In this document: piece by piece, positions 1 through 64,000 of the stretch
Position numbering within the stretch: position 1 is the stretch's first letter
Layout: the number at the start of each line of letters is the position of its first letter
From: Escherichia coli
GTDB taxonomy: Bacteria > Pseudomonadota > Gammaproteobacteria > Enterobacterales > Enterobacteriaceae
Strand: one strand, 5' to 3'
Length of the DNA: 64,000 nt
Assembly (NCBI RefSeq): GCF_003334765.1
Contig: NZ_QOWT01000001.1
Translations under genes and position numbers: made by a program
The notes under the pieces: model-generated
Told to the model about the DNA's origin: nothing
Seen by the model: only the letters and a program-made list of their open reading frames with translations
Database searches by the model: none

Positions 1-328
1 TTTACAGGCGGCAAAACGTATTACCGAATGCCTGTTCAGCGGTTCTTTGAGTGCGCTGAGTGAAGCGGACTTCGAACAGCTGGCGCAGGACGGCGTACCG
101 ATGGTTGAGATGGAAAAGGGCGCAGACCTGATGCAGGCACTGGTCGATTCTGAACTGCAACCTTCCCGTGGTCAGGCACGTAAAACTATCGCCTCCAATG
201 CCATCACCATTAACGGTGAAAAACAGTCCGATCCTGAATACTTCTTTAAAGAAGAAGATCGTCTGTTTGGTCGTTTTACCTTACTGCGTCGCGGTAAAAA
301 GAATTACTGTCTGATTTGCTGGAAATAA
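1..328 (+). CDS. tyrS: tyrosyl-tRNA synthetase, C-terminal end (5' part lies outside the window)
   Basis: Frame is open from nt 2; translation ...[45 protein letters not shown]...[18 protein letters not shown] matches the TyrS C-terminal S4-like region; stop at 326-328. Confidence 0.85.
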
Positions 329-343
329 TGCATTAAGTGGAAA

Positions 344-376
344 GGGGGAGTGAGAAATCACTCCCCCTGGTTTTTA
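344..376 (+). terminator. intrinsic terminator downstream of tyrS
   Basis: GC-rich inverted repeat gggggag-tgagaaatca-ctccccc followed by tggttttta. Confidence 0.6.
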
Positions 377-386
377 TACAGGGAAC

Positions 387-1250
387 ATGATGAAAAATAT
401 TCTCGCTATCCAGTCTCACGTTGTTTATGGTCATGCGGGTAACAGTGCGGCAGAGTTTCCGATGCGCCGCCTGGGCGCGAACGTCTGGCCGCTGAACACC
501 GTTCAATTTTCTAATCACACCCAATACGGCAAATGGACTGGCTGCGTGATGCCGCCCAGCCATTTAACCGAAATTGTGCAAGGCATTGCCGCCATTGATA
601 AATTACACACCTGTGATGCCGTATTAAGTGGCTATCTGGGATCGGCGGAGCAGGGTGAACATATCCTCGGTATCGTCCGTCAGGTGAAAGCCGCGAATCC
701 GCAGGCGAAATATTTTTGCGATCCGGTAATGGGTCATCCGGAAAAAGGCTGTATCGTTGCACCGGGTGTCGCAGAGTTTCATGTGCGGCACGGTTTGCCT
801 GCCAGCGATATCATTGCGCCAAATCTGGTTGAGCTGGAAATACTCTGTGAGCATGCGGTAAATAACGTCGAAGAAGCGGTTCTGGCAGCGCGCGAACTCA
901 TTGCGCAAGGGCCACAAATTGTGTTGGTTAAACACCTGGCGCGAGCTGGCTACAGCCGTGACCGTTTTGAAATGCTGCTGGTCACCGCCGATGAAGCCTG
1001 GCATATCAGCCGTCCGCTGGTGGATTTTGGTATGCGCCAGCCGGTAGGTGTTGGTGATGTGACGAGCGGTTTACTGCTGGTGAAACTGCTTCAGGGGGCA
1101 ACGCTGCAGGAGGCGCTGGAACATGTGACCGCTGCAGTCTACGAAATCATGGTGACCACCAAAGCAATGCAGGAATATGAGCTGCAAGTGGTGGCTGCTC
1201 AGGATCGTATTGCCAAACCAGAACATTACTTCAGCGCAACAAAGCTCTGA
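387..1250 (+). CDS. pdxY: pyridoxal kinase 2 (PdxY)
   Basis: 287 aa [33 protein letters not shown]..., ribokinase/PfkB fold; recognised as PdxY. Confidence 0.92.
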
Positions 1251-1293
1251 AATATCTCATTTCGGCCCACAACGACCTGTGGGCCGATGGCTA

Positions 1294-1899
1294 TTACTTT
1301 AAGCCTTCCGCTGACAGCGCGTCTTGTACTTCCGGACGTTCAGCCATACGTTGCATAAATGCTGCAATGTGCTCTAACCCTTCCAGATTCAGTTTCACCG
1401 CGTATGCCCAGCGCAGAACCGTAAACAGATAGGCATCAGCAATTGTAAATCTTTGCCCGCAGATCCAGTGCTCATCCTTCAGTGCCTCGTTCACATATTG
1501 CAGCTTCTTCTCCAGCTGCGCGCGAACTGTCGGTTTGTACTCTTCCGGTGTATCAGGGCGAAACAGAGGTGTGAAACCTTTATGCAGCTCGGTGGCGATG
1601 TAATTCAGCCATTCGATGGTTTTATAGCGGGAAATACTGTTTACCGGTGCCAGCAACTGGCGGTCGGGGACGCTGTCGGCAAGATACTGCATAATCGCTA
1701 CGCCTTCCGTCAGCAAAGTACCGTCATCCAGCAGCAATGCAGGCACCTGCCCCTTAGGGTTAACGGCAAAGTAATCGTCACCGTTTTCGAGACGTTTTTT
1801 CATTAAATCCACGCTGACGAGGGTAAAATCCTTTCCGCTCTCACGCAGGGTGATATGGGAAGCGAGAGAGCAGGCACCCGGTTTGTAGAACAATTTCAT
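1294..1899 (-). CDS. gstA: glutathione S-transferase
   Basis: 201 aa [63 protein letters not shown]..., GST N- and C-domain pattern. Confidence 0.92.
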
Positions 1900-1949
1900 C
1901 GGTAACTCCTTTTGTCTGTGGTTTAAAGTATGGTAGTGCGTTGCTGAAC

Positions 1950-1981
1950 AAAAAAAAAGCCGCTAACGAAAAGTTAGCGGC
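1950..1981 (-). terminator. intrinsic terminator downstream of dtpA
   Basis: On the minus strand: hairpin gccgctaac-ttttc-gttagcggc followed by a run of 9 T; lies between the dtpA stop and the gstA start. Confidence 0.6.
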
Positions 1982-2004
1982 TTGTAAAAGAGTTTCCCTG
2001 AATT

Positions 2005-3507
2005 TTACGCTACGGCTGCTTTCGCCGCTTTGTCTGCAGCGTCATCCTGCGTCATGCGGTGCAGTTTCGGCGCGGTCAGCAGCATCAGTACTGCAATAAC
2101 GGCAGTAGCGACACCAATCTGCAAGAATACGCGACCATAGACTTCCAGTGACATCAGCGGATCGGTAACGTTATCCGGCACAGCCATCATACCCGCAACA
2201 TAACCACCAATCAGGTTTGCACCGGCAGTGGTCAGGAACCAGCTACCCATAATGAAGCCCATCAGACGCTGCGGAACGAGTTGAGCAACCATTGCCAGAC
2301 CCAGACCAGAGATCATCAGTTCCCCGATGCTCTGCAGGCCATAGCTTGCGACCAGCCAGCTTACAGACACGATACCAGCGTCAGACGCGAATTTCGCACC
2401 CAGCGGCAGAATCAGGAACGCACCAGAACACATCACCATGCCGATTGCAAACTTGGTTGGCATCGGCAGGGTATCGCCCATCTTGTTATAGATAGCGGCC
2501 AGAATCGGACTACCGATGATGATCCAGAACGGGTTCAGTGCCTGATACTGCTCAGGTTCTACGGCCAGACCCAGAATGGAGTGCTCAACGTTACGAATCG
2601 CAAAGAAGTTCAGTGACGTTGGCATCTGGCTGTACAGCACGAAGAAGATAATGGCTTCGAGCATCAGGATGAAGGCAACGATCATTTTACGACGCGCAGC
2701 ACCTTTCATCGCGAAGGCTTCTTTACCGAAGATAACCACGATACCGAAGGCAACAACGCCCAGCGCCATACGCGCAACTTCCTGATTGTGCAGCAGCCAG
2801 GTGGCGATAGCGATCAGTGCCACAACACCAATAATGGTCAGCAGCAGGTTACGGTAGTTGATAGGCTCGAAGTCTGGTTTTGAACCGTACTGTTTAACCC
2901 AGCGTTGGCAGAAGGCGAAGTTAACGATAGTGATCAGCAGGCCTACAACGCTCAACGCAAACGCAACACTCCAGCCGTATTTCGCGGCCAGCCACGGCGT
3001 AGCAATCATAGAGAAGAAAGAGCCGATGTTGACGGACATGTAGTACATGGTGAATGCACCGTCCAGACGCGGGTCGTTTTTCTCATAGCATGTAGAAAGC
3101 AGAGAAGACGGGTTAGCTTTAAACAGGCCGTTACCGACCGCAATAGCCGCCATACCCATATAAACGATACCGGCGTCGTGACCAGACCAGGCAACCAGAG
3201 CATAACCAATCGCCAGCACAATAGCGCCGAGCATAATTACGCGTTTAGTACCCAGTACCTTGTCACCTAACCAGCCGCCGATAGCGACCAGACCATAAAC
3301 CAGGGCACTAAAGGAAGAGAAAAGGGTGATTGAATCCGCTTCAGACATACCCAGTTGTTTAACCAGGTAAACAGCCATAATTCCTTGTAGGCCGTAATAA
3401 CCAAAACGTTCCCATAACTCAATCGAGAAGATGAGATAGAACGCCTTCGGTTGTTTGAAAGCGTTCAAACTGACGCTTTCAGTTGGTTTTTGGTTTGCAG
3501 TGGACAC
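2005..3507 (-). CDS. dtpA: proton-dependent di/tripeptide permease (POT family)
   Basis: 500 aa ORF with many TM segments, [43 protein letters not shown]... (POT family signature). Confidence 0.92.
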
Positions 3508-4117
3508 TTTTACCTCTTTTTTTACATCCCATATTAACGGGGGTGCTTTCTCGCGTTATGTATAAAAAACATACGCGCAATTGTTATAGTGGGAGGGGAA
3601 ACGGCAGGTAATGTTCACTATCTTGCACTTTCAGACAAGTCCTTTGTAATAATCTGTTACATATAACTGAGGCGGGGAATTCAACCATTCCGGGAAATGT
3701 TATCCAGCGTTAAATTTTTCAAAAAACGTAACGGCAGATTTTTTCACTGCACTGAGAGGGGGGTGATGGCTTAACGGCGATATGTTCTGCTATTTAGCGT
3801 TTTTACTAGTGAGATAGTCCAGTTTCTGAAAAATAGCCAGTGTAATGTTTTGTAGGTCAATATTTGTTGCGTGTGTAAATTTAAATGATTTTAACCTGAT
3901 TCTTGCAATGTTTTTACATTGCGACAGCATCGTGATCTTGATCACGAATGAATAGAAAATTTCGCTATTAAAAAAACAATTAACCTGCATTTTTGGTTAT
4001 CCGCAAACGGATTACCTGATGATAACGCTAAGCAATGGCATCATTGACGTTAAAAAGATGTTTTAAAAGAGGATAAAGAAAGGTTATCAATGGGGTAATC
4101 GGTGTTACCCCTTTTCT

Positions 4118-4753
4118 TCAGATGTCAACTTTCTCTTTGTATTCACAAAGATCTTCAATAATACAAGAGCCACAGCGGGGCTTGCGGGCAATGCAGGTAT
4201 AACGCCCGTGCAGGATCAACCAATGGTGGCAGTCGACTTTAAACTCTGCTGGAACCACTTTCAGTAGCTTTTCTTCTACCTGTTCGACGTTTTTCCCCGG
4301 CGCAAATTGAGTACGATTACAAACGCGGAAAATGTGCGTGTCGACAGCAATAGTCGGCCAGCCGAATGCAGTGTTTAATACGACGTTGGCTGTTTTACGA
4401 CCTACGCCGGGCAGGGCTTCAAGCGCAGCACGATCTTCCGGAACCTCGCCATTATGCTGCTCCAGCAAGATACGGCAGGTTTTGATGATATTTTCTGCTT
4501 TGCTGTTATAAAGCCCAATCGTTTTGATATAGGTTTTCACCCCTTCAACGCCCAGTTCAAGCATCGCTGCAGGCGTATTCGCCACCGGGTAGAGTTTCGC
4601 CGTCGCCTTATTAACACTGACATCGGTCGCCTGAGCGGAAAGCAGTACGGCAATCAGCAATTCAAAAGGCGAACTGAAATTAAGCTCGGTGGTGGGATGA
4701 GGATTGTTCTCACGCAGGCGAGTGAGGATCTCCAGGCGTTTTGCTTTATTCAT
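4118..4753 (-). CDS. nth: endonuclease III (DNA glycosylase/AP lyase)
   Basis: 211 aa; HhH-GPD motif LPGVGRKTANVVL and a C-terminal 4Fe-4S cysteine cluster CIARKPRCGSCIIEDLC; last gene of the rsx-nth cluster. Confidence 0.93.
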   Translation of the reverse strand: MNKAKRLEILTRLRENNPHPTTELNFSSPFELLIAVLLSAQATDVSVNKATAKLYPVANTPAAMLELGVEGVKTYIKTIGLYNSKAENIIKTCRILLEQHNGEVPEDRAALEALPGVGRKTANVVLNTAFGWPTIAVDTHIFRVCNRTQFAPGKNVEQVEEKLLKVVPAEFKVDCHHWLILHGRYTCIARKPRCGSCIIEDLCEYKEKVDI

Positions 4754-5448
4754 CAGACATTCCCTGTTTCACCGTTTGGCAATGCACGTTCTGCAGCTGC
4801 TTCAGCACGGCGCTTTTTCATTCTTTCATCAATCAGGTATTTTCCTGCCAGCATCAGTCCCAGGCCAATAAATGCACCTGGTGGCAGCATCGCCAGCAGG
4901 AAAGGGGAGTCGGTGTGGAAAATCTCCACGCGTAATACTTTTGCCCAGCTACCTAACAGCGCATCTGCACCGTCAAACAATGTGCCATTGCCGATAATTT
5001 CGCGTAGTGAACCCAGCACGAACATGGCGCAGGTTGCGCCCATACCAATTGAAAAGCCGTCCAGTGCCGAAAGCGCCGGACCTTTTTTGGCGGCGAAGGC
5101 TTCAGCGCGGCCCACAACGATACAGTTAGTGACAATCAGCGGAATAAAAATCCCTAATGATTGATACAGGCCAAAGGCGTAGGCGTTGATCAGCATCTGT
5201 ACAGCGCTGACCACCGAGGCGATGATCATCACGTAAATGGGAATGCGGATCTCGGCTGGCGTCCAGTGACGCAGCGTCGAAATGGTCAGGTTGGTCAGCG
5301 TCAGTACCAGCGTAGTCGCAAGTCCTAAACCCAGAGCGTTAGTGGCAGTGGACGTGACCGCCAACAGAGGACAAAGGCCGAGCAACTGGACCAGCGCAGA
5401 GTTGTTTTTCCACAACCCCTGAACAATAACGTCTTTAATTTCGCTCAC
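4753..5448 (-). CDS. rsxE: Rsx/Rnf electron transport complex subunit E
   Basis: 231 aa polytopic membrane protein, [43 protein letters not shown]...; 1-nt overlap with nth. Confidence 0.9.
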
Positions 5449-5451
5449 GCT

Positions 5452-6072
5452 TTATTCTCCACAGGCAGGAAGTTGAGAAAGTTGTGCCGGTAACGTCTGA
5501 GCGTACAATCCGGCGCGTTTTACCGCATTAACCACCGCGCGGGGAGTAATCGTCGCGCCGGTGAACTGGTCGAAATCACCACCATCTTTCTTCACCGCCC
5601 AGTGCGCATCATCTGCACCACTGATTTTTTTACCCGCAAAATGGGTGATCCAGTCAGAAAGGCGCAGTTCGATTTTATCGCCAAGCCCTGGCGTTTCGTG
5701 GTGCTCTGTCACGCGCGTGCCAAGTACCGTGCCGTTAAAATCGGCTCCCACCAGCAGCTGAATCGCACCGGAATAGCCATCTGGCGCGGTTGCTTCCAGA
5801 ACGGCGGCTACCGGTTTGTCATCCTGTTTGGCGATGTAAACCCGATGCTCACCTTTACCTAACTCTGGCGCAGTTACCAGATAGCAACTCTGTGCCAGCG
5901 CATTGTTATAGCGTTCGGCTGGCAGCACCTGATCAAATAACGCCTTTTGTTGCAGACTGGCCTGTTCAGCAATCGTCGTTTTGGTCATCTGGTTGATGGC
6001 CGCAGTTAACCCTGTTGAACCCGCTGCAAATAGCGCCAACGTAATGCCGTGTTTTCGGATAGTTTTCAGCAT
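5452..6072 (-). CDS. rsxG: Rsx/Rnf electron transport complex subunit G
   Basis: 206 aa, N-terminal TM segment, recognised RnfG-type sequence; tightly spaced in the operon. Confidence 0.9.
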
Positions 6073-6075
6073 GGT

Positions 6076-7134
6076 TTACCCTTTGCGATGGCCGTAGACG
6101 CGCGGACGCGTGTAGTAATCGATCAGAGGAACCGTGATGTTCGCCAGCAGGACGGCAAAAGCCACGCCGTCAGGATAGCCGCCGAAACTGCGGATCAACC
6201 AGACTAATAAGCCCGCAAGCGCGCCGAAAATAAGACGACCACGATTGGTCGTAGAAGCGGTAACCGGGTCAGTCAAAATAAAGAATGCGCCGAGCATGGT
6301 CGCTCCAGACAGCAGATGAATTTGCGGTGCTGCCAGTGTTTCTGGTGAGAACAACCAGCCCAACATTGCGCATAACGCCAGCGTTACTAAGAAGCTGAGG
6401 GGAATATGCCAGCGAATCGCTTTCTGCCATAGCAACCATACGCCGCCAGCCAGCCAGGCGAGATTTACCCATTGCCAACCAGCGCCCGCCAGAATACCGC
6501 TGTAGATCGGATATTGCATAATCTGTTCAACCGAATGACCGGCACGGACAGAGGTTTTAAATGTATCCAGCGGTGTCGCCTGACTAATGCCATCAATACC
6601 TAAGCGTAGTGTGTTCATATCACCACCACTGGCGGTATGACCGCTAAAAATAACCTGGATGGCGTCGATAAAACCAGGGATGTTGACCGCAATTTCATGT
6701 GGCGGTAACCAGCTGGTCATCTGCACGGGGAAGGAGATCAGTAAGACCACATAACCAATCATTGCCGGATTAAACGGGTTTTGTCCCAGACCGCCATACA
6801 ACTGTTTAGCGATGATCACCGCAAACACCGTACCCAGCACGACCATCCACCATGGCGCGAGGGGGGGAATACTTACCGCCAGCAATAAGCCTGTCAGCAA
6901 TGCTGAGTTATCTTTCAACGTTGCGGCTACCGACTGCTTGCGTAGTTTGAGTACGAGAGCTTCGGCTAACAGAGCACTAACCGATGCCAACAGGATCTGA
7001 ACGAGAGTACCCCAACCAAAAAACCACAGTTGCGCTGCGATTCCTGGCACGGCTGCGAGCAACACCAACAGCATAATGCGCGATGTCTGGCGCTGGTTAT
7101 GGGTATAAGGGGAGCTAGCTATTCTGAATACCAT
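6076..7134 (-). CDS. rsxD: Rsx/Rnf electron transport complex subunit D
   Basis: 352 aa polytopic membrane protein, [42 protein letters not shown]... (RnfD/NqrB family). Confidence 0.9.
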
Positions 7135-9927
<2,793 letters not shown>

Positions 9928-9928
<1 letters not shown>

Positions 9929-10509
9929 TACAACTTCACCAAACCACTAAAGCCCATAAAGGCCAGAGACATAAGACCTGCGGTAATTAACGCAATGGCA
10001 TTACCGCGAAAAGGTGCCGGGACATCAGCCACAGCAAGGCGTTCGCGGATGGCGGCGAAGAGCACCATCACCAGCGAGAAACCGACAGCGGCGGAAAAAC
10101 CGTACAGCGCCGACTGCAAGAAATTGTGCCCGAGATTGATATTCAGCAACGCCACGCCGAGCACTGCACAGTTGGTGGTGATAAGCGGCAAAAAAATCCC
10201 CAGCAGACGGTAAAGCACCGGGCTGGTTTTGCGCACCACCATCTCGGTGAACTGCACGACCACAGCAATCACCAGAATAAATGCCAGGGTGCGCAGGTAA
10301 ATCAGATTAAGTGGGATCAAAATCCACGTATCGATAAGCCAGGCGCAAATAGACGCCAGCGTCATCACAAACGTTGTTGCCAGCCCCATGCCCATCGCGG
10401 TTTCCAGTTTTTTGGAAACCCCCATAAACGGACAGAGACCGAGAAACTTGACCAGTACAAAGTTATTGACCAGTACAGTTCCGACAAACAGTAACAGGTA
10501 GTCAGTCAT
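9928..10509 (-). CDS. rsxA: Rsx/Rnf electron transport complex subunit A
   Basis: 193 aa polytopic membrane protein, [48 protein letters not shown]...; paralogous pattern to rsxE. Confidence 0.92.
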
Positions 10510-10585
10510 TTTTCGGCCTGAAATAAAAAAGCCGCCTATTATCCGTTAATCCAGAGCAGGCGACAACAGGTTAACTGTAAGGTTA

Positions 10586-11026
10586 TTACGGATTCACAAA
10601 CGTCGCTTTTACCCGCGACGAGCGTTTGAAATAGGGGACGATCAATGCGGTTGCCAACAAAGTAAACAGCAACTGGCGAACGGCTATGCCATCTTCCACG
10701 GGTGAAAAAGCGAATGCTTTTACTGCCAGCAATACGGAAATAAGCAGCCAGATAATATAGTGTTTAGGAACACAACGCCGACGTTTAAAGAAAGCGATGG
10801 TCAACCACAGTGTGTAATACCACAAGGCGATAGCGGTAATAAAAGAAACGCCCCATAAGATTTGTGTCGTCAGTGCTTGTCCGCCGAGCGTTTGAAATGT
10901 TTGCGGAGAAGATAACGCAGCGGTATACAGCAACAACGCCAGCGTCGTACTCAACAGAGCGACTAAAAGCCAGGCCAACGGGCCAAGCAACCAGCCTCCA
11001 ATACGTTGTGGCGTTGTGGTGGTCAT
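10586..11026 (-). CDS. ydgK: inner-membrane protein YdgK
   Basis: ORF track gives 154 aa; trimmed to the internal start MTTTTPQRIGGWLLGPLAWLL... to give the 146 aa I recall; hydrophobic. Confidence 0.8.
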   Translation of the reverse strand: MTTTTPQRIGGWLLGPLAWLLVALLSTTLALLLYTAALSSPQTFQTLGGQALTTQILWGVSFITAIALWYYTLWLTIAFFKRRRCVPKHYIIWLLISVLLAVKAFAFSPVEDGIAVRQLLFTLLATALIVPYFKRSSRVKATFVNP

Positions 11027-11111
11027 AGGTTCTCCAGAATAGCGACGCAAACAGGCAAATCTAATTTTAGGGGCGTTATTATAAGGCTTTTATAACCGAT
11101 CGCTACTTTCT

Positions 11112-11327
11112 TTATTGGACATAGTGCCAGACGGACTTCGGTACCTGGCCGAGGTCAAACAAACGCCCGCCAGAAACCAGCTCTGCGCGACGGTGATCGG
11201 CAGCACGATACATATTGATCAGTTCCTGATCGTCCGTCAGGGTGTAATTAAGATGGTCGTAGAGTTTTTCCAGACTTTCGAGTGAACTGATTTTGCGAAA
11301 TTTTAATAAGTAGTCCTGAACAGTCAT
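11112..11327 (-). CDS. cnu: Hha-family nucleoid-associated regulator Cnu (YdgT)
   Basis: 71 aa, [71 protein letters not shown] (Hha/YmoA family). Confidence 0.9.
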
Positions 11328-11599
11328 AAAAGGTCCATAAAATAATTAATACCAAAGGGGTAGGTATTATTAGTGATGATAAAATTTCACCAAAAGTGAA
11401 CGCTTGTGTTATTACAATAATAAGAATGCGCTGATGGCAAATATTCAGGGATGAAAAACTGCTCTGAAAAGAGTAACGCGCTTTACTATCCCTGACAATC
11501 ACCAACAACATCGAACAAGATAATAAATTCCTGGTTTAATATCCGACAAGTGAAAACATGCACCCGGACGGGCAGCATGTCGCTCCACAAGTGCAGAGC

Positions 11600-11725
11600 T
11601 TACTTGTGTTGTACCGAAGCACTCTGTTCAGGTGGCTGATAGTTGTCAATGTGACTCGCCACGCCAAGAAGAATGACTGAAACGACAAGAACGATCCAAC
11701 CTGTTAATTCAATAAGACGATTCAT
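11600..11725 (-). CDS. blr: small membrane protein Blr (41 aa)
   Basis: Last 41 codons of the 66-aa ORF 11600..11800: MNRLIELTGWIVLVVSVILLGVASHIDNYQPPEQSASVQHK, single TM helix. Confidence 0.75.
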   Translation of the reverse strand: MNRLIELTGWIVLVVSVILLGVASHIDNYQPPEQSASVQHK

Positions 11726-11967
11726 TACAGCCCACATCTCTCTTGATTGATCCATTAACTTCAGGGGGTAAATGTTACTTAGCAATAATAGCTCCAGCAA
11801 GATTTTTACTGAGGTTTTTGCGATATTTAGCTTTTGTCGTTGGAAAATTCGCTATTTTTTTGACTTAAGTTAAACAACATCCCTTATTGCTGGCAGGTTA
11901 TTAAACTGTTGAGCGTGGGTAAAGGATAGTGTCAAATAGCCATCATACTTCAATGAGAGGCAATGAC

Positions 11968-13008
11968 ATGAGCGACAACATCCGTGTTGGGTTGATTGGG
12001 TATGGTTATGCGAGCAAAACCTTCCATGCGCCCCTGATTGCGGGCACGCCCGGGCTGGAACTGGCGGTAATCTCCAGCAGTGATGAAACAAAAGTAAAAG
12101 CCGACTGGCCAACGGTTACGGTTGTCTCTGAGCCGAAGCATCTGTTTAACGATCCCAACATAGACCTGATTGTCATTCCTACACCCAACGATACCCATTT
12201 ACCGTTAGCCAAAGCGGCGCTTGAGGCGGGTAAACATGTGGTCGTTGATAAACCCTTTACCGTGACACTGTCACAAGCGCGAGAGCTGGATGCGCTGGCA
12301 AAAAGCCTGGGGCGTGTGCTGTCTGTATTCCATAACCGTCGCTGGGATAGCGATTTCTTGACGCTAAAAGGTTTACTCGCGGAAGGCGTGCTGGGTGAAG
12401 TTGCTTACTTTGAGTCTCATTTTGACCGCTTCCGTCCGCAGGTGCGCGATCGTTGGCGTGAACAGGGCGGCCCAGGCAGCGGTATCTGGTACGATTTAGC
12501 ACCACATCTTCTTGATCAGGCCATTACGCTTTTTGGTTTACCGGTCAGCATGACGGTAGATTTGGCACAGTTACGGCCCGGAGCGCAGTCGACCGATTAT
12601 TTCCACGCCATCTTGTCCTATCCACAGCGGCGAGTCATTTTACACGGTACCATGCTGGCAGCCGCTGAGTCAGCACGGTATATCGTGCATGGATCCCGAG
12701 GCAGTTATGTGAAATATGGCCTCGATCCACAGGAAGAACGTCTGAAAAATGGCGAGCGTCTACCGCAGGAAGACTGGGGCTACGATATGCGTGATGGCGT
12801 ACTTACCCGCGTGGAAGGTGAGGAACGTGTCGAAGAAACGCTGTTGACGGTGCCTGGGAATTATCCGGCTTACTATGCGGCTATTCGTGATGCGTTAAAT
12901 GGCGATGGTGAAAATCCGGTTCCGGCAAGCCAGGCAATCCAGGTAATGGAGTTGATTGAGCTGGGCATCGAATCCGCCAAACATCGCGCGACTTTGTGCC
13001 TTGCATGA
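11968..13008 (+). CDS. ydgJ: Gfo/Idh/MocA-family NAD(P)-dependent oxidoreductase
   Basis: ORF 11929..13008 trimmed to MSDNIRVGLIGYGYASKTFHAPLIAGTPG... (346 aa); N-terminal Rossmann GxGxxA motif. Confidence 0.88.
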   Translation: MSDNIRVGLIGYGYASKTFHAPLIAGTPGLELAVISSSDETKVKADWPTVTVVSEPKHLFNDPNIDLIVIPTPNDTHLPLAKAALEAGKHVVVDKPFTVTLSQARELDALAKSLGRVLSVFHNRRWDSDFLTLKGLLAEGVLGEVAYFESHFDRFRPQVRDRWREQGGPGSGIWYDLAPHLLDQAITLFGLPVSMTVDLAQLRPGAQSTDYFHAILSYPQRRVILHGTMLAAAESARYIVHGSRGSYVKYGLDPQEERLKNGERLPQEDWGYDMRDGVLTRVEGEERVEETLLTVPGNYPAYYAAIRDALNGDGENPVPASQAIQVMELIELGIESAKHRATLCLA

Positions 13009-13041
13009 AAAATGGATGGTGCATTTGCACCATCCATTTTG

Positions 13042-14043
13042 TTACTTCGCGGCGACTTTTTCTCGCAGTGCGCGTTTTTCCTCAGCGCTGAGGAAAGCCA
13101 TTTCCAGACCATTAATCTGTGCCTGGCGGATTTGCTCGCGGGATAACCCAGCAGCTGGCGCGGCAACGGTATATTCGTGAATGATATCCACTCCCTGTAC
13201 GCCGGGATCGTCAGTGTTAATGCTGGCACGAATGCCATGCTCAAGGAACGTTTTCAGCGGATGTGCAGCCAGCTCTGCTACGGTGCTGGTCTGAATATTG
13301 GAGGTCAGACAGGATTCAATACCAATTTGTTGCTCGGCGAGAAAATCCATCAGCGCCCGATCTTCAATGGCTTTTACGCCATGTCCAATACGCTCCGCAC
13401 CCAGTTCACGAATCGCCTGCCAGATGCTTTCCGGCCCGGCAGCTTCGCCTGCATGGACGGTAATATGCCAGCCCGCATCACGCGCGCGGTTGAAGTGAGA
13501 AAGGAACAGACTTCCCGGGAAACCAAGTTCATCACCGGCTAAATCAAGTGCGGTAATCTGGTCACGGTGGGCTAAAAAGGCCTCCAGCTCTTGCTGACAG
13601 GCGGCTTCGCCGAAGGTCCGGCTCATAATGCCGATAAGCTTCGCCTGCACACCAAAGGTGCGGCAACCTTCACGTACGCCATCGATCACCGCTTCGACAA
13701 CACCCGCTACAGGCAGCTGATGTGCCATTGCCATGTAGCCTGGTGAAAAACGCAGCTCGACATAGTGCAGGCCGTGACGGGCTGCATCTTCAATGTTTTC
13801 AAATGCCACGCGGCGACAGGCATCAAGAGAGGCGAGAACTTTAACGCCCCAGTCAAGTTTGGTCAGAAAGCTCACCAGATCGGGTTCGTTGGCAATGACC
13901 TGAACGTGGGGAATCAGTGTTTCCAGGGATTGTGCAGGAAGCGAGATATTATACTGGCGGCCAAGTTCAAGAATGGTCTGGGGACGAATGTTGCCATCAA
14001 GGTGGCGATGGATATCAGTTAATGGCAGGGTGGTATCAATCAT
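13042..14043 (-). CDS. add: adenosine deaminase
   Basis: 333 aa, [38 protein letters not shown]...; metal-dependent hydrolase HxH motif and SINTDDP near the C-terminus. Confidence 0.93.
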
Positions 14044-14146
14044 GGTCGCACTCTTTTTCTGGATATAAAAGTGCGCACCATTATAAAAACAAAGCAGGGT
14101 AAAAATCCACGATTGCGCAACGATTTTTTACGTTGCGCAATTGGGG

Positions 14147-15319
14147 TTAACGAACAGCGCGGATGGCGTTAATTAATCCAGCCACACCTTTTTCCAGTTT
14201 CGAACGTGGGCAGCCGGCATTGAGACGGACAAAACCACGACCTTCTTCACCGTAGGTATACCCCGGCATGATCGCGACTTTTTCTTGTTCGATAAGTGCT
14301 TTTTGCAACGCGTTGTCGTCAATATTCAACGGACGTAAATCAAGCCATGCCAGATAAGTGGATTGTGGGATCTGCCAGTTGAGTTCAGGAAACGCGGCGT
14401 TCATTTTATCTGCGATATACGTCAGGTTATCTTTCAGATAGATGCGTAAGGCATCCAGCCACGGCGCGCCTTGCTGATAGGCGGCGATATGGGCAGTTAA
14501 CGCCAGTACCGAAGGGGAAGAAAGCCCATCACGGCCTTTCAGTGCCGATAAATAGGCATCGCGGCTACTGCTATTTTCTATAATCCCGTAAGCACCGGTC
14601 AGGGCGGGAATATTGAAACTTTTCGAGCCCGACGTTAGCAACGCCCAGTCTCCGCGAGCCACATTACTCCAGGGAATATGCGGCTGCTCGCCCCAAACCA
14701 TATCCATATGGATTTCATCGGAAATAACCCGCACACCATGACGCTCGCACAGGTCAGCCATGATCTCCAGCTCATCGCACGTCCACACTTTCCCGGTAGG
14801 ATTCTGTGGGCTACACAGGAGCATAATTTTACATTCTGGTTTCGCCAACACGGCTTCCAACTTGCCCATATCGCAAAACCAACCATCAGCCTGCTTCTCT
14901 AAAGCAACGGGCATTACTGTGCGCTGGTTACCTTCAATGGCCTTGTAAAATGCGTCATAGGCGGGTGTGTGGATCACCACGCCTTCACCTGTTTCAGACC
15001 ACTGACGAATCAGTTCTGAAACCATATAGATGACAGAAGGGCCATACACCACCGTCTGAGAATCGATGGCGGTGTAATGCTGGGTGGAAAACCAGTGGGC
15101 AATAGCCGCGAGAAACTCATCGTTTTTCCAGCGGCTGTAGCCAAATACGCCGTGCATCAGGCGCTGATTCAGCGCCTCGATAATGCAGGGGGCAGTGGCA
15201 AAATCCATGTCTGAAATCGTGAACGGTAACAGGTCAGCAGTGCCGAAACGGTCAGCGACATAATCCCACTGTGTACACCATGTGCCATGACGATCCACGA
15301 CCTTTGAAAAATCGAACAT
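14147..15319 (-). CDS. malY: PLP-dependent cystathionine beta-lyase / maltose regulon modulator MalY
   Basis: 390 aa, MFDFSKVVDRHGTWCTQWDYVADRFG..., aminotransferase class I/II fold with PLP-lysine motif SGSKSFN. Confidence 0.93.
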   Translation of the reverse strand: MFDFSKVVDRHGTWCTQWDYVADRFGTADLLPFTISDMDFATAPCIIEALNQRLMHGVFGYSRWKNDEFLAAIAHWFSTQHYTAIDSQTVVYGPSVIYMVSELIRQWSETGEGVVIHTPAYDAFYKAIEGNQRTVMPVALEKQADGWFCDMGKLEAVLAKPECKIMLLCSPQNPTGKVWTCDELEIMADLCERHGVRVISDEIHMDMVWGEQPHIPWSNVARGDWALLTSGSKSFNIPALTGAYGIIENSSSRDAYLSALKGRDGLSSPSVLALTAHIAAYQQGAPWLDALRIYLKDNLTYIADKMNAAFPELNWQIPQSTYLAWLDLRPLNIDDNALQKALIEQEKVAIMPGYTYGEEGRGFVRLNAGCPRSKLEKGVAGLINAIRAVR

Positions 15320-15328
15320 ATCTTATCC

Positions 15329-16921
15329 TTATGCCTGGACAGTATGCATCAGACCGGCCATTTCATCTTTTACTGACTGAACTTGTGGCCCGATAACAAC
15401 CTGCAGGTTATGTTGATTAAGTTGTACTACGCCAATTGCCCGATTGTCCTTCAGTGCCTGCACATTAACAAGCGACATATCTTTCACAGACAAACGCAGA
15501 CGGGTAATGCAGTTATCGAGGCTGACAATATTGTCGGCACCGCCTAATGCTTCGAGGATTGCAGGAACGTTGTAACCTGATTTACCCGGCGCACCGGCAA
15601 CGGCTTTTTCGATTGAGCTGGCAACTTCGCTATCGCGCCCCGGGGTTTTCAGATTGAAGCGGGTGATAGCGAAACGGAAGATGACGTAGTAAACGACAAA
15701 CCAGATTGCCGCCACCACTGGCACCATGTACCACTTGGTTGACAGACCATGCAAAATACCGAACACCACGAAGTCGATGATATTGCCGTCGGTATTACCG
15801 ATGGTGACGCCGAGCACAGACATGACGGTGAAGCCGAGGCCGGTTAACAGCGCGTGGATGACATACAGAACTGGCGCTACGAACAGGAACAGGAATTCCA
15901 GCGGTTCGGTAGTGCCGCCAACGACGCAGGCGATCAGGCCAGAAATCAGCAGACCTTTAATTTTATGGCGATTTTCCGGGCGCGCGCAGTGATACATAGC
16001 TAACGCTGCACCTGGCAGACCGCCGAGAAACGCAGGCATTTTACCTTGCGAAAGGAAACGCGTGGCGCTTTCAGAAAAACCGTGAGTGGTCGGGCAACTC
16101 AATTGCGCCTGGAAGATGGTCAGTGCGCCGCTGACGGTTTGACCGCAGACTTCCTGCGTGCCGCCTGCGTCGGTAAAGCGAATTAATGCCACCAGAATGT
16201 GATGCAGACCAAACGGCAACAGCAGACGTTCACCGGTACCAAACAGCATCGGTCCGAAATCACCCGCGCTGTTTATCATATGGCCCAAGCCGCTAATACC
16301 CATGGCGAAAATCGGCCAGACTAATGGAATCACCAGGCCGACAAGGCCCATCACCAGCGAGGAGATAATTGGTACGAAGCGCGTACCGCCGAAGAATGCC
16401 AGCGCATCCGGCAGGCGGATATTATGGAAACGCTCATGCAGCATCCAGACGATAATACCGGCGATCACCGCACCGAGGATCCCGGTATCGATCGACTGGA
16501 TCCCAAGAATGCTCTGGATGTTATTGGCTTTCAGAACCGCGGCATCCGTGGTTGGCAGAATGCCTTTATTGGTCAACCAGAAGTTTACCGCGAGGTTCAT
16601 TACCGCATAACCGATGAAGCCAGCGAATGCCGCTACGCCTTTATTTTCGCGTGCCAGGCCCAGCGGGATGGCGATACAGAACATGACAGGCAGGAAACTA
16701 AAAGCAAACGAGCCAATCTTACTCATCCAGGTAAAGATAGCCTGCAACACGGGGTTGCCCAGGACCGGGATCAGGGTTATGACATCATGGCTGCTAAGAG
16801 AACTACCAATGCCGAGCATAATGCCGCAGAACGACAATAATGCCACGGGTAACATGAAGGTTTTGCCTAACTGCTGGAAGAACTCCCACAGCGTGACTTT
16901 CGGTGCTGTTTTCGCCGTCAT
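15329..16921 (-). CDS. malX: PTS maltose/glucose-family EIICB component MalX
   Basis: ORF track gives 651 aa; trimmed to MTAKTAPKVTLWEFFQQLGKTFMLPVALLSF... (530 aa); EIIC membrane domain plus C-terminal EIIB with ITRLRL cysteine loop region. Confidence 0.9.
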   Translation of the reverse strand: MTAKTAPKVTLWEFFQQLGKTFMLPVALLSFCGIMLGIGSSLSSHDVITLIPVLGNPVLQAIFTWMSKIGSFAFSFLPVMFCIAIPLGLARENKGVAAFAGFIGYAVMNLAVNFWLTNKGILPTTDAAVLKANNIQSILGIQSIDTGILGAVIAGIIVWMLHERFHNIRLPDALAFFGGTRFVPIISSLVMGLVGLVIPLVWPIFAMGISGLGHMINSAGDFGPMLFGTGERLLLPFGLHHILVALIRFTDAGGTQEVCGQTVSGALTIFQAQLSCPTTHGFSESATRFLSQGKMPAFLGGLPGAALAMYHCARPENRHKIKGLLISGLIACVVGGTTEPLEFLFLFVAPVLYVIHALLTGLGFTVMSVLGVTIGNTDGNIIDFVVFGILHGLSTKWYMVPVVAAIWFVVYYVIFRFAITRFNLKTPGRDSEVASSIEKAVAGAPGKSGYNVPAILEALGGADNIVSLDNCITRLRLSVKDMSLVNVQALKDNRAIGVVQLNQHNLQVVIGPQVQSVKDEMAGLMHTVQA

Positions 16922-16940
16922 AAAACGACTCCTCGTAGAT

Positions 16941-18124
<1,184 letters not shown>

Positions 18125-18235
18125 TCCTCTCTTTATCTGCTATACCTGGTAGTGTCCTTTCCTCAAGGTTAATGATAAAAAATGTGGCACACAGGCGGTG
18201 CCTTTTATTTTTACTGAAGTTCACAGGAGGTTTAT

Positions 18236-19003
18236 GTGTTTAATTCTGACAACCTGAGACTCGACGGAAAATGCGCCATCATCACAGGTGCGGGTGCAGG
18301 TATTGGTAAAGAAATCGCCATTACATTCGCGACAGCTGGCGCATCTGTGGTGGTCAGTGATATTAACGCCGACGCAGCTAACCATGTTGTAGACGAAATT
18401 CAACAACTGGGTGGTCAGGCATTTGCCTGCCGTTGTGATATTACTTCCGAACAGGAACTCTCTGCACTGGCAGACTTTGCTATCAGTAAGCTGGGTAAAG
18501 TTGATATTCTGGTTAACAACGCCGGTGGCGGTGGACCTAAACCGTTTGATATGCCAATGGCGGATTTTCGCCGTGCTTATGAACTGAATGTGTTTTCTTT
18601 TTTCCATCTGTCACAACTTGTTGCGCCAGAAATGGAAAAAAATGGCGGTGGCGTTATTCTGACCATCACTTCTATGGCGGCAGAAAATAAAAATATAAAC
18701 ATGACTTCCTATGCATCATCTAAAGCTGCGGCCAGTCATCTGGTCAGAAATATGGCGTTTGACCTGGGTGAAAAAAATATTCGGGTAAATGGCATTGCGC
18801 CGGGGGCAATATTAACCGATGCCCTGAAATCCGTTATTACACCAGAAATTGAACAAAAAATGTTACAGCACACGCCGATCAGACGTCTGGGCCAACCGCA
18901 AGATATTGCTAACGCAGCGCTGTTCCTTTGCTCGCCTGCTGCGAGCTGGGTAAGCGGACAAATTCTCACCGTCTCCGGTGGTGGGGTACAGGAGCTCAAT
19001 TAA
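18236..19003 (+). CDS. hdhA: 7-alpha-hydroxysteroid dehydrogenase (SDR family)
   Basis: 255 aa, GTG start, MFNSDNLRLDGKCAIITGAGAGIGKEIA..., SDR TGxxxGxG and YxxxK motifs. Confidence 0.92.
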   Translation: MFNSDNLRLDGKCAIITGAGAGIGKEIAITFATAGASVVVSDINADAANHVVDEIQQLGGQAFACRCDITSEQELSALADFAISKLGKVDILVNNAGGGGPKPFDMPMADFRRAYELNVFSFFHLSQLVAPEMEKNGGGVILTITSMAAENKNINMTSYASSKAAASHLVRNMAFDLGEKNIRVNGIAPGAILTDALKSVITPEIEQKMLQHTPIRRLGQPQDIANAALFLCSPAASWVSGQILTVSGGGVQELN

Positions 19004-19223
19004 TACACTAACGGACCGGTAAACAACCGTGCGTGTTGTTTACCGGGATAAACTCATCAACGTCTCTGCTAAATAACTGGCAGCCAAATCACGGCTATTG
19101 GTTAACCAATTTCAGAGTGAAAAGTATACGAATAGAGTGTGCCTTCGCACTATTCAACAGCAATGATAGGCGCTCACCTGACAACGCGGTAAACTAGTTA
19201 TTCACGCTAACTATAATGGTTTA

Positions 19224-19814
19224 ATGATGGATAACATGCAGACTGAAGCACAACCGACACGGACCCGGATCCTCAATGCTGCCAGAGAGATTTTTTCAGA
19301 AAATGGATTTCACAGTGCCTCGATGAAAGCCATCTGTAAATCTTGCGCCATTAGTCCCGGGACGCTCTATCACCATTTCATCTCCAAAGAAGCCTTGATT
19401 CAGGCGATTATCTTACAGGACCAGGAGAGGGCGCTGGCCCGTTTCCGGGAACCGATTGAAGGGATTCATTTCGTTGACTATATGGTCGAGTCCATTGTCT
19501 CTCTCACCCATGAAGCCTTTGGACAACGGGCGCTGGTGGTTGAAATTATGGCGGAAGGGATGCGTAACCCACAGGTCGCCGCCATGCTTAAAAATAAGCA
19601 TATGACGATCACGGAATTTGTTGCCCAGCGGATGCGTGATGCCCAGCAAAAAGGCGAGATAAGCCCAGACATCAACACGGCAATGACTTCACGTTTACTG
19701 CTGGATCTGACCTACGGTGTACTGGCCGATATCGAAGCGGAAGACCTGGCGCGTGAAGCGTCGTTTGCTCAGGGATTACGCGCGATGATTGGCGGTATCT
19801 TAACCGCATCCTGA
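19224..19814 (+). CDS. uidR: TetR-family repressor of the glucuronide (uid) operon
   Basis: 196 aa, TetR-type HTH TRTRILNAAREIFSENGFHSASMKAICKSCAISPGTLYHHF. Confidence 0.92.
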   Translation: MMDNMQTEAQPTRTRILNAAREIFSENGFHSASMKAICKSCAISPGTLYHHFISKEALIQAIILQDQERALARFREPIEGIHFVDYMVESIVSLTHEAFGQRALVVEIMAEGMRNPQVAAMLKNKHMTITEFVAQRMRDAQQKGEISPDINTAMTSRLLLDLTYGVLADIEAEDLAREASFAQGLRAMIGGILTAS

Positions 19815-20128
19815 TTCTCTCTCTTTTTCGGCGGGCTGGTGATAACTGTGCCCGCGTTTCATATCGTAATTTCTCTGTGCAAAAATTATCCTTCCCGGCT
19901 TCGGAGAATTCCCCCCAAAATATTCACTGTAGCCATATGTCATGAGAGTTTATCGTTCCCAATACGCTCGAACGAACGTTCGGTTGCTTATTTTATGGCT
20001 TCTGTCAACGCTGTTTTAAAGATTAATGCGATCTATATCACGCTGTGGGTATTGCAGTTTTTGGTTTTTTGATCGCGGTGTCAGTTCTTTTTATTTCCAT
20101 TTCTCTTCCATGGGTTTCTCACAGATAA

Positions 20129-20158
20129 CTGTGTGCAACACAGAATTGGTTAACTAAT
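20129..20158. promoter_or_regulatory. candidate operator inverted repeats in the uidA promoter region
   Basis: Inverted repeat ctgtgt-gca-acacag followed by aattggttaactaat, about 50-75 bp upstream of the uidA ATG; assignment to UidR/UxuR is inference. Confidence 0.3.
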
Positions 20159-20204
20159 CAGATTAAAGGTTGACCAGTATTATTATCTTAATGAGGAGTC
20201 CCTT

Positions 20205-21485
20205 ATGTTACGTCCTGTAGAAACCCCAACCCGTGAAATCAAAAAACTCGACGGCCTGTGGGCATTCAGTCTGAATCGCGAAAACTGTGGAATTGATCAG
20301 CGTTGGTGGGAAAGCGCGTTACAAGAAAGCCGGGCAATTGCTGTGCCAGGCAGTTTTAACGATCAGTTCGCCGATGCAGATATTCGTAATTATGCGGGCA
20401 ACGTCTGGTATCAGCGCGAAGTCTTTATACCGAAAGGTTGGGCAGGCCAGCGTATCGTGCTGCGTTTCGATGCGGTCACTCATTACGGCAAAGTGTGGGT
20501 CAATAATCAGGAAGTGATGGAGCATCAGGGCGGCTATACGCCATTTGAAGCCGATGTCACGCCGTATGTTATTGCCGGGAAAAGTGTACGTATCACCGTT
20601 TGTGTGAACAACGAACTGAACTGGCAGACTATCCCGCCGGGAATGGTGATTACCGACGAAAACGGCAAGAAAAAGCAGTCTTACTTCCATGATTTCTTTA
20701 ACTATGCCGGGATCCATCGCAGCGTAATGCTCTACACCACGCCGAACACCTGGGTGGACGATATCACCGTGGTGACGCATGTCGCGCAAGACTGTAACCA
20801 CGCGTCTGTTGACTGGCAGGTGGTGGCCAATGGTGATGTCAGCGTTGAACTGCGTGATGCGGATCAACAGGTGGTTGCAACTGGACAAGGCACTAGCGGG
20901 ACTTTGCAAGTGGTGAATCCGCACCTCTGGCAACCGGGTGAAGGTTATCTCTATGAACTGTGCGTCACAGCCAAAAGCCAGACAGAGTGTGATATCTACC
21001 CGCTTCGCGTCGGCATCCGGTCAGTGGCAGTGAAGGGCGAACAGTTCCTGATTAACCACAAACCGTTCTACTTTACTGGCTTTGGTCGTCATGAAGATGC
21101 GGACTTGCGTGGCAAAGGATTCGATAACGTGCTGATGGTGCACGACCACGCATTAATGGACTGGATTGGGGCCAACTCCTACCGTACCTCGCATTACCCT
21201 TACGCTGAAGAGATGCTCGACTGGGCAGATGAACATGGCATCGTGGTGATTGATGAAACTGCTGCTGTCGGCTTTAACCTCTCTTTAGGCATTGGTTTCG
21301 AAGCGGGCAACAAGCCGAAAGAACTGTACAGCGAAGAGGCAGTCAACGGGGAAACTCAGCAAGCGCACTCTTGCTACCGCGATGACCCAACAACCACAAT
21401 CCCGCGCCCGTCTGGGCGCGGCTCGTGGGATTGCCACTTCATTGACCTTTGTCTGCCTGGCATTTCTGATAGGACCGAGCATTAA
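20205..21485 (+). pseudogene. uidA: beta-glucuronidase, 3'-truncated by an internal deletion; reading frame runs out of frame into uidB sequence
   Basis: Translation matches GH2 beta-glucuronidase from MLRPVETPTREIKKLDGLWAFSL... through ...[14 protein letters not shown] (about residue 388 of 603), then continues as unrelated [10 protein letters not shown]... to a stop at 21485. Confidence 0.85.
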
Positions 21486-22347
21486 GAACTCCAGCCCGGA
21501 AGAGATGGTGTCGGTATACCATTTCTGGACAATTGTGCTGGCGATTGCCGGAATGGTGCTTTACTTCATCTGCTTCAAATCGACGCGTGAGAATGTGGTA
21601 CGTATCGTTGCGCAGCCGTCATTGAATATCAGTCTGCAAACCCTGAAACGGAATCGCCCGCTGTTTATGTTGTGCATCGGTGCGCTGTGTGTGCTGATTT
21701 CGACCTTTGCGGTCAGCGCCTCGTCGTTGTTCTACGTGCGCTATGTGTTAAATGATACCGGGCTGTTCACTGTGCTGGTACTGGTGCAAAACCTGGTTGG
21801 TACTGTGGCATCGGCACCGCTGGTGCCGGGGATGGTCGCGAGGATCGGTAAAAAGAATACCTTCCTGATTGGCGCTTTGCTGGGAACCTGCGGTTATCTG
21901 CTGTTCTTCTGGGTTTCCGTCTGGTCACTGCCGGTGGCGTTGGTTGCGTTGGCCATCGCTTCAATTGGTCAGGGCGTTACCATGACCGTGATGTGGGCGC
22001 TGGAAGCTGATACCGTAGAATACGGTGAATACCTGACCGGCGTGCGAATTGAAGGGCTCACCTATTCACTATTCTCATTTACCCGTAAATGCGGTCAGGC
22101 AATCGGAGGTTCAATTCCTGCCTTTATTTTGGGGTTAAGCGGATATATCGCCAATCAGGTGCAAACGCCGGAAGTTATTATGGGCATCCGCACATCAATT
22201 GCCTTAGTACCTTGCGGATTTATGCTACTGGCATTCGTTATTATCTGGTTTTATCCGCTCACGGATAAAAAATTCAAAGAAATCGTGGTTGAAATTGATA
22301 ATCGTAAAAAAGTGCAGCAGCAATTAATCAGCGATATCACTAATTAA
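21369..22347 (+). pseudogene. uidB: glucuronide permease (GPH/MFS family), 5'-truncated remnant lacking its own start
   Basis: From the junction the frame encodes ...[35 protein letters not shown]... to ...[13 protein letters not shown], about 325 C-terminal residues of a roughly 457-aa transporter; the ORF-track N-terminus ([10 protein letters not shown]...) comes from uidA DNA in another frame. Confidence 0.85.
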
Positions 22348-22385
22348 TATTCAATAAAAATAATCAGAACATCAAAGGTGCAACT

Positions 22386-23651
22386 ATGAGAAAAATAGTG
22401 GCCATGGCCGTTATTTGCCTGACGGCTGCCTCTGGCCTTACCTCTGCTTATGCGGCGCAACTGGCTGACGATGAAGCGGGACTACGCATCAGACTGAAAA
22501 ACGAATTGCGCAGGGCGGATAAGCCCAGTGCTGGCGCGGGAAGAGATATTTACGCATGGGTACAGGGAGGATTGCTCGATTTCAATAGTGGTTATTATTC
22601 CAATATTATTGGCGTTGAAGGCGGGGCGTATTATGTTTATAAATTAGGTGCTCGTGCTGATATGAGTACCCGGTGGTATCTTGATGGTGATAAAAGTTTT
22701 GGCTTTGCCCTGGGGGCAGTAAAAATAAAACCCAGTGAAAATAGCCTGCTTAAATTAGGTCGCTTCGGGACGGATTATAGTTATGGTAGCTTACCTTATC
22801 GTATTCCGTTAATGGCTGGCAGTTCGCAACGTACATTACCGACAGTTTCTGAAGGAGCATTAGGTTATTGGGCTTTAACACCAAATATTGATCTGTGGGG
22901 AATGTGGCGTTCACGAGTATTTTTATGGACTGATTCAACAACCGGTATTCGTGATGAAGGGGTGTATAACAGCCAGACGGGAAAATACGATAAACATCGC
23001 GCACGTTCTTTTTTAGCCGCCAGTTGGCATGATGATACCAGTCGCTATTCTCTGGGGGCATCGGTACAGAAAGATGTTTCCAATCAGATACAAAGTATTC
23101 TCGAGAAAAGCATACCGCTCGACCCGAATTATACGTTGAAAGGGGAGTTGCTCGGCTTTTACGCGCAGCTCGAAGGTTTAAGTCGTAATACCAGCCAGCC
23201 CAATGAAACGGCGTTGGTTAGTGGACAATTGACCTGGAATGCGCCGTGGGGAAGTGTATTTGGCAGTGGTGGTTATTTGCGCCATGCAATGAATGGTGCC
23301 GTGGTGGATACCGACATTGGCTATCCCTTTTCATTAAGTCTTGATCGTAACCGTGAAGGAATGCAGTCCTGGCAATTGGGCGTCAACTATCGTTTAACGC
23401 CGCAATTTACGCTGACATTTGCACCGATTGTGACTCGCGGCTATGAATCCAGTAAACGAGATGTGCGGATTGAAGGCACGGGTATCTTAGGTGGTATGAA
23501 CTATCGGGTCAGCGAAGGGCCGTTACAAGGGATGAATTTCTTTCTTGCTGCCGATAAAGGGCGGGAAAAGCGCGATGGCAGTACGCTGGGCGATCGCCTG
23601 AATTACTGGGATGTGAAAATGAGTATTCAGTATGACTTTATGCTGAAGTAA
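22386..23651 (+). CDS. uidC: outer-membrane glucuronide porin-like protein UidC
   Basis: 421 aa, signal peptide MRKIVAMAVICLTAASGLTSAYAAQ, beta-barrel-like composition, C-terminal ...QYDFMLK. Confidence 0.9.
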   Translation: MRKIVAMAVICLTAASGLTSAYAAQLADDEAGLRIRLKNELRRADKPSAGAGRDIYAWVQGGLLDFNSGYYSNIIGVEGGAYYVYKLGARADMSTRWYLDGDKSFGFALGAVKIKPSENSLLKLGRFGTDYSYGSLPYRIPLMAGSSQRTLPTVSEGALGYWALTPNIDLWGMWRSRVFLWTDSTTGIRDEGVYNSQTGKYDKHRARSFLAASWHDDTSRYSLGASVQKDVSNQIQSILEKSIPLDPNYTLKGELLGFYAQLEGLSRNTSQPNETALVSGQLTWNAPWGSVFGSGGYLRHAMNGAVVDTDIGYPFSLSLDRNREGMQSWQLGVNYRLTPQFTLTFAPIVTRGYESSKRDVRIEGTGILGGMNYRVSEGPLQGMNFFLAADKGREKRDGSTLGDRLNYWDVKMSIQYDFMLK

Positions 23652-23658
23652 AAAATAA

Positions 23659-23686
23659 CGCCGGAGAGAAAAATCTCCGGCGTTTC
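23659..23686 (+). terminator. intrinsic terminator downstream of uidC
   Basis: Hairpin cgccggagag-aaaaa-tctccggcg followed by ttt, 8 bp after the uidC stop. Confidence 0.55.
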
Positions 23687-23715
23687 AGATTGTTGACAAA
23701 GTGCGCGTTTTTTAT

Positions 23716-23812
23716 GCCGGATGCGGCGTAAACGCCTTATCCAGCCTACAAAAACTCATAAATTCAAAGTGTTGCAGGAAAAGGTAGGCCTGATAAGCGT
23801 AGCGCATCAGGC
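23716..23812. repeat. REP/BIME element (two inverted REP copies)
   Basis: gccggatgcggcgtaaacgccttatccagcctac and taggcctgataagcgtagcgcatcaggc match the E. coli REP consensus, in opposite orientations. Confidence 0.8.
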
Positions 23813-23832
23813 AATCTCTGGTTTGTTTTCAG

Positions 23833-23862
23833 ATGAAAACGCCGGAGTGAAAATTCTCCGGC
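23833..23862 (-). terminator. intrinsic terminator downstream of ydgA
   Basis: Hairpin cgccggag-tgaaaatt-ctccggcg, flanked by T-runs on both strands. Confidence 0.5.
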
Positions 23863-23876
23863 GTTTTGGCCGTGAA

Positions 23877-25385
23877 TTACTGCTGCGGAATTGCCGGTAC
23901 AGCCGGAACGTTAAGAGCTGGCATCGCAAACATGCCAACAAAATCTTCTAACGACATTTTCTGCCCATTTAACGTTATCTGACCGTTAGCATATTGCAGG
24001 CTGGTGGTGATGGTATTGTCCTGCAAGGTGGTCAGACGGAACATCTGCCCCATTGCTGATGCACCTTCAACTTGCTGTTTCGCCAGTTTTTTCGCTTGAT
24101 CTTCCTGATAACCTTCCAGCTTCGCTACCTGAGTCATAAACTCAGTTGCCATATCCACCGGAATGGTCAGTTTCGCATCCAGAGATTTAACCGAACGATC
24201 TACTTCCTGCGCCAGCGTTTGCGGCGCTTCTTTAGTCGTTGCCGGATCTTTCAGGAACAGCGACAGATTCAGGGCACTTTCACCCTGACTGTTTTTCCAG
24301 CTTAGCGGCGCGATAGTAATCACCGGATCGCCTTTCAGCATCAGCGGCAGGGCGCTAAAGAAGGCTTCCGTCACTTTCTCCTGATAAAGTTCGGGGTTGT
24401 TGGCAATTTCTGGCTGTGCCAGCAGCGCCTGAGTTTGCGCGTTATATTGCTGGCTAAACTGATGCCAGGCTTCACCATCAATCTGGCCGACTTTTAAAGT
24501 CAGCTTGCCGCTGCCCAGATCCTGATTCTGTACCTTCAGGCTGTTTAGCGAGTAATCCAGTTGGCTATTGATCGTTTTACCGTCATTGACCAGATCCGAT
24601 TTACAGCTGATCTCCATGCCTTCCAGCAGTGCCAGTTCTTTGCCTTCCACTGAAATGGTCATTTTTTCCAGTGACAGTTTTTGATTTCCTACACGCTCAC
24701 CAAAACTTGCCAGCGTGCTGGAACCGTCGGTTTTCAGATTATTAAAGGTCAACTGCACTTTCTGGTTGTATTCGTTAACTGCGTCTATCCGACCACTTTG
24801 CGCCTCCCCGGAAAGGGAGATGGCTTTGCCGTCTCTGTCAGCATTTAACTGGAACTCGCCGCCGCTAAAGGCGACTTTTTCATCCTTTTGCTCGTAATTC
24901 AGTGGCTTGAGCGAAATATCGGAACTGGAATCACCGCTGTAACCAATGCGCGAGTTAATCTCAAAAGGCGTTTCACCTTTTGCCATATCAAACAGTGGTT
25001 TGCTTACTTCGTTATTAACCAGCGTGGTTTGAATTGATGCCATCGACGGGATCAGGTTCAGTTTTTTAAGCTGGGCAAGCGGGAAGGGACCATGATCAAC
25101 CGATTCGTTGAAGATGACGCTCTGACCGCTTTTAATCCACGGATTTTCTTTCCCGGCAATGGGTTTCACCAACAGTTGCAACTGGCTGCTGAATACGCCG
25201 CGATGATAGTTTTGATAACTCACTTCCAGGTTGGATTCAGGAGCTGTCAGTTTGAGTTGCGCGTTCGCCTGCGCGACCATGTCTTCGAGATGGGTTTCAA
25301 TCTTCTTGCCTGTATACCATGCGCCGCCTGTCCAGACTACGCCTAGCGCAACAATGACGCCTACCGCTACCAGCGATTTATTCAT
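23877..25385 (-). CDS. ydgA: DUF945-family periplasmic/inner-membrane-anchored protein YdgA
   Basis: 502 aa, N-terminal signal/anchor MNKSLVAVGVIVALGVVWTGGAWYTGKK, no catalytic motifs recognised. Confidence 0.85.
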   Translation of the reverse strand: MNKSLVAVGVIVALGVVWTGGAWYTGKKIETHLEDMVAQANAQLKLTAPESNLEVSYQNYHRGVFSSQLQLLVKPIAGKENPWIKSGQSVIFNESVDHGPFPLAQLKKLNLIPSMASIQTTLVNNEVSKPLFDMAKGETPFEINSRIGYSGDSSSDISLKPLNYEQKDEKVAFSGGEFQLNADRDGKAISLSGEAQSGRIDAVNEYNQKVQLTFNNLKTDGSSTLASFGERVGNQKLSLEKMTISVEGKELALLEGMEISCKSDLVNDGKTINSQLDYSLNSLKVQNQDLGSGKLTLKVGQIDGEAWHQFSQQYNAQTQALLAQPEIANNPELYQEKVTEAFFSALPLMLKGDPVITIAPLSWKNSQGESALNLSLFLKDPATTKEAPQTLAQEVDRSVKSLDAKLTIPVDMATEFMTQVAKLEGYQEDQAKKLAKQQVEGASAMGQMFRLTTLQDNTITTSLQYANGQITLNGQKMSLEDFVGMFAMPALNVPAVPAIPQQ

Positions 25386-25485
25386 AATGATTATCCATAA
25401 AATGAAATCAGGCGGACTGGCCGCCTGAAGGTGTTATAAGCCTTTAATAAGCTTAGCAAGAGATGTTAATTTTTTCAGTAAGCTC

Positions 25486-26661
25486 TTACAGCTTGTTGTA
25501 AACACGCGCTAAACGGCCGTGGCCTTTGACAGTCACCGGTGATTCGTTGGCGGCAATAAACGCTGATTCACCCGGTTTAAGCTGTAACTGCTGAGAACCT
25601 TTCCACAACGTTGCATCGCCTTCGACGCAGAACAAAATGGCGGCACTCTGCTGGCTAATGGTGGTTTCTTTATCACTAAGGTCATGCAGCGAGAAGGCAA
25701 AATCATCCACTGGAATCGGGAAGTCCAGTTCTGCACCTTGTTTCACCGGCTGGGTCAACAACTGGTTAGCCGGTTTGGCTTCGAATTTCACATTGGCAAC
25801 CAGTTCCGGAATATCAATGTATTTAGGCGTCAGACCCGCACGCAGCACGTTATCGGAGTTTGCCATCACTTCCAGCGCCACGCCTTGCAGGTAAGCGTGC
25901 GGTGTTTCAGCGAACAGGAACATCGCTTCGCCAGGGTTCAATTTCACCACATTCAGCAATAGCGGGGAGAACAGACCGCTGTCTTCCGGGTAAAATTCAG
26001 AAATTAAACGAATCGTTTGCCACGGTTCACCCTGCTGGCTATCGAGGGCCGATTTTAAAATCGCCAGCGCGCGGGATTTTTCTTCACCCTGCATATTCAA
26101 CAGGCTGGCGAACAGTTCGCTTAAACGTTCGGCATCAGGCTGTTGTAAAAAGTGAGCAATCGCCGGATGTGCACCTGCGACCGGCTGGAGTAGGGAGACA
26201 ATCTCGGAAAATTCACGAAACGCGTTCATCGCAAGGAAAGGCGTCAGCGCAAAAACCAGCTCCGGCTTGTGGTTAGGATCTTTATAGTTACGCTCGGCGG
26301 CATCCATCGGGATACCTGCGGCATTTTCTTTGGCAAAACCGATTTCAGAATTGTGTTTGTTTGGATGAACCTGAATGGAGAGTGGCTGTGCTGCGCATAA
26401 TACTTTGAACAGGAAAGGCAGTTCGCCAAAGCGTTTGGCAACGGCCTCTCCGAGCAGAGTCGATTTATCACTCTCAATCACATCACGCAGTGAAACGATA
26501 TCTCCGGCGGCATTCTGCACTCGTGAACTGCTTTTCGGATGTGCGCCCATCCACAGCTCGGCCATCGGCTGGCTGGACGGATTTTCCATACCATAAAGTT
26601 CAGTCAACGCCGTTTTGCTGCCCCAGGCATAGTTTTGCACTGAGTTAATGAGTTTTTGCAT
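25486..26661 (-). CDS. manA: mannose-6-phosphate isomerase (type I PMI)
   Basis: ORF track gives 417 aa; trimmed to MQKLINSVQNYAWGSKTALTELYGMENPSSQPMAELWMGAHPK... (391 aa). Confidence 0.92.
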   Translation of the reverse strand: MQKLINSVQNYAWGSKTALTELYGMENPSSQPMAELWMGAHPKSSSRVQNAAGDIVSLRDVIESDKSTLLGEAVAKRFGELPFLFKVLCAAQPLSIQVHPNKHNSEIGFAKENAAGIPMDAAERNYKDPNHKPELVFALTPFLAMNAFREFSEIVSLLQPVAGAHPAIAHFLQQPDAERLSELFASLLNMQGEEKSRALAILKSALDSQQGEPWQTIRLISEFYPEDSGLFSPLLLNVVKLNPGEAMFLFAETPHAYLQGVALEVMANSDNVLRAGLTPKYIDIPELVANVKFEAKPANQLLTQPVKQGAELDFPIPVDDFAFSLHDLSDKETTISQQSAAILFCVEGDATLWKGSQQLQLKPGESAFIAANESPVTVKGHGRLARVYNKL

Positions 26662-26859
26662 GATCAATCCCTGTTTTAATGTGGAAATTAATCCCACTAT
26701 TAAAGCAAGAATCCTACGGGAAGTAACCTGGAGCCGCAAAAAGTCGTACTAGTCTCAGTTTTTGTTAAAAAAGTGTGTAGGATATTGTTACTCGCTTTTA
26801 ACAGGGCAACGGAACACCCGCCCAGAGCATAACCAAACCAGGCAGTAAGTGAGAGAACA

Positions 26860-28506
26860 ATGTCAAACAAACCCTTTCATTATCAGGCTCCTTTTCCACT
26901 CAAAAAAGATGATACTGAGTATTACCTGCTAACCAGCGAACACGTTAGCGTATCTGAATTTGAAGGGCAGGAGATTTTGAAAGTCGCACTCGAAGCGTTA
27001 ACTCTGTTGGCGCGCCAGGCGTTTCATGATGCGTCGTTCATGCTGCGTCCGGCGCACCAACAACAGGTGGCCGACATTCTGCGTGACCCGGAGGCCAGCG
27101 AAAATGATAAATATGTGGCGCTGCAATTCCTGCGTAACTCCGACATCGCGGCGAAAGGCGTTCTGCCAACCTGTCAGGATACCGGCACCGCGATTATTGT
27201 TGGTAAAAAAGGGCAGCGTGTATGGACCGGTGGTGGTGATGAAGCGGCGCTGGCGCGCGGTGTCTATAACACTTATATCGAAGATAATCTGCGCTACTCG
27301 CAAAACGCGCCGCTGGATATGTATAAAGAAGTGAATACCGGCACCAATCTGCCAGCGCAGATCGATCTTTATGCCGTTGATGGCGACGAATACAAATTCC
27401 TCTGTATCGCCAAAGGTGGTGGTTCGGCAAACAAGACGTATCTCTATCAGGAAACCAAAGCGTTACTGACGCCGGGGAAACTGAAAAATTACCTGGTTGA
27501 GAAGATGCGCACGCTGGGTACGGCGGCCTGTCCTCCGTATCATATTGCGTTCGTTATTGGTGGAACTTCTGCAGAAACGAACCTTAAAACGGTGAAACTG
27601 GCTTCCGCGAAATACTATGATGAACTGCCAACGGAAGGGAATGAGCACGGTCAGGCGTTCCGCGATGTGGAACTGGAAAAAGAATTGCTGATCGAAGCGC
27701 AAAATCTTGGTCTGGGTGCGCAGTTTGGTGGTAAATACTTCGCTCACGACATCCGCGTGATTCGCCTGCCACGTCACGGCGCATCCTGCCCGGTCGGTAT
27801 GGGCGTCTCCTGCTCTGCTGACCGTAATATCAAAGCGAAGATCAACCGTCAGGGGATCTGGATCGAAAAACTGGAACATAATCCAGGCAAATATATCCCG
27901 GAAGAGCTGCGCAAAGCGGGAGAAGGCGAAGCGGTGCGCGTTGACCTTAACCGTCCGATGAAAGAGATCCTCGCACAGTTGTCGCAGTATCCCGTTTCTA
28001 CACGCTTATCGCTTAACGGCACGATTATCGTCGGTCGTGATATTGCTCACGCCAAACTGAAAGAGCGGATGGATAACGGTGAAGGGCTGCCGCAGTACAT
28101 CAAAGATCATCCGATTTACTACGCGGGTCCGGCCAAAACGCCGGAAGGTTATGCCTCCGGTTCTCTTGGCCCAACGACCGCCGGACGGATGGATTCTTAT
28201 GTCGATCAACTGCAAGCGCAGGGCGGAAGTATGATCATGCTGGCGAAAGGCAACCGCAGCCAGCAGGTGACGGATGCCTGTAAAAAACACGGCGGCTTCT
28301 ACCTTGGCAGTATCGGTGGTCCGGCCGCTGTATTGGCGCAGGGAAGTATTAAGAGCCTGGAATGTGTTGAATATCCGGAACTGGGAATGGAAGCCATCTG
28401 GAAAATTGAAGTGGAAGATTTCCCGGCGTTTATCCTTGTGGATGATAAAGGAAATGACTTCTTCCAGCAGATACAACTCACACAATGCACCCGCTGTGTG
28501 AAATAA
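26860..28506 (+). CDS. fumA: class I fumarate hydratase (Fe-S)
   Basis: 548 aa, [42 protein letters not shown]...; assigned fumA rather than fumB from the adjacent fumC. Confidence 0.92.
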
Positions 28507-28510
28507 ACAG

Positions 28511-28536
28511 AGCCGCCCTTCGGGGCGGTTTTTTTA
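28511..28536 (+). terminator. intrinsic terminator downstream of fumA
   Basis: agccgccc-ttcg-gggcggt followed by a run of 7 T, directly after the fumA stop. Confidence 0.7.
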
Positions 28537-28648
28537 CATGGCACGAAAGACCAAACATTTGTTATCAAATGGTAAATAATAAGTGAGCTAAAAGTTGCTT
28601 AACGAAAGCAAAACAGAAAGAAAAAATTAATCAGGTGAGGAGCAGGTC

Positions 28649-31011
<2,363 letters not shown>

Positions 31012-31053
31012 TTATAGCACAGTCGTGGTGACTTGACCATCGTGCGCGTAGTG

Positions 31054-32355
31054 TCAGGCAGAGGTAAATTGCGGGATGTTATGCCATAACGGCCAGCTAA
31101 ACGAGAAGCGGGCACCACCCAGTTCGCTGGTGTCACAATTAACCGTACCGCCCATTGCCAGTGCTATAGAGTGGACAATTGCCAGCCCCAGCCCGCAGCC
31201 GCCGGTTGAGCGATCCCGGCTGGGATCGAGGCGAACAAAAGGTTCAAAGATATGTTCGCGGTTTTCTGGGGCAATCCCTGGGCCATCATCCTCAACAATT
31301 AATGTCGCTCTATTCCCCGACAGTAGCAGGCTGGTTTCAACCGTTGAATGGCAGTACCGCAGGGCGTTATTGAGCAAATTATCCAGCACGCGCTCCATTA
31401 AGCGCATATCCAACGCCGCATAATGGCCTTGCACGAGCGTTTTTATCCGTACCGTTTTATCGGGCGTTACTGCCTGAATATCTGCCAGATGCGTTGACAG
31501 CCACAACGGCAGGTCTGGTTCGCTAAGATGAAGCTCGTTTTGTGGGCGATCGAGTCGGGCATAAGTCAGCAGCTCTTCAATTAAAGCTTCAAGTTGACTG
31601 ATATCACGATTCAACGCCTGGGATTCGGCGGCGCTCAGGTTATCGCTCATCTCCAGTCGATAACGCAGGCGCACTAACGGTGTTCGCAGTTCGTGAGCGA
31701 TACCGTCAATAAGCTGTTTTTTGCTGGCAATTAAGGCGTTGATATTGTCCGCCATCTGGTTAAATGCGACGCCAAGTCGTTCAAAGCTCGAACCCTCATC
31801 AAAGTGGATACGTTCATTGAGATGCCCATCGCCAAATCGTTGCGCCGCTGCTTCCAGTTTTAACATATCCTGCCAGTGCGGACGCATCCAGATAAACACC
31901 GGAAAGGCGAGGGAAATAGCAATAAAAGCGATCAGGGCGATATCCAGCAATCGCATCTGATGGAGATAATAAAGATAAGGAACAGGACCAACTGCCAGCA
32001 CGTAGTGGCTGCGCGGGATACGCTGCAAAAACGTGTACTGATCGTCCAGGGCGACAATTTCGCCGCCACGCAGTCGGTGCATGGAAATATCATCAAGATG
32101 GTATTTACTCAGTGGCTCGACACGCAGATCGAAAGAGAGATTTAAATCCATCTCTTTCAGAGTTTTACCCCAGTCGTGTGGGGGGATCTCACGCAATTCG
32201 CTGCGCATCAGATACAGCGAACTGTTCATCAAATCATCCAGCGACTGTTTGCCCGCGCGTTCGGCGGTAAATTTGTACACCAGCCCAACCAGCAGAGACA
32301 TCACAAGGAAGCAGACAAACAATAACAGGTAAAACTGGATAAACAGTTTTTTCAT
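31054..32355 (-). CDS. rstB: two-component sensor histidine kinase RstB
   Basis: 433 aa; two TM segments, HAMP, H-box GIAHELRTPL, HATPase motifs DDGPGI and GLGLAI. Confidence 0.92.
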   Translation of the reverse strand: MKKLFIQFYLLLFVCFLVMSLLVGLVYKFTAERAGKQSLDDLMNSSLYLMRSELREIPPHDWGKTLKEMDLNLSFDLRVEPLSKYHLDDISMHRLRGGEIVALDDQYTFLQRIPRSHYVLAVGPVPYLYYLHQMRLLDIALIAFIAISLAFPVFIWMRPHWQDMLKLEAAAQRFGDGHLNERIHFDEGSSFERLGVAFNQMADNINALIASKKQLIDGIAHELRTPLVRLRYRLEMSDNLSAAESQALNRDISQLEALIEELLTYARLDRPQNELHLSEPDLPLWLSTHLADIQAVTPDKTVRIKTLVQGHYAALDMRLMERVLDNLLNNALRYCHSTVETSLLLSGNRATLIVEDDGPGIAPENREHIFEPFVRLDPSRDRSTGGCGLGLAIVHSIALAMGGTVNCDTSELGGARFSFSWPLWHNIPQFTSA

Positions 32356-32358
32356 CGC

Positions 32359-33078
32359 TTATTCCCATGCATGAGGCGCAAAAAGATAGCCTTTGTTACG
32401 CACAGTTTTAATGCGATAAGGTTCTGCGGCGTTATCGAGCAGTTTTTTTCTTAACCGCGAAATAGCCACGTCCACGCTACGATCCAGTCCGTCATAACTG
32501 ACGCCGCGTAAATTTTTCAGCAATGCATCGCGGTCCATGATTTGCCCGGCATGGGTAGCTAATTCCCACAATAATTCGAAATCAGCTGTCGAGAGCGAGA
32601 TTTCAGTGTTAGCCAGGGTGACTACGCGGTTGATGGGATCGATGGTCAACGTGCCGAAATGCAGGGCTTTGTAGGGAGTCAGAGACGTTTCCTGAAGACC
32701 TTTGGTCAGTGTGGCTTGCTCATTCTGACGCAAATGCAAACGTAAACGCGCTAGCAAAACAGCAGGGGGCGTCGTTTTGAGAATATAGTCGCAGGCACCC
32801 ATTTCCAGTGCCAGGATGTGGTTCATATCGCTATCGAGAGAGGTTAGAAGAACAATCGGTCCAGACCACTTTGCGCGTAAATCACGACAAATGGTCATGC
32901 CGTCCTTGCCTGGTAGCATGATGTCGAGTAACACCAAATCCGGATTTTCTCGCAAAATGGTTTCTTCGGCCTGGTCGCCGCGCGGCTCTACGGTAACCTG
33001 CATATCATGTTTTGCCAGGTACGCGGCAATCAGTGAACCGACTTCCGCATCATCTTCCACAAATACGATAGTGTTCAT
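32359..33078 (-). CDS. rstA: OmpR-family response regulator RstA
   Basis: ORF track gives 259 aa; trimmed to MNTIVFVEDDAEVGSLIAAYLAKHDMQV... (239 aa); receiver Asp in LVLLDIMLPGKDG and winged-helix output domain. Confidence 0.9.
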   Translation of the reverse strand: MNTIVFVEDDAEVGSLIAAYLAKHDMQVTVEPRGDQAEETILRENPDLVLLDIMLPGKDGMTICRDLRAKWSGPIVLLTSLDSDMNHILALEMGACDYILKTTPPAVLLARLRLHLRQNEQATLTKGLQETSLTPYKALHFGTLTIDPINRVVTLANTEISLSTADFELLWELATHAGQIMDRDALLKNLRGVSYDGLDRSVDVAISRLRKKLLDNAAEPYRIKTVRNKGYLFAPHAWE

Positions 33079-33206
33079 AACATTCACGGTAGATATAAAA
33101 ACGTCACAATACACCGCGCTGTTTTTACTTACTATCAATCGTTTCTAAACAAGTTTTCATCAGGTATTCTACTGATGACTTGTTATGGAAGTGTTAAGGT
33201 AAAAAG

Positions 33207-33542
33207 ATGGGGCTGGTAATCAAAGCCGCGCTCGGTGCGCTGATAGTGCTGTTGATTGGTGTTTTAGCAAAAACGAAAAATTATTATATCGCCGGGCTGA
33301 TTCCACTTTTCCCGACCTTTGCGCTTATCGCGCATTATATTGTTGCCAGCGAACGCGGCATTGAAGCCTTACGCGCAACCATCATTTTTAGTATGTGGTC
33401 GATTATTCCCTATTTTGTTTACCTGGTGTCGCTGTGGTATTTCACCGGAATGATGCGCTTGCCCGCCGCTTTTGTTGGTTCTGTTGCGTGTTGGGGGATA
33501 AGCGCATGGGTGTTGATTATATGCTGGATAAAGCTGCATTAA
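33207..33542 (+). CDS. ydgC: GlpM-family small inner-membrane protein
   Basis: 111 aa, four predicted TM helices, MGLVIKAALGALIVLLIGVLAKTKNYYIAGLIPLFPTF... Confidence 0.85.
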   Translation: MGLVIKAALGALIVLLIGVLAKTKNYYIAGLIPLFPTFALIAHYIVASERGIEALRATIIFSMWSIIPYFVYLVSLWYFTGMMRLPAAFVGSVACWGISAWVLIICWIKLH

Positions 33543-34261
33543 CGCAGATGACGACCGCCATCAAGTGGGAAACTGCGTCCGGTGACAAAGCAACTGGTAA
33601 GTAAGTAATCGACCAGGTCGATCACTTCTTTCTCGCCAGGCGCGGTTTTCATCAGTGATTTATTCAGCGCCTGTTGTCGATATTCGGCATCATCATGTTC
33701 ATTAAACAGGATCAGCGATGGCGCAATAGAATTCACTTTCACTTCCGGTGCCAGCTTGCGGGCAAACGAGCGGGTCATATTATCCAGTGCCGCTTTGCTT
33801 GCAGCATACGCAATATGTTTGTCGCTACCGCGCTCCACCACATAATCGGTAAAGTGAATGATATCGCTGGCGGCGTGTCCGTGCCCACGCAGTAATCTTT
33901 CCAGCGCATGGTTGAGCAGGTATGGGGTATTAACGTGGATCTGCATCATGCAAGCCAGTACGTCGGCCAGTGGCGCACCCGGTTTTTCCGCCATCCACGC
34001 ACTGGCGTTATGCAAAATAGCACGCAGACCATGGGTGCTTTTTAGTACTTCATCGGCAAACGCCATCACACCGTCGTTGGTCGAAAAATCAGCCTGAATA
34101 CACTGCGCACCTGCATTAATCAGTCCATCAATGGCTGGATAGTGTGTCCGATAGCTGACAATCACCGGTTGCTTTTGATTAATGAAATGCCATGCGAGGG
34201 CGAGGCCGATGCGACGACCTCCGCCAGTAATTAATATTGGCAAGGGCTGGGTTTTACCCAT
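33539..34261 (-). CDS. folM: dihydromonapterin/dihydrofolate reductase (SDR family)
   Basis: 240 aa, MGKTQPLPILITGGGRRIGLALAWHF..., SDR YxxxK motif YAASKAAL. Confidence 0.9.
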   Translation of the reverse strand: MGKTQPLPILITGGGRRIGLALAWHFINQKQPVIVSYRTHYPAIDGLINAGAQCIQADFSTNDGVMAFADEVLKSTHGLRAILHNASAWMAEKPGAPLADVLACMMQIHVNTPYLLNHALERLLRGHGHAASDIIHFTDYVVERGSDKHIAYAASKAALDNMTRSFARKLAPEVKVNSIAPSLILFNEHDDAEYRQQALNKSLMKTAPGEKEVIDLVDYLLTSCFVTGRSFPLDGGRHLR

Positions 34262-34297
34262 CGTTATCTCCTTTGCTATCCAACGATGGGATGAACG

Positions 34298-35680
34298 TTA
34301 TCCCACCAGCATCCAGGTCGCCGGAACTGAGGCAATTAACAGCATGCCAATCAGCACCATTTCCTGACGGTTCAGTACATTATCATGGGTATGCGTTTTG
34401 CGCGCGTACAGGAAAACCAGCAGCCCCGGTGCATACAGAACAACGGATAACAGCAAGTGCATTGGACCAGAGGCGTACAATAACCATAAGCCATAAATGC
34501 AGGCACCGACACCTACCGCTTTATGCAGTGGACGGGTTGCGATTTTCAGCAAGAACGCGCCGACCAGGAAATAGGGCACCAGAATCATTTCTGAGGCGAT
34601 GGTCAGCAACGTGTTGTAATCGGAACCGGTCAGCCAGATGAGTACCAGACAAATTTGCACGCAGATGTTGGTCAACCACAGTGAGGCGGATGGCGCAGCT
34701 TGTGCGTTCTGGCGCGCAAAAATGCGCGGGAATGCTTTATGAGTGGCGGCCAGGAACGGTACTTCTGCTGCCATGATGGTCCAGCTTAAGTACGCGCCGC
34801 AAACGGAAACGATCAAACCGGCAGCGATGATGATTTCGCCCCATGGTCCCATCATTTCCACCATCAGACCGGCCATTGACGGGTTACGAATTTCAGCCAG
34901 TTCAGGACGTGCCACCACACCCAGCGAAAGCAGCGTTACCAGCAAGTAAACGCCCAGAGCGGAGAGAACCGCCAGCAGTGTCGCTTTGCCAACATCACGT
35001 TTATTACGCGCACGCGCAGAAACAACCACGGCACCTTCCACACCAATGAAAACCCACAGGGTGATCAGCATGGTGTTTTTCACCTGTTCCCAAACGGGTA
35101 CGCCAAGTGCAAGTCCGGTGAAGTCGAGCTTGAAGGTATCCAGTTTGAACATCATCATCGCCAGCACAACAAACAGACCCAGCGGCAACAATTTTGCCAG
35201 TGTCGCCACCAGGTTAATGCTGGCAGCGGTTTGCACCCCGCGCAGGATCAAAAAGTGAACAATCCACAATAAAGCCGATGCACCGACTATCGATTGCCAG
35301 GTATTACCATCGCCAAACAGGCGCAATTCCGGCGTGTCCGTAAAAAAGCTTAACGCGGAAAAAACGATCACCAGATAGGAGACGTTGGCGATGACTGCGC
35401 ACAGCCAGTATCCCCATGCGGAACAAAAGCCGATTAGCTCGCCAAACCCTTCGCGGGCATAGGTAAAGATACCGCCGTCAAGTTCGGGACGAATGCGCGT
35501 GAGGATCAGCATGGCAAAGGCCAGCAATAAAATGCCAGCGCCAGTAATACCCCAGCCGATGAGCAGTGCTGCCGGGCTGGCAACTGCCGCCATATTTTGC
35601 GGCAGACTGAAAACACCCGCGCCCAGCATTGAGCTTAATACCAGCGCGGTGAGTGCGCTCAGTCCCAGTTTCTTTTCCAT
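34298..35680 (-). CDS. ydgI: APC-family basic amino acid (arginine/ornithine-type) antiporter
   Basis: 460 aa, 12-13 TM segments, MEKKLGLSALTALVLSSMLGAGVFSLPQNMAAVASP... (ArcD-like). Confidence 0.88.
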   Translation of the reverse strand: MEKKLGLSALTALVLSSMLGAGVFSLPQNMAAVASPAALLIGWGITGAGILLLAFAMLILTRIRPELDGGIFTYAREGFGELIGFCSAWGYWLCAVIANVSYLVIVFSALSFFTDTPELRLFGDGNTWQSIVGASALLWIVHFLILRGVQTAASINLVATLAKLLPLGLFVVLAMMMFKLDTFKLDFTGLALGVPVWEQVKNTMLITLWVFIGVEGAVVVSARARNKRDVGKATLLAVLSALGVYLLVTLLSLGVVARPELAEIRNPSMAGLMVEMMGPWGEIIIAAGLIVSVCGAYLSWTIMAAEVPFLAATHKAFPRIFARQNAQAAPSASLWLTNICVQICLVLIWLTGSDYNTLLTIASEMILVPYFLVGAFLLKIATRPLHKAVGVGACIYGLWLLYASGPMHLLLSVVLYAPGLLVFLYARKTHTHDNVLNRQEMVLIGMLLIASVPATWMLVG

Positions 35681-35865
35681 CGATATCCAGTGATTAAAAC
35701 GTGATAAGAAGAATAAATATTAGGGCAAAACGCATAAAAATGGAGTTTGCCACTGAAGCGCGGGATTTTACGAAGAGATGTGTCTGCATGCAATGGTCGC
35801 GGGGAAATTTGTGACTAAAAATGCGAAAGGCGGCATCAAGCCGCCTTATAGGAGTAACTGAATAG

Positions 35866-36810
35866 TTATTTATACAGATCTGCGCTGACGGTCAGGTTAT
35901 TACCACGTTCCTGCCACTGGCGGGTGATGTGGTAATACTTAGCACCTTTCTTCGCGGCACGTTTCGCAACCTGATAGGAGACTTCGGTCATGTTGCCGTA
36001 GTTGCCAGAGAATTTGATGCTGTCGAACGGGACCATCATCGCTGCGGTCGCTTTGTTCAGTTCTTCGACTTTAGTGCCATCCGGGAGCGTGACGGTGTAA
36101 CGCCCGCCTTTTGATGACTGGGTTTCAAAGAAGCGACCGACTTCAGAACTTGGTGATGCGGTAGTCGCAACACCCGGGATCTCAACTTTCTTCGCGGCTT
36201 CGCCACCGGCAGCCAGAGCTGCACGTCCTGCTTCGGAATCTGCCGGGATCACATCCGGGCTCTGGACGATACGTTTCTTAGCATCTTTTTTATAGATGAA
36301 TGCAGTAATACGCTGGTTGCCGCCCTGGTTGGCATCGATTTGACGAACGATGTAGAAAGAGTAGGCACCTTTCGCTTTTGCCGCTTTGGTGATGGCATCA
36401 TTGACTTCTGGCTGGCTACGATAGAAGCCCTGGACGGTGACCGTGTCAAACGGTTCAATCAGAACAGCCTGATCTTTCGGCAGTTCGACAACACCGTTAA
36501 TTACGCGATTACTTGTTTCTTCTGCTTTTTCAGCATCGGCTTTATAGAGGTCAGCGACCACACGCCAGTTACCGCTGTTACCAAAATCAGAAGTGTCGAC
36601 AACATAAAAAGAGGCGGCACCTTCTTTATCTGCGCGACGAGAAACGGCTTTCACCGCTTCGCCAATAGCATTAAAACGACCGGTAACCACTACACGGTCA
36701 AAAGGTTTAACCGCTGCCGCTTGCTCCGGTGTCAGTTCTGTTGCTGCGTTAACGGAGAATGCCGTAGCAGAAAGCAGTGCCGACGCCAGGAGGGTGTTCT
36801 TAAGCTTCAT
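35866..36810 (-). CDS. ydgH: periplasmic protein YdgH (three DUF1471/YdgH-like repeats)
   Basis: 314 aa, signal peptide MKLKNTLLASALLSATAFSVNAA, three internal repeats of the ...FDxVxxxGxYxxxxExxxAxxxxAxKxGAxxFYxV... module. Confidence 0.88.
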   Translation of the reverse strand: MKLKNTLLASALLSATAFSVNAATELTPEQAAAVKPFDRVVVTGRFNAIGEAVKAVSRRADKEGAASFYVVDTSDFGNSGNWRVVADLYKADAEKAEETSNRVINGVVELPKDQAVLIEPFDTVTVQGFYRSQPEVNDAITKAAKAKGAYSFYIVRQIDANQGGNQRITAFIYKKDAKKRIVQSPDVIPADSEAGRAALAAGGEAAKKVEIPGVATTASPSSEVGRFFETQSSKGGRYTVTLPDGTKVEELNKATAAMMVPFDSIKFSGNYGNMTEVSYQVAKRAAKKGAKYYHITRQWQERGNNLTVSADLYK

Positions 36811-37270
36811 AAAAATAATCCTTCGCCTTGCGCAAACCAGGTACTGGTATTGTTATTAACGAGAAACGTGGCTGATTATTGCATTTAAACGGTGTAACTG
36901 TCTGCGTCATTTTTCATATCACATTCCTTAAGCCAATTTTAATCCTGCTCAAATGACCGTCTATGCTTAAAAAACAGCCGTATCAGCATCATTACTACTG
37001 AAGCAACTGAATTGTATAAGTTAATTTAATGTTAAGTAGTGATTCGTGCCGGGGCGATGTCTCGTTTTACCCGACCGTCGAAGACAATTATCAGTCTTTA
37101 TCCGGCGTTCTAAGGTGTTTATCCCACTATCACGGCTGAATCGTTAATATTTTGCGAGTTCACGCCGAAATACTGATTTTTGGCGCTAGATCACAGGCAT
37201 AATTTTCAGTACGTTATAGGGCGTTTGTTACTAATTTATTTTAACGGAGTAACATTTAGCTCGTACATGA

Positions 37271-38866
<1,596 letters not shown>

Positions 38867-38873
38867 GGGGTAA

Positions 38874-40265
<1,392 letters not shown>

Positions 40266-40269
40266 CCCT

Positions 40270-40300
40270 GACGGCCTCTGCTGAGGCCGTCACTCTTTAT
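40270..40300. terminator. bidirectional hairpin between the convergent pntB and tqsA 3' ends
   Basis: acggcctc-tgct-gaggccgt followed by cactctttatt. Confidence 0.5.
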
Positions 40301-41324
40301 TGAGATCGCTTAACAGAACGGCGATGCTTTGACCTCCCGCTGTTTGTTCAAGCGCAATTTTGACAATAATTGTCAACGGCACGGAAAGCAGCATACCCAC
40401 CGGTCCTAACAACCATCCCCAAAAAATCAACGACAAAAATACCACCAATGTGGAAAGCCCCAGCCCACGCCCCATGATACGCGGCTCCAGAATATTGCCG
40501 AAGACCAGATTAATCAGCAGATATCCCGCCAGCACCAGCAACGCTTCGTAGAAGCCATTAAACACCAGTACCTGAGCGATAGGGGGGATTGCCGCGAGGA
40601 CTGAACCAATATTCGGGATGTAATTAAGCGCAAAGGCCAGCAATCCCCAGACAAAAACGAAGCGAACATCGAGTGCGGCGAGCATCGCCCAGGCGACCAG
40701 GCCGGTGATGATGCTGATGGCTGTTTTCAGCACCAGATAATGAGAAACACTGTCAATCGCACGTTGAATCGCCGCCATCCCTTCAACCGGACGCGCCATC
40801 ATTTGCTGAAATTTTCCGGGCAATTGTGGCACTTCGAGCAGCATAAACAGCACCGTCAGCAGCAATAAAAATATTGATGACATGGCATTAGATAACTGCG
40901 TCAATAAGTTGGTGAGCAACGTCATCGCCGCGTTCGGATCAATATAATGCGCCAGCTGGTCAACTGAGACGTCAATCCCTACGCGTTGCAACAACGGTTC
41001 AAGCGCTTGCAGCGGCGTCATAATAGAGTTGCGATATTGCGGTAACGTCCGCGTCAACTCGTTGAGCGCGGAACCCAGATAAGCTAATAGCAACACCATC
41101 GCCATCACGATGATGGTCATCAAAATCGACACCGCCAGTACACGCGGCACACGCCAGCGGACCATGTGTTGCACCAGCGGGTTAAGAATAACAGCAATAA
41201 ATAATGCGAGAATAAACGGCACGATGATCTCGGCGGCAAAACGGATACCGCAGAGAATAATGACCAGCATTCCCAACATAATGACGATTTTTAGGCCATT
41301 GAGCGTGATGATCGGCTTTGCCAT
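40290..41324 (-). CDS. tqsA: AI-2 exporter family transporter (TqsA/YdgG)
   Basis: 344 aa, [42 protein letters not shown]..., 8 TM segments. Confidence 0.9.
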
Positions 41325-41735
41325 GCTTGTCCCCGTTTTTTCTTCCTTTGCTAATAATAATGTCTTTTTCGCTCCGTCATCATAACGAAAATCAAACCGC
41401 TCAGGTAAAGAAGTGAAAATATTTTGAGTTAATTCTTAAGCTATGATACAAATCAGGCGTGTTCAACTACCGAGGACAATTATCATCCGCGATGACGAGA
41501 AGCAACACTGCGGATAATTGTAATATTATGGACAATTTGTTCAGGACGTTATTTTCTACATTTACCCATCTTCGTACCTCATCCACTATCTTGCTCGTAG
41601 GTGAGCAGCACTGGCGCAACGCGCTTTAGTCCTTTCTTCTGCCAAAGCTTGCGCTATGCGCGGGGCTTGACCACTTTACTTTGGTTTCGCTGAATTAAGC
41701 GAAAATTAAAATAATTCTCTTGCAGGAGAAGGACA

Positions 41736-42101
41736 ATGTATATTTATTGGATTTTATTAGGTCTGGCTATTGCTACAGAAATTACCGGTACGCTGTCAAT
41801 GAAATGGGCGAGCGTCAGTGAGGGAAATGGCGGCTTTATTTTAATGCTGGTGATGATTTCTCTGTCGTATATATTTCTCTCTTTCGCCGTTAAAAAAATC
41901 GCCTTAGGCGTAGCTTATGCGCTGTGGGAAGGTATCGGTATTTTATTTATTACCTTGTTTAGCGTTTTGTTATTCGACGAAAGTTTATCGCTGATGAAAA
42001 TTGCCGGGTTAACCACCCTGGTCGCCGGGATTGTGTTGATAAAATCAGGTACCCGTAAAGCGCGTAAACCTGAACTGGAGGTGAACCATGGCGCAGTTTG
42101 A
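41736..42101 (+). CDS. mdtJ: SMR-family spermidine exporter subunit MdtJ
   Basis: 121 aa, four TM helices, [27 protein letters not shown]... Confidence 0.9.
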
Positions 42102-42417
42102 ATGGGTTCACGCCGCCTGGCTGGCATTGGCAATCGTGCTGGAAATCGTTGCTAACGTCTTTTTGAAATTTTCTGACGGCTTTCGTCGCAAAATATTTGG
42201 CTTGCTCTCCCTGGCGGCGGTGCTGGCTGCCTTTAGTGCGCTTTCTCAAGCCGTTAAAGGGATCGACTTGTCTGTCGCTTATGCATTGTGGGGCGGGTTT
42301 GGTATTGCCGCCACGTTAGCCGCAGGTTGGATCTTGTTTGGTCAACGGTTAAATCGTAAAGGCTGGATTGGCCTGGTCTTGCTGTTGGCTGGAATGATCA
42401 TGGTGAAACTTGCCTGA
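42088..42417 (+). CDS. mdtI: SMR-family spermidine exporter subunit MdtI
   Basis: 109 aa, [32 protein letters not shown]...; start overlaps the mdtJ 3' end by 14 nt. Confidence 0.9.
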
Positions 42418-42422
42418 TGAAG

Positions 42423-42452
42423 ACGCTGCCCGCGCTGTCGGGCAGCGTTTGA
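42423..42452. terminator. bidirectional terminator between mdtI and ydgD
   Basis: acgctgccc-gcgctgtc-gggcagcgt followed by ttgaacattattttt. Confidence 0.55.
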
Positions 42453-42455
42453 ACA

Positions 42456-43277
42456 TTATTTTTGCGACAGTTGATCCAGCTTGTCGCGAAAACCGGTAAC
42501 AGAAATGGCCCGGTTATCGGCGCGCCAGCGATCTTTCGCGGCAGGAGCCGAACTTTGCACCCCAATTAATTGCCAGCCGTCATCGGTATGCAACATCAGA
42601 GGCGAACCGCTGTCACCCGGCAAGGTATCGCACTGATGTGACATCACCGACGTTTGCGCCCAGCCAGTCACTTCACAGTTTTGATGACTGTACAACGTAT
42701 CGAGATGATCTTCAGGGTAGCCTGCCTGAGTCACTTTACGACCTGCCGCTTTTAATGCGGCGGTAAGCGCGGCTTTATCTCCCTCAAATAACGGCAACGG
42801 CGTAATGCCAGAAGGGGGATTACGTAGCACAATCAATCCGAAGTCCCACGGCGCGGCTGCGGGAGGTACAATCCAACCATCCCCATCTGCTTTTAACCGC
42901 TTTCCCAGTGTCGGATCAACGCGGCCTTCTATGTCGTGGATCTCATAGCGCCAAAGACCTTTATTTGACACAAAACGCAGCGCCACTGCTTTATCGGCTT
43001 TACCCTTTGGAGGTGTCAATAAACAGTGTCCTGCCGTTAATGCCAGATTGGGTGCAATCAGCGTCGCCGTACATAAATTGCCGCTGGCCGTTTCCAGTTG
43101 CCCAACCGCATCCCACGGTGATTGGGTCGTGTCATTCACTGGCACACGATCATCATGACCAAAAAACAGGGTGCTGACCTCATCGTTTGCCGATCTGGCA
43201 ACGTCTGGTTTATCTGCAAACACAAAAGCAGACGTCAAACTAATTGCACCCAACACTACAGCAATGGTTGTACGCAT
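42456..43277 (-). CDS. ydgD: secreted trypsin-like serine protease (S1 family)
   Basis: 273 aa, signal peptide, catalytic-triad motifs TAGHC and GDSGSPL. Confidence 0.9.
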
Positions 43278-43376
43278 ATCACACTCTGGTGGGTAATTAT
43301 GATTATTAAAAGCAAACCCTCATAAATACTATAGACGGGACGGGATGAAAGTGGGAGTAAAATCAGATAACTACAA

Positions 43377-43460
43377 TCAGGAAAGATAAAAACGGGCGGC
43401 AATCAGTGCGCATAAAATAAGGATGATCAGAATGAACTCAAAGCGATAACGGCCCACCAT
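43377..43460 (-). CDS. ydgU: small hydrophobic protein YdgU (27 aa)
   Basis: Hand-translated from the minus strand: MVGRYRFEFILIILILCALIAARFYLS; not in the supplied ORF track because of its size. Confidence 0.6.
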   Translation of the reverse strand: MVGRYRFEFILIILILCALIAARFYLS

Positions 43461-43552
43461 ACTACCCTCCGCTAAAGGCGGTGCTAAACGTTACCCGCTT
43501 AGCACCGTAATTTTCAGGCGCGAGGGGGCGCGCCAGCATTACTGTTGAAAAC

Positions 43553-43861
43553 TTACGCTGCGGGTTGTGCAGCAGGTTTTGCCGGTTGCTGATGGCTGTG
43601 TTTCTTGGCGTGTTTCTTCGCTGCCTGCGCTTTTTGTTCAGGGGCTTTCTGTTCAGCTTTCGTATTTTTATGATGCTTTTTAGCCGCCTGCGCTTTCTGG
43701 GCAGGTGCTGCTTTATGCTGTTTTTTATGATGTGTAGTTTTCGCCGGCGCTGCTTTGGTGGTCGTCGCAGTCGGAGCAGGTGTGGTCGTAGTCTCTGCAG
43801 CAAAGGCGGCAGAAGACAGACCCATAGCAGCGGCAACAACCAGAGCTAATACTTTTTTCAT
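43553..43861 (-). CDS. asr: acid shock protein Asr
   Basis: ORF track gives 111 aa; trimmed to [21 protein letters not shown]... (102 aa); signal peptide then Lys/Ala/His/Gln-rich repeats. Confidence 0.88.
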
Positions 43862-44284
43862 TGTCATACCCTCAATTTGTTTTTTCATTTAACCCCACTG
43901 CGGGGCCGTTGAAATAACTATATCCCTGGGAATGGCAGACTTCCGTGAGTGGTTGGTTTCAGCGTGTAACGATATGTACAAACGCTGAATAAATTACAGC
44001 GTTGATAATAACGTATTGTGACTTAAGGGAAATTTAGCTACCAATAATAGTAGTCTTGATCGGGTTAACTATTTTACTACTTACAAAGCAGTAGAATAAC
44101 TGCGCATCAGTAATAAATGACACACAGCAAAATGAATCCGTTTATTTGGGTACTTATAATCCTGATGACGCTAGACGCGCTGCGGGAATTGGCTGGCGCT
44201 TCGTCTATTTTAGGATGGCTATTAACGTTGGTTTGAGCTGGCAATAAGTCCGGACGGGTATTTACCGCAGTCCGGACTTATTTT

Positions 44285-45538
44285 TCAGGCGTGCAGACGA
44301 CGATGCAAACGCGTCCCGACCAGCAGAGCAATGACCAGCATCAGAGCAATAAATGCGCCGACGCCGTTCCAGCCATAGTTATGCCAGAAAACACCACCCA
44401 GCGTCCCGGCAATACTCGACCCCAGATAGTAACTGAACAGATACAGCGAGGAGGCCTGGCCTTTAGCGCGTTTTGCGCGGGGGCCGATCCAGCTGCTGGC
44501 TACTGAGTGGGCTGCGAAGAATCCTGCTGAGAAGAGTAACATTCCGGCAAAGATCAGCCACAGCGAGCTGAATAAGGTCATCAGTAAACCAAACAGCATA
44601 ACCCCCGTCGAAAACAACATCACTGGACCACGCCCATAGCGGGTGGTCATGGTTCCGGCTTTGGGTGAGCTCCATGTACCGGTCAAATAAGCCAGCGATA
44701 ATAAGCCAACCACGGCCTGACTGACATGCCAGGGGGAGAGCATCAACCGATAGCCGATGTAATTAAACAGCGTGACGAACGACCCCATCAGCAAAAAGCC
44801 TTCTGCGAACAATAACGGTAATCCCCGGTCACGCCAGTGCAGACGAAAGTTGATAAACAACGTCTTAGGGCGCAGCGAAGTCGGGCGAAAATGGCGTGAT
44901 TCAGGGAGGATTTTCCAGAACATCAACGCCGAGGCCAGCGCGAAACAACCGATTGCCGCCAGAGCAATTCGCCAGTTGAAAAAGTCCGTGAAGACACCGC
45001 TAATTAAGCGTCCGCTCATGCCGCCAATTGAGTTGCCGCTGATATACAACCCCATTGAAAAGGCCACGAAACTGGGATGGATTTCCTCGCTAAGATAAGT
45101 CATGCCAACAGCTGCCACGCCACTTAACGAAAGCCCAATCAAGGCGCGCATAATCAAAATGCCGTGCCAGCTGGTCATCATTGTCGAAAGTAACGTACAA
45201 ATGGAGGCCAACAGTAGCGCCGTGACCATCACTGGTTTGCGACCAATGGCATCGGATAGCGGGCCAGTAAACAGCAAACCAATAGCCAACATCGCCGTGG
45301 AAATGGACAGTGAAATACTACTGTTCGCGGGGGTTAAGCCAAACTCCTGCGAAAGCACCGGAAGGATAGGCTGCACACAATAGAGAAGTGCAAATGTTGC
45401 CAGTCCGGCAGAGAACAGCGCCAGGGTGACGCGCATAAATTGCGGCGTACCGCGTTTAATAAATTGATTTGGCTGAGAAATGCTTTGCTTGTCAGTGTCG
45501 CTTGCCGGAGCGCCATCAACAGTTGTAGTACGGCTCAC
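44285..45538 (-). CDS. ynfM: MFS transporter YnfM
   Basis: 417 aa, 12 TM segments, MFS motif GPLSDAIGRKP. Confidence 0.88.
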   Translation of the reverse strand: MSRTTTVDGAPASDTDKQSISQPNQFIKRGTPQFMRVTLALFSAGLATFALLYCVQPILPVLSQEFGLTPANSSISLSISTAMLAIGLLFTGPLSDAIGRKPVMVTALLLASICTLLSTMMTSWHGILIMRALIGLSLSGVAAVGMTYLSEEIHPSFVAFSMGLYISGNSIGGMSGRLISGVFTDFFNWRIALAAIGCFALASALMFWKILPESRHFRPTSLRPKTLFINFRLHWRDRGLPLLFAEGFLLMGSFVTLFNYIGYRLMLSPWHVSQAVVGLLSLAYLTGTWSSPKAGTMTTRYGRGPVMLFSTGVMLFGLLMTLFSSLWLIFAGMLLFSAGFFAAHSVASSWIGPRAKRAKGQASSLYLFSYYLGSSIAGTLGGVFWHNYGWNGVGAFIALMLVIALLVGTRLHRRLHA

Positions 45539-45644
45539 TTGAAATCCTTGCTAAATATGCCTGTAGATCAGGCTTATACATAGGGTAGGAAAATCGAATT
45601 GTTCTGTCTAATATATTAATAATCTCAAATAAGATGTTTTAAAT

Positions 45645-46538
45645 ATGAATATTGAACTTCGTCATCTGCGTTACTTTGTTGCTGTTGCGGAAGAGCTGCA
45701 TTTCGGGCGCGCCGCTGCCCGCCTGAATATTTCGCAACCGCCGCTAAGTCAGCAGATTCAGGCGCTGGAGCAACAAATTGGTGCCCGACTGCTGGCACGA
45801 ACCAATCGCAGTGTATTGCTGACGGCAGCAGGAAAACAGTTTCTTGCAGATAGTCGGCAAATCCTGTCTATGGTGGATGACGCTGCCGCTCGCGCTGAAA
45901 GGCTGCATCAGGGTGAAGCGGGGGAGTTGCGCATTGGTTTTACTTCGTCGGCTCCTTTTATTCGGGCGGTGTCCGATACGTTATCGCTGTTTCGCCGTGA
46001 TTATCCTGATGTCCATTTACAAACCCGCGAAATGAACACTCGCGAGCAAATCGCTCCGCTCATTGAAGGAACGCTGGATATGGGATTGCTGCGTAACACA
46101 GCGTTACCGGAGTCGCTTGAACACGCAGTCATCGTCCATGAACCGCTTATGGCGATGATCCCGCACGATCATCCCCTGGCAAATAACCCGAATGTAACGC
46201 TGGCTGAACTGGCGAAAGAACCCTTTGTCTTTTTTGATCCGCACGTCGGGACAGGGCTGTATGACGATATTCTCGGGCTGATGCGACGTTACCATTTGAC
46301 GCCCGTCATCACTCAGGAGGTGGGCGAGGCAATGACCATCATCGGTCTGGTTTCCGCCGGTCTGGGTGTTTCAATTTTGCCTGCGTCATTTAAACGTGTT
46401 CAGCTCAACGAAATGCGCTGGGTGCCGATTGCTGAAGAGGATGCGGTTTCTGAAATGTGGTTGGTCTGGCCGAAACATCATGAACAAAGTCCGGCTGCGC
46501 GTAACTTTCGTATTCATCTGCTGAATGCTCTCAGGTGA
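45645..46538 (+). CDS. ynfL: LysR-family transcriptional regulator
   Basis: 297 aa, N-terminal HTH MNIELRHLRYFVAVAEELHFGRAAARLNISQPPLSQQIQALE; divergent from ynfM. Confidence 0.88.
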   Translation: MNIELRHLRYFVAVAEELHFGRAAARLNISQPPLSQQIQALEQQIGARLLARTNRSVLLTAAGKQFLADSRQILSMVDDAAARAERLHQGEAGELRIGFTSSAPFIRAVSDTLSLFRRDYPDVHLQTREMNTREQIAPLIEGTLDMGLLRNTALPESLEHAVIVHEPLMAMIPHDHPLANNPNVTLAELAKEPFVFFDPHVGTGLYDDILGLMRRYHLTPVITQEVGEAMTIIGLVSAGLGVSILPASFKRVQLNEMRWVPIAEEDAVSEMWLVWPKHHEQSPAARNFRIHLLNALR

Positions 46539-46672
46539 GGGAAATTTCAGCGAAAAAGCCCGAAAAATGTGCTGTTAATCACATGCCTAAGTAAAAATTT
46601 GACGACACGTATTGAAGTGCTTCACCATAGCCTACAGATTATTTCGGAGCGCGAAAATATAGGGAGTATGCG

Positions 46673-47893
46673 GTGGTTGCTGAAAACCAGCCTGGGCACA
46701 TTGATCAAATAAAGCAGACCAACGCGGGCGCGGTTTATCGCCTGATTGATCAGCTTGGTCCAGTCTCGCGTATCGATCTTTCCCGTCTGGCGCAACTGGC
46801 TCCTGCCAGTATCACTAAAATTGTCCGTGAGATGCTCGAAGCACACCTGGTGCAAGAGCTGGAAATCAAAGAAGCGGGGAACCGTGGCCGTCCGGCGGTG
46901 GGGCTGGTGGTTGAAACTGAAGCCTGGCACTATCTTTCTCTGCGCATTAGTCGCGGGGAGATTTTCCTTGCTCTGCGCGATCTGAGCAGCAAACTGGTGG
47001 TGGAAGAGTCGCAGGAACTGGCGTTAAAAGATGACTTGCCATTGCTGGATCGTATTATTTCCCATATCGATCAGTTTTTTATCCGCCACCAGAAAAAACT
47101 TGAGCGTCTAACTTCGATTGCCATAACCTTGCCGGGAATTATTGATACGGAAAATGGTATTGTACATCGCATGCCGTTCTACGAGGATGTAAAAGAGATG
47201 CCGCTCGGCGAGGCGCTGGAGCAGCATACCGGCGTTCCGGTTTATATTCAGCATGATATCAGCGCATGGACGATGGCAGAGGCCTTGTTTGGTGCCTCAC
47301 GCGGGGCGCGCGATGTGATTCAGGTGGTTATCGATCACAACGTGGGGGCGGGCGTCATTACCGATGGTCATCTGCTACACGCAGGCAGCAGTAGTCTCGT
47401 GGAAATAGGCCACACACAGGTCGACCCGTATGGGAAACGCTGTTATTGCGGGAATCACGGCTGCCTCGAAACCATCGCCAGCGTGGACAGTATTCTTGAG
47501 CTGGCACAGCTGCGTCTTAATCAATCCATGAGCTCGATGTTACATGGACAACCGTTAACCGTGGACTCATTGTGTCAGGCGGCATTGCGCGGCGATCTAC
47601 TGGCAAAAGACATCATTACCGGGGTGGGCGCGCATGTCGGGCGCATTCTTGCCATCATGGTGAATTTATTTAACCCACAAAAAATACTGATTGGCTCACC
47701 GTTAAGTAAAGCGGCAGATATCCTCTTCCCGGTCATCTCAGACAGCATCCGTCAGCAGGCCCTTCCTGCGTATAGTCAGCACATCAGCGTTGAGAGTACT
47801 CAGTTTTCTAACCAGGGCACGATGGCAGGCGCTGCACTGGTAAAAGACGCGATGTATAACGGTTCTTTGTTGATTCGTCTGTTGCAGGGTTAA
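46673..47893 (+). CDS. mlc: ROK-family global repressor Mlc (DgsA)
   Basis: 406 aa, GTG start; zinc motif CYCGNHGCLE and ROK sugar-kinase-like fold. Confidence 0.92.
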   Translation: MVAENQPGHIDQIKQTNAGAVYRLIDQLGPVSRIDLSRLAQLAPASITKIVREMLEAHLVQELEIKEAGNRGRPAVGLVVETEAWHYLSLRISRGEIFLALRDLSSKLVVEESQELALKDDLPLLDRIISHIDQFFIRHQKKLERLTSIAITLPGIIDTENGIVHRMPFYEDVKEMPLGEALEQHTGVPVYIQHDISAWTMAEALFGASRGARDVIQVVIDHNVGAGVITDGHLLHAGSSSLVEIGHTQVDPYGKRCYCGNHGCLETIASVDSILELAQLRLNQSMSSMLHGQPLTVDSLCQAALRGDLLAKDIITGVGAHVGRILAIMVNLFNPQKILIGSPLSKAADILFPVISDSIRQQALPAYSQHISVESTQFSNQGTMAGAALVKDAMYNGSLLIRLLQG

Positions 47894-48017
47894 CATTTTT
47901 TAACTGTTCTACCAAAATTTGCGCTATCTCAATTTGGGCCAGGAAAGCATAACTTAGACTTTCAAGGTTAATTATTTTCCTGGTTTATATTTGTGAAGCA
48001 TAACGGTGGAGTTAGTG

Positions 48018-48713
48018 ATGCTGAAGCGTTTCTTTATTACCGGTACAGACACTTCTGTAGGGAAAACGGTGGTTTCCCGCGCATTGCTACAAGCGTTAGC
48101 CTCCCAGGGAAAAACGGTTGCGGGATATAAACCCGTAGCGAAGGGGAGCAAAGAGACACCCGAAGGGCTGCGTAATAAAGATGCCCTGGTGTTGCAGAGT
48201 GTTTCAACCATCGAACTGCCTTATGAAGCAGTTAATCCTATCGCGTTAAGCGAAGAAGAAAGTAGCGTGGCGCACAGTTGCCCAATCAATTACACCCTCA
48301 TTTCAAACGGCCTGGCAAACCTGACCGAAAAAGTCGATCATGTCGTGGTAGAAGGGACTGGCGGCTGGCGCAGTCTGATGAATGATTTGCGTCCACTCTC
48401 TGAATGGGTAGTGCAGGAACAACTGCCGGTGTTGATGGTTGTCGGTATTCAGGAAGGTTGCATTAACCATGCACTGCTAACAGCTCAGGCGATCGCCAAC
48501 GACGGGCTGCCGCTCATTGGCTGGGTGGCTAACCGAATCAACCCAGGACTGGCGCATTATGCGGAAATCATTGATGTGCTGGGTAAAAAACTTCCGGCAC
48601 CGCTCATTGGTGAACTGCCTTATCTGCCGCGCGCCGAACAGCGTGAACTGGGGCAATACATCCGCTTAGCTATGCTGCGCAGTGTGCTGGCGGTAGATAG
48701 AGTCACGGTGTAA
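48018..48713 (+). CDS. ynfK: dethiobiotin synthetase paralogue (BioD-like)
   Basis: ORF track gives 235 aa; trimmed to [26 protein letters not shown]... (231 aa); P-loop GTDTSVGKT. Confidence 0.88.
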
Positions 48714-49922
48714 CGTCCGCGAAATTACCGACGCAATTACGCAGGCAATCAATAAACCGGGGAGTAGCTGATACTCCCCGGTCATTTCACATATCATCAA
48801 CGTCGACATAATCGGCGCGTGCGTGGTCGCCGCCAACAGTGTCGCCATCCCGGTCAATCCGAGTAAAAGTGTAATTTCTTCGCCATCAGGGAACCATAAT
48901 CCCAGGCTACGACCATACAACATGCCAATGGCAAGACCGATAAATAGCGTCGGTGTAAAGACCCCACCGGGTGCGCCGGAACCGCTACTCGCCAGCACGG
49001 CACACAGTTTACAAAGGAAGATCCCGGCAATGATCATTAACAGTGGTGGGGCGGTTAAAAAGGATTGTACGGTGCTATAGCCGTTGCCCCACACTGCAGG
49101 TGTGAACAGGGAAAGCAGACCCACGATCAACCCGCCTAGTGCCAGTTGCCAGGGCGGCGCAAGTTTGAGACTCACAAATCCACGATGACAGGCGTTCATT
49201 AACGTTAACAACAGTGGTCCGCACAGACCTGCCAGCACACCTGTACTGATAATCAGCGCATAGTCACGAGCCTGAACCGTCACTGAGAGTTGTACGTTGT
49301 AGAGTAACGCGTCGCTATGATTAATCAGATTGCTAACCAGCAATGCCACGACGGCGGAAATAATCACCGGGCCGAGAGAGGCCAACATCATAGTGCCAAA
49401 CAGCACTTCGGCTATAAATAAACTGCCAGCAAGCGGGGCACGATAGGCCGCAGCCATTCCCGCCGCGGCCCCACAGGCGATCCATAATTTCCACTCCTGG
49501 CGTGGCGTAAAACGTTGGGCAAAACAGGAGGCGGCAAGGGCAGCTAAAAGAATCATCGCACCTTCGCGACCAATTGCACTGCCGCTGGTTACTACCAGCA
49601 GAGAGGCAAGCGATTTAACCAGGCTTGCTGCGTAATCGAACTGTCCATCGGTTTGCAACGCTTCCATATAATCGGTCGGCGCATGAGGGCGTTGTTGGGT
49701 AAATTTCTGCCAGCCCATCAGCAACAAACCCGCCGCCAGTCCGCCGAGCGCCGGAGTTAGCAACCGTCGCCAGGGGGAAAGGTTTGTCGCTGCATTGACC
49801 AGACTGCCGGAGTCATTATTGAGGAACAACCACTCCAGTAGCAGCATCGCATGACGAAACCCGGCAACGGCAAAGGCCGCGAGAATACCGACGACTGTTG
49901 CGATAAGCAGACGGCGGAACAT
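48666..49922 (-). CDS. clcB: CLC-family voltage-gated chloride channel/antiporter ClcB
   Basis: ORF track gives 438 aa; trimmed to [26 protein letters not shown]... (418 aa); motifs GSGAPGG and GREGA. Confidence 0.9.
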
Positions 49923-50116
49923 AGTGCGCAGATCCGGATAGATGTGTAGATGATGCATGAGCAGAAATGGGCAATGAAACACGGGCGACTATTTTGCGGC
50001 AAAAGAGGCCAGCCGCAAAAGCAGTGCGTGCTTTAAGAGATAAAAAAACGTGACACTGTAACCTATTATTGCCGGATTGCGCGTAATCGTCACCATCCGG
50101 CAATATTACGGTGATC

Positions 50117-50731
50117 CTATCGAAACAGCGGTTTAACCGCGACAGGAATTAACAGTTGTGATTGCCATTGCGCCAGCGTTAAGCGAGCCAGTTCACCCAG
50201 TGCACGGTAGAAAGGGTGTTCTGCTTTTTCGATAAAAACATCAAGAAAACGTGTTGACCACGGAAAAAGGTGCCATGCCAGCAATTCTTCGCATTCTGTC
50301 TGGCGACCATTCTCCGCCAACCACGCAGCCATCAACAGCAGTGAACCAAAATGATCTTCCGGTTCGTTTTGCTTCATTTCAAACTGAATGCCTTTCTCGC
50401 GCATCCACTGACGAAGTGCCAATGTTGAATCGCCAAACAGCACAGATTCGCGATCCAGCCAGACCGACCCCCACGGCGGAGACGGCAGTGCCCACGGGCC
50501 GACAAACAAACGCTGCCAGGCCTGGGCGTGAGTCTCTTCACACTGTGTCTGAAAAGCCGTCACCAGCGGCGCTAATGACGCTTCTGGTAGAGGCCACTGA
50601 GTTTCCCAGCCGTCACTGGTGAGTACCGCAACCAGAGGTGCGGCTTCCGCACTCTCTGGAGCGTAATAAAACAGCGCGCCCAACACGCGCGCCGCGACAG
50701 AAAAATTATCTTGCTGTGAAAAATGGGTCAT
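50117..50731 (-). CDS. dmsD: Tat proofreading chaperone DmsD
   Basis: ORF track gives 207 aa; trimmed to MTHFSQQDNFSVAARVLGALFYYAPES... (204 aa); TorD/DmsD family. Confidence 0.9.
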   Translation of the reverse strand: MTHFSQQDNFSVAARVLGALFYYAPESAEAAPLVAVLTSDGWETQWPLPEASLAPLVTAFQTQCEETHAQAWQRLFVGPWALPSPPWGSVWLDRESVLFGDSTLALRQWMREKGIQFEMKQNEPEDHFGSLLLMAAWLAENGRQTECEELLAWHLFPWSTRFLDVFIEKAEHPFYRALGELARLTLAQWQSQLLIPVAVKPLFR

Positions 50732-50773
50732 TCCTAACATCCTGAAATGTGCGGGTTGCCCCGCACCAATTTG

Positions 50774-51628
50774 TTAACCTGCAATAGCCATTCCTACTGT
50801 CATGTGCAGGCCATAAAAGAGCACACGCCCGATCATCTCACCGCCAAGTATGAGGATTAGCCCCAGAATAAGTCCGGCAACGTGAGGTTCACGGCGACGA
50901 ATGAGCGGGCAAAGCCAGCATCCAAGACCTGCGCATAACAATACCACACGCCAGACCTGTAAGGAGGCGTAATCTGGTACCAGTGCGCTGGCTTGTTGCA
51001 CGGATGAGTGAATAGACGCCAGAGACAAACCTTGCAGCACAATCACCCCGGCACAAGCGATCAGCGCCAGAACGCTAATGATGGCAAATGGTGTGGTATT
51101 AAATGTAACGCGAGCTGCCCGCAGAATTGCGGCAGCAAGTATTGGACCGCTCAACAATACCGTCAGGAAGAAAGCCAGCGTAGTGTAACCGTTATGCCAG
51201 GTTGGCACGGTGTCGATTTGATACACGCAGGTCATCATCCAGACGAAAATGACGCCGAGCGCCATGCTGAAAAGTAACCAGAGTTTCCCCAACGCTTGCG
51301 GCATTTTACCGATGACTGCCACCAGCCACCATAATCCGCCAACGGCAAAAAATATGGAACCGGCAGCAATCTCGTTACTCAGACCAGAAGCTCCGATTCG
51401 ATTCAGCGAGTTAAACGCCCGCAGTGGCGATCCCAGGTGCATGACAGAGGCAATAAACCCGACGCCCATCAACAGCCAGAGGAAAAACATGCCACGGACA
51501 ATACGCTGACGGTCTGCGTCATTTTTGGCGGCGAACCAGCCAATTCCGCTAACAATCAGCGCGCCTACTACGCATTGACCCAATACGGTAAAGATAACCA
51601 GTGGCCACTCATGCCATCCATTTCCCAT
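50774..51628 (-). CDS. ynfH: DmsC-type membrane anchor subunit of S-/N-oxide reductase
   Basis: ORF track gives 364 aa; trimmed to MGNGWHEWPLVIFTVLGQCVVGALIVSG... (284 aa), 8 TM segments. Confidence 0.88.
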   Translation of the reverse strand: MGNGWHEWPLVIFTVLGQCVVGALIVSGIGWFAAKNDADRQRIVRGMFFLWLLMGVGFIASVMHLGSPLRAFNSLNRIGASGLSNEIAAGSIFFAVGGLWWLVAVIGKMPQALGKLWLLFSMALGVIFVWMMTCVYQIDTVPTWHNGYTTLAFFLTVLLSGPILAAAILRAARVTFNTTPFAIISVLALIACAGVIVLQGLSLASIHSSVQQASALVPDYASLQVWRVVLLCAGLGCWLCPLIRRREPHVAGLILGLILILGGEMIGRVLFYGLHMTVGMAIAG

Positions 51629-51629
51629 T

Positions 51630-52247
51630 TTACACTTCCTCCGGATTAGCCAGATAACCAGTGGTATCGCCGGTCGGGCGGCTGTTGGCGTTAGGTTTGA
51701 TAACGATATTGGGTTTTGTGAAATGCGCGCGCGGCAGTGGCGCGACGGCAGCAAGAGTGCCGTGCTTCTGGCGCAGCTCTTCAATTGGACCGAACTCAAG
51801 TGCACGCAGCGGGCAGGATTCGACACATATGGGTTGTTTCCCCTCGGCGACGCGCGAATAACAACCATCGCACTTCGTCATGTGCCCTTTTTCAGCATTG
51901 TACTGTGGCGCGCCGTACGGACAAGCCATGTGGCAGTAGCGGCAGCCGATACAAACATCTTCATCAACCACCACAAAGCCATCTTCACGCTTATGCATTG
52001 CGCCGCTGGGGCAGACTTTTGTACATGCGGGGTCATCGCAATGGTTACAGGAGATGGAGAGATAATAAGCGAACACGTTCTGGTGCCAGACGCCATTATC
52101 TTCCTGCCAGTCGCCGCCAGCGTATTCATAAATACGGCGGAAACTGACTTCCGGGCCAAGATCTTTAAAATCTTTGCACGCCAGTTCGCAGGTTTTACAG
52201 CCAGTACAGCGGCTGGAATCGATAAAAAATCCATATTGTGTGGTCAT
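51630..52247 (-). CDS. ynfG: DmsB-type 4x[4Fe-4S] ferredoxin subunit
   Basis: 205 aa, four Cys clusters (CTGCKTCELACKD, CNHCDDPACTKVCP, CIGCRYCHMACP, CDGCYSRV...CVESCP). Confidence 0.92.
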   Translation of the reverse strand: MTTQYGFFIDSSRCTGCKTCELACKDFKDLGPEVSFRRIYEYAGGDWQEDNGVWHQNVFAYYLSISCNHCDDPACTKVCPSGAMHKREDGFVVVDEDVCIGCRYCHMACPYGAPQYNAEKGHMTKCDGCYSRVAEGKQPICVESCPLRALEFGPIEELRQKHGTLAAVAPLPRAHFTKPNIVIKPNANSRPTGDTTGYLANPEEV

Positions 52248-52257
52248 GGGCTACTCC

Positions 52258-54681
52258 TTAAACCTTTTCGATCTGGACAAGATTGCTGTGCGACGGGTTT
52301 CCCTTTGCCAGCGGTGAAGGGCGGTGAGAGGTCAGAATATTGATACTGCCGCCGTGATCGACCCGGTCACCAAACATATCCGCTTTAAGCCACGCACCTT
52401 GCCCGATGGCGGTAACGCCAGGCAGAATACGCGGAGTCACTTTTGCGGCAATCAGCATTTCTCCATTATTGTTAAATACCCGCACGGTATCGCCATGACG
52501 GATACCGCGTGCCTGAGCATCAATGGGGTTGATCCACACCTCTTGTGGGCAGGCCTGCTGTAACACATCAATATTGCCGTAGCTGGAGTGGGTACGCGCT
52601 TTGTAATGGAAGCCCGTTAACTGCAGTGGATAGGTTTTCCGCAGGGGATCGTCCCAGCCATCAAAACCTGGGGTATACGCAGGAAGGGGATGAATAATTT
52701 CATCTTTTTTCAATTCCCAGGTATCTGCAATCTTCGCCAGTCGTTCAGAATAAATTTCGATTTTCCCCGAAGGTGTTTTCAACGGGTTTGCCTGTGGATC
52801 TTCACGGAATGCGCGGAAAGCGACGTAGTGTTCTTCCGGGCATTTTTTCTTAAAGATCCCGGTCGTTTTCATCTCCTCGTAGTCGGGCATCTCAGGGTTA
52901 CGTTCCTTCGTTTTCGCATGGAGATATTTGATCCATTCATGCTGACTGCGACCTTCAGTAAAGGTTTGATAAACGTCTGGTCCTAAGCGTTTGGCGACTT
53001 CACTCAGCATCCAGTAGATGGGTTTGCGTTCAAATTTTGCTGAGGTTGCGGGTTGGGCGAGGATCACATAGCCCATATTCCCTGCAGATTCATGAGAGAT
53101 AAGGTCTTCTTGCTCTGTTGGCATCAGGTCGGGCAACAGGATATCGCAATACTTAGCCGAGGCCGTCATGAAGTGGTCAATGCCAACAATCATCTCGCAC
53201 TTGCTGTCATCCTGAAGCACCTCATGGGTGTGATTGATGTCGCCATGTTGATTGATCAATGTGTTACTGGCGTAGCACCATAAAAACTTGATGGGGACAT
53301 CCAGTTTTTCTTTTCCACGAACACCATCACGGGTCGCGGTCATTTCCGTACCATGGTCGATGGCATCTGTCCATGTAAAGACGGAAATCTGCGTTTTAAC
53401 AGGATTCTCGAGCATCGGGAACCATTCTACCCCCAGATCCCAGCTACCTTCGCGTACGCCTGAGTTGCCGCCGTTTATGCCGACGTTGCCGGTGAGAACG
53501 GAAAGCATGGCAATAGCGCGGGATGTTTGCTCGCCGTTGGAATGTCGTTGTGGCCCCCAACCCTGACAAATATAAGCAGGTTTTGCTGAACCGATCTCTC
53601 GTGCCAACTGGATAATTTTTTCTGCCGGGATGCTGGTGATTTTTGCTGCCCATTCCGGCGTTTTAGCTATGCCGTCAGGCCCTTCGCCCAGAATATAGGC
53701 TTTATAATGCGCGTTACGTGGTGCGTTGGCGGGCAGCGTTTTTTCATCGTAACCAACACAATATTTGTCGAGAAATGGCTGATCGACCATGTTTTCAGTA
53801 ATCAGTACCCAGGCAATCGCACAGGCCAGTGCGCCATCGGTGCCAGGGCGAATGGGCAGCCATTCATCTTCACGCCCGGCAGCAGTGTCGTTATAACGTG
53901 GATCGATGACGATCATGCGTGCGTTTGAACGTTCGCGGGCTTGCTCGACGTAGTAAGTGACACCACCGCCGCTCATCCGCGTTTCTGCCGGGTTATTTCC
54001 GAACATAACGACCAGTTTCGTATTGGCGATATCATCCGGGCTGTTGCCATCATTGGCACCGAACATATAACTCATTGCGGCACTGATCTGTGCGGTACTG
54101 TAGCTGCCATAGCGACTGAGAAAACCACCGCAAGAGTTCATCAGACGGTACGGGACGTTTGAGTTGGTGATGTTTCCGCCATCTACGCCTGTTCCGTACA
54201 GGACATGTACAGCCTCATTGCCGTAATCTTTCAGGATCCGCCGAAGATTATCACTGATGGTATCCAGGGCTTCGTCCCAACTTATCCGTTCAAATTTACC
54301 TTCACCGCGCTTGCCGACGCGCTTCATGGGATATTTCAACCTATCAGGATGATTCATCCGTCGGCGGATAGAGCGCCCGCGTAAACACGCTCGAACCTGA
54401 TGATTACCGTAGACGTCGTCACCTGTCGTATCAGACTCCACCCAGTACACGGTGTCATCTTTCACATGCAAACGTAACAGACAGCGGCTCCCGCAGTTAA
54501 CGGTGCAGGAACTCCAGACCGCTTTCTCTTCTACCGGAGCCTCTGCCGCCCGGACCATTTGGGAAAATGGCAGAGTGAAAGCACTGCTTGCCAGCGCAAG
54601 ACTGCCAAGTGCGGAGGTTTTCATCAGACTTCTACGGCTGATTTCAGCCTTCATGAGCGCCTCTGTGGTATGGATTTTCAT
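52258..54681 (-). CDS. ynfF: molybdopterin (bis-MGD) S-/N-oxide reductase catalytic subunit, DmsA paralogue
   Basis: About 807 aa; Tat signal ISRRSLMKTSALGSLALASSAF; N-terminal Cys cluster CTVNCGSRCLLRLHV; alternative start one codon upstream at 54684. Confidence 0.9.
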   Translation of the reverse strand: MKIHTTEALMKAEISRRSLMKTSALGSLALASSAFTLPFSQMVRAAEAPVEEKAVWSSCTVNCGSRCLLRLHVKDDTVYWVESDTTGDDVYGNHQVRACLRGRSIRRRMNHPDRLKYPMKRVGKRGEGKFERISWDEALDTISDNLRRILKDYGNEAVHVLYGTGVDGGNITNSNVPYRLMNSCGGFLSRYGSYSTAQISAAMSYMFGANDGNSPDDIANTKLVVMFGNNPAETRMSGGGVTYYVEQARERSNARMIVIDPRYNDTAAGREDEWLPIRPGTDGALACAIAWVLITENMVDQPFLDKYCVGYDEKTLPANAPRNAHYKAYILGEGPDGIAKTPEWAAKITSIPAEKIIQLAREIGSAKPAYICQGWGPQRHSNGEQTSRAIAMLSVLTGNVGINGGNSGVREGSWDLGVEWFPMLENPVKTQISVFTWTDAIDHGTEMTATRDGVRGKEKLDVPIKFLWCYASNTLINQHGDINHTHEVLQDDSKCEMIVGIDHFMTASAKYCDILLPDLMPTEQEDLISHESAGNMGYVILAQPATSAKFERKPIYWMLSEVAKRLGPDVYQTFTEGRSQHEWIKYLHAKTKERNPEMPDYEEMKTTGIFKKKCPEEHYVAFRAFREDPQANPLKTPSGKIEIYSERLAKIADTWELKKDEIIHPLPAYTPGFDGWDDPLRKTYPLQLTGFHYKARTHSSYGNIDVLQQACPQEVWINPIDAQARGIRHGDTVRVFNNNGEMLIAAKVTPRILPGVTAIGQGAWLKADMFGDRVDHGGSINILTSHRPSPLAKGNPSHSNLVQIEKV

Positions 54682-54741
54682 CATTACTCACTTATTGCTT
54701 TTCAAACAAAATGTCATGCCAGAATTTATGGTTGTCGTGGG

Positions 54742-57168
54742 TTATATTTTTTCGATCTCGACCAGATTAGTGTGCTGCGGGTTTCCCTTCGCCAGTGGTG
54801 AAGGGCGCAGAGTGGTTAGCGTATTCACACAGCCGCCATGGTCGATTTTATCGCCAGACATATTGGCCTCGTGCCAGGCTCCCTGGCCCATAGCGCTAAC
54901 TCCAGGGAGAATACGTGGTGTTACTTTGGCTGGTAGCCGAACTTCGCCACGATGGTTAAACACCCGCACCATATCGCCGTTGGCAATCCCACGTTTCTGC
55001 GCATCTATAGGGTTGATCCACACCTCCTGACGGCAGGCAGCCTTCAGGAGATCAATATTGCCGTAGGTCGAGTGAGTACGGGATTTGTAATGGAAACCAA
55101 ACAGTTGCAGTGGGAAGGTTCTACGTTCAGGGGAGTTCCAGCCTTCAAAGGTTGAGGCATAAACTGGCAATGGGCTTATCACTTCATCTTTTTCCAGTTC
55201 CCAGGTACGGGCAATTTCCGCCAGCCTGCTGGAATAAATTTCAATCTTACCGGAAGGCGTTTTAAGTGGATTTGCCTCGGGGTCGTCACGAAATGCTTTG
55301 TAGGCGACAAAATGGCCATTGGGATCTTTACGCTTATAGATACCCATTTTTTTCAGTTCGTCGTAAGACGGTAACGCCGGATCTTTGGCAAGCATTTTGG
55401 CGTACAGATGTTGTAACCATTGTTCCTGCGTGCGACCTTCTGTGAACTTTTGATAGACGTCAGGTCCAAGACGTTTCGCGACTTCACTCAGGATCCAGTA
55501 AATCGGTTTGCGTTCGAATTTTTCGCTGGTGACAGGCTGGAGGAAAATGAGATATCCCATGTTACCGGCGTAGTCGTTAGGAATAATATCTTCCTGCTCA
55601 ACGGTCATCAGGTCTGGCAGCAGAATGTCGGCATATTTTGCCGATGAGGTCATAAAGTTTTCGATGACCACAATCATTTCGCATTTCGATTCGTCCTGCA
55701 GAATTTCATGCGTTTTGTTGATGTCAGAATGCTGATTAACGAGGGTATTTCCCGCGTAGTTCCAGATGAACTTAATGGGCACATCCAGTTTATCTTTGCC
55801 GCGGACGCCGTCGCGGATTGCCGTCATTTGCGGACCATGATCGATAGCATCTGTCCAGCTGAAGCAGGAGATTGACGTTTTGACCGGATTATCCAGCACC
55901 GGCAGGCGTTCTATGGTAATGGTATAGGTCGATTCACGCGCGCCACTATTTCCGCCGCTGATGCCGACATTGCCCGTCAAAATAGGTAACATAGCAATAG
56001 CGCGTGCAGTCAGTTCGCCGTTTGCCTGGCGTTGTGGCCCCCAGCCCTGGCAGATATAAGCGGGTTTTGCTGTGCCAATTTCACGCGCCAGTTTGATGAT
56101 ACGGTCCTCCGGGATACCGGTAATTTGCGAAGCCCACTGCGGCGTTTTCGCTGTTTTATCGTCACCTTCACCAAGAATATAGGCTTTATAGTGACCATTT
56201 TTGGGTGCATCTGCGGGTAAGGTTTTTTCGTCATAGCCGACGCAGTATTTATCGAGAAAAGGTTGATCAACGAGATTTTCGTTAATCAATACCCAGGCAA
56301 TACCCGCAACCAGCGCGGCATCGGTGCCCGGGCGAATAGGGAGCCATTCGTCTTCACGACCGGCAGCCGTATCGGTATATCGCGGATCGATAACAATCAT
56401 TTTGGCGTTCGATTTCTCGCGCGCTTTTTCAAGAAGATAAGTGATGCCACCACCGCTCATGCGGGTTTCTGCCGGGTTGTTACCAAACATCACGACCAGC
56501 TTGCTGTTTTCAATATCCGTGGTGCTGTTGCCATCATTACTGCCGTAGGTGTAGGGCATGGCACAGGAAATTTGCGCAGTGCTGTAGGAGCCATACTGGT
56601 TGAGTGAACCGCCGTAGCAGTTCATCAGGCGTTTGACCGCCGAGGCTGATGGCGAAGAGCGGGTCATATTGCCGCCAACGATCCCCGAAGAGTACTGAAT
56701 ATATACAGCCTCATTGCCATATTGTTCGACGGTTTTCTTCAGGCTACTGGCGATAGTATCCAGGGCTTCATCCCAGCTAATCCGTTCGAATTTGCCTTCG
56801 CCGCGTTTGCCCACGCGTTTCATTGGGTAATTCAAGCGATCGGGATGATTAATACGCCGGCGGATGGAGCGACCGCGCAAACAGGCGCGTACCTGATGGT
56901 TGCCGTACTCATCGCTGCCGGTATTGTCAGTTTCCACCCAGGTCACTTCATTATCTTTAACATGTAGACGAAGTGCACAGCGGCTACCACAGTTGACGGA
57001 ACAGGCACCCCAGACCACTTTTTCGCGGGCCTGTTGTACCGCTGCTGCTGCATTGCGCAGGGTAAACGGCAAAGAAAAACCGCCTGCAGCCAGCGCCAGA
57101 GAACCTATCGCGGTAGATTTAACGAGTGTTCTGCGGCTGATGCCCACCATTCGTTCATTTTTGGACAT
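54742..57168 (-). CDS. ynfE: molybdopterin (bis-MGD) S-/N-oxide reductase catalytic subunit, DmsA paralogue
   Basis: 808 aa; Tat signal GISRRTLVKSTAIGSLALAAGGF; Cys cluster CSVNCGSRCALRLHV; colinear paralogue of ynfF. Confidence 0.9.
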   Translation of the reverse strand: MSKNERMVGISRRTLVKSTAIGSLALAAGGFSLPFTLRNAAAAVQQAREKVVWGACSVNCGSRCALRLHVKDNEVTWVETDNTGSDEYGNHQVRACLRGRSIRRRINHPDRLNYPMKRVGKRGEGKFERISWDEALDTIASSLKKTVEQYGNEAVYIQYSSGIVGGNMTRSSPSASAVKRLMNCYGGSLNQYGSYSTAQISCAMPYTYGSNDGNSTTDIENSKLVVMFGNNPAETRMSGGGITYLLEKAREKSNAKMIVIDPRYTDTAAGREDEWLPIRPGTDAALVAGIAWVLINENLVDQPFLDKYCVGYDEKTLPADAPKNGHYKAYILGEGDDKTAKTPQWASQITGIPEDRIIKLAREIGTAKPAYICQGWGPQRQANGELTARAIAMLPILTGNVGISGGNSGARESTYTITIERLPVLDNPVKTSISCFSWTDAIDHGPQMTAIRDGVRGKDKLDVPIKFIWNYAGNTLVNQHSDINKTHEILQDESKCEMIVVIENFMTSSAKYADILLPDLMTVEQEDIIPNDYAGNMGYLIFLQPVTSEKFERKPIYWILSEVAKRLGPDVYQKFTEGRTQEQWLQHLYAKMLAKDPALPSYDELKKMGIYKRKDPNGHFVAYKAFRDDPEANPLKTPSGKIEIYSSRLAEIARTWELEKDEVISPLPVYASTFEGWNSPERRTFPLQLFGFHYKSRTHSTYGNIDLLKAACRQEVWINPIDAQKRGIANGDMVRVFNHRGEVRLPAKVTPRILPGVSAMGQGAWHEANMSGDKIDHGGCVNTLTTLRPSPLAKGNPQHTNLVEIEKI

Positions 57169-57267
57169 AACTCACTCCCTGTTCTTTATCGTTATATAAA
57201 AGTTTATATATTGAATATTTAGCGCGCTAACAATAGAGGGAGTCTACCCATTTTGGGTTAAGAATTA

Positions 57268-57281
57268 TTAATCCATATCAA
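57268..57281 (-). promoter_or_regulatory. candidate FNR-type site upstream of ynfE
   Basis: Minus strand reads TTGATatggATTAA (9/10 match to TTGAT-N4-ATCAA), about 100 bp upstream of the ynfE start; function inferred only. Confidence 0.3.
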
Positions 57282-57366
57282 TAGAAGGGTATGAGTAATA
57301 AGGTGGGATTATGTTGTATGTTCAAATCGCCGGATTTGTCATATCCGGCGTTCAGTCGATAATGTG

Positions 57367-57672
57367 TTACTGCGGTTCGGCAGGCGCGCCATCCTGGCTA
57401 GACTGCGCGGGAGCAGAGACGTTACCGCTGGTGGTGCGGGTATAGAGAATTTTATGCGTATCATTAGCGCAATGGCCGACGACCTGGGAATCAGGCTGAT
57501 CAACCTGGTCATTGGGTACAATACTTAACGTGAAGCTGCTTTCGGGTACGCCATTATTGATAATGCGCTGTGATATATCGCTCTGTATGCGCTCACAGGA
57601 TCCCGGCGCGGCGAGTACCGCGGGTGAGGCGAGGGCGAGCAGAAGCGCGGCACAGCAGGTTGAGAGTTTCAT
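57367..57672 (-). CDS. ynfD: small secreted protein YnfD (DUF1161)
   Basis: ORF track gives 115 aa; trimmed to MKLSTCCAALLLALASPAVLAAPGSCERIQSDISQRIINNG... (101 aa) with signal peptide. Confidence 0.85.
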   Translation of the reverse strand: MKLSTCCAALLLALASPAVLAAPGSCERIQSDISQRIINNGVPESSFTLSIVPNDQVDQPDSQVVGHCANDTHKILYTRTTSGNVSAPAQSSQDGAPAEPQ

Positions 57673-57779
57673 CATAAGCTCCTTACGCGAAGATAACTTC
57701 TTTAAGCATAGCATTTAACGTGTAAAGTACTGTATTTGCTACTATGATTGAGAATCATCTCTACTCTCTGGTGACTGTT

Positions 57780-58490
57780 GTGAAATACAAATTACTACCA
57801 TGCTTACTCGCGATATTCCTCACAGGATGTGACCGCACAGAGGTAACACTTTCATTTACCCCTGAGATGGCCAGTTTCTCTAATGAATTCGATTTTGATC
57901 CGCTGCGTGGTCCGGTAAAAGATTTCACTCAGACATTAATGGATGAGCAAGGTGAAGTGACGAAACGTGTTTCTGGGACTTTGTCGGAAGAAGGCTGTTT
58001 TGATTCACTCGAATTACTGGATCTGGAAAATAATACCGTGGTCGCTCTGGTACTGGACGCCAATTATTACCGTGATGCCGAGACGCTGGAGAAGAGAGTA
58101 CGTTTACAGGGAAAATGCCAGCTAGCAGAATTACCTTCTGCCGGGGTGAGTTGGGAAACCGATGATAATGGCTTCGTGATTAAAGCCAGCAGCAAACAAA
58201 TGCAGATGGAATATCGCTATGATGATCAGGGTTATCCGCTGGGTAAAACCACGAAAAGTAACGACAAAACATTATCTGTCAGCGCCACGCCATCAACGGA
58301 TCCGATCAAAAAATTAGATTACACAGCGGTTACTTTACTGAATAATCAACGGGTTGGTAATGTAAAACAGAGCTGTGAATATGACAGTCACGCTAATCCG
58401 GTGGACTGTCAGCTAATCATTGTTGATGAAGGAGTAAAACCCGCCGTCGAACGGGTTTACACCATCAAAAATACGATCGATTATTATTAA
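57780..58490 (+). CDS. ynfC: UPF0257-family lipoprotein YnfC
   Basis: In-frame GTG at 57780 gives (M)KYKLLPCLLAIFLTGCDRTEV... (236 aa) with lipobox LTGC; the ORF-track ATG at 57744 adds 12 codons. Confidence 0.8.
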   Translation: MKYKLLPCLLAIFLTGCDRTEVTLSFTPEMASFSNEFDFDPLRGPVKDFTQTLMDEQGEVTKRVSGTLSEEGCFDSLELLDLENNTVVALVLDANYYRDAETLEKRVRLQGKCQLAELPSAGVSWETDDNGFVIKASSKQMQMEYRYDDQGYPLGKTTKSNDKTLSVSATPSTDPIKKLDYTAVTLLNNQRVGNVKQSCEYDSHANPVDCQLIIVDEGVKPAVERVYTIKNTIDYY

Positions 58491-58492
58491 TG

Positions 58493-59053
58493 CTATTGTG
58501 CGGTCGGCTTCAGGAGAGTCTGACCCGGTGTTTTGTGCTCTGCCAGATACTGATGCTGGAATATACACATGCGAATGGCATTACGATATTGACCATTAAT
58601 AAAGAACTCGTGCATCAATTCACCTTCAACCGAAAAGCCAAGCTTGCGGTAAATGTGAATCGCTTTTTCATTCTCTTTATCAACGATCAGATACAGCTTA
58701 TAGAGATTGAGAACGGTAAAGCCATAGTCCATTGCTAATTTGGCGGCACGGGTTGCCAGACCTTTCCCCTGATACTCCGGGGAGATAATTATCTGAAATT
58801 CTGCGCGGCGATGAACATGGTTAATTTCCACCAGCTCCACCAGACCGGCTTTTTCGCCGTCACATTCCACCACAAAGCGCCGTTCGCTCTGATCGTGAAT
58901 ATGCTTATCATACAGATCAGAGAGTTCAACAAAGGCTTCGTAGGGTTCCTCAAACCAGTAACGCATCACACTGGCGTTATTGTCGAGTTGATGTACATAG
59001 CGTAAATCTTCACGCTCCAGCGGGCGTAGCTTAACACTGTGGGCGCTTGGCAT
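58493..59053 (-). CDS. speG: spermidine N1-acetyltransferase (GNAT)
   Basis: 186 aa, [41 protein letters not shown]..., GNAT fold. Confidence 0.93.
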
Positions 59054-59087
59054 AACGTGTCCTTACATTCCTTAAATCAATAACAGG

Positions 59088-59429
59088 TTAGGGGGTAATA
59101 ACGCGGCCAGTTCGACGGTCCAGGCAGCGCAAAGTATTGGGCTCCCAGTAGGCATTGATGTTGGCGCTTTGCTCACATTTATCGCGGTTATCAAAAGCGG
59201 CGTCGGCTTTATCCCACTCTTTTTCAGTGCGTTTATTCACTTTCTGGCGCAGATTGCGCGTGTCATTCCATTGCTCTTTTTCCATAGCGGCGTGCTGGCG
59301 GCTTTGTGCACTGTCGCCAGACTCAATCACCAGTTTGTTAGTTTCGGCATGAACAGTTGTGCTCAATGCCAGTGCGCAAGGCAGCAGAATAGCGAGCAGG
59401 CCGATTCGTTTGCTGAGAGTGATTTTCAT
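59088..59429 (-). CDS. ynfB: periplasmic protein YnfB (UPF0482)
   Basis: 113 aa, signal peptide [28 protein letters not shown]. Confidence 0.85.
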
Positions 59430-59563
59430 AATTCATTCCCTGTATGAATGATTAAAGGTGATTCTACACCATCCACTGCGGACGCAAAACGTACCAGGAG
59501 GGTGTTTATATTGATGATATTATGTCGCCCTATAACTATACATGATGTCAATAAGAGACAAAG

Positions 59564-59890
59564 ATGATTAAAACAACGTTACTATTTTTTGCTACTGCGC
59601 TGTGTGAAATTATTGGATGCTTTCTGCCCTGGTTGTGGTTAAAACGAAACGCCAGTATCTGGCTGTTGCTTCCGGCGGGGATTTCACTGGCGCTGTTTGT
59701 CTGGTTGTTAACGTTGCATCCAGCGGCGAGTGGGCGTGTTTACGCGGCTTATGGTGGCGTTTATGTCTGCACGGCGTTGATGTGGCTGCGCGTTGTGGAT
59801 GGCGTGAAACTGACTCTTTATGACTGGACGGGTGCGTTGATTGCGCTTTGCGGCATGTTGATCATTGTTGCGGGCTGGGGGCGCACGTAG
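59564..59890 (+). CDS. ynfA: UPF0060-family inner-membrane protein YnfA
   Basis: 108 aa, four TM helices, [35 protein letters not shown]... Confidence 0.88.
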
Positions 59891-60095
59891 GAACATAAAT
59901 CCATTTTATCAATAAGATAAGAGGAAGTGTCAGCTGACAAAAGGTATTCTATTTCATCTTTTGTCAACCATTCACAGCGCAAATATACGCCTTTTTTTGT
60001 GATCACTCCGGCTTTTTTCGATCTTTATACTTGTATGGTAGTAGCTCAGTTGCGTAGATTTCATGCATCACGACAAGCGATGCAAGGAATCGAAC

Positions 60096-61310
60096 ATGAA
60101 GATCGTAAAGGCTGAAGTTTTTGTTACCTGTCCGGGGCGTAATTTCGTCACATTAAAAATCACCACTGAGGACGGTATTACGGGCCTTGGGGATGCCACC
60201 CTCAATGGACGTGAGCTTTCCGTGGCCTCTTATTTGCAGGATCACCTTTGTCCGCAGCTTATTGGTCGCGATGCGCACCGTATCGAAGATATCTGGCAGT
60301 TTTTCTATAAAGGTGCTTACTGGCGTCGCGGTCCGGTTACGATGTCGGCCATTTCAGCGGTTGATATGGCGCTGTGGGATATTAAAGCCAAAGCTGCCAA
60401 CATGCCGCTTTACCAGTTACTCGGCGGCGCGTCTCGTGAAGGGGTGATGGTTTATTGCCATACCACCGGTCACAGTATTGATGAAGCTCTGGATGATTAT
60501 GCCCGTCATCAAGAGCTTGGATTCAAAGCCATCCGCGTGCAGTGCGGAATCCCTGGTATGAAAACCACCTACGGCATGTCGAAAGGTAAAGGTCTGGCTT
60601 ATGAACCCGCAACCAAAGGACAGTGGCCGGAAGAGCAGCTGTGGTCGACGGAGAAATACCTCGATTTCATGCCGAAATTGTTTGACGCGGTACGTAACAA
60701 GTTTGGTTTTAATGAACATTTGCTGCATGACATGCACCATCGCTTAACGCCTATTGAAGCGGCGCGCTTTGGTAAAAGCATTGAAGATTATCGCATGTTC
60801 TGGATGGAAGACCCGACGCCTGCGGAAAACCAGGAATGCTTCCGTCTCATTCGCCAACATACCGTCACACCCATCGCAGTGGGTGAAGTCTTCAACAGCA
60901 TCTGGGACTGCAAACAACTGATTGAAGAGCAACTCATCGATTATATCCGCACCACGCTGACCCATGCAGGCGGAATTACCGGTATGCGCCGGATTGCCGA
61001 TTTTGCTTCGCTGTATCAGGTACGTACTGGCTCACACGGTCCTTCCGATTTGTCACCAGTCTGCATGGCTGCGGCGCTGCACTTTGATCTGTGGGTCCCC
61101 AATTTCGGTGTCCAGGAATACATGGGTTATTCCGAACAAATGCTCGAAGTCTTCCCGCACAACTGGACTTTCGATAACGGCTATATGCATCCGGGAGACA
61201 AACCGGGTCTTGGTATCGAATTCGATGAAAAGCTGGCGGCGAAATATCCCTATGAACCTGCTTATCTACCATTCGCACGTCTGGAAGATGGCACGCTGTG
61301 GAACTGGTAA
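60096..61310 (+). CDS. rspA: starvation-sensing protein RspA (enolase-superfamily dehydratase)
   Basis: ORF track gives 415 aa; trimmed to [40 protein letters not shown]... (404 aa). Confidence 0.92.
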
Positions 61311-61321
61311 GGAGTAAGATA

Positions 61322-62341
61322 ATGAAAAGCATATTAATTGAAAAACCGAATCAACTGGCGATTGTCGAACGTGAAATACCCACCCCGTCAGCGGGTGAAG
61401 TACGAGTAAAAGTGAAACTTGCCGGAATTTGTGGTTCAGATAGCCATATTTATCGTGGGCATAATCCTTTTGCGAAATATCCGCGCGTCATTGGTCATGA
61501 ATTCTTTGGCGTCATTGATGCAGTGGGTGAAGGCGTGGAAAGCGCCAGAGTCGGTGAACGTGTTGCTGTCGATCCGGTGGTCAGCTGTGGGCATTGCTAT
61601 CCGTGCTCTATAGGTAAACCGAACGTTTGTACGACACTGGCTGTATTAGGTGTGCACGCTGACGGTGGTTTCAGTGAATATGCCGTGGTTCCGGCAAAAA
61701 ATGCGTGGAAAATTCCTGAAGCAGTGGCCGATCAATATGCGGTAATGATCGAACCTTTTACCATTGCGGCTAACGTAACCGGACATGGTCAACCGACTGA
61801 AAATGATACCGTTCTGGTTTATGGTGCCGGTCCAATCGGCCTGACGATCGTTCAGGTATTAAAAGGCGTCTATAACGTTAAAAATGTGATTGTTGCCGAT
61901 CGCATTGATGAACGACTGGAAAAAGCGAAAGAGAGCGGGGCTGACTGGGCGATTAATAACAGCCAGACACCGCTTGGCGAGATTTTCACTGAAAAAGGCA
62001 TCAAGCCGACATTAATTATCGATGCGGCTTGTCATCCTTCTATCCTGAAAGAGGCCGTAACGCTGGCTTCTCCAGCGGCACGTATTGTATTGATGGGGTT
62101 CTCCAGTGAACCGTCTGAAGTGATTCAGCAAGGAATTACCGGAAAAGAACTCTCTATTTTCTCTTCACGCTTAAATGCAAATAAATTCCCGATCGTTATC
62201 GACTGGTTAAGTAAAGGGTTAATTAAACCAGAAAAATTAATTACCCATACGTTTGATTTCCAGCATGTTGCTGATGCCATTAGTTTATTTGAACAGGATC
62301 AAAAACATTGCTGCAAAGTCTTACTCACTTTTTCTGAATAA
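61322..62341 (+). CDS. rspB: starvation-sensing protein RspB (Zn-dependent medium-chain dehydrogenase)
   Basis: ORF track gives 347 aa; trimmed to MKSILIEKPNQLAIVEREIPTPSAGEVRVKV... (339 aa); Zn-ADH motifs GHEFFG and Rossmann GAGPIG. Confidence 0.92.
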   Translation: MKSILIEKPNQLAIVEREIPTPSAGEVRVKVKLAGICGSDSHIYRGHNPFAKYPRVIGHEFFGVIDAVGEGVESARVGERVAVDPVVSCGHCYPCSIGKPNVCTTLAVLGVHADGGFSEYAVVPAKNAWKIPEAVADQYAVMIEPFTIAANVTGHGQPTENDTVLVYGAGPIGLTIVQVLKGVYNVKNVIVADRIDERLEKAKESGADWAINNSQTPLGEIFTEKGIKPTLIIDAACHPSILKEAVTLASPAARIVLMGFSSEPSEVIQQGITGKELSIFSSRLNANKFPIVIDWLSKGLIKPEKLITHTFDFQHVADAISLFEQDQKHCCKVLLTFSE

Positions 62342-62398
62342 TACCAATAACGGCGAGTAAGTAGTACGCATCTTACCTCTTTTTTAGAGATAACCATT

Positions 62399-62509
62399 AT
62401 GACAATAGAAAAACACGAAAGAAGCACTAAGGATTTGGTGAAAGCAGCAGTATCGGGATGGCTGGGCACTGCGCTTGAATTTATGGATTTCAAGAGTCAT
62501 GCGTGTTAA
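62399..62509 (+). pseudogene. 5' fragment (36 codons) of an MFS metabolite:H+ symporter gene interrupted by prophage insertion (ydfJ-like)
   Basis: Hand-translated MTIEKHERSTKDLVKAAVSGWLGTALEFMDFKSHAC*; the GxxLExxDF pattern resembles the N-terminus before TM1 of ProP/ShiA/KgtP-type transporters; the frame ends in AT-rich phage-like DNA. Confidence 0.55.
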
Positions 62510-62528
62510 CTATTTGATAAATATTAAA

Positions 62529-63809
62529 TTAATTTTTCATTGCTTCGTTATGGGGCATGGTTGGGGCAAACTCGCTTAACTGTGTATTTAACAAAGCTAC
62601 CTGTGCATTATTGTTTTCAGACATCCATTTTCCGTATACCTGAAATACCATTTGCGCATCTGCATGGCCCATCTGGTTTGCTATAAATGCCGGGTTAGCA
62701 CCAGCTGTCAGCGACCAGCAGGCATAAGTATGTCTCGACTGATATGATTTTCGATGGCGGAGTCCGGCACGTTTTATCGCTGCGTCCCACATCTGCCTTA
62801 TTGAGTCAACGGTAAAATGGTCACCATAATTTTTTACTCTCGCTGACACTTCAGGTTGAAAAACAAAGGTGCATTTTTGTTTTTCTGTTCTGCCATACTC
62901 TCTGAGGTGAACATCAATGATATGCTCTTTGCTCAGTCTCGTTAATGTCATCTGACTCCGGAGAGCGTCGATTGCTGGCTTAATAAGATGAATGACCCGA
63001 TTGGTTCCCGCCTGTGTTTTTGGTACCGTGAAACGGTCTTTTGCTAAATTTCTCCTGATCATCATTGTTCCATTTTTCAGATCTATGTCCTCCCATCCAA
63101 GTGCACACAGCTCACCAGGGCGAACTCCAGTATAAACAGAAACACACCATAAATTTTTTGCTTGCTGATTTCTGCACGCATCGATAAGACGGATAAATTC
63201 TTCCCGCGAAAGAGGATCCGGAATGGTTCTTGATTCCTTTAATGGCGAGATCCCCTTAAACGGATTATCTGCCAGGTAACCGTTATCAACACCAAACTGG
63301 AACACGGCGTTAAGATTTGTCATGTAATTATTTACAGTTACAGCCGATCTCCCTGGTTGTGTAACAATATAGTTACTTTTGGGGATCTGGTATCCAGTCA
63401 GTAACTCTTTACGAACCTCCAGTAATTTTTCTTTATTAATCGATGAGGCAAGATTTTTTTCACCGATTATGCTCAGGATATTTTTGATGACGGCACGGTA
63501 TGTGTTGAGTGATGTTTTGGCGACTTCAGTTTCTTTCAGTGCCAGAAATTTTTCAGCCAGTTCTTTTATGGTTAAATCTTGTCGGGCCTCACCAAATTTT
63601 TCCAGATTGCGTGAGGAGGGAAACTGTTTTGCATAGTCGAAAACACCAGTTTTTATTGCGTAACAAACAGAGGAGCGTAGTTCACCTGCAACGCGCCTGT
63701 TTTTTGCTGTGTCAGGAACCCCCAGATTTTCCCTGACTCTTACGTCTTTATAAACAAACCAGATACGTAATTTCCCTCCATGGTTTTCCACGCCTGTCGG
63801 ATATTTCAT
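62529..63809 (-). CDS. intQ: phage tyrosine integrase (site-specific recombinase)
   Basis: ORF track gives 431 aa; probable start MKYPTGVENHGGKLRIWF... (426 aa); C-terminal catalytic region with R-H-T-Y-A box, GH and QVYGKW tyrosine; symbol assigned by position. Confidence 0.8.
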   Translation of the reverse strand: MKYPTGVENHGGKLRIWFVYKDVRVRENLGVPDTAKNRRVAGELRSSVCYAIKTGVFDYAKQFPSSRNLEKFGEARQDLTIKELAEKFLALKETEVAKTSLNTYRAVIKNILSIIGEKNLASSINKEKLLEVRKELLTGYQIPKSNYIVTQPGRSAVTVNNYMTNLNAVFQFGVDNGYLADNPFKGISPLKESRTIPDPLSREEFIRLIDACRNQQAKNLWCVSVYTGVRPGELCALGWEDIDLKNGTMMIRRNLAKDRFTVPKTQAGTNRVIHLIKPAIDALRSQMTLTRLSKEHIIDVHLREYGRTEKQKCTFVFQPEVSARVKNYGDHFTVDSIRQMWDAAIKRAGLRHRKSYQSRHTYACWSLTAGANPAFIANQMGHADAQMVFQVYGKWMSENNNAQVALLNTQLSEFAPTMPHNEAMKN

Positions 63810-63843
63810 TTCAACTTCTCTCATTAGTTAGTGTGGCTTTTAG

Positions 63844-64000
63844 TCAAGTAAGATGACGTCTTGGTCTCGCTGATGCCTGGCGCTCAATCCAGCGATCAAT
63901 TTCTTCCAGGTTGTAAAAGCATGGACTGTTATCCCATGGCATACCGTCATGAGCGACATGCTTATATTCCCTTCCTTCCATAAACGATTTTTCCCGGGCC
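63844..64000 (-). CDS. excisionase-like protein (lambda Xis family), partial; N-terminus beyond the window end
   Basis: Minus-strand translation ...AREKSFMEGREYKHVAHDGMPWDNSPCFYNLEEIDRWIERQASARPRRHLT*; the EGREY segment resembles the DGREY region of lambda Xis; sits immediately upstream of int on the same strand. Confidence 0.5.
   Translation of the reverse strand, partial: AREKSFMEGREYKHVAHDGMPWDNSPCFYNLEEIDRWIERQASARPRRHLT

Follow-up and report, generated by a model that had tools for sequence, protein, structure and literature searches.

Old paralogues in a shared operon: the tandem ynfE and ynfF genes of Escherichia coli ynfEFGH-dmsD

The ynfEFGH-dmsD locus of Escherichia coli carries two genes for catalytic subunits of the same family, lying head to tail and followed by single copies of the genes for their partners. 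Such an arrangement raises the question of whether the pair is a young tandem duplicate, whose copies still exchange sequence and may be confused during assembly, or a couple of old paralogues, each with a history of its own.

A known operon and its components

The window analysed here is a 64-kb stretch of E. coli DNA, and the locus under study is already known: it is the textbook K-12 ynfEFGH-dmsD operon (ynfEFGHI), the same locus as in Salmonella, and nothing in the window differs from it. Its DNA is 100% identical to that of E. coli K-12 MG1655, W3110 and E. coli C. The locus was found in 5,421 of the 5,426 complete E. coli genomes, and the 4,911-bp two-gene arrangement is present at a coverage of at least 80% in 5,127 complete genomes. 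Gene order and coordinates agree exactly with the RefSeq annotation, and with NCBIfam, for ynfE, ynfF, ynfG, ynfH and dmsD (Table 1). The gene identities and operon structure proposed by the first-pass annotation are thus confirmed, including the two catalytic reading frames of about 808 residues and the single copies of ynfG, ynfH and dmsD behind them. YnfF would also reach 808 residues if translated from an in-frame ATG at 54684.

Table 1. Features of the ynfEFGH-dmsD region, with positions in the window
Feature	Position	Strand	Basis
ynfE, catalytic subunit, 808 aa, operon gene 1	54742..57168	minus	ORF, RefSeq, NCBIfam NF041885, Pfam
ynfF, second catalytic subunit, 807 aa as annotated	52258..54681	minus	ORF, RefSeq, NCBIfam NF041884, Pfam
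ynfE-ynfF spacer, 57 nt, containing the ynfF ribosome-binding region	54685..54741	minus	sequence
ynfG, four-cluster ferredoxin-type electron-transfer subunit, 205 aa	51630..52247	minus	TIGR02951
ynfH, membrane anchor and quinol-oxidising subunit, 284 aa	50774..51628	minus	Pfam DmsC PF04976
dmsD, Tat proofreading chaperone, 204 aa	50117..50731	minus	NF008632, RefSeq annotation
FNR-like inverted repeat TTGATATGGATTAA, promoter region upstream of ynfE	57268..57281	minus	exact TTGAT-N4-ATYAA
RyhB-complementary stretch overlapping the ynfF start region	54682..54700	minus	duplex prediction
YnfE twin-arginine motif SRRTLVK, aa 11-17	57118..57138	minus	motif inspection
YnfF twin-arginine motif SRRSLMK, aa 15-21	54619..54639	minus	motif inspection
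YnfE Cys group C56-x3-C60-x3-C64-x31-C96, predicted [4Fe-4S] site FS0	56881..57003	minus	inside Molybdop_Fe4S4, aa 49-108
YnfF Cys group C59-x3-C63-x3-C67-x31-C99	54385..54507	minus	inside Molybdop_Fe4S4, aa 52-111
YnfE Ser196, motif Y-S-[TS]-A-Q-I	56581..56583	minus	aligns with DmsA precursor Ser205
14-nt run AACCCGGCAGAAAC in ynfE, fusion crossover site	56465..56478	minus	identical to ynfF 53981-53994
Partner copy of the 14-nt run AACCCGGCAGAAAC in ynfF	53981..53994	minus	sequence identity

Assignment of the two catalytic subunits relied on whole-protein scores, a member being expected to exceed the curated cut-off of its own model and to stay below those of the sister models in the DmsA/YnfE/YnfF subfamily (TIGR02166). 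YnfE scores 1796 bits on NF041885 (cut-off 1675), as against 1475 bits on the YnfF model (cut-off 1650) and 1343 bits on the DmsA model (cut-off 1600). For YnfF, the score is 1775 bits on NF041884 (cut-off 1650), as against 1483 bits on the YnfE model (cut-off 1675) and 1321 bits on the DmsA model (cut-off 1600). In both proteins Pfam recognises, in this order, Molybdop_Fe4S4, Molybdopterin and Molydop_binding (E = 1e-12 to 4e-69). Both also carry the twin-arginine signal and the N-terminal Cys cluster that had been noted in the first place, and a hydrophobic stretch follows the twin-arginine motif in each. The Pfam TAT_signal model gives a weak match to YnfF (E = 0.14) and none to YnfE; Tat dependence and DmsD binding of the YnfE signal peptide have been published for the Salmonella orthologue (PMC5203670).

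The Cys group of DmsA resembles those of YnfE and YnfF but has a 32-residue spacer instead of the 31-residue one. YnfE Ser196, and likewise YnfF Ser195, aligns with Ser205 of the DmsA precursor, which we take to be the Mo ligand called Ser176 in the older numbering of DmsA, and the surrounding Y-S-[TS]-A-Q-I motif is invariant across all 48 aligned YnfE, YnfF and DmsA sequences. A PDB sequence search returned no YnfE, YnfF or DmsA structure among its matches, the nearest being Rhodobacter DMSO reductase, TMAO reductases and polysulfide/thiosulfate reductase.

The neighbouring genes complete a DmsABC-type operon, with an Fe-S subunit (YnfG, 264.8 bits on TIGR02951, cut-off 214), a DmsC-type anchor (YnfH, E = 4.7e-128 for PF04976) and the DmsD chaperone (347 bits on NF008632, cut-off 162) adjoining the catalytic genes. 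DmsABC itself has the same three-subunit design, Pfam domains, Tat signal type, chaperone DmsD and Y-S-x-A-Q-I motif, with protein identities of 94% between YnfG and DmsB, 57% between YnfH and DmsC, and 66-67% between YnfE or YnfF and DmsA. It differs in lying at a separate locus, in having one catalytic gene and no dmsD, and in its substrate, the one reported for Ynf in the literature being selenate/tellurate and not DMSO. The 94% identity of YnfG to DmsB suggested gene conversion between ynfG and dmsB, which was rejected because their DNA is 81% identical, with 50% identity at third positions and a dS of about 3.

Transcription of the operon runs along the minus strand, with the promoter lying around 57230-57290. 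The FNR-like inverted repeat in this region is one of two exact TTGAT-N4-ATYAA matches in the window, for a chance expectation of 0.5. Published reports on ynfEFGH-dmsD describe activation by FNR, bound at -40.5, together with repression by NarL (PMC3688515; PMC6561318), and the box at 57268-57281 is probably this FNR site. A sigma-70 consensus scan of the minus strand upstream of ynfE found no promoter, which fits an activator-dependent promoter and is otherwise little informative. Neither a terminator-like nor a promoter-like consensus was seen in the 57-nt spacer between ynfE and ynfF, and terminator-like matches within the operon genes were no better than noise. No clear intrinsic terminator was found 3' of dmsD; a hairpin at about 50077-50108, followed after 15 nt by a T-run, is all that the sequence offers.

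ynfF also has a control of its own: repression by the sRNA RyhB has been published for a ynfF(-60..+24)-lacZ fusion (PMC4666370). In the local RyhB:ynfF duplex predicted here, 17 bp form around a 2-nt bulge, at -20.8 kcal/mol as against -17.9 kcal/mol for the corresponding part of ynfE, and the prediction alone thus barely discriminates between the two. This local duplex was used in place of the full-length RyhB prediction, which yielded an over-extended and meaningless structure.

Divergence of the two catalytic genes

The first-pass annotation had pictured ynfE and ynfF as sharing long stretches of near-identical nucleotide sequence, a similarity that turns out to be overstated. The two genes are 69.9% identical overall, the blocks singled out at 54260-54330 and 56760-56830 are 86% and 83% identical, and the longest exact match is 17 nt, with no k-mer of 18 or more common to both. 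Chance cannot account for the similarity of the proteins, for which blastp gives 1227 bits and an identity of 70.8% across 801 residues. Third codon positions are 47% identical, with a dS of 2.0-2.1 and a dN/dS of 0.10, and synonymous-codon identity stays level over the whole length (0.32-0.68 in windows of 40 codons). Local blocks at 83-90% identity extend over 50-100 nt, the best 100-nt window being 83% identical. In the block at 54260-54330, all ten mismatches fall at third positions and are synonymous, a pattern that marks constraint at the protein level and not recent exchange.

These local blocks, the tandem arrangement in the same orientation (2,484-2,496 nt apart) and the in-register ynfE-ynfF fusions found in other strains would all suit a young duplicate in which gene conversion keeps the copies alike and homologous recombination between them is frequent. 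Such a history is nevertheless highly improbable in view of the 70% DNA identity, a dS above 2 and the weak conservation of third positions. Quartet tests, in which sites with a conversion pattern were compared with those of a control pattern for E. coli against Salmonella, Citrobacter amalonaticus and Pseudocitrobacter, gave 63/62, 67/66, 53/48 and 66/52 sites in four species quartets, that is, no excess attributable to gene conversion, and conversion-pattern sites showed no clustering in these quartets (permutation p = 0.56-0.93). Nucleotide identity between ynfE and ynfF is the same within a genome (0.68-0.70) as between genomes. No converted patch was detected in a screen that covered 10 diverse E. 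coli alleles, rather than all 5,426 genomes, and adjacent paralogue-type runs did not exceed 2. The YnfE orthologues of Serratia and Budvicia are nearer to E. coli YnfE (80-82% identity) than E. coli YnfF is (71%), and fusions occur in only 0.2% of complete genomes, which speaks against frequent recombination.

The tufA/tufB genes and the rRNA operons are known duplicates under concerted evolution by gene conversion. Like ynfE and ynfF, they are duplicated genes within one genome with the same kind of product, but they are homogenised, whereas ynfE and ynfF are not, as seen from their equal within- and between-genome identities and saturated synonymous sites. Efficient RecA-dependent exchange in E. 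coli requires about 23-27 bp of uninterrupted identity, a threshold below which the ynfE/ynfF pair would lie.

Tandem paralogues are in principle able to mislead assemblers, and the two-gene arrangement seen here, or the fusions seen elsewhere, could be imagined to stem from mis-assembly of a repeat. The chance of this is negligible. Since ynfE and ynfF have no k-mer of 18 or more in common, they could not be mistaken for one another in a read or a k-mer graph; the same arrangement recurs in 5,127 complete genomes, with 100% identity in MG1655 and W3110, and one of the fusion proteins, of the ECONIH4 type, has the identical sequence on 68 contigs that were assembled independently. The concern about gene conversion and mis-assembly was to be dropped, according to the first-pass annotation itself, if the nucleotide identity of the two genes proved low, and at 70% it does not hold for the window; conversion tracts, looked for in the window comparison, the four quartets and the 10 alleles, were found in none of them.

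YnfE, YnfF and DmsA form three separate clades in a neighbour-joining tree (199-200 of 200 bootstraps); this tree has no outgroup, and the order of the E/F/DmsA splits is thus not given by it. The distance to DmsA is 0.47 for YnfF versus 0.41 for YnfE, and YnfE orthologues extend to Serratia, Rahnella and Budvicia. A later duplication with a burst of change in YnfF would, strictly speaking, also be compatible with the data. Both genes are under strong purifying selection, with a dN/dS of 0.02-0.035 between orthologues. ynfE and ynfF are therefore old paralogues and not a recent duplicate, and they have evolved independently since before the Escherichia-Salmonella-Citrobacter split. The overall reading of the region, as the K-12 selenate/tellurate reductase operon with two old and independently evolving catalytic genes, is held with great confidence.

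Loss and retention of ynfF

ynfF might be a redundant copy on its way to loss, with YnfE alone as the physiological enzyme. For Salmonella, the published description is that YnfF 'does not contribute greatly' to the reduction of selenate (PMC5203670). In a pangenome study, both ynfE and ynfF rank among the metabolic genes that most frequently become pseudogenes (PMC13322260). Part of ynfF is missing from about 560 of the 5,426 complete genomes of E. coli, the form with two internal deletions being carried by about 10%; the ST131 strain uk_P46212, for example, has two internal deletions in ynfF and an intact ynfE. E. whittamii and most sampled Enterobacteriaceae have a ynfE-ynfG-ynfH-dmsD operon without ynfF. 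The srnABCD genes of Enterobacter cloacae SLD1a-1 have this same order and differ from the present operon by the lack of a second catalytic gene; SrnA, a YnfE orthologue with a reported 86% identity to E. coli YnfE, complements an E. coli ynfEF deletion mutant (PMC12724226).

Where ynfF is retained, however, it is more conserved than ynfE, with 91-92% versus 87% amino acid identity between E. coli and Salmonella, a dN of 0.054 versus 0.083, and a dN/dS of about 0.02 for ynfF. The gene was kept intact from a time before the divergence of Escherichia, Salmonella and Citrobacter, its sampled carriers besides E. coli being Salmonella, C. amalonaticus and Pseudocitrobacter, and it is under its own RyhB control (PMC4666370). 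The strong constraint on both genes argues for a role of YnfF of its own, and decay of a redundant copy appears unlikely. In E. whittamii, the end of ynfE joins the ynfG junction exactly as the end of ynfF does in E. coli; this state may reflect either a precise deletion at the shared AGATCGAAAA or an ancestral single copy.

Isoenzymes and natural hybrids

The literature and the resemblance to DmsABC together suggest a mechanism. In the absence of oxygen, FNR would switch on transcription of the operon, which nitrate would repress through NarL, and a single transcript would provide two alternative catalytic subunits, with ynfF translation separately controlled in the 57-nt spacer through RyhB. 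DmsD would hold the twin-arginine signal during insertion of the Mo-bis(pyranopterin guanine dinucleotide) cofactor and of the N-terminal [4Fe-4S] cluster. YnfE or YnfF would then pair with the single YnfG, be exported by the Tat system and dock on the single anchor YnfH. Electrons from menaquinol would enter at YnfH, and the periplasmic site would reduce selenate or tellurate, possibly also S- or N-oxides according to published accounts. One transcript, two catalytic subunits and single YnfG and YnfH subunits would therefore make two isoenzymes, YnfE-GH and YnfF-GH, with one common electron-transfer module, as the available reports suggest.

The genetic evidence comes from an E. coli ynfEF deletion mutant, which is unable to reduce selenate, with menaquinone as the electron donor (PMC12724226), and from Salmonella, in which YnfE is dominant in selenate reduction (PMC5203670). 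Each isoenzyme may be a selenate/tellurate reductase. The first-pass annotation had called the substrate difference between YnfE and YnfF unresolved, in agreement with the literature, which speaks of 'paralogous selenate reductase isoenzymes' (PMC12724226).

Natural ynfE'-'ynfF hybrids may bear on this difference. An in-register fusion, absent from the window itself, is carried by 10 of the 5,426 complete E. coli genomes and derives from two events; draft assemblies add two further events. Each of the four hybrids measures 2,427 nt and lies between ynfD and ynfG, with 1-14 nt of identity at the junction, and the independent junctions number at least four (at about YnfE residues 231, 342, 385 and 430). 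WP_104457354.1 and WP_256683566.1 are examples of the hybrid proteins. In the fusion of JCC-EE 7 and CP137696, 724 of 724 informative sites fit a single switch inside the 14-nt run AACCCGGCAGAAAC. A rare in-register deletion at such 1-14 nt microhomologies probably fused a 5' portion of ynfE with a 3' portion of ynfF. Two other candidates, AZ191 and FDAARGOS_1285, were set aside as out-of-register deletions, the former joining ynfE nt 834 to ynfF nt 282 and the latter joining ynfE nt 1071 to ynfG. The description of the pair as prone to recombination is weakly supported: four independent junctions exist in other strains, but only these 10 complete genomes carry one. From the sequences, crossovers between these 70%-identical genes seem to recur and to leave full-length hybrids that persist, and these hybrids might be working enzymes, a possibility to which we give slightly less than an even chance.

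For the window, the risks of gene conversion and mis-assembly can be dismissed, and the operon is correctly assembled and annotated. Damage to ynfF in about one complete genome in ten bears on studies of ynfF expression or of selenate/tellurate reduction in such strains. If the natural hybrids are active, they would be ready-made domain swaps for mapping the differences between YnfE and YnfF, and would suggest that the C-terminal two-thirds of YnfF is compatible with the signal peptide and FS0 domain of YnfE. They may thus be used as probes of substrate specificity.

Operon layout and identity of the gene products

The five genes ynfE to dmsD are consecutive on the minus strand in the ORF listing, and their coordinates in RefSeq are exactly those of the ORFs, with ynfD and clcB as flanks. 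YnfE and YnfF each have their own curated NCBIfam model, with respective cut-offs of 1675 and 1650; each protein passes its own cut-off only (1796 for YnfE, 1775 for YnfF), the cross-scores of about 1480 lying under both. YnfG matches a DmsB-type NCBIfam model, DmsD its own equivalog, and YnfH the Pfam DmsC family over its full length. The Pfam domains Molybdop_Fe4S4, Molybdopterin and Molydop_binding are found in both catalytic subunits, together with a twin-arginine motif (SRRTLVK in YnfE, SRRSLMK in YnfF), a C-x3-C-x3-C-x31-C group and a Y-S-x-A-Q-I motif, invariant across 48 family members, whose Ser aligns with Ser205 of the DmsA precursor. No experimental structure of YnfE, YnfF or DmsA is present among the PDB sequence matches. 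The gene calls and features listed in the first-pass annotation are therefore correct. By megablast, the segment 50000-57400 is present in 5,421 of 5,426 complete E. coli genomes and is 100% identical to E. coli C, as is the ynfEF part to K-12 MG1655 and W3110; the ynfEFGH-dmsD feature is already known.

Features of the ynfE-dmsD region (window coordinates)
Feature	Position	Strand	Remarks
ynfE	54742-57168	-	808 aa; ORF listing and RefSeq annotation
ynfF	52258-54684	-	808 aa from first ATG; 807 aa from annotated ATG at 54681
ynfG	51630-52247	-	205 aa; ORF listing and RefSeq annotation
ynfH	50774-51628	-	284 aa; ORF listing and RefSeq annotation
dmsD	50117-50731	-	204 aa; ORF listing and RefSeq annotation
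FNR-like box	57268-57281		TTGATATGGATTAA
Predicted RyhB-pairing stretch	54682-54700		over ynfF start region; 17 bp, -20.8 kcal/mol
ynfF internal deletions of other strains	52340-52613 (274 bp); 53388-53967 (580 bp)		annotated frameshifted pseudogene; locus L082 1501-3070

Divergence of ynfE and ynfF

Near-identical stretches had been reported for the two paralogues, which as a tandem pair were held to be prone to recombination or gene conversion and to mis-assembly. The identification of the genes stands, but not the near-identity: in a codon-based alignment the proteins are 71% and the genes 69.9% identical (78%, 84% and 47% at codon positions 1, 2 and 3), and the full gene k-mer comparison reveals two common 17-mers, the longest exact matches, and no common 18-mer. 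The best 100-nt window reaches 83%, the two blocks singled out earlier are 86% and 83% identical, and a repeat finder independently scored the copies at only 70-77%, with a period of 2,484-2,496 nt. The 71-nt block 54260-54330, which falls in a run of 24 amino acids common to YnfE and YnfF (PMKRVGKRGEGKFERISWDEALDT), has ten mismatches with its paralogue, all of them synonymous and at third positions. Long protein-level constraint produces such a pattern, which recent DNA exchange would not leave.

Gene conversion was analyzed at several levels. Nei-Gojobori estimates are 0.21 for dN and 2.0-2.1 for dS, which is saturated, and no 40-codon window contains a low-dS tract, since synonymous-codon identity is 0.32-0.68 in all of them. 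A related-locus scan (one genome per species) returned 80 loci, four of which have the ynfE-ynfF-ynfG-ynfH-dmsD order, in two Salmonella subspecies, C. amalonaticus and Pseudocitrobacter faecalis. The E-F nucleotide identity within these genomes (0.68-0.70) equals that between genomes, orthologues being 0.76-0.82 identical. Four-taxon comparisons yield 232-285 sites in favour of orthology; sites with the pattern expected from conversion, in which both copies of a genome agree, number 63, 67, 53 and 66, and those with the control pattern 62, 66, 48 and 52. The conversion-type sites show no clustering (permutation p = 0.56-0.93) and no run of more than 4 informative sites. Ten ynfE and ynfF alleles were also screened; they come from E. 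coli C, CFT073, an ST131 strain, a soil isolate, SJ7 and an avian isolate. Of the 724 sites that differ between the paralogues, at most 2 in succession have the paralogue's base in these alleles. Gene conversion is thus undetectable since the Escherichia/Salmonella split and among the strains of the ten alleles, and the concern about conversion and mis-assembly is dismissed for the window.

In a neighbour-joining tree, 48 catalytic subunits fall into three clades, YnfE, YnfF and DmsA (199-200 of 200 bootstraps). E. coli YnfE shares 80-82% identity with its orthologues from Serratia, Rahnella, Ewingella and Budvicia, but 71% with YnfF; DmsA is 66-67% identical to either YnfE or YnfF. Between E. 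coli and Salmonella, YnfF (91-92%) is more conserved than YnfE (87%), and dN/dS is 0.02-0.035 for both sets of orthologues. The simplest reading of these sequences is an E/F split at least as old as the Enterobacterales sampled, with later loss of ynfF in most lineages. The duplication may also have occurred later and been followed by fast divergence, because the tree has no outgroup and YnfF is slightly farther from DmsA than YnfE (0.47 versus 0.41).

YnfG is 94% identical to DmsB (locus L085, 3415-4032), the neighbouring subunits sharing no more than 57-67% identity with those of DmsABC. Conversion between ynfG and dmsB was rejected, since their DNA is 81% identical with saturated dS, and the likeness is ascribed to constraint. 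Oddly, E. coli DmsB is a closer match to the YnfG of Salmonella and C. amalonaticus (96-97%) than is E. coli YnfG (92%).

Unequal crossover, loss and rearrangement

Deletions between ynfE and ynfF were searched for with 2.2 kb of each flank joined as one query, which matches at a single place only if the flanks of a genome are less than 2.7 kb apart. This query matched fifteen of 5,426 genomes, ten of which carry a single gene, of 2,427 nt, between ynfD and ynfG. In JCC-EE 7 and CP137696, this fusion switches once from ynfE-type to ynfF-type over all 724 informative sites, the crossover falling in a 14-nt identical run (AACCCGGCAGAAAC). ECONIH4 and seven further assemblies have the switch at ynfE nt 1155/1157; this fusion is not an assembly artefact, because exactly the same protein is encoded on 68 contigs (NCBI, ENA, Logan). 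Its protein cluster includes two more 808-aa hybrids, each alone between ynfD and ynfG, with junctions in a 9-nt run (nt 1021-1029) and a 6-nt run (nt 1288-1293). With the two complete-genome junctions, this makes four independent in-register crossovers, all of which keep the reading frame open. The remaining short-gap genomes have out-of-register or IS-associated deletions. Efficient RecA-dependent exchange in E. coli needs at least about 23-27 bp of uninterrupted identity, and exchange between diverged sequences is suppressed by mismatch repair. The 1-14 nt junctions fit rare exchange that is microhomology-dependent or mismatch-tolerant. What stands of the earlier interpretation, besides the identification, is unequal crossover, which is real but rare (0.2% of complete genomes) and found in other genomes; conversion and mis-assembly do not apply here.

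The 580-bp internal ynfF segment is absent from 664 of 5,426 genomes, 103 of which lack ynfEF altogether; in an evenly spaced listing, 6 of 60 rows have an intact ynfE and a ynfF with two internal deletions. No obvious microhomology is seen at the junction of either deletion (274 and 580 bp). This pseudogene beside an intact ynfE is carried by a large E. coli lineage that makes up about 10% of complete genomes; one such strain, uk_P46212, is ST131 H30-Rx (PMC5369007). Both ynfE and ynfF are among the most often pseudogenised metabolic genes in a 2026 pangenome paper (PMC13322260).

Other rearrangements were observed. In W60 and GPEC1405, ynfE is broken at an identical point (about 55772; locus L083, 6485-9202), followed in W60 by a site-specific integrase and phage-like genes, which suggests that it serves there as the attachment site of a mobile element. 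MB07152 (L084) has an IS1 in place of ynfE and most of ynfF. A genome group from the joined-flank search (H89-H98) has lost ynfE to ynfH (50740-57168) and retains dmsD beside ynfD, which fits the need of DmsA, encoded elsewhere, for DmsD.

Escherichia whittamii (L002, 8890-8960) has no ynfF, and its ynfE end, ...GAGATCGAAAAGGTTTAA GGAGTAGCCC ATG, matches the ynfF-ynfG junction of E. coli exactly; either a precise deletion at the shared AGATCGAAAA or an ancestral single copy could account for this. In the Yersiniaceae Serratia, Rahnella and Ewingella (L069, L070, L072, L073, L075, L077-L079), ynfE is followed not by ynfF but by a dmsA orthologue (81-82% identity to E. coli DmsA), in the order ynfE-dmsA-B-C-dmsD. 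Budvicia (L081) has ynfE-G-H, then a dmsA-like gene, a second G-H pair and dmsD. These arrangements may explain the location of dmsD in the E. coli ynf operon. Many loci of Enterobacter, Lelliottia, Yokenella and Cedecea (L006, L009, L013, L020, L027, L031, L034 and others) have dmsD directly after the ynfE orthologue, with no ynfG or ynfH between them, and this YnfE must either rely on Fe-S and anchor subunits from other loci or function without such partners.

Regulation and proposed sharing of subunits

The operon is activated by FNR and repressed by NarL (PMC3688515; PMC6561318), and a ynfF(-60..+24) fusion is repressed by RyhB (PMC4666370). The ynfE start region GGGAGTGAGTTATG, in the ribosome-binding region 57157-57202, resembles that of ynfF (AAGTGAGTAATG); for it, too, pairing with RyhB is predicted, at -17.9 kcal/mol versus -20.8 for ynfF, such a prediction alone being weak. 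Just past the dmsD stop codon (50040-50108), an inverted repeat TATTGCCGGAT...ATCCGGCAATA with a 17-nt loop precedes a T-run 15 nt beyond it; it may be the operon terminator or a REP-like element, and was not reported by a consensus terminator scan.

DmsD binds the signal peptides of YnfE, YnfF and DmsA, and YnfE is the main selenate reductase of Salmonella (PMC5203670). An E. coli ynfEF deletion mutant does not reduce selenate, and is complemented by SrnA, the single-copy orthologue from Enterobacter (PMC12724226). By analogy with DmsABC, YnfE and YnfF would compete for one YnfG-YnfH module, giving rise to two isoenzymes.

Follow-up and report, generated by a model that had tools for sequence, protein, structure and literature searches.

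A weak but conserved FNR site at the class II promoter of the Escherichia coli ynfEFGH-dmsD operon

Introduction

The dmsABC operon of Escherichia coli, which encodes the DMSO reductase paralogous to the ynfEFGH-dmsD products, shares with ynfE both class II activation by FNR and repression by NarL. The FNR site of dmsA is located at -41.5 (Myers 2013, PLoS Genet 9:e1003565, PMC3688515), and control of dmsA by ModE as well as FNR has been published. At class II FNR promoters, the dimer bound about 41.5 (+/-4) bp upstream of the start, where it overlaps the -35 region, contacts sigma-70 and the alpha subunit and recruits polymerase (Myers 2013, PMC3688515). The srnABCD operon of Enterobacter cloacae SLD1a-1, which specifies a selenate reductase of the ynfE type, is orthologous to ynfEFGH-dmsD and carries an orthologous box, ttgatgaggattaa. 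This sequence was named as the FNR site of the srnA operon, and selenate reduction in that organism is regulated by FNR.

The ynfE promoter itself has also been described. Its activation by FNR and repression by NarL are credited by three later papers to Xu, Busby and Browning 2009 (J Bacteriol 191:3172). A paper citing Xu 2009 reported a memory-circuit reporter, rebuilt from the ynfE promoter, that was on only in anaerobic growth without nitrate, and repression of ynfF by NarL was predicted in one further paper. In the genome-wide study of Myers 2013 (PMC3688515), ynfEFGH-dmsD is assigned to category 1, the directly FNR-activated operons, with a single FNR motif at -40.5 and a ChIP-seq summit at 1,656,036 (Table 1); EcoCyc or Kim et al. 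2012 supplied the start sites, and under previous direct evidence that FNR binds at ynfE the table has 'None'. The motif is given as exactly TTGATATGGATTAA, with a PatSer score of 13.01, ln p of -11.5 and the entry 'at FNR ChIP-seq peak: +', and does not overlap with Fis, H-NS or IHF enrichment (Table S6). Three peak-calling algorithms detected the peak in the ChIP-seq data, and it was also seen by ChIP-chip (Table S5). The sigma-70 signal at ynfE rises from 27 aerobic to 709 anaerobic reads (Table S2), and the ratio of aerobic to anaerobic expression is 0.027 (Table S12). The operon is listed as 'activated' in all three comparisons of wild type and fnr-mutant transcriptomes (Table S8).

Published experiments have shown that FNR occupies the site in vivo, that the site is located at -40.5, that anaerobic induction depends on FNR, and that nitrate and NarL repress the promoter. 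The locus analysed here is the one described by Xu 2009 and Myers 2013 (PMC3688515), with the same 14-mer in the same role and with no difference between them; the FNR site, its position and its function are already published for this exact sequence. The original prediction, made from the DNA letters, had proposed a candidate FNR-type site for anaerobic control upstream of the operon. An FNR site is indeed present, supported by the FNR ChIP peak and the fnr-dependent induction (Myers 2013, PMC3688515), and only the word 'candidate' has to be dropped, since the site is established in the literature.

Results and Discussion

Organization of the ynfE control region

The analysis covered a stretch of 64,000 nucleotides of E. 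coli DNA (the window), which is 99.97–100% identical to E. coli K-12 MG1655. Positions 56600–58000 are 100% identical to MG1655, and of 5426 complete E. coli genomes, 5389 contain this region. According to the RefSeq annotation of the identical MG1655 region and the open reading frames, the operon extends over 50117..57168 on the minus strand and consists of ynfE (54742–57168), ynfF (52258–54681), ynfG (51630–52247), ynfH (50774–51628) and dmsD (50117–50731), all on that strand and in that order, as had been predicted. The ATG of ynfE is at 57168. The upstream gene, ynfD (57367–57672, minus strand; RefSeq annotation of the identical MG1655 stretch), has its stop codon at 57367–57369, and the spacer between the two genes comprises the predicted 198 bp (57169..57366) with a GC content of 35%.

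A hairpin, CGCCGGAU-augacaa-AUCCGGCG, is located just 3' of the ynfD stop codon (57328..57350, minus strand). Its folding energy of -15.2 kcal/mol corresponds to z = -3.97, and none of 200 shuffled sequences folds as well. GC-rich hairpins of unrelated sequence are found at the same position in other genera. The hairpin is the probable terminator of ynfD and forms the upstream boundary of the ynfE control region; as a terminator conserved in position, it would insulate the ynfE promoter. Given this hairpin and the unrelated GC-rich ones elsewhere, the control region is a self-contained unit of about 160 bp. A terminator scan of 57000–57800 called none and missed the ynfD hairpin, because its T-run is weak.

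Sequence and score of the FNR box

The FNR box TTGATATGGATTAA occupies 57281..57268 on the minus strand (1,657,956–1,657,969 in NC_000913.3), and its assignment draws on sequence, matrix score, Table S6 of Myers 2013 and conservation. The box is centred at 57274.5, 106.5 bp upstream of the start codon of ynfE. The predicted resemblance to the FNR consensus is borne out, with nine of ten positions matching TTGAT-N4-ATCAA; only motif position 12 deviates, with T in place of C (window position 57270, minus strand).

A chance match in AT-rich intergenic DNA, with the anaerobic induction being indirect or mediated by another sequence, was considered as an explanation of this resemblance. The low GC content of the spacer favors it, as does the frequency of near-consensus sequences: the window contains seven sites with at most one mismatch, compared to 3.15 expected, and seven were reached in 4 of 100 shuffles. 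A bare consensus match is thus not beyond chance. To score the box, a symmetrised weight matrix was derived from the 62 other ChIP-bound sites in Table S6 of Myers 2013, with ynfE left out. In this leave-one-out matrix the ynfE box scores 13.2–13.4 bits, which is the third best score in the 64-kb window, and a site as good appears in 0.8% of shuffles of the 198-bp spacer. Four positions in the window reach the score of the ynfE box, compared to 1.44 expected from Markov-1 simulations. Matches as good as the ynfE box are found inside pntA, inside uidA and upstream of dtpA, and the pntA, uidA and tppB/dtpA motifs are all unbound in ChIP-seq (Myers 2013, Table S6, PMC3688515). Since unbound sites have equal or better matrix scores, the score alone proves little, and from sequence alone the case for a real site would be suggestive.

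It is conservation, together with the published binding data, that makes the ynfE box more than a chance match. Against chance, the exact 14-mer lies under an FNR ChIP-seq and ChIP-chip peak, in which it is the only motif (Myers 2013, PMC3688515); the spacing between the box and a conserved -10 hexamer is that of a class II promoter (see below); and the box recurs in 37 of 54 orthologous loci, where about 0.002 are expected per locus, in surroundings that have freely diverged. The chance explanation is accordingly given next to no credence.

For a bound FNR site, the ynfE site is weak, as judged from its low matrix score and its low ChIP-chip signal. Among the 62 bound sites of the matrix, whose scores range from 11.7 to 21.1 bits, only eight score below it. 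The ln p of -11.5 is near the cut-off of -10.75 used by Myers 2013 (PMC3688515), and the ChIP-chip peak average is 0.69, compared to 1.2–3.0 at narG, ydfZ and slyA.

Conservation of the FNR box

Conservation was assessed at three levels. Eighty loci with YnfE relatives were fetched from other species, and the upstream regions of 23 of them were aligned; an orthologue set was defined as the 54 loci with at least 80% protein identity and an ATG start; and variation at close range was sampled with four of the most divergent E. coli genomes (96.3–97.3% identity over 301 bp) and E. albertii. In the last sample, the FNR box and its flanks form an invariant block of 23 nt, and the substitutions are located in the terminator loop and the spacers. 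Across the 23 aligned species, the TTGA and the TAA of the box are invariant.

A box of the form TTGAY-N4-NTYAA, in the right orientation and at most 200 nt upstream, is present in the 37 loci mentioned above, which represent 12 of 20 genus labels; the expectation from control sequence of the same loci is 0.0016 per locus. The box is 100–110 nt from the ATG in 27 of these 37 loci, and 119–161 nt from it in Buttiauxella, Cedecea and relatives. The srnA box ttgatgaggattaa is found at the aligned position in the Enterobacter and Lelliottia loci, 101.5–103.5 nt upstream of the ATG; it shares the off-consensus ATTAA arm with ynfE but differs in the central four bases. In 17 of the 54 loci, including those of Klebsiella, Raoultella, Pluralibacter and Yokenella, TTGACCnGGGATAA or a similar sequence is aligned with the box, and its proximal half-site is degraded to GATAA or AATAA, with a poor score.

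All 37 boxed orthologues have the off-consensus T at position 12 (ATTAA rather than ATCAA), and the consensus C is found in none of them. This residue may reflect selection for a low-affinity site that answers only to abundant active FNR, or it may reflect shared ancestry; its conservation hints that a deliberately weak site is being maintained. The same T in the proximal arm could be due to a constraint unrelated to FNR, such that the palindrome would serve mainly CRP, an FNR paralogue, or another factor that prefers an ATTAA arm, with FNR being secondary. The first base of the half-site separates FNR (TTGA) from CRP (GTGA), and the CRP consensus has a spacer of 6 bp. The ynfE arms, TTGAT and ATTAA, have a T rather than a G at the first position and are separated by 4 bp rather than 6, and a CRP site is ruled out by the half-site sequence and the spacer length. 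No data pointing to a factor other than FNR were found, and both FNR occupancy and FNR dependence have been demonstrated directly (Myers 2013, PMC3688515). That FNR should be secondary at this site is thus hardly conceivable, and the box is treated below as an FNR site.

Promoter anatomy

The -10 element is assigned to the hexamer TAGACT (57241..57246, minus strand), based on its match to TATAAT at four of six positions and on its conservation. Its leading TA is invariant in the 23 species, and a TAnnnT hexamer is kept at this position in most of them. The distance from the centre of the FNR box to the first base of the hexamer is 28.5 bp. The position of the hexamer predicts a transcription start at an A at 57234 (minus strand), which would result in a 66-nt leader and would place the FNR box at -47 to -34, with its centre at -40.5. 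This value, obtained from our own reading of the -10 element, agrees with the published figure (Myers 2013, PMC3688515), which also excludes a start more than 60 bp away from the site; an absence of FNR dependence of ynfE is excluded by the activation seen in three of three comparisons of wild type and fnr mutant. Both outcomes had been named with the original prediction as grounds for rejecting it.

No recognisable -35 element is present at the ynfE promoter. A missing -35 element is usual for class II activator-dependent promoters. A generic promoter scan of 57000–57800 did not detect the ynfE promoter, because the scan needs a -35 element; it gave one promoter-like match on the plus strand (57336–57363), which is at chance level (1.2 expected in the same scan). 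The sequence TTAATA inside the FNR box was considered as a -35 element and rejected, the spacing to the -10 element being 19 bp.

FNR bound at this box might also act otherwise than by class II activation of ynfE: by repression, by class I activation, or on some other promoter, such as one reading antisense to ynfD. If the -10 element were another TAnnnT hexamer, TATTGT (57235–57230), the box would lie near -51.5, and the plus-strand match just described could be taken for an antisense promoter. TATTGT was rejected as the -10 element, since the TA that is invariant in 23 species marks TAGACT and not TATTGT, and the plus-strand match is no more frequent than expected. Moreover, the published -40.5 was derived from a known start (Myers 2013, PMC3688515), and both expression and sigma-70 occupancy go up, not down, with active FNR. 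Binding in another mode is therefore regarded as very unlikely. The reading in which TTGATATGGATTAA is the single FNR-binding site of a class II FNR-dependent ynfEFGH-dmsD promoter is almost certainly correct. The activation contacts made by FNR at ynfE are presumed by analogy with established class II FNR promoters.

A NarL-type site between the FNR box and the -10 element

A pair of NarL-type heptamers in the 7-2-7 arrangement, TAACCCA-AA-ATGGGTA, is located at 57245..57260 on the minus strand (-26 to -11). The pair matches TACYYMT-N2-AKRRGTA at 12 of 14 positions, with a perfect right heptamer, and a score of at least 12 is reached at only three positions in the window. It occupies the gap between the FNR box and the -10 element and overlaps the first two bases of the latter. 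In other genera the pair has the form TACCCCn-AA-ATrrGTA, with T57260 and TA57246–57245 being invariant. In E. coli strain 64.1 the right heptamer reads ATAGGTA, which still conforms to the NarL consensus.

The pair is the likely site of the published repression by nitrate through NarL. With its dimer bound at -26 to -11, NarL would obstruct polymerase, which fits that repression. An additional lone heptamer, TACTCAT (57291..57297, minus strand; -63 to -57), is an exact match to TACYYMT. It is located upstream of the FNR box, is conserved within E. coli and almost completely conserved in E. albertii, and could not be aligned in other genera; its significance is uncertain.

Proposed mechanism of the ynfE promoter

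The elements described above can be combined into a model. Without oxygen, FNR with its [4Fe-4S] cluster dimerises and binds the box at -40.5. Bound FNR overlaps the place that a -35 element would take. The promoter consists of the weak -10 hexamer TAGACT without a -35 element, and FNR recruits sigma-70 RNA polymerase to it. Transcription from near 57234 would then proceed through the 66-nt leader into ynfE. With nitrate present, phospho-NarL on the 7-2-7 site (-26 to -11) would block polymerase.

As a discovery, the ynfE FNR site carries little weight, being correct but ordinary. Its value is one of calibration: a weak, genuine FNR site was picked from raw sequence amid equally good matches that are unbound. 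The known architecture (FNR box, NarL 7-2-7 site and -10 element) was recovered in full.

Conserved elements in the leader

A palindrome resembling a ModE operator, CAATATATA-aacttt-TATATAACG, is located in the leader at 57190..57213 on the minus strand (+22 to +45), with its centre 33 nt before the ATG. It was compared to an idealised operator, CGTTATATA-N6-TATATAACG, which was derived from the modA sequence of the K-12 reference and from the published consensus. The ynfE palindrome matches this operator at 16 of 18 positions, compared to 16 for the modA operator, 15 for moaA and 15 for dmsA. It is the best match to the idealised operator in the window, the runner-up scoring 14, and the pattern TATAT-N7-TAYAT is found in the window at 57190..57213 only, with 0.09 occurrences expected.

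E. albertii, Salmonella and Citrobacter carry the palindrome 32–33 nt upstream of the ATG, and the ynfE leaders of Enterobacter, Klebsiella and Kosakonia lack it. Within E. coli and E. albertii, its arms are invariant and only the N6 varies. Judged from the sequence alone, the palindrome is probably functional. A search of Rfam with 56900–57700 at a permissive E-value gave no match. The 66-nt leader therefore does not correspond to the Moco motif or to any other known riboswitch.

The dmsA promoter has its elements in the same order, with a terminator of the upstream gene, an FNR box (TTGATACCGAACAA), NarL-consensus heptamers and, further downstream, a ModE-type palindrome (CGATGTATA-N6-TATATAGCG, 15/18). 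The two promoters differ in spacing and in the NarL elements. The palindrome is 92 bp from the centre of the FNR box in dmsA and 73 bp from it in ynfE, and the distance between FNR box and annotated ATG is 177.5 bp in dmsA compared to 106.5 bp in ynfE. The NarL heptamers of dmsA are single and scattered, whereas ynfE has a clear 7-2-7 pair. The Enterobacter leader, unlike that of E. coli ynfE, has no ModE-type palindrome.

Control by ModE is documented for dmsA, whereas no publication on ModE at ynfE was found in the literature searched, which excluded genome-wide ModE studies. So strong a match has probably been picked up already by genome-wide ModE scans or SELEX studies. It is thus doubtful that the palindrome is at once a working ModE operator, providing a third (molybdate) input to ynfE, and new to the literature. 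If it is a ModE operator, it would tie expression of the molybdoenzyme and selenate reductase to the molybdate supply, mirroring the paralogous dmsA, and such control would be restricted to the Escherichia-Salmonella-Citrobacter branch.

A second conserved leader block, closer to the start (57219..57230, minus strand; +5 to +16), is in E. coli the 12-nt perfect palindrome TTAGCGCGCTAA. Conservation of its TTAGC core reaches at least 90% in the 23 species, and E. coli and E. albertii show no variation in the block. It could be matched to no known factor or RNA structure.

Other observations in the window

The FNR-matrix matches with scores similar to that of the ynfE box are located at 3932–3945 (upstream of tppB/dtpA), 20854–20867 (uidA) and 38690–38703 (pntA). 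Two further matches of similar score are TTGATAAATATTAA at 62514–62527, between rspB and a remnant of the Qin prophage integrase, and TTGTTTTACCTCAA at 30799–30812. A sequence of lower score (9.9 bits), TTGCGCTATCTCAA at 47919–47932, is located about 90 nt upstream of the start (48018) of ynfK, a bioD paralogue. The ynfK gene is listed as directly FNR-activated, with a ChIP-seq peak (Myers 2013, PMC3688515). The coordinate of that peak maps about 50 bp from TTGCGCTATCTCAA, and the offset between peak and motif at ynfE is of the same kind.

Positions 276–45237 of the window, apart from a gap at uidA-uidB, are collinear with MG1655 (NC_000913.3) at 99.97% identity, with 12 mismatches. At the gap (21369/21370), the window is without 1,039 bp of NC_000913.3 (1,693,868–1,694,906), so that uidA has lost its 3' end and uidB its 5' end. 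Based on this deletion and the 12 mismatches, the source of the DNA is a close relative of K-12 rather than MG1655 itself. A BLAST comparison of the window with the reference also gave staggered self-matches inside rsxC (7181–7701), with a period of 96 bp and 87–91% identity; the rsxC coding sequence thus contains a tandem repeat array in this segment.

Follow-up and report, generated by a model that had tools for sequence, protein, structure and literature searches.

The end of the analysed stretch of Escherichia coli DNA (64,000 nucleotides in total, here called the window) raises the question of what occupies the chromosome directly downstream of the host genes rspA and rspB, and whether it has retained the means to leave again. 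Three open reading frames (ORFs) follow these genes: one of 36 codons on the plus strand and two on the minus strand, the first of 431 codons and the second only partial because the window ends within it. A sequence-only reading of this region had interpreted them as the start of an interrupted transporter gene, a tyrosine integrase gene and a gene resembling an excisionase, which together would mark the boundary of a prophage; all three were recovered from the ORF list in this arrangement. The features discussed below are:

60096-61310: rspA, host gene upstream of rspB
61322..62341, plus strand: rspB (Zn-dependent oxidoreductase), host gene directly upstream of the junction, equal to the rspB CDS of genome CFSAN061772 (L001 18981-20000, WP_000836066.1)
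62399..62509, plus strand: 5' fragment of ydfJ, equal to ynfP (b4534) of K-12, based on the ORF list, the K-12 annotation and the rebuilt ydfJ
62481..62491, no strand: attL crossover core TTATGGATTTC, 11 bp
62529..63809, minus strand: full-length Qin-type tyrosine integrase, 426 aa, based on Pfam and alignments (the longest ORF extends to 63824 and has 431 aa)
62549..62568, plus strand: two candidate arm-type integrase sites, TATGGGGCA and GTTGGGGCA, in the P' arm, based on the repeat pattern
63844..64000, minus strand: 3' part of the excisionase gene (51 codons plus the stop codon at 63844-63846), based on translation and Pfam
For comparison, Qin of K-12 MG1655, 1632277-1652745: truncated intQ (intQ', b1579), ynfP (b4534) and, at the far end, ydfJ (b1543)

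The segment 62300-63688 differs from the left end of Qin in K-12 MG1655 (NC_000913.3) at a single position, 62906, which changes Leu to Phe in K-12, and at least 80% of the stretch 62342-64000 is present in 2,710 of the 5,426 complete E. coli genomes. The one-base difference and this wide occurrence indicate that the junction is not a chance pattern. On the phage side (62492-64000) the G + C content is 42.5%, compared with 50.0% for the whole window, in agreement with the AT-rich DNA that had been described beyond the 36-codon ORF. The best explanation, in which we place very high confidence, is that a Qin-type lambdoid prophage is integrated site-specifically in codons 27-31 of ydfJ, downstream of rspAB, and that 62342-64000 is its attL junction; this confidence applies to the explanation as a whole, for which other genomes matching the window supplied attR and the remaining prophage sequence. 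The feature is an ordinary one, since about half of the sequenced E. coli carry a Qin-type junction at ydfJ. In a published survey prophages occupied this site in 48% of 638 strains (PMC6379469), a proportion that matches the 50% found here. A scan of the whole window against Rfam at gathering thresholds yielded no match.

The prophage beyond the window

The continuation of the element past position 64000 was read in two closely matching genomes. CFSAN061772 shows 5 mismatches in 21,659 bases over the last 21.7 kb of the window. NCTC9100, 100% identical in the last 25 kb, is the one inspected among five complete genomes that share the top score for this stretch. Past int, CFSAN061772 carries genes for an 83-aa excisionase and a 3'-5' exonuclease, followed by ydfD, dicB, relBE, hokD, rem, ydfU and ydfT and, further on, by cspF, cspB, essD, rrrQ, rzpQ, cspI, gnsB, ydfO, tail fragments, tfaQ, pinQ, ydfK and ynfT; the prophage ends with a gene annotated as 'ydfJ, missing N-terminus'. 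This gene set past the junction is that of the cryptic prophage Qin. NCTC9100 has most of the Qin genes and the ydfJ remainder, with IS remnants in place of ydfD and dicB, and its insert of approximately 23 kb contains IS fragments and several pseudogenes together with intact int and xis genes; CFSAN061772 is similar. The annotations of both genomes contain no head, replication or dicA/dicC immunity genes. The expectation of phage genes past 64000 was thus borne out in both genomes inspected, and each of them also contains the far end of the prophage with the 3' remainder of the transporter gene.

Because NCTC9100 and CFSAN061772 both carry remnants of approximately 23 kb, the prophage of the source genome is probably also a cryptic remnant of about this size and not a complete phage. 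Judging from the genes at its left end, we think that this remnant carries a working recombination module.

Four complete phage genomes bear on the size of the element. The int-xis-P' arm region of the window is 100% identical in PhiR42_1 and 98.9-99.6% identical in HannyBb, Tritos and mEp460_ev081, all of which differ from the window prophage in being complete phage genomes of 45-49 kb. PhiR42_1 also contains the exact predicted attP and the same order of xis, exonuclease and ydfD-family genes; a literature search found no paper describing this phage. The prophage behind the junction could accordingly be an entire lambdoid phage that is still inducible and, like PhiR42_1 or mEp460, 45-49 kb long, given the perfect identity of int, xis and P' arm with a phage of 48.7 kb that has cI/cro/cII and replication genes, and given that published ydfJ prophages range from 11 to 97 kb (PMC6379469). 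We nevertheless consider this unlikely, as the two close matches, one of them the inspected representative of the five top-tied genomes, carry the 23-kb remnant instead.

The integrase, the excisionase and the candidate arm sites

The start of the integrase gene is most likely the second ATG of the ORF, at 63809, because this codon is preceded by the Shine-Dalgarno-like stretch GAGAGAAG, is the start used by NCBI (WP_000876958.1), and lies at the residue equivalent to that at which homologues begin. The resulting protein of 426 aa agrees with the earlier observation of a frame that is intact over about 426 codons, and it comprises both domains typed by Pfam in the 431-aa ORF, namely an arm-binding domain (PF12167, residues 9-72, 8.7e-22) and a catalytic domain (PF00589, residues 206-397, 8.7e-18); the interval separating the two gave weak matches to SAM-like core-binding domains. 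The enzyme belongs to the lambda Int type of tyrosine recombinases and is probably heterobivalent. In phmmer searches the integrase matched the solved Tn1549 Int (6emy), XerA and others.

In the numbering of the 426-aa protein the catalytic positions are R230, K264, Y356, R359, H382 and Y392. In the HMMER alignment to Tn1549 Int (6emy), TGVRPGE stands opposite TGLRISE, VPKTQAG opposite EPKTQSG, SYQSRHT opposite PHAMRHT and MGHAD opposite MGHSN. The C-terminal YG falls next to the Tn1549 nucleophile, Y392 being offset by one residue from Y379 of Tn1549 in this automatic alignment, and no other Tyr of the segment is shared by all four IntQ/IntR-type sequences. An alignment of five sequences shows R230 and H382 to be invariant, and among the four of the IntQ/IntR type K264, R359 and Y392 do not vary. 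With lambda Int, BLASTP gave an alignment limited to the Arg I region, in which R230 lies opposite lambda R212, and MAFFT misplaced the lambda HELR box; the assignment of box II rests for these reasons on the HMMER alignment to Tn1549 Int and on inspection.

At the position of the HxxR histidine (H308 in lambda) the window integrase has a tyrosine, Y356 in SYQSRHT, and thus deviates from the classical His. The R-K-H-R-H-Y signature of characterised tyrosine recombinases, to which the sequence-only reading had suggested aligning the integrase, holds for its two Arg residues, the Lys, the second His and the Tyr, but not for its first His, so that the series reads R-K-Y-R-H-Y, as it does in the related integrases that were compared. 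The first His (HxxR) is the least conserved residue of the classical tetrad, and the 1998 survey of Int-family catalytic residues by Nunes-Duby is said to document its low conservation.

The substitution could nevertheless mean that the frame is open and the enzyme dead, the first His of the R-H-R-Y tetrad having been replaced by Tyr (YQSRHT versus HxxRH); Y356 stands opposite the His of pHamRHT in the Tn1549 Int alignment, and a manual alignment to lambda sets it opposite H308. A dead enzyme is highly improbable, however, in view of several lines of comparison. The same Tyr is found in Rac IntR (PYHTRHT) and in the integrase of Stx phage TL-2011c (AYQSRHT), and Rac is excision-proficient in K-12 (PMC4632033); Y356 is thus a residue common to the related integrases and not a lesion of the window copy. 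The integrase protein is 100% identical to that of the 48.7-kb phage PhiR42_1, and near-identical proteins are encoded in the three other deposited phage genomes. Comparison with a 93%-identical allele, located at the same junction in strain 2011C-4251, revealed 68 synonymous and 19 non-synonymous differences, and the resulting dN/dS of 0.067 indicates that the gene family is under purifying selection; all six catalytic positions are unchanged between the two alleles. From these comparisons we infer that the window copy of the integrase would be catalytically competent.

The integrity of the gene among E. coli was assessed in 60 records taken at even intervals from the ranking of the 3,051 genomes in which any part of it is present. 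The full 1,281 bp were present in one ungapped piece in 43 of these records (approximately 70%), whereas six showed the K-12 truncation, five the half gene of the O157:H7 type, and the others had other truncations or indels.

The partial ORF at the window end is the 3' part of a gene that is complete in CFSAN061772 (L001 21503-21754), where it encodes an 'excisionase family protein' of 83 aa (WP_000005552.1); in identical genomes the ORF would end at the window equivalent of 64095. The full protein matches PF06806 (DUF1233) over 69 of the 70 profile positions (1.9e-31) and is 26% identical to YdaQ/XisR of Rac (E = 2e-5). YdaQ received the name XisR once its role in driving the excision of Rac and its binding to attR had been demonstrated (PMC4632033). 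Comparison of the window excisionase with lambda Xis gave a BLASTP E of 9.5, and PF07825, the lambda Xis family, was not reported by Pfam. The description of this ORF as lambda-Xis-like was therefore right as to function and position but not as to sequence family, which is DUF1233. An excisionase of the DUF1233/XisR type encoded upstream of int would direct the reverse reaction and thereby restore ydfJ exactly.

The candidate arm-type sites TATGGGGCA and GTTGGGGCA are direct repeats 11 bp apart that overlap the 3' end of int, and two of the seven plus-strand copies of TGGGGCA in the 64-kb window lie here, at 62549-62568. In PhiR42_1 there are four matches to TGGGRCA in 8.3 kb, which belong to repeats of the form T(T/A)TGGG(G/A)CA, and all of them cluster in a 225-bp stretch around attP. 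Each side of the core has two of them, in the same orientation and spaced by 11 bp; the pair in the P' arm starts 58 bp from the core, and the pair in the P arm ends approximately 120 bp away. As the total in these 8.3 kb is not above that in shuffled sequences (4 versus 2.2), it is the arrangement of the motif around attP, not its count, that is suggestive of arm-type sites. In its pattern, this layout resembles that of the P and P' arm sites of lambda. A promoter and terminator consensus scan of 62200-64000 returned no more sites than shuffled sequences, and therefore no promoter of int-xis can be named.

The attachment site and the interrupted ydfJ gene

The crossover core TTATGGATTTC reads TT-ATG-GAT-TTC and lies in the region of ydfJ that encodes L-E-F-M-D-F; imperfect similarity extends into its left flank, GAAT(T), and its right flank, xAG. 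It is the sole block of at least 11 bp common to the attL region of the window and the attR region of CFSAN061772 (L002 6399-6409), and represents the direct repeat at both prophage ends that the sequence-only reading had anticipated. That reading had put the attachment site at about 62490-62530, but the core at 62481-62491 lies some 10 bp further to the left, inside the 36-codon ORF. Phage DNA begins at 62492.

When the phage halves of the two junctions are joined, they correspond exactly to positions 967-1077 of PhiR42_1, where the core occupies 1017-1027 and is flanked by ynfT and int. The attP of this phage thus equals the phage side of attR, the core and the phage side of attL, and attB is formed by the host sides. 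The attB, attP, attL and attR sequences are mutually consistent, because the host halves rebuild ydfJ and the phage halves yield the attP of PhiR42_1. In the source genome attR is expected to read ...CACCTGTGAATTATGGATTTCCAGTTATAT..., followed by the remainder of ydfJ. For ydfJ prophages, Nakamura et al. (2021; PMC8112680) give an att sequence with a length of 18-19 bp, and they obtained the attP of PPydfJ-R from O26:H11 strain 11368 by PCR of the excised form. The published 18-19 bp sequence probably comprises the 11-bp exact core found here together with its imperfect flanks.

The gene that was interrupted could be reconstructed by joining the host half of the window to the ydfJ remainder of the near-identical genome CFSAN061772, which resulted in an in-frame ydfJ of 455 aa. 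A 600-bp probe placed over the rebuilt junction showed 100% DNA identity to contiguous, unoccupied ydfJ sites, which are annotated as rspB followed by 'ydfJ: MHS family MFS transporter', and at least 80% of the probe was covered at one place in 2,011 genomes (approximately 2,000 of the 5,426 complete E. coli). A comparison of the empty ydfJ sites with the reconstruction across the junction found no difference. The rebuilt protein scored 462.9 bits against TIGR00883 (metabolite/H+ symporter), above the curated cut-off of 443.45; the alignment to this profile begins at residue 23, that is, within the 36-codon fragment, and the ShiA model aligns from residue 5. The assignment of the short ORF to the N-terminus of an MFS transporter, which would have been untenable if the fragment did not align to one, is thereby upheld by both the profile score and the identity to the empty sites.

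Codons 1-31 of ynfP (62399-62491) are host ydfJ sequence, and codons 32-36 with the stop codon (62492-62509) are phage DNA. Integration thus reduced the 5' end of ydfJ, its first 31 codons, to a stump of 36 codons and placed the remainder of the gene at the far end of the prophage. The ATG within the core corresponds to Met29 of intact YdfJ and is the annotated start of the 427-aa ydfJ of K-12. Taken as the start of the ydfJ remainder, it agrees with the published account according to which Qin inserts at the 5' end of ydfJ and removes the promoter and 28 N-terminal codons (PMC6379469). That the 36-codon ORF is instead an independent small-protein gene can scarcely be maintained: ynfP is annotated as a CDS ('protein YnfP', b4534) in K-12 MG1655 and, retaining the start codon and upstream region of ydfJ, may well be translated, but intact ydfJ begins with the identical 31 codons in approximately 2,000 genomes and the last five codons and stop of ynfP derive from the phage DNA directly past the core, and the ORF therefore exists only where the prophage occupies the site.

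Relationship to known prophages and significance

The Qin-type prophage integrated in ydfJ shares with Qin of K-12 the site, the core and the neighbours rspA and rspB, and many of the downstream genes are common to K-12 and the genomes matching the window. In MG1655 the junction is annotated as rspB, ynfP (b4534, 36 aa), intQ (pseudogene b1579), IS2E and ydfE', and both the earlier identification of the locus with Qin and the description of the K-12 integrase as defective are borne out, intQ being a pseudogene cut by IS2E. The two prophages differ in that K-12 intQ is interrupted by the IS2E remnant at the window equivalent of 63689 and lacks 40 N-terminal codons (most of the arm-binding domain), and in that K-12 has lost xis and part of the exonuclease gene, whereas the window has a complete int and also contains xis, of which the matching genomes carry the entire gene. 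K-12 Qin, in turn, retains the dicA/dicC region, which is absent from the matching genomes. Since the sequences agree with one mismatch up to 63688 and diverge into IS2E at 63689, K-12 intQ is equivalent to the window gene minus its first 40 codons. Excision of Qin was not detected in K-12, which the authors ascribed to the inactive intQ (PMC3105296).

The PPydfJ prophages of EHEC and EPEC use the same attB in ydfJ, and detection of the attP of one of them, PPydfJ-R, by PCR shows excision (PMC8112680); they are large, often tandem, effector-carrying lambdoid prophages, whereas the window allele is of the commensal or K-12 type. Rac resembles the window prophage in the PF12167 and PF00589 architecture of its integrase (42% identity, with the same Tyr in place of the first catalytic His), in the DUF1233-type excisionase XisR (YdaQ; 26% identical), and in its integration into the 5' end of a host gene, whose N-terminus is altered (PMC4632033). 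It differs in having its attB in ttcA, with another core, and in that its int and xis genes abut directly. The similarity to lambda lies in the organization, with an integrase of arm-binding, core-binding and catalytic domains encoded beside attP, a P' arm that overlaps the 3' end of int, and xis just upstream. The lambda Int protein, in contrast, is only 19-21% identical and has an arm domain of another Pfam family, the excisionases have no detectable similarity, and the lambda att site is located between genes and not inside a coding sequence as it is here.

Earlier publications have covered the prophage Qin and its integration in ydfJ, how often a prophage occupies this site, the experimentally derived attP of ydfJ prophages and the inactivity of K-12 intQ, and nothing in the window is new. 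Beyond correct annotation, the 'defective' intQ of K-12 being a copy that has been shortened by its first 40 codons, the significance is small. The share of full-length copies and the presence of the identical gene in a deposited phage genome are relevant to the view that its integrase keeps Qin trapped in the chromosome, which has been tested in K-12 only. One could speculate that in the many E. coli lineages with Qin reduced to a 23-kb remnant int and xis are kept intact because occasional excision serves the host, the prophage then being a reversible switch ('active lysogeny') and not an inert scar, but we regard this as very unlikely. If it were true, excision would reconstitute ydfJ precisely and bring rspAB and ydfJ-ydfI together again as a cluster for sugar-acid uptake and catabolism. 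The genes rspAB-ydfJ-ydfI may be linked to L-gulonate catabolism; a literature search for this link found nothing usable. In strains like the source of the window, excision of the Qin remnant and restoration of ydfJ may still be possible.

The prophage integrase and its K-12 counterpart

Over the part of the gene that K-12 (NC_000913.3) retains, the full-length integrase in the window differs from intQ at a single base, position 62906, which is G in the window and A in the reference and changes Leu to Phe. This difference is not present in several other K-12 records, which match the window at 100.0% over their retained 1,160 bp, and the integrase of CJ236 matches it at 99.9%. The A at this position may be a variant confined to some K-12 records.

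The ydfJ remainder and the interior of Qin

The att core, the 11-bp crossover block common to both prophage ends, includes an ATG that is in frame with ydfJ, as seen at attR in the near-identical genome (L002, 6399-6409) and in K-12 (L003, 4278-4286), both outside the window; an in-frame start codon therefore still heads the ydfJ remainder after integration. The K-12 annotation treats this remainder as a CDS of 427 aa, but in other strains PGAP labels it a pseudogene.

Two Qin remnants, that of NCTC9100, which is identical to the window over its last 25 kb (L009, 1985-8565), and that of the near-identical genome CFSAN061772 (L001, 21827-28215), have no annotated dicA/dicC/ydfA-C region. Where these genes would be located, both genomes carry a DUF977 fragment, a SAM-dependent methyltransferase, and IS fragments (IS30 and ISNCY remnants). 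A dicB annotation is still present in the remnant of CFSAN061772.

Repeats and RNA families in the window

The rsxC coding sequence contains a tandem array at 7181-7702 (96-bp unit, 5.4 copies, 91% matches), whose unit corresponds to 32 codons and is in frame. The array probably corresponds to the variable repeat region already known in RsxC. In an Rfam scan of the whole window (1-64000), no family reached the gathering score.

An apparent deletion across uidA and uidB

Compared to CFSAN061772, 1,039 bp are missing at 21369|21370, encompassing approximately 650 bp of the 3' end of uidA (beta-glucuronidase) and approximately 400 bp of the 5' end of uidB. The junction shows 4 bp of microhomology (CACT), and the deletion left the following feature:

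20205-21485, truncated uidA ORF of 426 codons

Among 5,426 complete E. coli genomes, not one held a contiguous match to a 1-kb probe spanning the junction. The deletion thus seems to be private to the source strain, which, as predicted from its sequence, should be glucuronidase-negative.
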